Shown here: positions 1-4,231 of the stretch, piece by piece | How positions within the stretch are numbered: position 1 is the stretch's first letter | Layout of the letters: each line of letters begins with the position of its first letter | Source: a virus | Lineage: Duplodnaviria; Heunggongvirae; Uroviricota; Caudoviricetes | Virus record (IMG/VR): IMGVR_UViG_2778260979_000026 | Strand: one strand, 5' to 3' | Length of the DNA: 4,231 nt | Position numbers and translations under genes: made by a program | The notes under the pieces: model-generated | What the model saw: only the letters and a program-made list of their open reading frames with translations | Told to the model about the DNA's origin: nothing | Databases searched by the model: none

Positions 1-282
1 ACTGCGCATACGGGCCACCAGCAGAGGCGGCATTGCCTTTTCGATCGCCGGTAACAGAGCCTGCATTTTTTCAACAGCATCAGGGGTGTCTTTATCCAGC
101 CAACGGAAAATTTTCTGGGTATTACGAGCCAGGGCTTCCGGATGGCTGTCGTCGTACAGTTCCGGGAACGTCATCCCCAGTTCGAAATAAGTCCGGGCTA
201 TTTCAGCTGCAGGAACTTTCTCACCATCAGGATATGCCCAGGCATTCATCGCCATGCGGATGTGCTCATGTTTGATTTTCAT
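1..282 (-). CDS. ydaT: YdaT-like prophage regulatory protein, N-terminal part only; the gene runs off the left edge of the window
   Basis: Hand translation of the minus strand from ATG at 282..280 gives MKIKHEHIRMAMNAWAYPDGEKVPAAEIARTYFELGMTFPELYDDSHPEALARNTQKIFRWLDKDTPDAVEKMQALLPAIEKAMPPLLVARMRS, open to position 1. It is absent from the ORF track because there is no stop in the window. The N-terminus matches my recollection of Rac prophage YdaT (memory, not a search). A GAGG lies about 10 nt upstream of the ATG. The start overlaps the 3' end of the ydaS-like gene by 17 bp. The + strand ORF 33..275 is its antisense shadow. Confidence 0.7.
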   Translation of the reverse strand, partial: MKIKHEHIRMAMNAWAYPDGEKVPAAEIARTYFELGMTFPELYDDSHPEALARNTQKIFRWLDKDTPDAVEKMQALLPAIEKAMPPLLVARMRS

Positions 283-589
283 GAATCATTTGCCTCTTGA
301 TGCTTCGGGTATGATCGTTTTCGTCATTTGGTTGCTTCATCGACATATTCTGCGAATAACATGACGAGCGTCGTAAGTATGTCCAATCAACATCAGGACG
401 AAGTTCTTCACACAGGACACCACCTTTTGTTGCTCGTTCAATCGCAGGACATCTCTCAGCAGGCAACTGACGTACACCTTTGATCCATTGATTTACGCTT
501 GGAGGAGATACACCTAAAAGCCTAGCCATTGCTGATTGCCCACCGACAACAGCACAAGCTCGTTTGAATGAATAGTTATCTTTTTTCAT
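266..589 (-). CDS. ydaS: Cro-like helix-turn-helix DNA-binding protein (YdaS family)
   Basis: The ORF track protein contains MKKDNYSFKRACAVVGGQSAMARLLGVSPPSVNQWIKGVRQLPAERCPAIERATKGGVLCEELRPDVDW, which matches Rac YdaS closely from memory. I chose the ATG at 589..587, which has a GGAG about 7 nt upstream on the minus strand, over the track start at 610. It is divergent from racR across an operator region. Confidence 0.85.
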   Translation of the reverse strand: MKKDNYSFKRACAVVGGQSAMARLLGVSPPSVNQWIKGVRQLPAERCPAIERATKGGVLCEELRPDVDWTYLRRSSCYSQNMSMKQPNDENDHTRSIKRQMIHENQT

Positions 590-618
590 CGAATGAACTC
601 CAAAAAACACACAATAAT

Positions 619-687
619 ATTAGGCTTAGCCTAATGCAATTGTCAATAGGCTATGCCTAACACTTCGAGAGTAGGCATTGCCTAATG
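619..687. promoter_or_regulatory. OR-type operator cluster and divergent promoter region between ydaS and racR
   Basis: Three spaced inverted repeats of the form TAGGC-N3-GCCTA: ATTAGGCTTAGCCTAAT at 619..635, TAGGCTATGCCTA at 647..659 and TAGGCATTGCCTA at 672..684. A perfect -35 TTGACA lies on the minus strand (+ coordinates 646..641) with TAATAT 18 bp downstream, pointing at ydaS. An AGGAG at 698..702 precedes the racR ATG. Confidence 0.7.
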
Positions 688-713
688 CGATGCGCATAGG
701 AGACTATTAAGCA

Positions 714-1190
714 ATGCTTAGTGGTAAAGACTTAGGCCGAGCGATAGAGCAGGCCATTAACAAAAAAATTGCATCAGGAGCCGTCAAATCAAAGGCGGAA
801 ATCGCACGTCATTTCAAAGTCCAACCACCATCAATCCATGACTGGATTAAGAAAGGTTCGATAAGTAAAGACAAACTTCCAGAACTATGGCGTTTCTTTT
901 CTGATGTGGTTGGTCCAGAGCATTGGGGGCTTAACGAATACCCCATACCAACCCCATCCACTTCAGATACAAAAAGTGAACTTTTAGACATAAACAGCCT
1001 TTATCAAGCCGCCTCTGATGAAAAAAGAGCAATTGTGGCTTTCCTCTTATCTGGAAATGCTACGGAGCCTAGTTGGGTTGATCATGACGTTCGTGCCTAC
1101 ATTGCCGCAATGGAAATGAAGGTAGCTAACTATCTGAAAAATCAAGAATCAAAACGGAAAAGCCAGAACATCACCAAGACAGGAACTTAA
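714..1190 (+). CDS. racR: Prophage repressor RacR (CI functional analogue)
   Basis: The 158-aa product MLSGKDLGRAIEQAINKKIASGAVKSKAEIARHFKVQPPSIHDWIKKGSISKDKLPELWRFFSDVVGPEHWGLNEYPIPTPSTSDTKSELLDINSLYQAAS... is near-identical to E. coli Rac RacR as I recall it, at the same length. It is divergent from the cro-like gene and flanked on both sides by operator palindromes. Confidence 0.9.
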   Translation: MLSGKDLGRAIEQAINKKIASGAVKSKAEIARHFKVQPPSIHDWIKKGSISKDKLPELWRFFSDVVGPEHWGLNEYPIPTPSTSDTKSELLDINSLYQAASDEKRAIVAFLLSGNATEPSWVDHDVRAYIAAMEMKVANYLKNQESKRKSQNITKTGT

Positions 1191-1283
1191 ACTTATATGG
1201 TCCGACGGGAAATTCCTAGTTCCCGTTAGTTAACTCCTACTACCTCTCCCACAAACCATCACCTATTAGGTCGCACCCAAATC

Positions 1284-1327
1284 ATTAGGCGTAGCCTATT
1301 GACAAGCAATTAGGCATTTCCTATAGT
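1284..1327 (+). promoter_or_regulatory. OL-type operators overlapping a near-consensus sigma70 promoter (pL analogue) reading rightward
   Basis: -35 TTGACA at 1299..1304, a 17-bp spacer, then -10 TATAGT at 1322..1327. Operator-like palindromes ATTAGGCGTAGCCTATT (1284..1300) and TAGGCATTTCCTA (1312..1324, one mismatch) overlap the -35 and the spacer/-10. A weaker half-site TATTAGGT lies at 1265..1271. Confidence 0.65.
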
Positions 1328-1427
1328 TTTCCCATACCAACCCATCCCGTCCCACACAATACAGGGCAATACCTAGAGTTACCCGGCAGTGGTCAGGGAT
1401 TAAGTAGCCAGCCCGAGGCGTAAGAAC

Positions 1428-1658
1428 ATGACGGCAGGGTTCAACTTTAACTATGCAGCAGGTTTTTGTTCCGCTACCCCGGCGTTAAGGGGATATGAGG
1501 TCAGCATGGATACTCTTGATCTTGGCAACAACGAATCTCTGGTGTGCGGCGTGTTTCCCAACCAGGACGGCACGTTCACCGCGATGACGTATACCAAAAG
1601 CAAAACGTTTAAAACCGAATCTGGCGCGCGTCGCTGGTTAGCAAGAAACTCTGACTAA
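1428..1658 (+). CDS. Small hypothetical prophage protein, first ORF downstream of the pL-like promoter
   Basis: A 76-aa ORF with GAGG about 10 nt upstream of the ATG at 1428. An in-frame ATG at 1506 has a better-spaced GAGGT 5 nt upstream and would give a 50-aa product. Its position corresponds to the ydaG/ydaF slot of Rac. I do not recognise the sequence with confidence. Confidence 0.5.
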   Translation: MTAGFNFNYAAGFCSATPALRGYEVSMDTLDLGNNESLVCGVFPNQDGTFTAMTYTKSKTFKTESGARRWLARNSD

Positions 1659-1740
1659 TGAAATCTGGTAATTAAGGAATCCTCCACGGGGGGAGAGTGG
1701 TGCACACGCGCCGGACACAAGCAAGCATCCGGCATGCTCT

Positions 1741-1760
1741 TTAACAATCTGGATATCCAT
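1741..1760. repeat. TTAACAA-TCT-GGATATCC element 13 bp downstream of the stop of the antisense gene
   Basis: Contains the palindrome GGATATCC (1751..1758). ATCTGGATATCC (1746..1757, extendable to 13 bp) is the exact reverse complement of GGATATCCAGAT at 2313..2324. TTAACAA is also shared with 2324..2330. Confidence 0.5.
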
Positions 1761-1772
1761 AACAGTAAAAAT

Positions 1773-2264
1773 CTACAGATTGCCGTTCAGTTTTCTGGCC
1801 AACTCTTCAATAGATGGAGGTGATACGTAATCCGGATTTTTATTCATAAGAAACTGATTTTCACAGTACAGGCACCTGCTTTTATGAAAAAATTCATATT
1901 CTCTAACCGGGAATGGCTGAAGTATCGATACTATCTTTTGTCCAAAACATTTTGGACAAAGATGCATGATTATGCTGCCGCCGTTCACGGTTACCTCCTT
2001 CGAGTACACAAAAGTTCCCGACTCAAGTTGGCTAAGGATATAACCTTCCGTCTGAGCCTCAAAGTTTTCAAATTCTGCAATTTTAGCTTTGAGAGAAGCA
2101 TTTATTTCTTGATAAGTGCCCACCAGCTCAACGAGAGACACGCATTCGCGCTGAATAGATGCAAGCTTTGAGTTCAGTTCACCAATAGCCGCATTTACTT
2201 CAGCTTGAGTTTTTGCCTCGTTCATTAGTTTTGCAATCTGGGCGGTTTCACGAATAGCCGTCAT
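1773..2264 (-). CDS. Hypothetical protein with a coiled-coil-like N-terminus and a C-terminal CxxC-x22-CxxC zinc ribbon; candidate moron or exclusion gene
   Basis: Minus strand ORF ending at TAG 1775..1773. Start chosen at ATG 2264..2262, giving MTAIRETAQIAKLMNEAKTQAEVNAAIGELNSKLASIQRECVSLVELVGTYQEINASLKAKIAEFENFEAQTEGYILSQLESGTFVYSKEVTVNGGSIIMHLCPKCFGQKIVSILQPFPVREYEFFHKSRCLYCENQFLMNKNPDYVSPPSIEELARKLNGNL. The track's longer version starts at a TTG at 2441 and translates the upstream repeats into Pro/Arg-rich sequence, which looks non-coding. There is no obvious Shine-Dalgarno, so the exact start is uncertain (the next in-frame ATG is at 2225). The gene is oriented against its neighbours and is more AT-rich than they are. 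Confidence 0.6.
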   Translation of the reverse strand: MTAIRETAQIAKLMNEAKTQAEVNAAIGELNSKLASIQRECVSLVELVGTYQEINASLKAKIAEFENFEAQTEGYILSQLESGTFVYSKEVTVNGGSIIMHLCPKCFGQKIVSILQPFPVREYEFFHKSRCLYCENQFLMNKNPDYVSPPSIEELARKLNGNL

Positions 2265-2302
2265 TGCTGCCGTTAATTCAGCGATCACATTCAATACTCT
2301 TA

Positions 2303-2348
2303 TTGTTGTTGGGGATATCCAGATTAACAAGATCCTTGTTGTTGGGGA
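2303..2348. repeat. Direct repeat TTGTTGTTGGGGA x2 (2303..2315 and 2336..2348) flanking GGATATCC-AGA-TTAACAA
   Basis: An exact 13-bp direct repeat with 33-bp periodicity. The palindrome GGATATCC (2313..2320) and TTAACAA (2324..2330) sit between and partly within the copies. The module lies between the start of the antisense gene and the remnant exonuclease gene. Confidence 0.6.
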
Positions 2349-2372
2349 ATAACGGGGACCACCTCGCCTGAC

Positions 2373-2810
2373 GTGGTAAAAAGCAGGCACACAACACGAA
2401 AGCACACGGCGAGGGACACCATTAAATGGTGGCTTAAGCAATCACGCGAAGCGCAATCTGCCATTATGACCGATGAAATCCCGTTAGATGATGCACTGTT
2501 ACAATTGCGGGAATTTATCGACGAAAACTCCGGTGAATTTTTTGTTCAGGTCTGGGGAAATGGAGCCAACTTCGACAACACGATTTTGCGCCGTTCATAC
2601 GAACGGCAGGGGATCCCCTGCCCGTGGCGTTACTACAACGATCGCGATGTACGCACAATCGTTGAGCTGGGGAAAGCCATAGACTTCGATGCCAGAACGG
2701 CTATTCCATTCGAAGGTGAGCGCCATAATGCACTTGATGACGCCCGTTACCAGGCAAAATACGTTTCAGTTATCTGGCAAAAACTGATCCCGAATCAGGC
2801 TGATTTTTAA
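2373..2810 (+). CDS. DEDDh-type 3'-5' exonuclease family protein (Rv2179c-like), apparently 5'-truncated
   Basis: The product carries an Exo II-like motif (WGNGANFDNTILRRSYER) and an Exo III-like Hx4D motif (HNALDDARYQAKY) but no N-terminal hydrophobic-strand/DxE Exo I motif. The first ~13 residues (MVKSRHTTRKHTA, from a GTG start) do not resemble the family. An in-frame ATG is at 2466. Neither start has a convincing Shine-Dalgarno. Confidence 0.65.
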   Translation: MVKSRHTTRKHTARDTIKWWLKQSREAQSAIMTDEIPLDDALLQLREFIDENSGEFFVQVWGNGANFDNTILRRSYERQGIPCPWRYYNDRDVRTIVELGKAIDFDARTAIPFEGERHNALDDARYQAKYVSVIWQKLIPNQADF

Positions 2811-2821
2811 TGTTCAACCCC

Positions 2822-2854
2822 GGTCGTTGCCCACCAGCTATAGTGGCGGCGACC
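2822..2854 (+). other. GC-rich stem-loop in the exonuclease-xis intergenic region
   Basis: GGTCGTTGCC(C)AC pairs with GTGGCGGCGACC with G-U wobbles and one bulge, about 12 bp, around the loop CAGCTATA. No U-tract follows on either strand, so it is not a canonical intrinsic terminator. Confidence 0.3.
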
Positions 2855-2874
2855 ATGATTAGCGAACGACGCTC

Positions 2875-3123
2875 ATGGCAAGACTTATTCTGCTCACTGA
2901 GTGGGCAAAAGAGGAATTCAGTGAACCGGTCCCAACTCCGAGTACGTTAAGTAAATACGCTAAAGCCGGAATGATATTTCCTCTCCCCAAAAAAGTTGGA
3001 AGACGCTGGCGAGTGGATCCGCAAGCTCGCTTTGTCGGAATGGTAAACAAGCCGGAGGTGATCGCCACAGATCACCCTGCTTTGAAGAGGATACTGGAAG
3101 ATGGCGCGCCCGCGAAAATATAA
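2875..3123 (+). CDS. xis: Excisionase (Xis, DNA-binding)
   Basis: An 82-aa basic protein, MARLILLTEWAKEEF...GMIFPLPKKVGRRWRVDPQARFVG, typical of excisionases. It lies immediately upstream of int and overlaps it by 23 bp. Confidence 0.8.
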   Translation: MARLILLTEWAKEEFSEPVPTPSTLSKYAKAGMIFPLPKKVGRRWRVDPQARFVGMVNKPEVIATDHPALKRILEDGAPAKI

Positions 3124-4231
3124 AACCGATGTTCCGGGATTATCTCCGTATTTTGACAAAAGAAATAACAAAGTTTACTGGCGTTACAGGCATCCCATAA
3201 CAGGCAAAAATCACGGTCTCGGCAGTATTGACCAGAAACTGGCAGAAACTATTGCAGCAGAAGCGAACAGCCGTCTTGCCCGGCAGCAAATGGAACAAAT
3301 GCTCAGTCTGCAGGAGAAAATTATTAGTGATACCGGCGGTTCATCAACCGTTACCATTTTTCTGAATAATTACAGAAAAATTCAACAGGAAAGATATGAA
3401 AACGGCGAGATCAAACTCAACACGCTGAAACAGAAAGCGGCCCCTCTCAGGGTATTTGATGAACGTTTTGGCACCAGACCGTTAGATGCCATAACCGTAA
3501 AAGATGTGGTATCAGTACTGGAAGAGTACAAGGCCAGAGGACATAACAGAATGGGACAAATTTTCAGGAAAGTACTGATCGATGTTTTCCGGGAAGCTCA
3601 GCAAACGGGCGATGTCCCGCCAGGCTTTAACCCTGCAGAATCGGCAAAAAAACCGCAGGTGCGGATATCAAGACAGCGACTGACTTTTGATGAGTGGATG
3701 ATGATTTATAACGCAGCGGAAAAGGATGGTTACTTTTTACAGCGCGGTATGCTGCTGGCACTGATGACAGGCCAGCGCCTTTCAGATATTTGCAAAATGC
3801 AATTTTCGGATATCCGGGATGGTTATCTTCATGTCGAACAGCAAAAAACAGGAACCCGGATTGCCATCCCTCTGGCTCTGCGTTGCGATAAATTAAATCT
3901 CACCCTGGATGATGTGGTGTCATCCTGCCGCGATTGCGTTCTTAGTCCGTGGCTATTGCACCACCATCACGCGAAAGGGACAGCTAAGCGCGGCGGGATG
4001 GTTAAGCCAGCAACATTAACCGTTGCATTTAAAAAAGCCCGGGATTCTGTGGATTACAACTGGCGTGCTAATGGCACCCCTCCCTCTTTCCATGAGCAGA
4101 GATCTTTATCAGAGCGATTGTTCAGAGAGCAGGGGGTTGATACCAAAATTTTGCTAGGCCATTCGAATCAAAAAATGACCGATATTTACAACGACGCACG
4201 CGGTAAGGAATGGAAAAAACTGGTCATTTGA
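3101..4231 (+). CDS. int: Tyrosine site-specific integrase (lambda Int family)
   Basis: A 376-aa product with an arm-binding-type N-terminus (MARPRKYKTDVPGLSPYF...). Catalytic signature elements are visible: R in GQRLSDI, H-x-x-R in HEQRSLSERL, and the H...Y pair in LLGHSNQKMTDIYNDARGKEW. The stop TGA is the last codon of the window. Confidence 0.9.
   Translation: MARPRKYKTDVPGLSPYFDKRNNKVYWRYRHPITGKNHGLGSIDQKLAETIAAEANSRLARQQMEQMLSLQEKIISDTGGSSTVTIFLNNYRKIQQERYENGEIKLNTLKQKAAPLRVFDERFGTRPLDAITVKDVVSVLEEYKARGHNRMGQIFRKVLIDVFREAQQTGDVPPGFNPAESAKKPQVRISRQRLTFDEWMMIYNAAEKDGYFLQRGMLLALMTGQRLSDICKMQFSDIRDGYLHVEQQKTGTRIAIPLALRCDKLNLTLDDVVSSCRDCVLSPWLLHHHHAKGTAKRGGMVKPATLTVAFKKARDSVDYNWRANGTPPSFHEQRSLSERLFREQGVDTKILLGHSNQKMTDIYNDARGKEWKKLVI

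Follow-up and report, generated by a model that had tools for sequence, protein, structure and literature searches.

The 124 bp separating ydaS from racR in this Rac-like prophage very probably represent the right-operator region of a Rac-type immunity switch, with a set of palindromes bound by the repressor RacR. Three of these palindromes lie within positions 590-713 of the window, by which we mean the whole 4,231 nt stretch of DNA analysed, and they are the already published RacR operators of the Rac prophage; the initial annotation, which picked them out from the letters alone, was a correct rediscovery. As the operator code has already been published, it provides no new biology. What extends beyond the published work consulted is confined to a further pair of operators downstream of racR and a comparison of three with four right-operator sites between relatives and Escherichia Rac. 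In E. coli carrying Rac, RacR belongs to the small group of essential transcription factors, its loss unleashing both the toxicity of YdaS and YdaT and the excision of the prophage.

The window belongs to a Rac-like prophage of E. coli O157:H7, and is 100% identical to the sequence of strain PA20, in which the prophage is found beside potC. The identification of the flanking genes as ydaS and racR, with 590-713 as the region between them, was borne out by Pfam, NCBIfam, RefSeq and the positions of the start codons: the ATG of ydaS occupies 589-587 on the minus strand and that of racR begins at 714, leaving exactly 590-713 as intergenic sequence. The ydaS product matches the Pfam families YdaS_toxin (3.8e-30, 103.9 bits) and P22_Cro (1e-8). 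RacR scores 246.8 bits against the NCBIfam equivalog NF049929, the cut-off of which is 200, and is 92% identical to the K-12-type protein; a Pfam search matched it to no family, Peptidase_S24 included, and it has no relative by sequence among solved structures. Beyond racR are found a DUF1391 gene, a reverse-strand ORF and a truncated exonuclease gene, followed by xis and int. The features of the ydaS-racR switch are as follows.

1-282, minus strand: ydaT, clipped by the edge of the window (Pfam YdaT_toxin, 39.7 bits)
266-589, minus strand: ydaS, encoding a Cro-like HTH regulator of 107 aa (Pfam and RefSeq annotation)
272-289, unstranded: YdaT-box-like inverted repeat TTGATT-N6-AATCAT, TTGATTTTCATGAATCAT, over the ydaT start codon
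617-646, minus strand: ydaS-ydaT promoter, PR-like, with -35 TTGACA at 646-641, an 18-nt spacer and -10 TAATAT at 622-617 (promoter scan)
619-635 (core 621-633), unstranded: operator A, ATTAGGC-TTA-GCCTAAT, a perfect 17-bp palindrome
645-661 (core 647-659), unstranded: operator B, AATAGGC-TAT-GCCTAAC (motif scan; conserved in 41 E. coli alleles)
670-686 (core 672-684), unstranded: operator C, AGTAGGC-ATT-GCCTAAT, overlapping the inferred racR -35
678-705, plus strand: putative leaderless racR promoter, PRM-like, with -35 TTGCCT at 678-683, a 16-nt spacer and -10 GAGACT at 700-705
706-722 (core 708-720), unstranded: operator D, TAAGC-AAT-GCTTA, a weaker palindrome with the racR ATG at its centre
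714-1190, plus strand: racR, encoding a prophage repressor of 158 aa (NCBIfam NF049929 equivalog; annotated as racR by RefSeq)

A RacR orthologue is therefore encoded beside the operators, a divergently oriented gene for YdaS, a Cro-like HTH protein, is followed by ydaT, repeats of the form (T/A)TAGGC-N3-GCCTA(T/A) occupy the published intergenic positions, and the ydaS promoter, TTGACA-18-TAATAT, is overlapped by an operator. Judged by its sequence, the locus belongs to the Rac-type immunity regions, as every feature that defines the type at this level is present.

The window was scanned for TAGGCNNNGCCTA, allowing at most one mismatch, with 200 shuffled versions serving as the null. Five matches were detected, against 0.09 expected from shuffling, and none of the 200 shuffles reached five; elsewhere in 13.7 kb of the prophage there was no further match. 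Within 590-713, the perfect matches are the cores of operators A (621-633, TAGGCTTAGCCTA), B (647-659, TAGGCTATGCCTA) and C (672-684, TAGGCATTGCCTA), with steps of 26 bp from A to B and 25 bp from B to C, whether measured from start to start or between centres; three evenly spaced palindromes had been described, and this is what is found. Operator A is orthologous to the K-12 site TAGGCGACGCCTA. The half-site all three were said to share, (A)TTAGGC, is less uniform than proposed: the extended form TTAGGC is present in four of the six half-sites, the exceptions being the left halves of B (ATAGGC) and C (GTAGGC). A lone TTAGGC half-site is also found at 732-737, around 25 bp deeper into racR than operator D.

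These three palindromes had been likened to the tripartite right operator of lambda. The analogy with lambda stands, as it does in the published accounts, but the number of sites does not, there being four between the repressor and cro genes (starting at 621, 647, 672 and 708) rather than exactly three. The fourth, operator D, is 36 bp from site C and just past the 3' limit of the 590-713 interval. It corresponds to the published O3, which is protected at high RacR concentrations (PMC9638921), and its position, 0 relative to the repressor ATG, is occupied in every relative examined.

On the ydaS side, the relationship between operators and promoter is as first described, with one palindrome lying over the -10 and spacer of the leftward promoter and another abutting its -35. 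Two nt of the -10 (four if the AT flank is counted) and 11 of the 18 spacer nt are covered by site A, whilst the first base of site B is the neighbour of the -35. The K-12 ydaS promoter, defined by primer extension and mutagenesis, has identical hexamers and spacing (PMC9638921). A terminator-like match at site A on the minus strand was rejected as being no more than the palindrome itself, at a position upstream of the ydaS start. The racR promoter was placed by alignment with K-12 and by the published -10 of PracR3, GAGAAT (PMC9638921), the assignment of the -35 being our own, and transcription would start at or near the ATG at 714. The -10 in this allele, GAGACT, is weaker than the K-12 hexamer, and the -10 of K-12 PracR2 (AGTAAG) maps to the linker between B and C (661-671), which is hypervariable among alleles and in which this hexamer is not conserved here; hence racR promoter usage may differ from that in K-12.

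In K-12, the 123-bp racR-ydaS region was reported by Krishnamurthi 2017 to contain three variant GCCTAA/TTAGGC repeats, and was likened to lambda (PMC5700373). In EMSA, RacR formed three complexes with K-12 DNA and one with a 49-bp fragment containing a single repeat, and in the same work it was enriched in ChIP-qPCR and repressed a ydaS reporter (PMC5700373). Wisniewska 2022 mapped the ydaS promoter and three racR promoters, one of them leaderless, and presented a DNase I footprint of RacR with the logo ATTAGGC and operators of the form (T/A)TAGGC-n3-GCCTA(T/A), protection being seen over the ydaST promoter region at the lowest concentration and over that of racR as the concentration rises (PMC9638921). 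In K-12, RacR dimers occupy the strong sites of the ydaS promoter before any others and block it, and with more RacR extend over the racR promoters, which are thereby autorepressed. A 2023 paper described four inverted repeats and, from size-exclusion chromatography, an octamer of RacR (PMC11014345). The prediction that the palindromes are RacR sites, for which a comparison with published binding data had been suggested, is hence confirmed for K-12 by EMSA, ChIP-qPCR, footprint and logo (PMC5700373, PMC9638921). The boundaries of the K-12 sites are not sharp, as the footprints are broad and the authors count nine possible monomer boxes. YdaT and OxyR also bind and protect the same Rac intergenic region (PMC11879457), such that the sequence by itself cannot assign all of the footprints.

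By homology, the O157 allele is expected to behave like its K-12 orthologue. The genes of the two switches are orthologous, the ydaS promoters have the same hexamers and spacing, the intergenic regions are 87% identical and all six sites, including the pair downstream of racR described below, are found at the same offsets from the racR ATG (-87, -61, -36, 0, approximately +580 and approximately +605). They differ in the N3 spacers (TTA here where K-12 has GAC, and TAT where K-12 has TGT) and linkers, in site C, which has TAGGG in K-12 and is perfect here, and in the racR -10, GAGAAT in K-12 and GAGACT here. The prophage analysed here also differs in adjoining potC and in being without sieB, kilR, racC and recET. 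The early-left region of K-12 Rac (sieB, kilR, ydaE, racC and recET) is absent, the affected stretch being 1773-2810; this is occupied by a reverse-strand ORF with CxxC pairs (1773-2288) and a 3'-5' exonuclease gene, truncated at the N terminus and annotated as a pseudogene (approximately 2409-2810).

Natural variation in the switch was surveyed in 88 loci, comprising 41 distinct E. coli-type intergenic alleles. Within 611-700, just 3 of the 30 columns in half-site cores are variable, against 32 of the 50 in spacers and linkers (Fisher p = 1.8e-6, a value that is indicative rather than exact because the alleles are related by descent and the test overstates their independence). The promoter hexamers are almost invariant across the 41 alleles. 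This distribution is indicative of purifying selection on the half-sites, with natural variation seeming to confirm which bases are constrained. At position 676, the last base in the left half of site C, 36 alleles have G, three have T and two have C, whilst most relatives from other genera have A. Most other alleles have TAGGG, TAGGA or TAGGT where this one has the perfect left half of C; with a C at 676 in only two of the 41, the perfect version is a minority allele. Site C is thus normally imperfect, as expected of a deliberately weaker operator.

Outside Escherichia, the operator code was followed beside homologues of the RacR N-domain, 57-78% identical to it, from Mixta, Proteus, Klebsiella, Achromobacter, Nitrosomonas, Klebsiella phage KpF5 and 15 viral contigs. 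Scans of viral contigs led by RacR or its N-domain returned near-identical E. coli loci only, and the divergent set was obtained from a re-ordered alignment. The motif TAGGC-N3-GCCTA is present at matching offsets beside these homologues, even where they have a Peptidase_S24 C-terminal domain. In the Achromobacter-type repressors, an N-domain around 78% identical to that of RacR is fused to Peptidase_S24 (LexA/CI-type), with the same operator code and layout; the retention of one code alongside a different C-terminal domain points to domain shuffling inside a single immunity specificity. The Achromobacter-like prophages and phage KpF5 resemble Rac in their TAGGC-N3-GCCTA code, in N-domains that are 57-78% identical and in a distal pair 25 bp apart, and differ from it in having three right-operator sites, not four, and, in the Achromobacter type, in the Peptidase_S24 domain.

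Counted from the repressor ATG, the relatives each have exactly three right-operator sites, at approximately -60, -36 and 0, whereas there is a fourth in Escherichia Rac, the sites of which are found at -87, -61, -36 and 0. In the relatives, site 1 falls in the spacer and -10 of the promoter on the cro side, site 2 abuts the -35 and site 3 is on the start codon of the repressor gene, a trio that corresponds to the published O1-O3. The extra unit in Escherichia Rac is 25-26 bp in size and falls within 645-686, where the single middle site of the relatives corresponds to B and C together; operator B has no separate counterpart in the distant relatives. On this comparison, A, B and C are neither the complete set of sites nor the conserved trio, which is made up of the sites on PydaS and on the ATG with a single site in between. 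In Pseudomonas phages vB_PaeS-D14H and VW-6S (approximately 53% N-domain identity), only the ATG site keeps TAGGC...GCTTA; their remaining palindromes have drifted, for instance to TAAGGC-ATT-ACCTTA, which marks the limit of the shared code.

Further operators, with a promoter, are found downstream of racR.

1286-1298, unstranded: distal operator 1, OL-like, TAGGC-GTA-GCCTA, TAGGCGTAGCCTA, a perfect match, its final base adjoining the -35 of the downstream promoter
1299-1327, plus strand: putative PL-like promoter, TTGACA (1299-1304), a 17-nt spacer and TATAGT (1322-1327), with 11 of 12 consensus matches
1311-1323, unstranded: distal operator 2, OL-like, TAGGC-ATT-TCCTA, TAGGCATTTCCTA, with one mismatch, in the promoter spacer

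The two distal operators are 25 bp apart, the second overlapping the -10 by 2 nt, in an arrangement that is the mirror image of A and B on the ydaS promoter. The promoter is directed toward the DUF1391 gene, xis and int. Across 37 E. coli alleles of this region the half-sites are conserved and the hexamers invariant in nearly all, and it is the N3 spacer and the linker that vary. Pairs spaced at exactly 25 bp recur 580 to 3870 bp downstream of the repressor gene in Mixta, Proteus, Achromobacter, KpF5 and the viral contigs, 13 of 15 in the last case, with the other two contigs ending too early to show one. Together, pair and promoter look like an equivalent of OL and PL; this second operator set at a distant early promoter, a characteristic of lambda-type switches, is recognised at the sequence level only. 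A candidate third distal site at 1262-1274 was not counted, having three mismatches and being around 20 bp off phase. Also around 20 bp upstream of distal operator 1 is the sequence CCTATTAGG (1262-1270), which is invariant in nearly all E. coli alleles.

No description of a Rac OL/PL or of the distal pair was found in the Rac literature consulted, an earlier account in subscription journals being possible; published Rac work calls the RacR regulon uncharacterised, and ascribes the octamer to the four intergenic sites. Depletion of RacR raises the expression of Rac early-left genes 40-70-fold or more, the induced genes being ydaG, ydaF, kilR, racC, recET and xis/int (PMC11014345; bioRxiv 10.64898/2026.09.06.749655). 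The OL/PL reading of the distal pair fits this induction, and operators at a strong promoter in this position would directly explain why early-left genes (in K-12, kilR, recET, xis and int) are derepressed. As a counterpoint, the silencing of kil has been partly credited to a Rho terminator in racR (PMC4150792). The terminator trac has been published for the racR region of K-12, and in this window the distal operators are flanked by C-rich, G-poor tracts at 1220-1279 and 1310-1369 (GC skews of -0.66 and -0.50, respectively), which may be Rho-loading sequences.

The switch would be expected to work as follows. RacR, a two-domain HTH repressor, would bind as dimers to the 13-17-bp palindromes (T/A)TAGGC-N3-GCCTA(T/A). 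A and B bracket the near-consensus leftward promoter, where bound RacR would exclude RNA polymerase and so silence ydaS and ydaT, with their Cro-like and CII-like products, together with the replication genes further on. Over the leaderless racR promoter, C (at the -35) and D (at the start point and ATG) would be filled at higher RacR concentrations, resulting in negative autoregulation. Early-left transcription of the DUF1391 gene, xis and int is most likely repressed through the distal pair, much as lambda PL is through OL. The 25-26-bp spacing would permit pairwise cooperation through the C-terminal oligomerisation domain, and an octamer of RacR could bridge two pairs of sites approximately 665 bp apart.

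The distal pair hence offers an alternative reading of the octamer. It is conceivable, although we consider it less probable than not, that the switch as a whole consists of six operators and two promoters, in which the distal pair is the OL of the PL-like promoter; the octamer would then bridge A and B with the distal pair across a loop of approximately 665 bp, as does lambda CI, rather than occupy the intergenic four, and the additional Escherichia site would split a dual role like that of OR2 between the lytic and the repressor promoters.

The palindromes might instead be mainly operators of YdaS, YdaT or OxyR, with RacR reading something else in the region. Over 29 aa of the HTH region, including the recognition helix and the motif PPS(I/V)xxWIK, YdaS is 41% identical to RacR, such that recognition of TAGGC half-sites by YdaS is plausible; in prophage CP-933P the footprints of YdaS and PaaR2 overlap (PMC8630535), and YdaT and OxyR do bind the Rac intergenic region (PMC11879457). 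However, the RacR footprint and logo coincide with the repeats, and a fragment with a single repeat gives a single RacR complex (PMC9638921, PMC5700373). The YdaT consensus, TTGATT-N6-AATCAA, is unrelated to the TAGGC palindromes (PMC9986795), no palindrome was found by the authors in the part that YdaT protects, and the TAGGC motif follows the RacR N-domain from one genus to another. A primary role for these other regulators is therefore improbable, whilst it is possible that YdaS shares the sites, which would be compatible with their being RacR operators.

Still less probable is that the inverted repeats act as RNA hairpins, as an attenuator in the racR leader or as DNA cruciforms, rather than as protein binding sites. 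The RNA fold of 611-713 has an energy of -32.8 kcal/mol (z = -3.3) and site A is a minus-strand hit in a terminator scan, but low folding energy is automatic with palindromes, the stems would be just 5-7 bp long with loops of 3 nt, and site A is upstream of the ydaS transcription start. No match was detected in Rfam. Among the 41 alleles, none of the half-site variants (at positions 625, 655 and 676) has a compensatory change on the opposite arm, and the pairing partner of 676 never varies, leaving this pair broken in most alleles, which argues against a hairpin function. In spite of the z score, the RNA-structure reading was rejected on the Rfam result and this uncompensated variation. That a short palindrome simply clustered by chance in AT-rich intergenic sequence is barely credible: only the shortness of the core, with its 10 specified bases, speaks for it, and it is refuted by the failure of any of the 200 shuffles to reach the observed count, by the pattern of allelic variation and by the conservation of the positions across genera. 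RacR operators hence remain the preferred explanation of the palindromes.

In lambda, the operators are 17 bp long and spaced at 23-24 bp. The Rac switch is alike in having palindromic operators, 23-26 bp apart over the two systems, on both divergent promoters (A and B on the ydaS side and, partly by our own assignment, C and D on the racR side), in having high-affinity sites on the lytic promoter and weaker ones on the repressor promoter, and in the second operator set at a leftward-type promoter. Also common to the two are divergent repressor and cro-like genes, a leaderless repressor mRNA and an octameric repressor (PMC9638921, PMC11014345). The Rac operator differs in being a 13-17-bp palindrome of 5-N3-5 form, with four sites where lambda has three, and in K-12 reporters YdaS represses its own promoter and leaves racR unrepressed, unlike lambda Cro (PMC9638921). 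RacR has no LexA/CI-type S24 autocleavage domain, there being no Pfam match of any kind, and RecA-stimulated autocleavage is therefore not expected; activation of the OR2-PRM type is doubtful, as site C is on the racR -35 and not beside it. Given four sites, a repressor without the S24 domain and no Cro-type repression of racR, the region falls short of a strict lambda-type tripartite OR.

The CP-933P switch of E. coli O157:H7 (PaaR2-YdaS-YdaT) shares its gene order, YdaS and YdaT included, with Rac; its intergenic region contains four palindromes at equal spacing, a PL/OL analogue has been identified and the repressor is octameric (PMC8630535). Its repressor, PaaR2, and its operator, with the consensus half-site GTTTAGTAA, are unrelated to those of Rac (PMC8630535), and it hence represents a different immunity specificity. 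The inverted repeat over the ydaT start codon, TTGATTTTCATGAATCAT, has one mismatch to the YdaT box TTGATT-N6-AATCAA, a match that alone is not significant; both the consensus and the position of the box have been published (PMC9986795, PMC11879457), and the repeat would be a component of this switch, with YdaT exerting feedback of the CII type. Whereas K-12 has a gap of 22 bp between ydaS and ydaT, the two genes share 17 nt here.

Follow-up and report, generated by a model that had tools for sequence, protein, structure and literature searches.

A putative RacR-repressed early-left promoter (OL/pL) downstream of racR in a Rac-like lambdoid prophage

RacR, the repressor of the E. coli K-12 Rac prophage, recognizes an operator whose consensus, (T/A)TAGGC-n3-GCCTA(T/A), was derived from DNase I footprints (PMC9638921). 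Primer extension has located the K-12 ydaS promoter (TTGACA, 18 bp, TAATAT), which loses its activity when the -10 is substituted; it is protected at the lowest RacR concentrations in footprints, and RacR blocks ydaS transcription in vitro only if added ahead of RNA polymerase (PMC9638921, PMC11014345, PMC11879457), an order dependence that points to occlusion at this promoter. RacR is an octamer by size-exclusion chromatography, which in the published reading represents four dimers on the racR-ydaS repeats. All fragments in the published RacR footprinting, gel-shift and in vitro transcription work fall between -186 and +113, counted from the racR ATG, with the footprints covering -186 to +85, and therefore do not include the site described here (OL), which lies downstream of racR. 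In the cryptic prophage CP-933P, a PL933P reporter is repressed ~100-fold by the repressor PaaR2 and by YdaS (PMC8630535).

Lowering racR expression in K-12 raises ydaC, kilR and ralA more than 70-fold and ydaF, ydaG, ydaE and racC ~40-fold, and RacR depletion derepresses ydaG, ydaF, kilR, ydaE, racC, recET, xisR and intR. CRISPRi (Cascade) targeted inside racR likewise increases expression from ydaG through intR. Since a Cascade block within racR ought to halt transcripts coming from the racR promoters, by our reasoning this increase must come from a promoter located 3' of racR. A sieB-to-ydaU deletion that removes racR and keeps kilR is viable, which fits a kilR promoter inside the deleted interval, and classical genetics documented zygotic induction of the rac recombination genes. 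Derepression upon RacR loss could be partly indirect in K-12, via YdaS/YdaT or excision.

In the main text of the RacR papers we found no mention of a second RacR operator set, a full-text search with the OL sequence strings found no paper, and a broad search of the ChIP/SELEX literature was unproductive. The Cappable-seq supplements for K-12 (PMC4782308) and EDL933 (PMC10469882) listed no matching coordinate, sequence or gene name; as the EDL933 files are truncated, this result is uninformative and not negative. An OL/pL element is to be expected for a RacR-immunity phage from the textbook lambda layout and has apparently not yet been described explicitly.

The window analysed here, a 4,231-nucleotide stretch of DNA, is part of a Rac-like lambdoid prophage and comprises the immunity region and a much-shortened early-left arm (Table 1). 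Over positions 1-2819 the window shows 100% identity with prophage Sp6 of E. coli O157:H7 Sakai, as well as with many further O157 genomes, and its xis/int end (2413-4231) matches PPompW-type phages; because no complete E. coli genome covers at least 80% of the window, we regard it as a mosaic. The window RacR shares ~92% protein identity with K-12-type RacR (E. coli loci L003/L004), has no Pfam match and retrieved no relative in a PDB sequence search. The DUF1391 gene is the first gene 3' of pL and the counterpart of the K-12 ydaG/ydaF region. Further downstream, the match of the '3'-5' exonuclease' gene at 2373-2810 is limited to the C-terminal end of RecE-like profiles (~264-823 aa), which suggests that most of the early-left arm (recET, kil equivalents) has been deleted in this lineage. 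At the opposite end of the window, TTGATTTTCATGAATCAT at 272-289 spans the ydaT start codon and differs by one mismatch from the published YdaT box TTGATT-N6-AATCAA, a resemblance suggesting that a cII-like autoregulatory/PracR4 site is conserved here. A cII-activated pI analogue near xis/int was also considered and was rejected, as a YdaT-box search gave only chance-level matches there.

Table 1. Coordinates of the immunity region, the putative OL/pL site and the genes of the window.
Feature	Position	Strand	Basis or remark
ydaT'	1-282	-	Partial gene
ydaS	266-589	-	Cro-like regulator; first gene of the leftward operon; Pfam YdaS_toxin + P22_Cro; Sakai annotation
ydaS(T) promoter, pR analogue, TTGACA(646-641)-18-TAATAT(622-617)	617-646	-	Second-best promoter match
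OR operator cores	621-633, 647-659, 672-684, 708-720		Motif scan; match the three to four footprinted repeats of K-12
racR	714-1190	+	Repressor gene, transcribed towards OL; racR annotation in 100%-identical O157 genomes
OL distal RacR operator (predicted), T-TAGGC-GTA-GCCTA-T	1285-1299		0 mismatches to TAGGC-N3-GCCTA
pL -35 hexamer (predicted), TTGACA	1299-1304	+	Promoter scan
OL proximal RacR operator (predicted), T-TAGGC-ATT-TCCTA-T	1310-1324		1 mismatch
pL -10 hexamer (predicted), TATAGT; predicted start near A1334	1322-1327	+	Promoter scan
Predicted pL 5' leader	1334-1427	+	Inferred start to ATG 1428
DUF1391 (YdaF-like) gene, 76 aa	1428-1658	+	Pfam PF07151, E = 6.6e-30
Opposite-strand gene	1773-2288	-	phrog_1244 (function unknown)
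RecE-like exonuclease C-terminal remnant	2373-2810	+	Profile match
xis	2875-3123	+	Annotated gene content
int	3101-4231	+	Annotated gene content

Scanning the window for TAGGC-N3-GCCTA revealed perfect cores starting at 621, 647, 672 and 1286, a core with one mismatch at 1311 and one with two mismatches at 708. Allowing up to two mismatches, seven matches occur against 1.1 expected, and none of 200 shuffled sequences reached seven. The fourth OR operator, TAAGCAATGCTTA, is symmetrically degenerate and overlaps the racR ATG; it is the published site of cross-talk between the controller protein C.Csp231I and RacR (PMC9638921).

The two cores beyond racR start 25 bp apart and bracket a promoter. 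An earlier note on this DNA had proposed a second operator set overlapping a near-consensus promoter, and both elements were borne out: two RacR-consensus sites lie over TTGACA-17-TATAGT, an 11/12 match and the best sigma-70 match in the window (three sites in all in the promoter scan). By our own estimate, the chance of an 11/12 match in the window is ~0.06. The distal operator fits the published RacR consensus perfectly, flanking bases included, and ends on the first T of the -35, while the proximal operator departs from the consensus by a T in place of the G in GCCTA. Relative to the predicted start, 7 nt past the -10, the distal core (1286-1298) spans approximately -48 to -36 and adjoins the -35, and the proximal core (1311-1323) spans approximately -23 to -11, filling the spacer and covering the first two nucleotides of the -10. 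We read a GAGG Shine-Dalgarno sequence 9 nt ahead of ATG 1428. The predicted leader had no Rfam match and folded no better than shuffled sequence (z = +0.34).

Several neighboring sequences were considered. A palindrome, ACCTATTAGGTC, is located at 1260-1271, 15 nt 5' of the distal operator, and consists of two RacR-like half-sites back to back; it is unchanged in the 31 E. coli-clade variants described below, where its neighbors vary, and is missing from the distant relatives. It may be an extra or degenerate pair of RacR half-sites or the site of another factor, and its membership of OL is uncertain. A third OL operator at 1267-1279 was rejected as a standard site, as it has three mismatches and a 19-bp offset and is missing in the distant relatives. 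An exact 13-nt direct repeat, CCCATACCAACCC, occurs inside racR (942-954) and again at the predicted pL start (1331-1343); it is inexact in K-12 and thus probably due to chance.

The two early promoters share more than their consensus elements. The earlier note had placed a 13-bp module, AGCCTATTGACAA, at 1293-1305 on the plus strand and in reverse complement at 640-652, common to both promoters in inverted orientation, and these and its other coordinates are all correct. An exact inverted 13-mer pair is only marginally unlikely in 4.2 kb (~0.13 expected). The match continues over an inverted repeat in which 20 of 21 nt are identical (640-660 versus 1285-1305), for which ~1.3e-4 are expected, and when 1276-1345 was aligned to the reverse complement of 600-669 the module proved to be the core of a promoter-operator cassette of ~42 bp that is shared as a whole, as it is in K-12. 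As at OL, one operator (647-659) adjoins the ydaS -35 and the next (621-633) lies across the spacer and into the -10; the ydaS copy has one spacer base more than the OL copy. Judged by this alignment, 1286-1327 is an inverted paralogue of the ydaS cassette and 617-659 is the orthologue of the K-12 PydaS region.

The cassette is intact in K-12 Rac (TAGGCATAGCCTA TTGACA ATCAAT TAGGCATTACCTA TAGT), where the spacer from the racR stop to the cassette has diverged. Across 31 unique versions of the 260-nt neighborhood from the E. coli clade, the variable columns within 1286-1327 are confined to the N3 centers (1291-1292 and 1317), the linker (1305-1308) and position 1319, a base of the already imperfect half-site. 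Every remaining half-site base is unchanged, as are the two hexamers, and the flanks vary. In distant relatives, too, the half-sites of the distal operator do not vary. We also retrieved 12 RacR relatives from species-representative genomes by protein alone; in eight the cassette follows the racR-like gene on the same strand, and in three it is absent from the 2.5-kb flank. Cassettes follow racR-like genes in Mixta, Proteus, Achromobacter and metagenomic phages whose repressors are only 53-81% identical and whose flanks are unrelated. In five distant relatives among the eight (Mixta, Proteus mirabilis, two Achromobacter and a Pseudomonadota metagenome-assembled genome) with repressors 58-78% identical, the cassette is 69-81% identical to that of the window, versus 24-43% for the adjacent 42-nt flanks; 25-26 of the 30 constrained positions match. 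In place of TATAGT, relatives have TAATAT, TAACAT or TACTAT as the -10.

We also scanned viral contigs with a pattern made up of the distal operator plus TTGAC only, which left the second operator, the -10 and the position relative to racR unspecified. Taken with the loci already in hand, the scan yielded 179 same-strand cassettes in 186 loci encoding a homologue of the RacR N-terminal domain, all of them 91-3616 nt past the gene. TTGAC(A/T/C/G) is kept throughout the 43 unique cassette sequences, 41 of which have the second operator exactly 6 nt past the -35 followed by a TAnnnT -10. Copies on the opposite strand sit at a fixed distance of -55 (rarely -72) from the racR start and correspond to the ydaS promoter. 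The genes 3' of the cassette (RdgC, DUF2303, small ORFs) are co-oriented with it.

Loci with 0.9-3.6 kb between racR and OL carry cargo in that interval. In locus L101 this includes a 389-aa HSDR_N-domain protein (7500-8669) encoded between the racR homologue and the cassette, co-oriented with the repressor gene; it takes a rexAB-like cargo position and may be a defence gene. Others of the loci (L011 2501-3601 in Achromobacter, L013 and several viral contigs) encode a RacR-type N-terminal domain fused to an S24 LexA/CI-like peptidase domain. In the L011-type fusion the N-terminal DNA-binding domain is ~78% identical over 77 aa, and TAGGC-N3-GCCTA operators and the OL cassette are kept. As far as domain composition and operators indicate, these repressors have had their induction module swapped and their DNA specificity kept. 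Locus L005 (JARKOR010000130.1), a 5.2-kb contig labelled as a 'Candidatus Nanosynbacter' metagenome-assembled genome, encodes a RacR 92% identical to that of the window and shares its operator sequences with the K-12-type E. coli loci; the contig is probably a binning contaminant.

Taken together, these data make it very probable that 1285-1327 is the OL/pL analogue, that is, the RacR-repressed early-left promoter of a RacR-immunity lambdoid prophage. The structural features of a lambdoid OL/pL are present: the promoter sits past the 3' end of the repressor gene, on the side away from OR, and is directed outward, and two operators with the OR consensus cover its -35, spacer and -10. That the operators belong to RacR is indicated by their consensus sequence and by the co-occurrence of the cassette with a RacR-type DNA-binding domain (179 cassettes, 186 loci). 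From these observations we infer RacR binding at OL, the pL start and the reach of the transcript. A strong sigma-70 promoter starting near 1334 would point from racR into the early-left genes, and in the lysogen RacR dimers on both OL operators would jointly exclude RNA polymerase, by the occlusion established at the mirror-image ydaS promoter. Once RacR is lost, pL and the ydaS promoter would open together, and YdaS, the Cro analogue, may later turn pL down, as it does PL933P in CP-933P.

The OL sites could alternatively be mainly auxiliary operators from which RacR oligomers reach OR by looping, so that ydaS repression and racR autoregulation become tighter, with the hexamers contributing little transcription. 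OL is only ~640 bp from OR, an octameric state of RacR in solution has been reported and lambda CI uses OL for looping to OR. Such a role would not explain why both hexamers and their 17-bp spacing are conserved where the flanks are random, nor the co-orientation of the downstream genes and the derepression of the K-12 early-left genes on RacR loss; as looping and promoter function can coexist, we consider it unlikely that looping is the main role. The loop itself can be entertained tentatively alongside a RacR-repressed pL: the RacR octamer could bridge OR and the two OL operators, rather than occupying the four racR-ydaS repeats, in a ~640-bp loop enclosing racR only. We think this less likely than not, and if true it would link racR autoregulation to the silencing of the two early promoters and revise the published four-repeat model.

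Still less probable is that pL is real and is silenced in the lysogen mainly by something other than RacR, such as Rho/NusG termination, H-NS or YdaS acting on the same operators. Rho/NusG silencing of kilR was reportedly described by Cardinale in 2008. Against such a scheme, the operators match the RacR site perfectly or nearly so and are positioned for occlusion, and RacR knock-down alone derepresses the operon in K-12, even though PaaR2 and YdaS each repress PL933P ~100-fold in CP-933P (PMC8630535). Finally, a chance match or a decaying, functionless relic of a duplication, which the bare 13-mer (0.13 expected) might have allowed, is scarcely credible given the 21-nt extension (1.3e-4 expected) and the enrichment of the operator motif, and we judge it already refuted by the position-specific conservation and by retention across Gamma- and Betaproteobacterial phages.

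For a RacR-repressed pL, the reach of the transcript depends on the signals around it. Between the racR stop and OL (1191-1285) we detected no intrinsic terminator; this gap holds only a 7-bp hairpin (1205-1226) lacking a T-run, and its folding is no better than shuffled. Transcripts of racR may therefore run into OL unless stopped by Rho or by bound RacR, and RacR bound at OL could roadblock them before the kil and recombination genes. Between pL and xis/int lie the convergent gene and a hairpin (~1709-1734) whose trailing T-run is poor. Rfam and folding revealed no N-like antitermination (N/nut) element, an Rfam scan of the whole window gave no match at E up to 1, and neither the racR 3' region nor the pL leader nor the convergent-gene gap folded better than shuffled sequence (z -1.7 to +0.3), so we propose no nut-like, riboswitch or terminator element. 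The earlier note had the repressor shutting off the whole rightward operon in the lysogen. The derepression of ydaG-intR on RacR depletion in K-12 upholds the repression; coverage of the whole operon by a single transcript is a presumption.

The same note held that the opposite-strand gene must use its own promoter, which is true by definition; the only candidate we found is a weak one (TTGTTA-17-AACAAT, 2330-2302 on the minus strand, 8/12). This candidate is bracketed by an exact 13-nt direct repeat, TCCCCAACAACAA, at 2303-2315 and 2336-2348 on the minus strand, 33 nt apart, and the copies may be the site of a regulator. The gene occupies the sieB position and is not SieB. Its product has a coiled-coil N-terminus and, in the C-terminal part, Cys pairs (CPKC...CLYC) that are possibly zinc-ribbon-like. 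It may be a lysogen-expressed accessory gene; PADLOC returned no match for it or for the DUF1391 gene.

The proposed OL/pL would tie a specific cis-element to the long-known control of recET, kilR and xis/int by the Rac repressor. In K-12 the predicted pL start falls near 1,419,619 on the minus strand. The two OL sites lie outside current RacR models, which put the octamer on the four racR-ydaS repeats, and they are relevant to engineering or deletion of Rac, to expression of KilR or RecET and to models of the RacR/YdaS/YdaT switch.

Among described systems, the K-12 racR-ydaS region (PMC9638921, PMC11014345, PMC11879457) resembles OL in operator consensus, -35 hexamer and operator-hexamer geometry. 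The OL promoter differs in having a 17-bp rather than an 18-bp spacer and TATAGT rather than TAATAT as its -10, and OL has two sites, as opposed to three or four, and lacks the divergent racR promoters; PydaS was defined experimentally and OL is predicted from sequence. The closest tested precedent is PL933P/OL1-OL3 of CP-933P (PMC8630535), which is likewise part of a Rac-like immunity region that includes ydaS-ydaT. CP-933P has another immunity specificity, with GTTTAGTAA-type repeats, three reported OL operators and toxin-antitoxin cargo between the repressor gene and OL. Compared with lambda, the window has two OL operators instead of three (OL1-OL3), a repressor unrelated in sequence to that of lambda, operators of 13-15 bp (5-N3-5) rather than 17 bp, and neither a detected N/nut element nor a detected intrinsic terminator between racR and OL. 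In its layout the locus is nevertheless like lambda: OL lies across the repressor gene from OR, its promoter fires outward in the direction of the repressor gene, palindromic operators with the OR consensus cover the -35, spacer and -10 with adjacent sites ~24-25 bp apart center to center, and relatives such as L101 carry cargo between the repressor gene and OL, as lambda carries rexAB between cI and OL.

What the first reader, a model, noticed from the sequence alone, without database searches (positions are those of the whole stretch)
1428..1658. Small first gene of the rightward operon, with two candidate starts and unknown function
It occupies the position held by N, kil or small ydaF/ydaG-type genes in relatives, but is not arginine-rich like N. 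The internal ATG at 1506 has the better ribosome-binding site and would give a 50-aa product. Small early-operon proteins in prophages are often host-takeover or toxic factors.
Basis: inference. Interest (0 to 1): 0.35.

Follow-up and report, generated by a model that had tools for sequence, protein, structure and literature searches.

The report
ydfA-type small early prophage gene
The ORF is real, but the gene is only the 50-codon part (1506..1658), an already annotated YdfA/YdaF (DUF1391) protein that is the first gene behind a repressor-controlled early promoter of an E. coli O157:H7 lambdoid prophage; its function is still unknown, and the one new clue is that the same domain sits inside injected anti-restriction-type "polyvalent" proteins.

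Summary
The ORF 1428..1658 exists as described. The gene itself is 1506..1658 (50 aa). It is 100% identical to a RefSeq "DUF1391 family protein" of E. coli O157:H7 and 92% identical to K-12 YdfA.

The Pfam DUF1391 profile is matched end to end by residues 2-49 of the short form. In 61 distinct related loci the 1506 ATG is always present. The 1428 ATG occurs in only 33 of them, and in 17 of those (window included) it reads in frame and without a stop into the gene. Codon-position variation is 7/9/30 in the core and 10/15/12 in 1428-1505. So 1428-1505 is 5' leader.

A near-consensus sigma-70 promoter (1299-1327) is bracketed by two copies of the operator palindrome that occurs three times in the racR/ydaS intergenic region. 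The gene is therefore silent in the lysogen and first in line on derepression.

Function is unknown: no solved structure, no informative fold match, no characterisation found in the held library. Published K-12 data argue against toxicity.

The new lead is that DUF1391 is also an internal domain of DarA-N proteins, whose DarA-N region matches a "released upon infection" family, and of ArdC-N/DUF3560 mobile-element proteins. This suggests an immediate-early counter-defence or host-binding role. The finding itself is ordinary.

The parts
1286..1298 (.). Operator palindrome TAGGCGTAGCCTA, abutting the -35 hexamer
   Evidence: Perfect match to TAGGC-N3-GCCTA. That pattern has 7 matches with up to 2 mismatches in the window against 1.1 expected, and 0 of 200 shuffles reach 7. 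Three perfect copies lie in the racR/ydaS intergenic region at 621-633, 647-659 and 672-684.
1299..1327 (+). Sigma-70 promoter-like site TTGACA-17-TATAGT; the expected transcription start is about 1334
   Evidence: 11 of 12 consensus matches. DNA similarity of the leader module to other prophages begins at window 1333-1335, which is where the transcript should start.
1311..1323 (.). Second operator copy, TAGGCATTTCCTA (1 mismatch), overlapping the spacer and the -10 hexamer
1334..1505 (+). 5' leader of the ydfA transcript.
   Evidence: No third-position bias in 1428-1505 (variable sites 10/15/12 of 26 per codon position). 1-nt indels occur at about 1440 and 1477. The 1428 ATG reads into ydfA in frame and without a stop in only 17 of 33 loci that have this leader, and it is absent from the other 28 loci. 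The same leader precedes other genes in phage Evi and in strain DG343-1. The fold is no better than shuffles (z=+1.49) and there is no covariation. Rfam gives nothing.
1468..1493 (+). Conserved 26-nt box GTTCCGCTACCCCGGCGTTAAGGGGA, with a possible 4-bp hairpin CCCC/GGGG, at the 3' end of the leader
   Evidence: It is present in all 61 ydfA loci whatever the upstream leader type, and also in front of non-ydfA genes. In IMG/VR, of 113 occurrences with enough downstream sequence to call, 104 were followed by ydfA and 9 by other ORFs, 6 of them the Evi-type gene. One CCCC/GGGG to ACCC/GGGT double change was seen. Function unknown.
1497..1500 (+). Shine-Dalgarno core GAGG, 5 nt before the ATG
   Evidence: Read from the sequence. 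Conserved in all aligned loci.
1506..1658 (+). ydfA-type gene: 50 aa, DUF1391/PF07151, PHROG 751. Sequence: MDTLDLGNNESLVCGVFPNQDGTFTAMTYTKSKTFKTESGARRWLARNSD
   Evidence: Pfam E=1.9e-30, profile positions 1-48 of 48 on residues 2-49. PGAP CDS WP_001414141.1. ATG conserved in 61 of 61 loci. Variable sites per codon position 7/9/30 of 47. AlphaFold2 model has strands 15-18, 24-27 and 32-35 and a helix at 38-48, mean pLDDT 77.9.
1666..1734 (+). Two-hairpin non-coding element downstream of ydfA, shared with other dicBF-type early operons
   Evidence: About 77-80% identical to intergenic stretches in L003, L034, L041, L053, L055, L060, L073 and L084, where it lies about 550-1200 nt downstream of the ydfA start. 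Fold z=-1.7 only. Function unknown.

Best explanation
Window 1506..1658 encodes a 50-aa YdfA/YdaF-family (DUF1391) protein. Window 1428-1505 is not part of the protein. It is the 3' part of a roughly 170-nt untranslated leader.

The gene is transcribed from a near-consensus sigma-70 promoter at 1299-1327. That promoter is sandwiched between two copies of the operator palindrome TAGGC-N3-GCCTA, which also occurs three times between the divergent racR-type repressor gene and the ydaS-type gene. In the lysogen the gene should therefore be off. On derepression it is the first protein made from the int-proximal early operon. The same layout is seen in K-12 Qin (dicA, dicBp, ydfA) and in the plaque-forming phage mEp460.

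Proposed mechanism (inference, about 35% likely): YdfA is a small, non-enzymatic binding module with three strands and a helix. Its invariant but flexible G-N-N-E loop and its conserved S-K-x-F-K-T / G-A-x-x-W face would dock onto a host or defence component, or onto the incoming nucleic acid, in the first minutes after infection or induction. That is a counter-defence or host-takeover accessory function. It is neither a structural role nor an antitermination role, and the protein is not toxic by itself.

The reasoning is that the same domain is built into large multi-domain proteins of the 'polyvalent' type, which enter the cell together with the DNA.

Gene identity, start codon and repressor control are shown or strongly supported (about 95%, 95% and 80%). 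The biochemical role is inferred.
For: Identity:
- Pfam DUF1391 full-length match and PHROG 751.
- 100% DNA identity to O157:H7 genomes, where PGAP calls 1506..1658 'DUF1391 family protein'.
- 92% identity to K-12 YdfA.

Start codon:
- The profile begins at residue 2 of the short form.
- K-12 DNA similarity starts only at window 1468.
- ATG 1506 is present in 61 of 61 loci. ATG 1428 is fused in frame and open in 17 of 33 and absent elsewhere.
- Codon-position variability is 7/9/30 in the core and 10/15/12 in 1428-1505. Synonymous to non-synonymous codon differences are 12074:5855 in the core and 739:2247 in 1428-1505.

Regulation:
- Promoter.
- Operators enriched, 7 found against 1.1 expected.
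- RacR equivalog, E=9e-74.
- In K-12, DicA represses dicBp 22-fold and the transcript starts upstream of ydfA (PMC10448788).
- Same gene order in phage mEp460.

Function lead:
- DUF1391 scores 62-81 bits inside proteins of 440-935 aa that also carry DarA_N (P0191, P0192, P0193, P0201, P0206) and inside ArdC_N + DUF3560 proteins (P0188, P0232).
- The DarA_N region of those proteins hits PHROG 1926, 'released from the phage upon host infection'.
- Two of these long genes were confirmed as intact ORFs on a phage-like contig and on a contig that also carries a phage-type integrase gene.
- In distant phages the stand-alone gene sits in long arrays of small genes, next to a DNA methylase in one case.
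- Fourteen invariant residues, including G7-N8-N9-E10, in a region of low model confidence fit a binding loop.
- Non-toxicity: K-12 operon induction without dicF and dicB is harmless (PMC5069750).
Against: - No direct functional data exist for any DUF1391 protein in the held literature.
- The domain-fusion argument is guilt by association. Polyvalent proteins also carry adaptor, DNA-binding and packaging-related domains, so the fusion does not specify counter-defence.
- The polyvalent-protein survey (PMC5512222) does not mention DUF1391 or ydfA.
- No PADLOC hit, no PDB sequence hit better than E=0.24, and no Foldseek hit below E=0.08, all of them uncharacterised proteins.
- No conserved partner gene across distant phages.
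- Promoter, operators and transcription start are consensus matches and analogies. They were not measured in this prophage.
- Expression of YdfA protein was not verified in the K-12 toxicity experiment.
Confidence: 0.8

Rival explanations
1. The full 76-aa ORF from ATG 1428 is the real product: YdfA with an N-terminal extension.
For: The ORF is open, and ATG 1428 has a GAGG 9 nt upstream. Many automatic gene callers predict products of 65-86 aa. The PHROG 751 profile (70 positions) extends upstream of the core.
Against: The extension is frameshifted or interrupted in 16 of 33 loci with this leader and has no counterpart in the other 28. It shows no third-position bias and an excess of non-synonymous differences. 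The extensions in the database are mutually frameshifted or unrelated sequences. The Pfam profile and PGAP both start at 1506.
Confidence: 0.03
2. ATG 1428 starts a short, sequence-unconstrained upstream ORF in the leader. Its translation would modulate ydfA expression, for example through coupling, through opening of the CCCC/GGGG hairpin, or through protection from Rho.
For: ATG 1428 and its GAGG are kept in all 33 leaders of this type. In 12 frameshifted variants the uORF (18-20 codons) ends 17 nt before the ydfA ATG, and in one variant (24 codons) it ends 7 nt before it. The 5' part of the leader is C-rich, G-poor and unstructured, which looks like a Rho loading site.
Against: uORF length varies from 4 to 24 codons, or the uORF is fused to ydfA, so no consistent geometry is maintained. 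The leader as a whole is about 80-92% identical among these loci, so retention of the ATG may reflect only recent common descent. There is no expression data.
Confidence: 0.1
3. YdfA is a toxic or cell-division-inhibiting host-takeover factor of the Kil/DicB kind.
For: It is a small early-operon gene near where kil and dicB lie in relatives.
Against: There is no similarity to Kil or DicB; the only Pfam hit is DUF1391. K-12 cells induced for the operon without dicF and dicB, but with ydfA, grow and look normal (PMC5069750). Sequence matching the query, mostly covering ydfA, is carried by 4208 of 5426 complete E. coli genomes, with up to 8 matching places per genome.
Confidence: 0.07
4. YdfA is a small nucleic-acid-binding regulator of the phage's own early programme, for example a DNA- or RNA-binding accessory to the repressor switch or to transcript processing, rather than an anti-host factor.
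For: The C-terminal half is basic (K31, K33, K36, R42, R43, R47) with conserved K33, K36 and R47. The gene is always next to the immunity region in enterobacterial prophages. It is fused to the ssDNA-binding ArdC-N domain in mobile-element proteins.
Against: Net charge is about zero, and there is no helix-turn-helix, ribbon-helix-helix or other known nucleic-acid-binding fold. In virulent-type phages it lies far from any repressor. The gene is mosaic with respect to immunity type, since at least four leader and immunity types are joined to the same ydfA. That argues against a partner-specific regulator.
Confidence: 0.2
5. It is a relative of the phage head decoration protein gpD/SHP, as several deposited phage records label it ('head-DNA stabilization protein D').
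For: A 19-22-residue match to phage 21 SHP (PDB 1td0, 1td3), E=0.24-0.31. The label appears in records listed.
Against: The match is not significant and covers under 20% of SHP. The protein is half the size of gpD. The gene lies in the early region next to the repressor, not in the head module. Foldseek gives no gpD hit.
Confidence: 0.01

Closest known systems
YdfA of the E. coli K-12 Qin prophage, first gene of the dicBF operon (ydfABC-dicF-dicB-ydfD)
   Same: 92% amino-acid identity over 49 residues. Same length class (50 against 51 aa). Same position as the first ORF after a repressor-controlled promoter beside the immunity genes. Same 38-nt upstream box and Shine-Dalgarno sequence.
   Different: The immunity region is RacR/YdaS/YdaT-type here and DicA/DicC-type in Qin. 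The leader upstream of 1468 is unrelated. Here ydfB, ydfC, dicF and dicB are absent, and ydfA is followed by a two-hairpin element, an inserted convergent gene and a truncated exonuclease.
YdaF of the Rac prophage, and 'YdaF family' proteins as named by NCBI
   Same: Same Pfam family. 87% identity to a protein that NCBI calls 'YdaF family'. Same repressor type (RacR) as in Rac.
   Different: The K-12 YdaF sequence and its context were not fetched here. That ydaF lies beside racR in Rac is from my own knowledge, not a tool result.
DUF1391 domains inside polyvalent-type proteins (DarA_N + DUF1391; ArdC_N + DUF1391 + DUF3560)
   Same: The same domain, above the Pfam threshold (62-81 bits), with the G-N-[NG]-E, S-K-x-F-K-T and G-A-x-x-W motifs kept.
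   Different: Those are proteins of 440-935 aa. Their DarA_N region matches PHROG 1926, 'released from the phage upon host infection', and the ArdC_N type is described for mobile elements that enter with the DNA. The window gene is a stand-alone 50-aa protein expressed from the genome. The window protein is not itself a polyvalent protein.
Lambda N and other first genes of the pL operon (N, Ral, Kil)
   Same: Position only: first ORF after an operator-controlled early promoter that points towards xis and int.
   Different: No sequence similarity to N, Ral or Kil, since the only Pfam hit is DUF1391. No arginine-rich motif. No boxA-boxB nut site in the leader: the boxA pattern scan found none between 1334 and 1505, and Rfam found nothing.

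Membership tests
DUF1391 / YdfA-YdaF family (Pfam PF07151, PHROG 751) | Significant full-length match to the family profile, above the curated threshold | tested here: met
   104.7 bits against a cut-off of 27.3, profile positions 1-48 of 48. PHROG 751 E=2.5e-36.
DUF1391 / YdfA-YdaF family (Pfam PF07151, PHROG 751) | Family-invariant residues (G7 N8 N9 E10 G15 D21 G22 A26 S32 F35 K36 G40 A41 W44 in a 55-sequence alignment down to 54% identity) | tested here: met
   All are present in the window protein, which is the reference row of alignment A2.
DUF1391 / YdfA-YdaF family (Pfam PF07151, PHROG 751) | Stand-alone protein of about 50 aa under purifying selection | tested here: met
   50 aa. Variable sites per codon position 7/9/30 across 61 loci.
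DUF1391 / YdfA-YdaF family (Pfam PF07151, PHROG 751) | In enterobacterial lambdoid prophages, first gene after the repressor-controlled early promoter on the int side | tested here: met
Lambda N-type antiterminators | Arginine-rich RNA-binding motif at the N-terminus, and similarity to the N family | tested here: not met
   No Pfam hit other than DUF1391. The first 25 residues of the 50-aa protein contain no arginine; the protein has 3 in all, at R42, R43 and R47.
Lambda N-type antiterminators | A nut site (boxA followed by a boxB hairpin) in the leader upstream of, or around, the gene | tested here: not met
   No boxA-like match between 1334 and 1505. Leader not structured. No Rfam hit.
Kil / DicB-type division inhibitors | Sequence similarity to Kil or DicB | tested here: not met
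   No Pfam or PHROG hit to those families. Kil and DicB are separate genes further downstream in relatives.
Kil / DicB-type division inhibitors | Expression blocks division or is toxic | not testable with these tools
   Indirect evidence only: the K-12 operon lacking dicF and dicB but keeping ydfA is harmless when induced (PMC5069750).
Polyvalent proteins (Iyer et al. 2017, PMC5512222) | Two or more effector or adaptor domains in one polypeptide, delivered with the invading DNA | tested here: not met
   The window protein is a single 50-aa domain. Only its domain is shared with such proteins.
gpD / SHP head decoration proteins | Significant similarity to gpD/SHP over the roughly 110-aa fold, and location in the head gene module | tested here: not met
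   E=0.24-0.31 over 19-22 residues only. The gene lies in the early region.

The most novel reading that the evidence does not exclude
DUF1391 is an unrecognised counter-defence or host-interception module, for example anti-restriction. Phages would deploy it in two ways: as a domain of capsid-delivered DarA-N polyvalent proteins and ArdC-N/DUF3560 mobile-element proteins, and as the very first gene of the repressor-controlled early operon of Rac/Qin-type lambdoid prophages. The invariant G-N-N-E loop would be the contact site. Sequence matching the query, mostly covering ydfA, is present in about 78% of complete E. coli genomes. Copies retained in cryptic prophages could then also affect superinfecting phages or incoming plasmids.
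Probability: 0.25. Interest if true: 0.6.

Novelty: already known. Interest (0 to 1): 0.28.

Why it matters
As a gene call it changes nothing. RefSeq already annotates 1506..1658 as a DUF1391 protein, and the family has been listed as 'unknown function' since K-12 was sequenced.

Two results have some value.

1. The start-codon question is settled by comparative evidence. This also shows that many database entries of 65-86 aa, and PHROG 37620, are built on leader sequence.

2. YdfA/YdaF is among the most widespread uncharacterised prophage genes of E. coli. Finding its domain inside DarA-N and ArdC-N multi-domain proteins turns 'unknown' into a testable hypothesis of an immediate-early binding or counter-defence module. 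If that held, it would add a very common small anti-defence protein, and it would explain why cryptic prophages keep this gene at the head of a tightly repressed operon.

Tried and rejected
- Rfam, permissive scan of the whole window: no hit with E up to 1, so no DicF, no known leader and no nut family.
- Leader as a structured RNA: the minimum free energy is no better than shuffles (z=+1.49). The RNAalifold covariation term is -0.01, with one isolated double change. The 1462-1512 hairpin region has z=0.05.
- Leader peptide: the uORF length is inconsistent.
- PDB by sequence, single protein and profile: only a 19-22-residue chance-level match to the phage 21 head decoration protein.
- Foldseek of the AlphaFold2 model against PDB and BFVD: nothing below E=0.08, and the best viral hits are all uncharacterised small proteins.
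- PADLOC: no hit for any of the four proteins tested. NCBIfam: no hit for YdfA or for the convergent 171-aa protein; RacR did hit.
- Conserved neighbour across distant phages: none.
- Plasmid collection: 19 records, mostly E. coli records hundreds of kilobases to megabases long. No sign of a link to plasmid leading regions; neighbouring genes were not inspected.
- Literature: no paper in the held library characterises YdfA, YdaF or DUF1391. The 'ydfA' of IncI-type plasmids in PMC12111858 appears to be an unrelated gene that shares the name; its sequence was not compared.
- Other fusion partners of DUF1391 (P0199, P0213, P0215, P0260 and others) have no informative Pfam or PHROG domain beyond DUF1391; P0213 has only a weak hit to the unknown-function PHROG 8883.

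Full report
WHAT IS THERE

The window is 100% identical to E. coli O157:H7 chromosomes over the 601 bases tested (1200-1800; 277 records at 99% identity or more). It belongs to a lambdoid prophage whose integrase end abuts potC.

The gene map, in window coordinates, is as follows.
- A YdaS-type helix-turn-helix gene, 266..589 (-).
- A RacR repressor gene, 714..1190 (+), NCBIfam equivalog E=9e-74.
- The ORF in question.
- A convergent gene of unknown function, 1773..2288 (-).
- A 5'-truncated Rv2179c-like 3'-5' exonuclease gene.
- An excisionase gene, 2875..3123.
- An integrase gene, 3101..4231.

The ORF 1428..1658 exists exactly as described, with in-frame ATGs at 1428 and 1506 and a TAA stop at 1656-1658. 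GAGG lies 9 nt before the first ATG and 5 nt before the second.

WHICH START

Five independent lines point to 1506.

1. The Pfam DUF1391 profile (48 positions) is matched end to end by residues 2-49 of the 50-aa form. It scores slightly better without the extension.

2. NCBI's pipeline annotates 1506..1658 in the identical genome.

3. DNA similarity to K-12 ydfA starts only at window 1468.

4. I extracted 61 distinct ydfA loci from related prophage contigs and genomes.
   - The homologue of ATG 1506 is present in all 61.
   - The homologue of ATG 1428 exists only in the 33 loci that share this leader type.
   - In those 33 it reads in frame and without a stop into ydfA in only 17, the window included. 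In the rest, 1-nt indels near 1440 and 1477 turn it into a 4-24-codon dead-end ORF.

5. Variable alignment columns by codon position are 7/9/30 (of 47 each) in 1506-1646 and 10/15/12 (of 26) in 1428-1505. Synonymous to non-synonymous codon differences are 12074:5855 in the core and 739:2247 in 1428-1505.

The many database proteins of 65-86 aa have mutually frameshifted or unrelated N-termini. So 1428-1505 is leader and the product is 50 aa.

HOW IT IS EXPRESSED

A near-consensus sigma-70 site, TTGACA-17-TATAGT, lies at 1299-1327. The palindrome TAGGC-N3-GCCTA occurs perfectly three times between the divergent racR and ydaS genes, at 621, 647 and 672. It occurs once perfectly at 1286-1298, touching the -35 hexamer, and once with one mismatch at 1311-1323, over the spacer and the -10 hexamer. 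Seven matches were found against 1.1 expected, and no shuffle out of 200 reached seven.

This is the classical layout of a second operator-controlled early promoter. The gene should be silent in the lysogen and first in line on derepression. In K-12 the analogous promoter dicBp is repressed 22-fold by DicA, and the polycistronic transcript starts upstream of ydfA (PMC10448788). The plaque-forming phage mEp460 has the same order: repressor, ydfA..., dicB..., exonuclease.

Promoter, operators and transcription start are inferred here, not measured.

THE LEADER

The leader runs from about 1334 to 1505 and is a mosaic module of its own. It starts at the expected transcription start. It is joined to several different immunity regions. 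In phage Evi and in strain DG343-1 it precedes other genes.

It is not detectably structured and matches nothing in Rfam. Its last 26 nt (1468-1493, GTTCCGCTACCCCGGCGTTAAGGGGA) are common to all ydfA loci whatever lies upstream. They are also present before non-ydfA genes. I cannot assign this box a function. It may be a recombination boundary, or a small hairpin that affects translation or RNA stability.

WHAT THE PROTEIN IS

It is 92% identical to K-12 YdfA and 87% identical to a protein that NCBI names 'YdaF family'.

The family is larger than its Pfam description suggests. There are 225 clusters at 50% identity and 1194 clusters at 90% identity with a profile search. It is found in temperate Escherichia phages and in Serratia, Pantoea and Salicola phages, in a Pectobacterium genome, and in metagenomic phage contigs.

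Fourteen residues are invariant down to 54% identity: G7 N8 N9 E10 G15 D21 G22 A26 S32 F35 K36 G40 A41 W44.

AlphaFold2 with that alignment gives three short strands and a C-terminal helix, with mean pLDDT 77.9. The invariant G-N-N-E segment has low confidence. That is the signature of a loop that orders on a partner.

Neither PDB nor BFVD contains an informative structural relative. The only PDB sequence match is a chance-level 19-22-residue stretch of the phage 21 head decoration protein. That match explains the wrong label 'head-DNA stabilization protein D' on this gene in several deposited phage genomes.

No paper in the held library characterises YdfA, YdaF or DUF1391. The dicBF papers state explicitly that ydfA, ydfB and ydfC are of unknown function.

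A FUNCTIONAL LEAD

Among the family representatives are proteins of 440-935 aa in which DUF1391 is an internal domain, scoring 62-81 bits.
- Five also carry the DarA N-terminal domain.
- Two carry an ArdC N-terminal domain plus DUF3560.
- The DarA-N part of these proteins matches PHROG 1926, 'released from the phage upon host infection'.
- Two of these genes were verified as intact ORFs, one on a phage-like contig and one on a contig that also carries a phage-type integrase gene.

These are architectures of the 'polyvalent protein' kind described by Iyer et al. 2017: multi-domain proteins that phages and conjugative elements deliver together with their DNA to deal with the host in the first moments. 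That paper does not mention DUF1391.

The stand-alone form shows the same timing by another route. It is the first ORF of an operator-controlled early operon in lambdoid prophages. In larger phages it sits in long arrays of small genes.

My best mechanistic guess, at roughly one in three, is therefore a small non-enzymatic binding module with an immediate-early counter-defence or host-interception role. A nucleic-acid-binding or phage-regulatory role is the main rival, at about one in five.

Inducing the operon with dicF and dicB deleted, but ydfA, ydfB, ydfC and ydfD kept, leaves growth, viability and morphology normal (PMC5069750). YdfA protein levels were not checked in that experiment.

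CONTEXT IN THIS PROPHAGE

The 'rightward operon' is a remnant here. In most relatives ydfA is followed within about 10 nt by a ydfB-type or MEFKD-type small gene. Here it is followed by a two-hairpin non-coding element (1666-1734), which in other prophages lies further down the operon.

Next comes an inserted cassette of about 620 bp that carries the convergent gene 1773..2288. After that comes a short piece of the usual untranslated region (2358-2395). Then the sequence jumps into the middle of the exonuclease gene. The dicF, dicB and kil region is missing.

VERDICT

The gene is an ordinary, already annotated member of a known family of unknown function. The finding itself is of low interest. 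The domain-fusion lead and two things noticed downstream are the parts worth keeping.

Noticed in passing
window 1735-1748 (+), with hairpins at 1666-1734: TGCTCTTTAACAAT is an exact 14-nt match to the E. coli rrn boxA plus spacer, 'ugcucuuuaacaauuua' (PMC2724277 Table 1). It lies 77 nt after the ydfA stop, on the ydfA strand, just after two hairpins. That order (hairpin, then boxA) resembles the order I recall for the rrn leader. An exact 13-mer is expected about 1e-4 times in this window. The motif is unchanged in 7 distinct related contexts whose flanks differ by about 20%, although the motif was itself the search key. It might make RNA polymerase from the ydfA promoter Rho-resistant while it reads antisense through the inserted gene towards the truncated exonuclease gene, xis and int. 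That would be N-independent, rrn-type antitermination. Untested.
   Followed up: partly
window about 1735-2357; compare L045 3228-3990, L066 3594-4340, L043 3925-4600: This is a moron insertion hotspot. A cassette lies between the two-hairpin element and the '...CATAACGCGAAAGCGCACGGCGAGG' untranslated-region sequence. Its ends are conserved (the boxA end, and about 100-160 bp at the other end), but its minus-strand cargo differs. Here the cargo is a 171-aa coiled-coil plus Cys-rich protein (PHROG 1244, unknown function, no PADLOC hit). In L045 and L066 it is a 148-aa protein with a hydrophobic stretch.
   Followed up: partly
window 1333-1493: The early-operon leader is a mobile module in its own right. 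It begins at the predicted transcription start. It is joined to different immunity regions upstream and to different first genes downstream (ydfA here, ydfC in strain DG343-1, a 118-aa ORF in phage Evi). Its 5' end is C-rich and almost G-free (1334-1362). It has no detectable structure and no Rfam match.
   Followed up: partly
window 1468-1493: A 26-nt box, GTTCCGCTACCCCGGCGTTAAGGGGA, lies directly before the Shine-Dalgarno sequence. It is shared by all ydfA loci regardless of leader type. In IMG/VR it also precedes other genes in about 8% of occurrences. One compensatory-looking change was seen (CCCC/GGGG to ACCC/GGGT). It may be a recombination boundary or a small regulatory hairpin.
   Followed up: partly
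window 621-684 and 1286-1323: Five copies of the palindrome TAGGC-N3-GCCTA: three in the racR/ydaS intergenic region and two around the ydfA promoter. These are presumably the RacR-type operators of this immunity type.
   Followed up: partly
window 2373-2810 (+): The Rv2179c-like 3'-5' exonuclease gene lacks its N-terminus: Pfam profile positions 47-177 of 177, and PGAP marks it 'missing N-terminus'. Together with the absence of dicF, dicB and kil, this shows a deletion in the early operon. The prophage is probably defective in this arm.
   Followed up: partly
phage records (e.g. ON470580.1, PV340562.1): ydfA homologues are labelled 'head-DNA stabilization protein D' in several deposited phage genomes. 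The label can be traced to a non-significant 19-22-residue resemblance to the phage 21 SHP protein (E=0.24-0.31). It is an annotation error that is likely to spread.
   Followed up: yes
window 1428-1562 (PHROG 37620): PHROG 37620 (46 positions, 'unknown function') matches residues 1-45 of the 76-aa reading. That stretch is the leader plus the first 19 codons of ydfA. The family therefore appears to be built from mis-called ORFs rather than from a real protein.
   Followed up: partly
P0261 (137 aa) and P0215 (722 aa): Some relatives carry two DUF1391-like repeats in one protein. The domain can therefore be used in tandem.
   Followed up: no

Follow-up and report, generated by a model that had tools for sequence, protein, structure and literature searches.

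A 4,231-nt stretch of Caudoviricetes DNA, referred to here as the window, holds a gene on the minus strand (1773-2288) that is bracketed by two mirrored copies of one short sequence. This arrangement raises the question of whether the two copies, or arms, are a coincidence, the ends of an inserted cassette, the paired sites of a regulator, or the two strands of an RNA helix. The exact inverted repeat is 13 nt long, with AATCTGGATATCC at 1746-1758 and GGATATCCAGATT at 2313-2325, and extends ungapped to 26 nt with 81% complementarity (1746-1771 and 2300-2325). A first-pass annotation had read 1741-1758 as TTAACAA-TCT-GGATATCC and 2313-2330 as GGATATCC-AGA-TTAACAA, and both readings are present in the DNA; the coordinates given there for the left 12-mer (1746-1757) are off by one base, ATCTGGATATCC lying at 1747-1758. 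The left arm is found 2-27 nt past the stop codon of the enclosed gene (1773-1775), and the right arm 12-37 nt upstream of its annotated GTG start (2288), an alternative ATG start being located at 2263.

The repeat alone is weak evidence for anything, because 37% of the 4,231-nt windows simulated with a first-order Markov model contain some exact 13-nt inverted repeat, which bears out its description in the annotation as only weakly significant on its own. The placement is rarer: both arms within 40 nt of a stop and 60 nt of a start would be expected about 2e-5 times, by a calculation made post hoc. It is the comparison of sequences across loci which indicates that the repeat is not a chance match.

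A conserved frame around a hypervariable cargo slot

In lambdoid prophages the early-left operon (pL, dicBF-type) contains a slot with hypervariable cargo, and the arms form its conserved frame. This frame turns up in IMG/VR phages, in Enterobacterales of at least 15 genera, and in at least 876 of 5,426 complete Escherichia coli genomes. Among 80 unique cassettes, the cargos, 0.45-0.86 kb in size and almost always read from the strand opposite to pL, belong to at least 10 clusters that are unrelated to one another. Unrelated cargos have the same flanks, and on either side the conserved sequence gives out within the arm, so the earlier proposal that the arms mark the edges of an exchangeable cargo region stands. 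The annotation had also suggested looking for the element at other cargo boundaries, a test that is answered by its presence around many other cargo genes. The cassettes encode small defence-type proteins, which include Rip1-like, ECs1072-family and small 2-TM proteins together with unknown ones.

Read 5' to 3' on the pL strand, the frame consists of a hairpin, an rrn-type boxA, the left arm, the cargo, the right arm, and a conserved block of about 70 nt. In the window it is preceded by a pL-type early-left promoter (TTGACA-17-TATAGT, 1299-1327, plus strand, 11 of 12 consensus positions). OL operators TAGGCnnnGCCTA (1286-1298 and 1311-1323) overlap this promoter, and their repeats match those of OR at 621-684. 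Next on the plus strand, at 1506-1658, comes a ydfA-like DUF1391 gene, with which the dicBF-type operon opens (Pfam PF07151, E 6.6e-30; PGAP, O157:H7). The hairpin, read from the sequence as GCCGGA-N12-TCCGGC (1710-1733, plus strand), lies directly 5' of boxA. Locus L070 retains the stem with a different loop, and in CPS-53-type backbones the cargo gene has its intrinsic terminator at this position, on the minus strand.

The boxA, which with its first spacer base reads TGCTCTTTAACAAT (1735-1748, plus strand), is identical in 14 of 14 positions to the rrn boxA-spacer oligonucleotide ugcucuuuaacaauuua (PMC2724277, Table 1), agrees with the consensus GCUCUUUAACAA, and is conserved in all slots. 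The left TTAACAA noted by the first-pass annotation is therefore real, but its identity as the 3' end of a canonical boxA had been missed. The boxA starts 408 nt downstream of the consensus pL promoter, and a predicted consensus promoter points at it in both backbones (1299-1327, plus strand, in the window, and 3863-3890, plus strand, in PhiR29_1). Homology between unrelated backbones begins exactly at 1736. Part of the left arm is conserved for reasons of the boxA spacer, because AATCTGG follows boxA also in phages that lack the repeat.

The right arm is nearly invariant across cargos and genera. Read on the minus strand it is AATCTGGATATCCCCAACAAC, immediately 5' of the cargo ribosome-binding site. 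The TTAACAA in direct orientation next to it, which had been taken as part of the element, is found only in the Rac-type backbone (the window and L008) and lies outside the conserved element, since other loci mostly read TTAACCG. The conserved right-flank block (2326-2396, plus strand) travels with the frame and is kept with different cargos and backbones. It contains a second copy of TTGTTGTTGGGGA at 2336-2348, a predicted hairpin UCCUUGUUGUU-GGGG-AAUAACGGGGA that is present in the minimum free energy (MFE) fold, and the string CCACC..GCCUGA.GUGG..AAAAGCAGGCA, and it may fold into a pseudoknot as well. Further downstream on the plus strand is the 3' remnant of a gene for an exonuclease of about 813 aa (2409-2810; PGAP pseudogene note; Pfam PF16473), which is full-length in relatives. 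Homology breakpoints place a deletion junction at about 2412/2413; the deletion took away the remainder of the operon, DicF and dicB among it. The K-12 Qin record consulted carries a deletion at this place and was set aside as a reference.

The gene enclosed in the window codes for a 171-aa protein with long N-terminal helices and a C-terminal four-cysteine beta domain. Judging by sequence profile and modelled fold, it is homologous to an anti-phage pore protein of prophages, Rip1 (ring interacting pore 1). This identification comes from a PDB profile search, which matched residues 6-152 to Rip1 of HK446 (PDB 9oox, E 2.1e-23); a single-sequence search against Rip1 gave an E value of 3.6e-7. 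With the AF2 model (pLDDT 89.6) as the query, 9oox was also the top Foldseek match (E 5.9e-7, probability 1.0, TM 0.70 on the target). The protein is assigned to PHROG 1244 and PGAP WP_000559928.1, and searches of it with Pfam, PADLOC and NCBIfam were uninformative. The N-terminal helical part, the four invariant C-terminal cysteines, and the location in a prophage are all shared with Rip1 (review PMC13434031), at about 27-28% identity to the HK446 protein. In a Pseudomonas prophage Rip1 is encoded between terminase genes, whereas the cargo sits in the early-left operon. By analogy with what the literature describes for Rip1 homologues, the protein may form a pore around small-terminase or portal rings and abort the infection. 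The gene is mildly AT-rich, with a GC content of 0.38-0.44 against 0.47-0.53 in the flanks.

The slot resembles the P2/P4 hotspots (Rousset et al. 2022, PMC9122126) and morons in its fixed position in the backbone, its conserved flanks, and its interchangeable anti-phage genes. It differs from the P2/P4 hotspots in being located inside an operon, in antisense, and framed by boxA, arms and the 70-nt block. While prophage defence hotspots are usually recognised by their conserved flanking genes alone, this compact and searchable cis-frame could offer a way to find further anti-phage genes throughout the Enterobacterales. In the literature searched no account of a frame like this was found, and Rfam has no family for it, returning only sub-threshold STnc100 matches further downstream, in CPS-53-type loci.

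Complementarity and covariation of the arms

Across the loci, the arms fall into three classes, AATCTGGATATCC, AATCTGGATGACT and GTAACCCTC, which differ in sequence and are each complementary. In addition, three loci (L151, L153 and L205) carry mirrored point changes on both arms. Of the cells, 78.6% are paired, where shuffles give 73.3±0.6%; the covariation score reaches 0.196, compared with 0.121, and 16 pairs are changed on both sides where 10.9 are expected. In each case none of 500 shuffles attains the observed value, although these statistics overstate the significance because the arm sequences are related. When the register is slid, only 32-48% of the cells pair. The duplex formed by cognate arms has a mean energy of -26.4 kcal/mol, compared with -22.3 kcal/mol for arms taken from different cassettes. 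Pairing is strongly preserved only at the first 13 positions (85-100%) and falls to about 50-70% of the cells at positions 14-24, and right-arm variants are often left uncompensated on the left (L099, L209, L206 and L094). As in a leader-trailer arrangement, complementary arms flank a long segment, and their pairing is supported by covariation (0 of 500 shuffles).

The strand on which the arms would pair is indicated less clearly. The plus-strand duplex is the stabler one in 41 of 57 cases, and the MFE fold of the plus strand contains a 23-bp helix (z = -6.9), compared with a shorter helix on the minus strand (z = -4.0). On the plus strand G.U pairs outnumber A.C mismatches by 98 to 39. This excess is only a weak pointer to the strand, because it mostly comes from variation in the left arm, which is C/A-rich, opposite a right arm that does not change, and the deviations of the left arm are mostly transversions (220, against 140 transitions). 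The preference for the plus strand is modest, and it is confounded by the near-invariance of the right arm, which may be kept for another reason, for example as the 5' UTR of the cargo.

Alternative readings of the repeat

The alternative that survives best, a rather improbable one, is that the arms pair in the mRNA of the cargo gene, on the minus strand, where the 5' UTR AAUCUGGAUAUCCCCAACAAC and the 3' UTR would form a panhandle that stabilises the message or tunes its translation. Covariation counts equally for this strand, whose MFE fold also has the helix, and the right arm adjoins the ribosome-binding site and start codon of every cargo. In CPS-53-type loci both arms should be part of the cargo mRNA, because the terminator sits just beyond the left arm. 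Against this, pairing is weaker on the minus strand (73.4% of cells, compared with 78.6%), which gives the stabler duplex in only 15 of the 57 cases. A consensus scan of 1600-2500 and inspection of the conserved right flank gave no promoter upstream of the right arm. A panhandle would also offer no reason for the fusion of the left arm to boxA or for their joint movement between backbones.

It is quite improbable that the arms act at the DNA level as recombination sites, be it as terminal inverted repeats or as att-like half-sites, with each cassette bringing its own matched ends. What speaks for it is that variability starts at the inner edge of the arms, that many unrelated cargos share one arm pair, that the arm class correlates with the cargo type, and that the joined arms make a perfect 18-nt palindrome, AATCTGGATATCCAGATT. 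The first-pass annotation had thought of insertion or recombination scars, for which an empty site should carry a single copy of the element; no such site was found in IMG/VR or among the E. coli genomes sampled. Searches of IMG/VR for the joined palindrome pattern, for boxA and the right arm separated by a gap of 0-30 nt, and for boxA and the right-flank block with the same gap gave 0 matches each, and an artificial empty-site query run with BLAST against E. coli genomes returned only two-piece, filled matches among the matches listed. Inverted sites should permit inversion of the cargo, yet an all-against-all blastn of the 80 unique cassettes gave no inverted match of 40 nt or more. Among the cassettes compared, cargos were found in this one location and in one orientation, and none encodes a transposase or recombinase. 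A conserved target-site duplication is missing as well, because the bases outside the right arm vary (AAC, AGC, ACC or ATC). Homology between backbones runs 10 nt past the left arm and 70 nt past the right arm, which fits ordinary homologous exchange in the conserved flanks.

A transposable element or MITE, considered as a candidate in its own right, is disfavoured by the varying flanking bases, by the searches of IMG/VR and sampled E. coli genomes that found no empty site, and by the single slot and single orientation among the cassettes compared; the 3-bp AAC direct repeat outside the arms of the window is not conserved as a target-site duplication.

The two remaining explanations are disfavoured. 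That the repeat has no present function, being either a chance match or left over from an ancient inverted duplication and carried along by its conserved flanks, would agree with the frequency of exact 13-nt repeats in simulated windows (0.37) and with the decay of the left arm past position 13. It is very unlikely in view of the recurrence in at least 15 genera and with at least 10 cargo types, the mirrored changes and whole alternative arm classes, and the shuffle and slide controls. Least likely of all, and hardly credible, is the earlier suggestion of paired regulator sites, in which a protein would loop the segment of about 0.55 kb to control the antisense gene: the arms do stand at both ends of the gene, the arm of the window contains the palindrome TGGATATCCA, and there is a third partial copy, TTGTTGTTGGGGA, at a distance of 33 bp, but identical arms occur behind unrelated repressors (RacR-type and LexA/cI-type), the cassette encodes no regulator, and a sequence-specific protein site is disfavoured because arm classes 2 and 3 lack this palindrome, have no motif in common with class 1, and are still complementary.

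A putative leader-trailer helix in the pL transcript

The reading preferred here, tentative and put at somewhat below an even chance, places the pairing of the arms in the pL transcript that carries boxA, where the left arm (1746-1771, core 1746-1758, plus strand) would provide the 5' strand and the right arm (2300-2325, plus strand) the 3' strand of an rrn-like leader-trailer helix that loops out the untranslated antisense defence cassette. We infer three events for this: read-through from pL, formation of the helix, and cleavage by RNase III.

A lysogen would keep pL repressed and express its defence gene from the minus strand. Upon induction, transcription from pL would cross the cassette in antisense, and this untranslated stretch would be a target for Rho. 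The boxA just upstream would load the NusB/NusE (Nus-factor) complex and keep the RNA polymerase processive; boxA is known to shield long untranslated CRISPR transcripts from Rho (PMC7665894). Because the boxA RNA would remain tethered to the polymerase, the adjacent left arm would be held near the RNA exit channel, and could pair with the right arm as the latter emerges, forming a helix like that between leader and trailer of the 16S rRNA. In the window this helix would have 13 perfect pairs, or about 23 counting G.U. It would loop out the antisense cassette RNA, which RNase III, the enzyme that cuts the rRNA leader-trailer helix (PMC10250234), might perhaps excise. The looping out would insulate the downstream operon from whichever cargo is inserted, and the antisense read-through would silence a defence gene otherwise able to attack the packaging proteins of the prophage itself. 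Antisense non-contiguous operons balance immunity and autoimmunity in Staphylococcus aureus prophages (PMC11087260).

The likeness to the rrn leader (boxB-boxA-boxC and the 16S leader-trailer helix) consists in a hairpin followed by an rrn-type boxA and at once by the 5' strand of a helix, with the 3' strand hundreds of nt downstream, the enclosed RNA untranslated on that strand, and the helix supported by covariation. The slot differs in enclosing an antisense protein-coding cassette of 0.45-0.86 kb instead of rRNA, in lacking boxC, and in a hypervariable enclosed segment where that of rrn is ultraconserved. The rrn helix has 25-40 bp, and a leader-trailer helix there requires more than 17 bp to serve as an RNase III substrate, whereas the slot helix is well kept over only 13 bp: 13 perfect pairs are general, and the window reaches about 23 with G.U pairs and a 3-nt bulge, positions 14-24 being weaker.

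Also similar to the slot are nutL and the antisense genes in the pL operon of lambdoid phages, such as lambda sieB and HK620 hkaP, where a boxA is also found shortly downstream of pL and a defence- or exclusion-type gene opposes the operon. HK620 hkaP, annotated as a putative superinfection exclusion protein, is a homologue of the window gene with 29% identity, but it is not bracketed by such a repeat. Compared with nutL, the slot has no boxB hairpin after boxA and no evident N gene, and its boxA is the rrn consensus, whereas lambda has the weaker form CGCUCUUA. The possibility that the frame is a split nut site was pursued through a search for the unsplit ancestor sequence, which was not found. 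In the tha/ith system of S. aureus (PMC11087260), the defence gene overlaps an opposing transcription unit, and the lysogenic and lytic states are mutually exclusive in a similar manner. There, most of the effect comes from a protein inhibitor, Ith, and neither boxA nor a flanking helix is involved, while silencing by pL read-through is what we infer for the slot.

A wider proposal, speculative and judged to be on the unlikely side, is that temperate phages of Enterobacterales have copied the rRNA solution, a boxA-tethered Nus chaperone together with a leader-trailer helix, as a universal "socket". Any gene placed between the arms would be expressed in the lysogen and, upon induction, read in antisense, looped out, possibly excised by RNase III, and silenced, so that the phage would be spared its own cargo (for example, a Rip1 that senses its own terminase) and the operon would stay intact. 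If the arms form a boxA-coupled RNA helix, the slot would be the first protein-gene context in which an rrn-type boxA stands beside the upstream arm of a long-range stem. Such a helix would also suggest, in concrete and testable form, how a prophage can live with an abortive-infection gene able to fire on its own packaging proteins, and how the operon is kept running through an inserted antisense gene.

Complete genomes of the phages PhiR29_1 and PhiR49_1, from E. coli ECOR13, are on deposit, and PhiR29_2 is recorded on E. coli C, so that compensatory-mutation experiments look feasible.

The inverted repeat and its prophage context

The window stems from a lambdoid prophage and covers its immunity and early-left region. 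On the minus strand lies a cro/ydaS-like gene (266-610) and on the plus strand racR (714-1190); both precede the near-consensus early-left promoter pL (1299-1327, plus strand, rightward), after which follow, in this order, a ydfA-like DUF1391 gene, an antisense gene, the 3' end left over from an exonuclease gene, xis, and int. Repeat analysis placed the OR operators at 621-684 and the OL operators at 1286-1323, with the repeat TAGGCnnnGCCTA in five copies over both sets (617-684 and 1286-1327); the former overlap a consensus pR (646-617, minus strand) and the latter overlap pL. A 21-nt inverted repeat (95%) also joins the operator/promoter regions at 640-660 and 1285-1305. The exonuclease remnant (2409-2810) holds the last ~130 codons of a gene encoding ~813 aa. 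Since the operon is intact in a relative, O91 RM7190, where a DicF-like sequence, dicB, ydfD, and a complete exonuclease gene are present, the window carries a deletion with its junction at ~2412/2413, by which it lost the first three and most of the exonuclease gene. The source prophage is also a mosaic with a junction near 2819, just past the exonuclease stop codon, because two parts match different prophages: positions 1-2819 are identical to the potC-adjacent prophage of O157:H7 and 2413-4231 to PPompW/Stx2a phages, whose xis/int module differs, and at most 67% of the window is covered by any one complete E. coli genome.

The mirrored sequences that the first-pass annotation described at both ends of the antisense gene are present, 1741-1758 reading TTAACAA-TCT-GGATATCC and 2313-2330 reading GGATATCC-AGA-TTAACAA, although its positions for the 12-mer were off by one base. 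The exact inverted repeat measures 13 nt (AATCTGGATATCC, 1746-1758; GGATATCCAGATT, 2313-2325) and extends without gaps into two arms of 26 nt that are 81% complementary (1746-1771 and 2300-2325). Only the left TTAACAA belongs to the conserved frame, that is, a boxA, the two arms, and a right-hand block; the right copy is particular to the Rac-type backbone of the window, and other loci mostly have TTAACCG there.

Downstream of pL, the left arm and an rrn-type boxA (the binding site of NusB/NusE) are fused. Positions 1735-1748 (TGCTCTTTAACAAT) share a 14-nt identity with the rrn boxA-spacer oligonucleotide ugcucuuuaacaauuua, which served in NusA/NusB binding studies, and form a stronger boxA than that of lambda nut, cgcucuua (PMC2724277 Table 1). 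Because the homology between two unrelated backbones begins exactly at this site, boxA is part of the frame and not of the backbone. Many phages with ordinary boxB-like hairpins and without the repeat likewise have AATCTGG behind boxA, so that the outermost part of the left arm has its own identity as boxA spacer.

An exchangeable slot for antisense cargo

The repeat is real and conserved, and delimits a hypervariable antisense defence slot. The block 1736-2396 is found again, at 93.5% identity, in the CPS-53/e14-like backbone of PhiR29_1, PhiR49_1, and strain PS10-3, flanked by a LexA-type cI gene on one side and yfdP on the other. At this same slot, GF31 carries a minus-strand gene for an ECs1072-family protein together with a small convergent ORF, and CFT073 a minus-strand gene for a 170-aa protein, both unrelated to the window gene. 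The flanks common to these CPS-53/e14-type loci end in GCTCTTTAACAATCTGG on the left and begin with CCAGATTAACCGAATCCTTGTTGTTGGGGAATAAC on the right. Pattern scans, two of IMG/VR and one of GTDB, yielded ~220 loci, 123 of them with both flanks, which reduce to 80 unique cassettes (454-863 bp) that form 10 sequence clusters; the same element thus does surround other cargo genes, a check proposed in the first-pass annotation. At almost every locus, what follows boxA starts with AATCTGGATATCC, and the right end, as reverse complement, reads AATCTGGATATCCCCAACAAC and is directly followed by the ribosome-binding site and start codon of the cargo. The frame was seen in Escherichia, Shigella, Klebsiella, Enterobacter, Citrobacter, Kluyvera, Kosakonia, Buttiauxella, Atlantibacter, Scandinavium, Rahnella, Serratia, Sodalis, and Izhakiella, among others. 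Among 5426 complete E. coli genomes, at least 876 have the CPS-53-type slot and ~338 the window's version.

The cargo of the window is the minus-strand ORF 1773-2288, which encodes 171 aa and is listed as a hypothetical protein in O157:H7 genomes. The protein falls into PHROG 1244; Pfam, PADLOC, and NCBIfam gave no assignment for it. The profile built from 21 homologues hits PDB 9oox, titled "ring interacting pore 1 (Rip1)", with E 2.1e-23 (E 3.6e-7 for the single sequence), and this entry, HK446 Rip1 with the T6 small terminase, is also the only significant structural match of the AlphaFold model (pLDDT 89.6; E 5.9e-7, probability 1.0). Four cysteines are invariant. Rip1 is a prophage anti-phage protein that surrounds small-terminase or portal rings as a membrane pore, leading to premature lysis (PMC13434031, 2026 review). 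HkaP of HK620, a 29% homologue encoded antisense within the pL operon, carries the old annotation of putative superinfection exclusion protein. As the cargos include Rip1-like, ECs1072-family, and small 2-TM proteins, the slot is a defence hotspot. A protein that senses packaging rings could attack the proteins of its own prophage, which makes an off-switch coupled to induction plausible; antisense non-contiguous operons of S. aureus prophages show such a switch (PMC11087260).

The annotated GTG start of the Rip1-like gene (2288) has a Shine-Dalgarno-like AAGAG 8 nt upstream, and an in-frame ATG lies at 2263. No sigma-70-like promoter was found for it in the conserved flank (2289-2412, minus strand), and the window copy may be silent if the cargo promoter was located beyond 2412. 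Several cassettes (L006, of the GF31 type, at 1873-2079; L015, L021, L080, and L223) hold, close to the inner side of the left arm, a small plus-strand ORF of 66-76 aa that has a strong ribosome-binding site and converges on the minus-strand defence gene. This ORF would be expressed from pL upon induction, and is a candidate for a cognate inhibitor or a factor of self-immunity. Another recurrent cargo (L061, L065, L070) encodes 148-166 aa, starting with M(N/D)RDD and with two predicted hydrophobic helices; in L070 it lies in the Rac-type backbone that the window also has, upstream of a DicF sequence.

Covariation of the arms

Three arm classes were distinguished: AATCTGGATATCC(CCAACAAC); AATCTGGATGACT on both sides, with partial complementarity continuing beyond, in CFT073-type cassettes; and GTAACCCTC / GAGGGTTAC in L129, L132, L137, and L157. 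Point changes are mirrored in both arms in L151 (G7A), L153 (G6T), and the Klebsiella phage L205 (A19G). In an alignment of 47 distinct arm pairs over a 24-pair helix, compared with 500 partner shufflings, standard pairs fill 78.6% of cells (73.3±0.6 when shuffled), the covariation score is 0.196 (0.121 shuffled), and 16 pairs are changed on both sides (10.9 expected), none of these values being reached in any shuffling (0/500 each), a significance overstated by the relatedness of the sequences. Sliding the register lowers pairing to only 32-48%. Pairs 1-13 are 85-100% paired and positions 14-24 in ~50-70% of cells, and the duplexes of cognate arms average -26.4 kcal/mol versus -22.3 kcal/mol for cross-cassette combinations. 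By these measures the arms covary, and what is kept is their complementarity rather than their sequence.

Several right-arm variants have no matching change on the left. In strain PS10-3 (L003) the left arm has AATCAGG for AATCTGG, breaking the 13-nt core while the right arm is uncompensated, and the GF31-type cassette L179 has the same break; single uncompensated mismatches are therefore tolerated.

A possible helix in the pL transcript

The preferred reading, still a tentative one, is that the left and right arms pair in the pL transcript into a leader-trailer-like helix, whose formation would be aided by boxA and Nus factors. The helix would loop out the antisense cassette, perhaps for excision via RNase III, insulating the operon and helping to silence the cargo on induction. 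In rrn operons, Nus factors tether boxA to the RNA polymerase and have been proposed to promote the leader-trailer helix, which RNase III then cleaves (PMC4807359; PMC10250234); compared with it, the helix of the frame is shorter and less well kept. BoxA also shields long untranslated CRISPR transcripts from Rho (PMC7665894), and the pL transcript across the antisense gene is likewise an untranslated stretch.

The same helix could instead form in the cargo mRNA, which is unlikely. Minimum-free-energy folds of the whole cassette hold the long-range helix on both strands, with 23 pairs and a 3-nt bulge on the plus strand (z = -6.9) and 14+4 pairs on the minus strand (z = -4.0), but plus-strand pairing is higher (78.6% versus 73.4%) and the plus duplex is the stabler one in 41 of 57 cases across cassettes. 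These data modestly favour the boxA-bearing pL transcript, an asymmetry that partly reflects a near-invariant right arm and a drifting left arm; more weight falls on the fusion between left arm and boxA.

It is rather improbable that the arms are DNA-level sites of cassette exchange. The first-pass annotation took them as cassette boundaries, and they do form the edges of an exchangeable slot, with unrelated cargos between the same flanks, but they do not look like insertion or recombination scars. Neither the IMG/VR pattern scans nor the sampled E. coli genomes gave an empty slot, where relatives might have carried a single copy of the element; no inverted cargo was found among the 80 unique cassettes compared; and ectopic copies, target-site duplications, and any recombinase were not found either. 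A chance match or a relic is very unlikely. The match was rightly called weak on its own, since an exact 13-nt inverted repeat arises in 37% of Markov simulations of the same window size and composition; the placement of the arms around the ORF would be expected ~2e-5 times by chance, as computed post hoc, and the weight of the repeat comes only from this placement and from the comparative evidence. That the arms are paired binding sites for a regulator, as was also suggested, is hardly credible, given that identical arms lie behind different repressors and the arm classes diverge in sequence.

None of the components is new by itself: boxA, Rip1, pL operons with antisense genes, and prophage defence hotspots are all known. 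Within the incomplete literature searched, no account was found of such a hotspot being framed by boxA and complementary arms.

On its right, the slot adjoins a block of ~70 nt (2326-2396; 2512-2592 in L006 and 2500-2580 in L007) that is conserved over genera and backbones. The block contains a second TTGTTGTTGGGGA copy, a predicted GGGG-loop hairpin, and CCACC..GCCUGA.GUGG..AAAAGCAGGCA, in which a pseudoknot could arise from the pairings GCCUG/CAGGC and CCAC/GUGG; no Rfam family matches it. Just downstream of the frame in CPS-53-type prophages, sub-threshold matches to the Rfam STnc100 sRNA (38 bits, versus a gathering score of 47) lie at 2596-2818 in L006 and 2584-2805 in L007, overlapping a "frameshifted hypothetical protein".

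Two unrelated phages with repeated promoter-boxA units, L082 and L016, have a repeat after boxA whose partner copy comes after one or two sense-strand ORFs. The repeat of L082 (minus orientation) is exact over 18 nt, with its partner at +672, and this right-hand copy extends over the -10 region of the promoter that follows; that of L016 measures 19-20 nt, with its partner at +564. Both may represent a parallel use of boxA with flanking complementarity.

Follow-up and report, generated by a model that had tools for sequence, protein, structure and literature searches.

Within the 4,231-nt stretch of DNA analysed here, referred to as the window, a single minus-strand gene is, as the first-pass annotation had described, embedded among neighbours on the plus strand; these are racR, a DUF1391 gene, an exonuclease remnant, xis and int. 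The window contained the following features, in which the minus-strand gene is called rip1-like for reasons of homology given below.

Start of the window, minus strand: ydaT fragment and ydaS-like cro gene, preceding racR
714-1190, plus strand: racR
1299..1327, plus strand: pL-like sigma-70 promoter, TTGACA-17-TATAGT, 11 of 12 positions matched
1428-1658, plus strand: DUF1391 gene
1736..2396, no strand assigned: mobile cassette of 661 bp, made up of the gene, its leader and a 37 bp 3' flank, delimited by megablast and a four-way alignment
1773..2288, minus strand: rip1-like coding sequence, 171 aa, GTG start and TAG stop, as annotated by RefSeq in the Sp6 segment, which is 100% identical
2220..2282, minus strand: N-terminal amphipathic helix, codons 3-23, a helix in the AlphaFold2 (AF2) model and the predicted membrane-active part
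2052..2207, minus strand: long heptad helix, codons 28-79, with a conserved LKAKIAEF motif (AF2, pLDDT >90)
1839..2039, minus strand: beta-rich, four-Cys (zinc-ribbon-like) C-terminal domain, codons 84-150, the predicted ring-binding sensor
1956-1958, 1947-1949, 1872-1874 and 1863-1865, minus strand: the four Cys codons, forming two CxxC pairs
2289..2396, minus strand: conserved non-coding leader or regulatory block of ~105 nt upstream of the GTG
2409..2810, plus strand: exonuclease remnant, the C-terminal part of an 823-aa DEDDh 3'-5' exonuclease, a PGAP pseudogene with its N-terminus missing
3' of the exonuclease remnant, plus strand: xis and int

The minus-strand gene and its reading frame

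Over bases 1-2819 the window showed 100% identity with Sp6, a prophage of E. coli O157:H7 Sakai in which the rip1-like gene is ECs_1504 (WP_000559928.1), labelled 'hypothetical protein' by RefSeq and annotated with a GTG start. The first-pass annotation had placed the start at an ATG at 2264, which is codon 9, and the conserved start proved to be the GTG at 2288. The product begins MIAELTAAM, its enterobacterial homologues begin MIAEL(S/T)AAM, and of 16 homologous loci in other strains and genera, 15 retain a GTG codon (TTG in one) ahead of IAEL, the odd locus having a different start, MVDIAS... An in-frame TGA lies 9 nt upstream of the GTG start in three loci. The conservation of the GTG/TTG-IAEL start together with this upstream stop codon therefore indicates that the true rip1-like product is 171 aa long.

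Comparison with the 16 homologous loci gave a minus-frame dN/dS of 0.11-0.40, and 19 of the 28 substitutions between close relatives fell at minus-frame third positions; the minus-strand gene is real and under purifying selection. The plus-strand ORF at 1884-2171, previously considered as the frame that might be conserved, was rejected as a shadow frame, since the substitutions sit at third positions of the minus frame: 14 of the 17 nucleotide changes within it alter its protein, whereas 7 of them do so in the minus frame. The antisense, codon-aligned plus frame is open for 102-133 codons in all homologues because of composition, the usual codon-aligned shadow-frame effect.

The G+C values sampled at first pass were reproduced (40.0% and 38.3% inside the gene, 51.7% in int), but the gene as a whole is not AT-rich in its setting, having 41.9% G+C next to 42.6% in racR, 42.6% in ydaS and 46.3% in both the whole int gene and the window. 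AT-richness as a sign of foreign origin was accordingly rejected, the value lying near those of racR and ydaS. The int stretch that had been sampled was unrepresentative of that gene (51.7% versus 46.3% for the whole of int). The neighbouring recombination gene gave a Pfam Rv2179c-like match (1.2e-46) confined to the C-terminal part, and is a truncated pseudogene rather than an intact gene.

Relation to the Rip1 family

The N-terminal half of the rip1-like protein is rich in Ala, Glu, Lys and Gln, helical and of heptad character, in keeping with the first reading of the sequence. An AlphaFold2 model built on a 32-homologue alignment (mean pLDDT 91.6) placed helices at residues 3-23 and 28-79, and the best a/d register of the heptads was 79% hydrophobic. 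Residues 7-25 gave a hydrophobic moment of 0.44 at a mean hydrophobicity of ~0.05, and the same position of Rip1 from phage HK446 gave 0.42. No transmembrane-like segment was present in the rip1-like protein, in which the maximum 19-residue Kyte-Doolittle mean was 1.13 (SieB, 2.19). The C-terminal four-Cys domain contains a SILQP motif and the Cys motif CPKC-x24-CLYC (C111, C114, C139 and C142), so that the two CxxC pairs recognized at first pass were confirmed and their spacing, given as x22, was corrected. Across the subfamily, conservation was highest in the N-terminal helix (0.75) and the long helix (0.68), and the loop between the CxxC pairs was the most variable segment, with a column identity of 0.36 and indels. 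Conserved N-terminal helices joined to a variable inter-CxxC loop form the pattern expected of a conserved effector combined with a diversifying sensor, suggesting that the subfamily may be built in this way.

A phmmer search of the PDB with the single rip1-like protein retrieved 9oox, 'ring interacting pore 1 (Rip1)' (E=3.6e-7), in an alignment that matches up the two Cys pairs, and a 32-sequence enterobacterial profile matched the same entry at E=5.1e-24, profile positions 6-152 aligning with chain residues 16-160 of 164. The entry is titled 'Escherichia phage HK446 Rip1 in complex with the Enterobacteria phage T6 small terminase', and the translation of HK446_037 equals the 9oox chain at every residue shown in the alignments (positions 16-160). 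Foldseek comparison of the AF2 model with the PDB returned only 9oox_M and 9oox_L at E<=1e-3, with E=4e-7, probability 1.0 and a TM score of 0.71 normalised to the target over 120 aligned columns. Profile and structure searches, which the first-pass annotation had named as the way to check its reading, thus both reached a characterised family, that of the phage-defence protein Rip1.

Pairwise blastp aligned the rip1-like protein with HK446_037 (HK446 Rip1; 5e-13, about 27% identity), with HkaP of phage HK620 (2e-21, 32% identity, full length) and with gp30 of Pseudomonas phage JBD30 (6e-20, 30% identity). Among the subfamily, HkaP, HK446 Rip1 and JBD30 gp30, the residues Q46, L66, V94-Y95, I122-L123-Q124 and the four Cys were invariant or nearly so, with C111, C114, C139, C142 and I122 invariant and L123 and Q124 nearly so; the last three form part of the (S/T)ILQ motif common to the rip1-like protein and its Rip1 relatives. 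The protein also matched PHROG 1244 at 1e-57, a family labelled function unknown, and its close homologues formed 109 clusters. When the family profile was run against 1.84 billion representative proteins, 3,340 clusters scored E<=1e-3, of which 1,822 reached E<=1e-10, and among the best 150 matches listed nearly all were 145-180 aa long and matched over their full length. Searches of Pfam and NCBIfam gave only chance-level coiled-coil matches, and no model of PADLOC-DB v2 (2023) matched, the sole match being a chance-level one to a type I REase coiled-coil segment (E=0.041), as expected of a library that predates Rip1, the family having been described in 2026.

Rip1 has been reviewed as a prophage-encoded, single-protein defence that is non-toxic alone, with homologues widespread in proteobacterial prophages (PMC13434031, citing Patel et al., Nature 2026). 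Its N-terminal part is an amphipathic helix, and its C-terminal half touches the ring of the small terminase, an 11-mer that becomes ringed by twelve Rip1 monomers (PMC13434031). The resulting assembly is a pore, as seen from liposome dye release, holes in cells and premature lysis, and escape mutations map to the portal in Pseudomonas phages and to the small terminase in E. coli phages (PMC13434031). The review is matched on these essentials by a meeting report and by a paper in Nature Communications.

The rip1-like protein shares with Rip1 full-length homology, the predicted fold, the four Cys with the (S/T)ILQ motif and an amphipathic helix without a transmembrane segment, and in Sp6 and related loci it is encoded by a stand-alone prophage gene on the strand opposite to its neighbours. 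By sequence and modelled structure, the gene is a diverged, previously unannotated member of the Rip1 family. The first-pass view of it as an orphan that could be placed in no family is superseded by the PHROG 1244 and 9oox profile matches.

The likeness to HK446 Rip1 extends to size, each being a single protein of 164-171 aa, and to layout, an amphipathic N-terminal helix and a long helix preceding a beta domain with four Cys at the C-terminus. The VY and (S/T)ILQ motifs align along with the two Cys pairs, and each gene is prophage-encoded and stands on the strand opposite to its neighbours, that of HK446 lying in the pL-proximal sieB slot. By contrast, the rip1-like protein belongs to a separate enterobacterial subfamily (PHROG 1244), marked by the conserved N-terminus MIAELSAAM, initiation at GTG and a leader of its own, and its locus lacks the N gene that in HK446 stands between rip1 and the repressor. 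In the casadabanvirus JBD30, gp30 is encoded antisense between two late genes annotated hypothetical, outside the immunity region, a placement consistent with the position between terminase genes reviewed for Pseudomonas Rip1 (PMC13434031).

HkaP, found in HK620 and also in HK629, HK630 and a Stx1a-converting phage, is likewise encoded antisense, between N/hkaQ and cIII, and was labelled 'putative superinfection exclusion protein' in the HK620 record of 2001. It differs from the rip1-like protein in belonging to another subfamily, in its ATG start and in being far rarer in E. coli. We are aware of no experiment on HkaP itself, and the literature yielded none on ECs_1504 or its subfamily.

The pL-antisense slot and the mobile cassette

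The order of genes in the window, racR-DUF1391-rip1-like gene with the last on the opposite strand, parallels that of the K-12 Rac prophage, racR-ydaG-ydaF(DUF1391)-sieB-kilS-kilR, in which sieB is on the opposite strand, as the first-pass annotation had stated. SieB is a prophage superinfection-exclusion protein, known from work on P22 and lambda and annotated as such in Rac. In Rac, lambda and P22, its gene occupies the same slot as the rip1-like gene in the same orientation against the pL operon, but the protein has strongly hydrophobic, transmembrane-like segments and no Cys motif, and blastp found no meaningful match between the two (best E=40 over 3 residues). On this comparison, SieB and the rip1-like protein are analogous occupants of one slot and not homologues, as had been suspected from their differing hydrophobicity. 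HK446 rip1 and HK620 hkaP are also antisense in the pL operon, between N and cIII. These arrangements document a conserved defence slot, antisense to pL in lambdoid prophages, which sieB and rip1 cassettes occupy interchangeably.

Twelve loci of other genera (Citrobacter, Scandinavium, Kosakonia, Trabulsiella, Symbiopectobacterium, Kluyvera and Enterobacter) were compared. The rip1-like gene was convergent with an HTH or cI-type repressor gene in 10 of the 12, and in the seven with identifiable upstream genes, these belonged to the early-left set and ran on the opposite strand (exonuclease, yfdPQR, an N-like gene or DUF1482). E. coli UC4224 carries an intact sister prophage with the order DUF1391, rip1-like, dicB, DUF1482, the 823-aa exonuclease, xis and int, at potC, and alignment of the window with this prophage breaks at about 2412, just beyond the cassette. 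The intact arrangement and the break together point to a deletion in the window and Sp6 with its junction near 2412, which took dicB, the DUF1482 gene and about 680 codons of the exonuclease. Another sister prophage, located at ompW and built on the same dicB-DUF1482-exonuclease backbone, carries other small genes in the slot.

The 661-bp cassette is shared, at ~93.6% identity, between Rac-like and unrelated CPS-53/yfdP-type prophages. In a megablast search with window positions 1700-2420, the 93% class of matches covered query positions 37-697, and a four-way alignment showed homology beginning near 1736 and ending near 2396. The inducible ECOR13 phages PhiR49_1 and PhiR29 also carry the cassette. 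Judging from these alignments, the cassette travels between unrelated prophage backbones and has moved between genera.

Among 5,426 complete E. coli genomes, the rip1-like gene was present in 681 (about 12.6%), always annotated 'hypothetical'; it was intact in 648 and present at >=99% identity in 287, including the O157:H7 genomes sampled, across which the ORF was intact and 100% identical. HK446-type Rip1 was found in 96 of the same genomes and the HkaP type in 66, both annotated 'hypothetical protein', so the PHROG 1244 subfamily is the commonest of the three Rip1 lineages searched in E. coli. The gene is a new and abundant member of a family first described in 2026 and not a new kind of system.

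Proposed mechanism, alternatives and the upstream leader

The pL-like promoter was the sole promoter-like site in 1200-2900. It is flanked by TTAGGC/GCCTAA repeats, read by eye as candidate RacR operators, and from its coordinates it points across DUF1391 and would be read antisense to the rip1-like gene. For that gene itself no promoter emerged from the sigma-70 scan, and a relaxed scan gave matches at only 7-8 of 12 positions, none conserved across loci; the leader holds no conserved sigma-70 promoter. No intrinsic terminator was found, a hairpin at 1710-1733 lacking a T-run on the minus strand; in the CPS-53-type context, a stem followed by a T-run lies just outside the cassette. Given that the pL-like transcript would run antisense through the rip1-like gene, we infer that the gene is reasonably expected to be expressed in the lysogen, where pL is presumably repressed, and silenced on induction.

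Taking these observations together, we propose that the rip1-like protein is probably a Rip1 single-protein abortive-infection defence, a ring-triggered pore, residing in a Rac-type prophage. Its mechanism can be modelled, by homology, on HK446 and Pseudomonas Rip1, each step being drawn by analogy. In the lysogen, pL would be repressed, so that there would be no transcription against the rip1-like gene, which would be expressed from its own upstream region to give a soluble, non-toxic monomer. When a second phage infects and reaches late expression, the C-terminal four-Cys domain would bind the rings of its small terminase or portal, and the phage ring would template a Rip1 ring of roughly 12 subunits. 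The clustered N-terminal amphipathic helices could then insert in the inner membrane as a pore, and the cell would die or lyse before progeny are completed. Its expression in the lysogen, what triggers it, how the ring assembles and opens a pore, and the defence phenotype itself would, on this analogy, all follow Rip1.

This reading sustains the earlier suggestion of an exclusion or abortive-infection gene in the sieB slot, which is supported by the Rip1 homology and the K-12 Rac order rather than by experiment; the counter-defence role offered beside it found no support. The description of the protein as not membrane-like holds as regards transmembrane segments, but does not extend to its likely action, Rip1 being soluble until triggered and a membrane pore thereafter. 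The proposal supplies a likely function and mechanism for a gene labelled 'hypothetical' in O157:H7 Sakai and in about an eighth of complete E. coli genomes. It also makes the gene relevant to predicting phage-therapy host range against EHEC, and marks the pL-antisense slot of lambdoid prophages as one that can be mined for further single-gene defences.

With only about 27% identity to HK446 Rip1, the trigger specificity and even pore formation could differ. The prophage that carries the gene is, moreover, in decay, with the deletion lying next to it. A protein of the Rip1 fold might, for example, defend by another route, either sequestering terminase or portal without forming a pore or sensing a different oligomeric phage protein. 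Besides the low identity, the hypervariable segment between the CxxC pairs suggests diversified targets, and escape loci are already known to differ by host, lying in the portal or the small terminase (PMC13434031). However, it is the N-terminal and long helices that are the most conserved parts, which better fits a conserved effector with a variable sensor, and we regard such another route as unlikely.

The gene might instead be a decaying passenger of a defective prophage that no longer has a function in its host. The deletion that ends about 16 bp beyond the cassette and removed everything from dicB through most of the exonuclease would be in keeping with decay, as would the lack of a clear promoter for the rip1-like gene. 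Yet the ORF is intact and invariant across O157:H7 with dN/dS well below 1, the deletion spared the whole conserved leader, and the cassette has spread across prophage backbones and across genera, making decay very improbable. That the plus-strand ORF is the real gene, or that the region serves the pL operon mainly as an antisense or regulatory element, is scarcely credible: the frame open in all homologues and the gene's antisense position to the pL transcript speak for it, but the openness is a shadow-frame effect, the substitutions follow the minus frame, and the minus-frame product has a solved homologue (9oox), by which the plus-strand coding claim is refuted.

Returning to the proposed Rip1-type defence, the leader upstream of the GTG offers a testable lead on how potentially lethal effectors are regulated, being more conserved than the rip1-like coding sequence itself. 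Its identity to the other-genus loci was 74-85%, compared with 53-65% for the coding sequences of the same loci and 35-49% for their third positions. The leader's outer edge is also the edge of the cassette, and about 16 bp beyond it the Sp6 deletion stops. A role as an N-terminal coding extension was rejected, in-frame TGA codons or frameshifts occurring in four loci; besides the three with a TGA, others show a frameshift or indels.

Nor did the predictions made support a structured RNA in the leader: its minimum free energy had a z-score of +1.0, with 172 of 200 shuffles folding at least as well, and RNAalifold gave -7.6 kcal/mol with no covarying pairs. A hand-proposed hairpin or pseudoknot pairing GCCTG with CAGGC and CCAC with GTGG was uninformative because these segments are invariant. 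Rfam matched nothing in the window and, in the intact sister locus, gave only a sub-threshold STnc100 match and no DicF. We tentatively consider it possible, though we would not count on it, that an undescribed cis-regulatory leader ties the expression of Rip1 to lysogeny or to some host factor, and that the subfamily, apparently fixed in O157:H7, has a set of triggers perhaps unlike that of HK446 Rip1.

The leader carries two direct repeats, (T)CCCCAACAACAA, 33 nt apart, which read TTGTTGTTGGGGA on the plus strand at 2303-2315 and 2336-2348, together with a GGATATCC palindrome and a 5' segment of the form GCCTG..CCAC..CAGGC..GTGG. Leaders of analogous architecture precede hkaP of HK620 and rip1 of HK446, each with a pair of ACCCCTACAG repeats before the start codon.

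Window composition and loss next to the cassette

Positions 1–2819 of the window were 100% identical to prophage Sp6 of E. coli O157:H7 Sakai, located at potC, and positions 2811–4231, which carry xis and int, were 100% identical to another prophage, located at ompW in O157:H7 strain TR01, where it lies ~190 kb from the potC prophage. The two halves meet at about 2811–2820, and none of the complete E. coli genomes searched has them side by side. Against all of these genomes the window is chimeric: either two prophages recombined by way of their homologous exonuclease genes, or the chimera arose in assembly.

Compared with the intact sister prophage of E. coli UC4224, the window contained a deletion junction near 2412 (region 2397–2415), with loss of dicB, a DUF1482 gene and some 680 of the 823 codons of the exonuclease gene, and the edge of the deletion lay ~16 bp beyond the conserved rip1 cassette (1736–2396). 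Also deleted from the window was a segment with a sub-threshold Rfam match to the sRNA STnc100 (E=7e-5; 33 bits, where the gathering score is 47), which in the intact prophage (locus L007, 6933–7150, plus strand) lies just upstream of the dicB start and overlaps that start; DicF gave no Rfam match in this intact prophage.

The slot antisense in the pL operon is polymorphic between sister prophages. The ompW prophage of O157:H7 TR01 shares the dicB-DUF1482-exonuclease backbone of its rip1-bearing sister, but its equivalent slot (locus L024, 2270–3501) lacks rip1 and contains ydfC, two hypothetical genes and an opposite-strand gene of 77 aa.

Conserved leader and flanks of the rip1-like gene

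The segment 5′ of the rip1-like gene was conserved across genera:
2289–2396, minus strand, leader of the rip1-like gene

In the cross-genus comparison, leader identity was 74–85%, versus 53–65% for the rip1-like coding sequence. The leader contains two CCCCAACAACAA repeats with a spacing of 33 nt and a GGATATCC palindrome, and an analogous ACCCCTACAG repeat pair is present in phages HK620 and HK446. Neither an RNA-structure signal nor a conserved sigma-70 promoter was found in the leader, and its reading as coding sequence was rejected.

The rip1-like gene is flanked by an imperfect inverted repeat whose two 26-nt arms (1746–1771 and 2300–2325) lie inside the cassette. The arms are 81% complementary, with an exact 13-nt core (AATCTGGATATCC / GGATATCCAGATT), and alignment showed both of them kept in the CPS-53-type copy. 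Immediately beyond the shared cassette in the CPS-53-type context (locus L006, 5975–6000), the alignment contained the stem AGCGTCC-TGTA-GGGCGCT followed by TTTTTT on the rip1 sense strand, whereas the window has a hairpin (1710–1733) without a T-run on that strand.

Candidate RacR operators

Inverted repeats of the TTAGGC..GCCTAA type were read from the sequence at 600–700, in the racR/ydaS divergent region, and at 1280–1330, where they surround the pL-like promoter (1299–1327); these repeats are candidate RacR operators.

Follow-up and report, generated by a model that had tools for sequence, protein, structure and literature searches.

The promoter of sieB (PsieB) in phages lambda and P22 is the described element to which the locus analysed here can best be compared. 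Its transcription start has reportedly been mapped by RNase protection, and a mutation of its -10 hexamer is said to kill the promoter. Our literature search on the sieB promoter returned no relevant paper, and the position of the P22 promoter used below was taken from the GenBank annotation. Also relevant are the morons, which are said to be autonomous promoter-gene-terminator units in lambdoid prophages. With respect to the gene product, the closest described protein is Rip1, which a review (PMC13434031) presents with reference to Patel et al. 2026 as a single-protein prophage defence that senses portal or small-terminase rings and forms a pore. Here, we have analysed a pair of exact 13-bp direct repeats upstream of a Rip1-like gene in a lambdoid prophage and compared the leader in which they lie with these systems. 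As judged from homology, the 13-mers probably represent a C-rich box that is present twice in a prophage promoter and leader of the sieB type, dependent on sigma70. This would assign the repeats to a concrete promoter, one that would keep a Rip1-type abortive-infection gene on in an O157:H7-type prophage.

The window, that is, the whole stretch of 4,231 nucleotides that was analysed, is the early-left arm of a Rac-like lambdoid prophage beside potC in O157:H7-type E. coli (features are listed in Table 1). It follows the order racR, an OL/PL-like promoter at 1299-1327, ydaF and then, on the minus strand, the gene downstream of the repeats, hereafter the cargo; the equal slot is found in HK620, P22 and lambda. 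The dyad TAGGCnnnGCCTA is present in five copies, of which three separate racR from the cro-like gene and two overlie the PL-like promoter, which is near consensus (TTGACA-17-TATAGT), and these dyads resemble OR and OL operators in an immunity region of the RacR type. No N gene was found between PL and the TGCTCTTTAACAA site that borders the cassette. The cassette, which consists of the cargo and its leader, is also located before dicB in strain M8 and directly behind a LexA-family cI gene in e14/CPS-53-like prophages. On its other side, the exonuclease ORF corresponds to the final ~135 codons of a prophage exonuclease (823 aa) that other strains carry intact. Considering that the exonuclease homology starts at ~2413, exactly at the cassette junction, this gene was truncated when the cassette was inserted or replaced part of it.

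Table 1. Features of the window (positions in nucleotides from its first letter)
Feature	Position	Strand	Remarks
ydaS-like cro gene	266-610	-	
TAGGCnnnGCCTA operators	621-684 and 1286-1323		
racR	714-1190		
Strong PL-like promoter	1299-1327		
DUF1391 gene	1428-1658		
Hairpin GCCGGA..TCCGGC (1710-1733), then TGCTCTTTAACAA (1735-1747)	1710-1747	+	PL-sense strand, downstream cassette border; flank GATTGTTAAAGAGC conserved in relatives
Mobile cassette (cargo and leader)	1736-~2414		At least 3 different prophage contexts
Inverted partner of 2300-2325	1746-1771	+	Outer 13 nt AATCTGGATATCC perfect, then degenerate inverted box copy (CCATAACAG); just past cargo stop codon
Cargo gene, 171 aa, Rip1-family (ring-interacting pore) homologue by sequence, phrog_1244, WP_000559928.1	1773-2288	-	PDB and phrog matches
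Shine-Dalgarno AAGAG (2301-2297) and GTG start (2288-2286)	2286-2301	-	RefSeq start; homologous starts
Box 2 (DR2) TCCCCAACAACAA	2303-2315	-	Starts 5-6 nt past -10 hexamer; one arm of long inverted repeat
Palindrome GGATATCC	2313-2320		Discriminator, between -10 and box 2; centre of 13-nt perfect inverted repeat AATCTGGATATCC
Predicted extended -10 TGT-TAATCT	2329-2321 (hexamer 2326-2321, TGT 2329-2327)	-	TAAnnT columns invariant versus P22 PsieB, lambda, HK620 and others
Local inverted repeat GGTCC...GGATC around box 1	2331-2360	-	Weak in window; stronger, covarying arms in relatives
Box 1 (DR1) TCCCCAACAACAA	2336-2348	-	-35 position of predicted promoter; loop of local inverted repeat; aligns with P22/lambda TACCCCTACAG inside annotated PsieB
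Conserved 30-nt element GCCTGCTTTTTACCACGTCAGGCGAGGTGG	2359-2388	-	Most widespread part of leader; holds stem GCCTG/CAGGC
3'-5' exonuclease C-terminal domain remnant (Rv2179c-like)	~2409-2810	+	Cut off at cassette junction; xis and int beyond

The repeat unit TTGTTGTTGGGGA occurs exactly twice on the plus strand, at 2303-2315 and 2336-2348, with a start-to-start distance of 33 bp, and no third copy was found in the window even when up to two mismatches were allowed. The palindrome GGATATCC (2313-2320) lies between the copies and overlaps the final three bases of the first. These coordinates bear out the sequence-only reading, which had described an exact 13-bp repeat, present twice 33 bp apart around a palindrome. 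A chance origin of the pair is unlikely: two matches to TTGTTGTTGGGGA were reached by only one of 200 dinucleotide shuffles, and exact direct repeats of at least 13 nt within 60 nt appeared in 16 of 5000 first-order Markov simulations of the window. In a cassette with 93.6% identity both 13-mers were 100% conserved, three spacer bases between the copies being different, and a Klebsiella phage with no more than 51% identity in the protein has kept both repeats as well. The 13-mer repeat is real and conserved, and the persistence of the pair in homologous loci, which had been set beforehand as a check, was found in both of these relatives. The same reading had noted that a long minus-strand ORF (1773-2441) translates each copy as SPTT and had considered this long version artefactual. 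The ORF does read SPTT twice; on the other hand, the RefSeq start is the GTG at 2288 and the homologues in the Klebsiella phage, HK620 and others start at the aligned codon, thus the repeats are non-coding and the artefact claim holds. Its placement of the repeats in the promoter region of the antisense gene, with divergent genes on either side, also proved right.

Read on the minus strand, the repeats are TCCCCAACAACAA and are located 15-60 nt upstream of the GTG start. In the direction of the cargo, the leader is composed of the conserved 30-nt element, box 1, a TAAnnT hexamer and box 2. Enterobacterial homologues have a common leader comprising a ~30-nt element (GCCTG(y)CTTTTnnCCACnTCAGGCnnGGTGG), a C-rich box, ~20 nt containing TAAnnT, a second box, a Shine-Dalgarno sequence and the start codon. 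Different contexts have unrelated DNA upstream of the 30-nt element, where a divergent start codon is often met directly, and the promoter must therefore be a local one. In a BLAST search, the HK620 hkaP leader matched the DNA preceding sieB in lambda and P22 at ~85%. In AF527608 (P22-pbi), 'P sieB' is annotated as TGTACCCCTACAGCGAGAAATCGGATAAACT; this stretch has box 1 close to its 5' terminus, in the -35 zone, and closes with TAAACT, the hexamer that separates the boxes; box 2 starts 7 nt later. A 7-way alignment that included the window had a mean column identity of 75%, with TGCCTG, CTTTT, CCAC, TCAGGC, GGTGG, CCCC-A-CA, TAA--T and CCCC-AC as invariant blocks. The window leader is homologous to PsieB and shares its layout and conserved blocks.

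The promoter type itself is already known (the lambda/P22 sieB type, which is widespread in prophages), and the repeats are probably not a new regulator array. It should be noted that the repeats had previously been considered not to form a typical sigma70 layout. This view is not supported, as the homologous P22 region is the annotated PsieB with its 3' hexamer TAAACT between the boxes, and TGT-TAATCT is present at the equivalent place in the window. Overall, the interpretation offered by the sequence-only reading was right about the promoter region, the divergent genes, the artefactual ORF and conservation, whereas its view of the layout as atypical of sigma70, its regulator array and its arm sites were not supported (the latter two are considered below).

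For the window, we infer from homology both promoter activity and a transcription start. RNA polymerase would use the extended -10 TGT-TAATCT (2329-2321) between the two copies, and box 1 would occupy the -35 zone. As box 2 begins 5-6 nt past the -10 hexamer, it is predicted to contain the transcription start and would, from about +1, provide the first dozen bases of a short 5'UTR, with the ribosome-binding site AAGAG and then the GTG start (2288) behind it; the product of the transcript would be a Rip1-like abortive-infection protein. The -35 match of the predicted promoter is poor (TTCCCC), and a consensus promoter scan of the window did not call the sieB-type promoter. Since the cargo is antisense within the early-left (PL) operon, it might be expressed from its own promoter in the lysogen, with PL transcription overriding it on induction.

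By pattern scanning of viral contigs, and with the E. coli and phage loci added, 125 distinct leaders were collected, and the box pair was identified in 66 of them. The period of the pair was 33 bp in 37 leaders, 34 bp in 19, and 32 bp and 35 bp in five each. A TAnnnT hexamer was present 5-8 nt before box 2 in all 66 paired leaders (TAATCT in 37, TAAACT in 8, TAAAAT in 7, TATAAT in 3, and others). Box variants were never mixed within a pair (44 CCCCAAC/CCCCAAC and 16 CCCCTAC/CCCCTAC), these matched pairs corresponding to only 2-3 independent lineages. The CCCCAAC variant characterizes the group of the window and CCCCTAC that of HK620/lambda/P22, and TTCCACAGTCAAA was observed twice in one further contig. 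The palindrome GGATATCC was not conserved, and relatives with both boxes intact had GAAATCC, GTAACACT or GAGTGA instead. Three leaders from E. coli and viral contigs (L141, L177 and L192) kept the element, box 1, the -10 and TAATCTGGAT, and then continued into another 5'UTR (GACTCTG...) without box 2. Other cargos lie behind these three leaders and the breakpoint is the centre of the palindrome; thus, not every cargo requires box 2. In four cargo-less lambda-type leaders, compared with that of HK620 (L007), the promoter was fused to CACCCCCTTATTTTGTCAGGGGG, which would fit a deletion or an acquisition of hkaP between two short direct repeats, CCTCTTACCCC and CCTCTTCACCCCC.

The leader was present in 2778 of 5426 complete E. 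coli genomes (about half), and at least 30 unrelated protein clusters, all small genes, were found behind it. Among the ten clusters scanned, only SieB reached its own Pfam family cut-off, and one other was recognized as 'ECs1072 family'. Given that the leader fronts at least 30 unrelated small genes of which only SieB and Rip1 have known functions, it offers an inexpensive sequence marker by which further defence or exclusion genes expressed in lysogens can be sought.

The cargo in the window is, by sequence comparison, a homologue of the anti-phage pore protein Rip1. It matched PDB 9oox_L (Rip1) with E=3.6e-7, query residues 14-150 aligning with chain residues 28-159 (137 residues), and phrog_1244 with E=1e-57. 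PADLOC, Pfam and NCBIfam searches with the cargo protein gave no family, its identity coming from the PDB sequence search alone, and a protein-guided scan of genome contigs for the cargo gave no confirmed locus. Homologues were found as lone antisense genes in Klebsiella phage Kp4882-1 (51% identity), HK620 (hkaP), HK446, Pseudomonas Mu-like phages, DMS3 and others. The aligned part of 9oox_L is identical to an N-terminal stretch of the HK446 protein, whose gene lies behind a lambda-type leader.

How the repeat arose can be suggested less firmly. Most likely, it would descend from an old tandem duplication of ~33 bp that covered a 5'UTR/start unit ('box, ribosome-binding site, spacer, start codon'), and the A/T-rich spacer and start region of the upstream copy would now serve as the -10. 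Such a duplication is favoured by the constant register in which the stretches after box 1 and after box 2 align across families, with a Shine-Dalgarno-like sequence opposite the Shine-Dalgarno sequence and the -10 opposite the start-codon region. The alignments are individually weak (P22, GAGAAATCG--GATAAAC versus GAG-AATCGCCGATGAAC, p=0.04; lambda, p=0.018; leader L198, p=0.04), and that of the window has the same register and is not significant alone (p=0.39). In 'short' leaders the element is followed by an extended -10 (TGgTATnCT), a covarying inverted repeat, a Shine-Dalgarno sequence and ATG, with a single box-like sequence in the inverted-repeat loop, for example, TTCTCACACAG or TCCCTACAA. 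In all 'long' leaders the upstream hexamer is damaged (ATCCTG, TTCTCG or TTTCCT) and a new -10 is found 20-odd nt further on. However, decay would be expected of a simple relic, whereas box 1 is conserved to the same degree as the -10, lies inside a hairpin that covaries and has, in each lineage, always the same variant as box 2, which hints at some further function.

Promoter function alone does not explain the covarying hairpins, the matched boxes and the inverted repeat that flanks the cargo. First, the arms of the box 1 hairpin, whose covariation was scored by script, change together (ATCCT/AGGAT, TTCTCG/CGAGAA, TTTCCTT/AAGGAAA and TCTGG/CCAGA, with six further arm types in short leaders), and their pairing is almost purely Watson-Crick without strand bias. 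Second, the stem of the 30-nt element (GCCTG/CAGGC) has the compensatory variants GCCCGG/CCGGGC, GCCCG/CGGGC, GCCGGG/CCCGGC and GCCTT/AAGGC; these were read directly from the leader listing, as a loose regular expression for the stem was swamped by noise. Because homology with P22 places the transcription start downstream of both hairpins, the cargo mRNA probably does not contain them. Finally, an inverted repeat of 26 nt (1746-1771 versus 2300-2325, 81%) encloses the cargo, its predicted duplex having an energy of -27 to -28 kcal/mol versus about -10 for shuffles. Over 11 loci the duplexes ranged from -21 to -33 kcal/mol (shuffles, about -10), the PL-sense form being slightly more stable in 8 of the 11, and the positions that are not Watson-Crick were mostly A-C on the cargo strand, which is G-U on the PL strand (24 versus 10). 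The right-hand flank GGATATCCAGATTGTTAAAGAGC with a terminator was found behind at least four different cargos, and in L141 the inverted repeat extends into cargo-specific sequence with compensatory changes (ATCC/GGAT versus GACT/AGTC). At the downstream border of the cassette, TGCTCTTTAACAA (1735-1747) presumably matches the boxA of rRNA operons, and the order of a hairpin followed by boxA would likewise be rRNA-like; the region 1710-1747 may represent an N-independent antitermination site for Rac/e14-like prophages.

All these parts could be combined if the leader were a structured modular platform, made up of the covarying stem of the 30-nt element, the box 1 hairpin, box 2 and, in the sub-family of the window, the long inverted repeat by the boxA-like site. 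Acting on the PL transcript or on DNA, such a platform would couple shut-off of the defence gene to induction and would mark exchange points for dozens of unrelated defence-like genes, with the 13-mers serving as pairing or crossover boxes. We consider this unlikely, at about one chance in a handful. The hairpins, the matched boxes and the cargo-flanking inverted repeat may bear on how prophages silence their own defence genes at induction.

It is quite unlikely, in our estimation, that the repeats act as RNA on the PL-sense (plus-strand) transcript. There, the G-rich complement of box 2 would form a long-range stem of 20-26 bp with the sequence just past the boxA-like site at 1735-1747, and the complement of box 1 would lie in the loop of the local hairpin beside the second conserved hairpin; the effect would be to guide processing (RNase III being one candidate) or read-through, or to silence the antisense cargo once PL is active. 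The recurrence of the inverted repeat around different cargos, the compensatory changes inside cargo-specific sequence and the duplex energies relative to shuffles are in agreement with this idea, as are the greater stability of the PL-sense form in 8 of 11 loci, the A-C positions that become G-U on the PL strand, and the location of the covarying hairpins upstream of the P22-annotated promoter and hence probably outside the cargo mRNA. However, one strand is preferred only weakly over loci that are not independent of each other, and the long inverted repeat reached significance in the AATCTGGAT sub-family only, and neither in lambda-type nor in short leaders. When 2270-2400 was folded as a single sequence, neither strand did better than shuffles, and an Rfam scan of the whole window (E<=10) gave two chance miRNA-like hits only. 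RNAalifold reported no consensus pairs for 22 mixed leaders, because the alignment mixes families with indels, and an exact search of viral contigs for the 'empty' palindromic site AATCTGGATATCCAGATTGTTAAAGAG found none.

The sequence-only reading had regarded phased repeats around a palindrome as typical of a regulator-binding array. In such a model, a sequence-specific host or phage protein would bind both boxes on the same face, at -35 and +1, and would repress or activate the cargo promoter, which seems to us rather doubtful. It would be in accordance with strongly conserved boxes separated by a variable spacer, with box 1 and box 2 variants that are always equal per lineage and with the predominance of a 33-34 bp period, and the poor -35 match would suit an activator. 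On the other hand, the cassette encodes no regulator (its one gene is non-HTH), and no DNA-binding protein accompanies the repeats. The cargos (at least 30 families) and the repressors (RacR-type, LexA-family cI, lambda cI and the P22 immunity region) vary independently of the box type, and the operators of the prophage itself (TAGGCnnnGCCTA) are unrelated to the boxes. Moreover, the period spans 32-35 bp, box 2 is absent from some relatives, other sequences take the place of the palindrome in relatives, and the matched boxes amount to 2-3 independent lineages only. An array of this kind is therefore not what the leaders suggest.

We regard as highly improbable the possibility that the boxes are recombination or cassette-exchange sites, that is, short homologies for swapping cargo genes in the sieB slot. 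The homology between leaders of different cargos does stop right past box 2, hkaP of HK620 lies between CCTCTTACCCC and CCTCTTCACCCCC with one hybrid copy in cargo-less relatives, and the cargo of the window sub-family is located between the halves of a palindrome, AATCTGGAT and ATCCAGATT. However, no recombinase is linked to the site, the pair is found in prophages with unlike attachment sites and gene contexts, and the segment from box 1 to box 2 consists of just 20 bp of promoter sequence and not of a cassette. Junctions past a functional promoter would be expected anyway with ordinary homologous exchange, and a microhomology deletion explains the cargo-less case equally well. Box 2 could still be a module junction or crossover point.

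Several other candidates were rejected. Integrase arm-type or att repeats, which the sequence-only reading had named as an option, do not fit a pair ~750 bp upstream of int, with the exonuclease remnant and xis in between and with attachment sites and gene contexts that differ among the phages. A Hin/Gin-type invertible segment would lack an invertase, and we know of no hix-like core at the boxes. By eye, sigma54, sigmaE and sigma32 promoters gave no match. The CA-rich box expected for a GcvB/Hfq-type sRNA target is not kept in lambda-type leaders. As for tandem RNA-repeat systems (type III toxin-antitoxin or a mini CRISPR array), only 13 of 33 nt are repeated, the remainder aligns no better than shuffles (window p=0.39), and there was no Rfam match.

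Thus, a sieB-type promoter and leader remains the reading that we prefer, and it can be compared with known systems at several levels. Lambda CII-type and iteron-type promoter sites resemble the window in having short direct repeats around a promoter element with a weak -35. However, the CII repeats (TTGC-N6-TTGC) flank the -35 only, whereas the copies in the window are 33 bp apart, at the predicted -35 and +1, and no cognate protein is linked to them. The cassette also shares several properties with morons: it is a single gene with its own (here predicted) promoter and, in relatives, its own terminator (GCGTCC..GGGCGCTTTTTT), and it is inserted between, and opposite to, operon genes in several prophage backgrounds. 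In contrast with morons, each of which has its own promoter, one promoter-leader module is common to at least 30 unrelated cargo families at one slot.

At the protein level, Rip1 (9oox) and the cargo are alike in having an N-terminal helical half and a C-terminal CxxC...CxxC half, and both are encoded by prophage-borne lone antisense genes. The cargo, whose activity and trigger are putative, is only 27-31% identical to the HK446/9oox and Pseudomonas versions of Rip1, and it is situated in the early-left operon, whereas Rip1 lies between terminase genes. The closest correspondence is with PsieB of P22 and lambda, which has the same 30-nt upstream element, the same order of box, TAAnnT hexamer and box, the same period of 33-34 bp, and the same antisense position inside the PL operon just past the immunity region. 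The differences are that the box is CCCCAAC in the window and CCCCTAC in PsieB, that the -10 is TAATCT with a TGT extension rather than TAAACT, and that the gene behind it encodes a Rip1-like protein rather than SieB. Unlike PsieB, the sub-family to which the window belongs has an extra 13-nt perfect inverted repeat around the cargo.

Follow-up and report, generated by a model that had tools for sequence, protein, structure and literature searches.

The window analyzed here, the whole stretch of 4,231 nucleotides, comes from a lambdoid prophage, of which it forms the left arm. Its genes, and the smaller features referred to below, are the following.

End portion of a ydaT-like gene, minus strand (only this portion lies in the window)
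266-589, minus strand: ydaS/Cro-like HTH gene
714-1190, plus strand: racR
1506-1658, plus strand: DUF1391 gene
1773-2288, minus strand: antisense gene coding for 171 aa (WP_000559928.1, phrog_1244; from PGAP annotation and PHROG match)
2289-2412: retained leader, flanked by the antisense gene and, before their loss, by dicF and dicB
2373-2810, plus strand: exonuclease remnant ORF, 145 aa, GTG start
2373-2412, plus strand: 5' part of this ORF, derived from the leader and not from an exonuclease (13 codons from the GTG and base 1 of codon 14)
2412-2413: deletion junction, with the operon leader as left flank and the exonuclease interior as right flank
2413-2810, plus strand: true exonuclease remnant, beginning at base 2 of parent codon 692 and ending with codon 823 and the stop
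2568-2579, plus strand: Exo II motif NFDN (ORF residues 66-69), aligned with the FD of PDB 8KEL
2724-2741, plus strand: Exo III motif HNALDD (H-x4-D; ORF residues 118-123, parent residues 796-801), inside the PF16473 match
2875-3123, plus strand: excisionase gene (xis), the next gene downstream of the remnant (Pfam PF07825; excisionase annotation in loci L003 and L004)
3101-4231, plus strand: lambda-type integrase gene (int) of the ompW-site type (Pfam PF09003 and PF00589; adjoins ompW in loci L010 to L015)

An exact boxA-like sequence, GCTCTTTAACAA, which reads TGCTCTTTAACAA when the preceding T is included and for which 0.05 chance occurrences are expected per window, lies at 1736-1747 on the plus strand, in the interval that separates the DUF1391 gene from the antisense gene's 3' end. 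It is equally placed in loci L005, L007, and L008 and is the exact point at which the homology shared with antisense cassettes in other prophages starts; it may be a nutL-type antitermination site marking the left edge of a variable gene slot. A scan of positions 1600 to 2900 for promoter and terminator consensus sequences returned no sites.

The ORF gave a strong Pfam profile match to the Rv2179c-like DEDDh 3'-5' exonucleases (PF16473; 159.1 bits, E value of 1.2e-46, curated cut-off of 27), although it spans only profile positions 47 to 177 of 177. The remnant shares Exo II and Exo III with this family, which includes the 227-aa "Exodeoxyribonuclease" of PDB 8KEL, but lacks Exo I and the first 46 profile positions. 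A previous, sequence-only reading of this DNA had described a gene that keeps Exo II and Exo III while its 5' end and Exo I are lost, and the searches bear this out: both motifs are present, the Exo II catalytic Asp being ORF residue 68 (residue 746 of the parent), D-x-E occurs nowhere in the entire 145-aa ORF, and the profile match begins at position 47. Neither a hidden DxE nor family members that naturally begin at this point could be found when we looked for them. The same reading was right that any product would lack one catalytic carboxylate pair, since two acidic residues are missing from the DEDDh catalytic set of five (four of them acidic), and that the first ~13 codons are unrelated, codon 14 being the first homologous one.

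The part that truly derives from the exonuclease is thus shorter than the ORF: 398 bp, or 132 of the 823 codons of the parent, coding for the C-terminal three quarters of the DEDDh domain. At the protein level the ORF matches PHROG family phrog_2082 at positions 685 to 823 of 823 and does not have the full-length architecture of that family (N-terminal region, RecE-like middle, and C-terminal DEDDh domain). The counterpart of 2373-2412 is unannotated intergenic DNA in loci L008, L009, and L006, and, by chance, the frame extends upstream without a stop as far as a TAA at 2325; at codon 14, AGG gives the same Arg as the parental CGG by coincidence. There are no substitutions with respect to intact gene copies (100% identity over the last 131 codons) and no inactivating mutation other than the truncation itself. 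The absence of substitutions therefore indicates either a recent event or homogenization by recombination with paralogues in the same genome. PADLOC returned just a subthreshold "Exonuclease effector" match for the remnant (E value of 0.003).

Intact homologues in other E. coli genomes are 2,472-bp genes located between the DUF1482 gene and xis that code for an 823-aa "exonuclease" (WP_000048551.1 type, phrog_2082), found in PPompW and Qin-type prophages. The last 131 codons are those of the remnant and the same xis/int lies downstream, but the intact protein has residues 1 to 691 (the N-terminal region, the RecE-like CxxC...CxxC middle, and the start of the DEDDh domain), which the window lacks. 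The DEDDh domain of the parent is C-terminal (residues 642-813 match PF16473 positions 2-177) and its Exo I motif, IDLET at residues 645-649, lies upstream of the breakpoint at residue 692 and aligns with the IDFET of the solved phage-type exodeoxyribonuclease 8KEL. The sequence-only reading had put full-length family members at about 170-180 aa with DxE near residue 10. The parent is instead 823 aa long with the motif near residue 645, and what was lost is not the ~40 codons implied by a parent of ~175 aa, but 691 codons and three upstream genetic elements, ~2.9 kb in all.

The middle region of the parent (residues 262-625) is homologous to residues 278-591 of RecE, the exonuclease VIII of the K-12 Rac prophage (E value of 3e-61), with near identity around the CxxC, and the two genes have equivalent places in the early-left operon. 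The annotated activity of RecE is that of a 5'->3' double-stranded DNA exonuclease, and its C-terminal part did not align to the parent, which ends in the DEDDh domain. By these alignments, the 823-aa protein looks like a domain-swapped RecE, in which a DEDDh 3'-5' domain takes the place of the C-terminal nuclease part of RecE. In L003 the gene is found at 2640-5111, outside the window, with this same combination of RecE-like CxxC...CxxC middle and C-terminal DEDDh domain. The homology of the middle region explains the older label "exonuclease VIII" or "exodeoxyribonuclease VIII", a label that misleads on polarity and fold because the catalytic domain is a DEDDh domain and not that of RecE. 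It is equally misleading for the remnant, which carries it in the Sakai annotation and consists of DEDDh domain, with no part of the RecE-like region surviving in the window.

To locate the junction, the window and its two parental flanks in loci L008 (E. coli STEC2017-197), L009 (strain RM9872), L006, and L003 were compared three ways, and six sequences were aligned. DNA identity to intact genes is 99.9-100% from 2413 to the end of the window and stops abruptly at 2412. Window positions 1336-2412 align to 6677-7751 of L008, and positions 2413-4231 align to 10700-12518, with 2,948 bp missing from the window (2,922 bp in the comparison with L009). As aligned, the window differs from L008 by one clean deletion. 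Microhomology at the junction amounts to 0 nt with a parent of the L008/F11 type and to 2 nt (GG) with a parent carrying the K-12-type allele. The sequence-only reading had placed the breakpoint around 2400-2410, next to the repeat module; its location stands, 3 to 12 nt off the exact 2412|2413, while its setting does not, as it falls in the interior of the leader and does not coincide with the boundary of the antisense cassette.

The segment missing with respect to L008 comprises the remainder of the leader (in which lies a divergent DicF-like sequence with its terminator), dicB, the DUF1482 gene (ydfD in K-12, annotated as a lysis protein), and codons 1 to 691 of the exonuclease gene, 84% of which was removed. 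The DicF-like sequence of L008 scores below the Rfam gathering threshold; Rfam DicF sequences that do reach it are found at 6297-6348 of L009 and 4240-4291 of L006, ~185 nt to the right of the left breakpoint. Since the undeleted comparators are only ~94% identical to the window, we infer from them the exact content lost by the immediate ancestor (for example, a canonical DicF). The gene order of the undeleted operon is that of the K-12 Qin prophage, and the window keeps the order remnant, xis, int, with dicB and ydfD absent, as a deletion predicts. A displaced N-terminal fragment, the check proposed along with the sequence-only reading, was searched for by tblastn of parent residues 1-691 against the window, and none was detected (best E value of 0.32). 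The comparisons with both flanks show, at the level of aligned DNA, the joining of 2412 to 2413 with loss of the genes in between.

The leader to the left of the junction is conserved in other prophages. Its last 55 nt (2358-2412) are ~96% identical to the leaders of Qin-type operons upstream of dicF in many E. coli genomes, and in the six-way alignment at least the last 20 nt before the junction fall within a block, AACRCGAAAGCGCAYGGCGA..., common to Qin-type leaders including that of K-12; all five relatives run colinearly past the junction. A 32-nt part of the 2358-2412 element is also found upstream of ydfC in L003 (698-730). Farther to the left, positions 2305-2396 are conserved at 88-93% beside two different antisense genes, those of strains C51 and YF-1.

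Immediately upstream of the antisense gene start, the 13-nt sequence TTGTTGTTGGGGA occurs twice as a direct repeat (2303-2315 and 2336-2348, 33 nt apart), and the leader also has the element ACCAC-N10-GTGGT at 2359-2378. The repeat is kept beside both antisense genes mentioned (C51 and YF-1) and could be an operator or promoter element of the antisense slot; no sigma-70 consensus site was found at the two copies. An Rfam scan of the whole window at an E value of up to 1 detected no RNA family, and therefore nothing known accounts for the leader repeats. The predicted RNA fold of 2340-2420 has a z-score of 0.08, and thus there is no evidence of special structure around the GTG start.

Positions 1 to 2819 of the window are those of prophage Sp6 of E. 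coli O157:H7 Sakai, with a single mismatch at 2794, and the remnant has its counterpart there in ECs_1503, of identical sequence and with the same junction. The downstream xis/int module is different, adjoining potC in Sp6 and being of the ompW-site type in the window. A query spanning the junction was covered at 80% or more in 267 complete E. coli genomes, with a median of 2 matching places per genome and up to 9. The whole window is contained in none of the complete RefSeq E. coli genomes, because Sp6 has the different xis/int module next to potC, but its architecture is present in at least 24 draft contigs. Six contigs of 29 to 100 kb, each from a different assembly, are 99.85-99.98% identical to the window and adjoin ompW, four of them matching over its full length. 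In one of these (L010), the 5.4 kb to the left are 99.96% identical to Sp6 and are followed by PPompW-type xis, int, and ompW. An assembly chimera was considered as the origin of the window and was rejected, given the agreement of these contigs from different assemblies.

The identity to Sp6 ends at 2819 (the switch lies within 2811-2830), just past the stop codon of the exonuclease. To the right of this point, a potC-site module follows in Sp6, and in the window the xis/int is that of PPompW-type phages, of the ompW-site type. One deleted early region combined with two integration modules suggests module exchange, and the position of the switch suggests that it may have taken place by recombination in or beside the conserved 3' end of the exonuclease gene.

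Considering all these comparisons, we are highly confident that the ORF is a nonfunctional relic of an 823-codon exonuclease gene, left behind by a single deletion of ~2.9 kb. The ancestor would have been a lambdoid prophage with Rac-type immunity genes (racR, ydaS, and ydaT) and a Qin-type early-left operon, arranged in the order repressor, DUF1391 gene, antisense 171-aa gene, leader, DicF-like RNA, dicB, DUF1482/ydfD, 823-aa RecE-like exonuclease, xis, and int. A single illegitimate deletion of ~2.9 kb joined nucleotide 2412 of the leader to the second base of exonuclease codon 692 (2413), taking with it the DicF-like RNA, dicB, ydfD, and 84% of the exonuclease gene; the surviving 398 bp encode a DEDDh domain devoid of its first 46 profile positions, including the Asp and the Glu of Exo I. 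DicB, DicF-type RNAs, and YdfD harm the host when expressed, as is well established for these functions and reflected in the K-12 annotation. The deletion might have been kept because it did away with these functions toxic to the host, namely the two division inhibitors (DicB and DicF) and YdfD, a lysis protein. Because the lost segment carries them, the truncation of the exonuclease was probably collateral, and it was probably the loss of dicB, dicF, and ydfD that made the deletion tolerable or even advantageous.

The sequence-only reading had put forward a different cause, that the exonuclease gene lost its start through the acquisition of the antisense gene. In its explicit form, the antisense cassette would have crossed over within the exonuclease gene, so that the gain of one gene and the loss of the 5' end of the other were a single event. 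Indeed, just 124 nt separate the breakpoint from the antisense gene start, and it lies within ~20-55 nt of the onset of homology to prophages with other cassettes. However, the same 171-aa antisense gene (in a region 96.9% identical) is found in L008 upstream of intact dicB, DUF1482 gene, 823-aa exonuclease, xis, and int, next to ompW, and it thus coexists with the very block that its arrival should have removed. The antisense gene and its upstream region (window 1736-2396) are also present, at 93.5% identity, in strain C51, in a different prophage of the yfdP/Q/R type, where the repressor gene and intact early genes flank the cassette; in strain YF-1, positions 2305-2396 of this upstream region are found by themselves, next to another antisense gene. 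The leader block of Qin-type operons, including that of K-12, which has no antisense gene at that place, takes in the 20-55 nt that precede the junction, and the five relatives are all colinear across the junction. Since the breakpoint lies inside this conserved leader and not at a cassette edge, it is to be read as an internal deletion of the operon and not as the scar of a cassette insertion. We regard the crossover as very unlikely; by these comparisons, the antisense gene did not cause the truncation, and the simplest history would be that a prophage with this gene already in place underwent an internal deletion. Even smaller, to the point of being negligible, is the probability that nothing was truncated and that the ORF is a naturally short family member or an artifact of assembly or annotation. 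Stand-alone Rv2179c-like proteins do exist (Rv2179c itself has ~168 aa), and no complete RefSeq E. coli genome has the whole window, but the profile match starts at position 47, DNA identity to the 823-codon genes halts abruptly at 2413, and the 267 complete genomes share the junction with many draft assemblies produced independently. As a junction, 2412|2413 is real and stable.

A further possibility concerns what the remnant does at present. It might be translated, from the GTG at 2373 or from the ATG at 2466 (the start used in the Sakai annotation), into a noncatalytic fragment with a function of its own, for example one that interferes with the intact paralogous exonucleases of coresident prophages. 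The frame is open and identical in sequence to the intact copies, gene callers predict the 145-aa ORF, and, from its operon position upstream of xis/int, transcription is expected upon induction. On the other hand, no Shine-Dalgarno motif precedes either start, a recent neutral relic is equally expected to show zero divergence, and the first quarter of the domain, with its Exo I segment, has been lost. In the DEDD fold this first quarter includes core beta-strands, which makes a stable fold of the fragment doubtful. We therefore give this reading little credence. Its more specific version, a fragment of 114-145 aa acting as an induced, dead decoy that modulates the paralogous exonucleases, is just as improbable, as is a role of the 398 bp as a selected homology patch for the exchange of integration modules, although the latter is fitted by the switch of xis/int type right after the stop codon, at ~2819. 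A relic without function remains the preferred reading. With Exo I missing, the remnant is predicted to have no 3'-5' exonuclease activity, and it probably yields no stable protein.

That the gene is truncated was already known, and in this respect it is an ordinary pseudogene. PGAP annotates window positions 2409-2810 in O157 genomes as "3'-5' exonuclease; incomplete; missing N-terminus", and in a study of the Sakai prophages, the general recombination function of Sp6 was scored as "D" (disrupted) (Asadulghani et al. 2009, PMC2669165, Table 1), the text stating that among the Sakai prophages the ExoVIII-type system is intact in Sp10 only. Our search of the literature on ECs1503, ECs1504, and ydfE found nothing relevant. 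The last of these, a pseudogene of the K-12 Qin prophage, is another fragment of the same gene in a cryptic prophage, 93% identical over parent residues 1-256. The two fragments are complementary: in ydfE, IS2 made the cut and the 5' end is left; in the window, a deletion made it and the 3' end is left. What the present analysis adds is the exact junction, the size and content of the deletion, the architecture of the parent, and the rejection of the antisense-gene model.

The biological weight of one more decayed gene in a defective prophage is minor. It is nevertheless a clear case of prophage domestication, with division-inhibitor and lysis genes removed, and the junction 2412|2413 provides a precise lineage marker for Sp6-type prophages. 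It also calls for caution with annotations, as the remnant is still called as a gene of 145 or 114 aa under the name "exonuclease" or "exodeoxyribonuclease VIII" and has a PHROG family of its own, phrog_8783 (114 aa), which matches window positions 2466-2810 with the exact length and sequence of the version starting at ATG 2466. Phage protein databases have therefore passed on truncated relics as a distinct family.

PADLOC found no match for the antisense protein or for the intact exonuclease. The antisense protein is helical and coiled-coil-like in its N-terminal half and has a cysteine pair of the form CPKC...CLYC in its C-terminal part, and its gene fills the slot of sieB in the K-12 Rac prophage, just after the DUF1391 gene and opposing the early-left operon. 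This 171-aa gene is a candidate superinfection-exclusion or defense gene, carried as an extra cassette.
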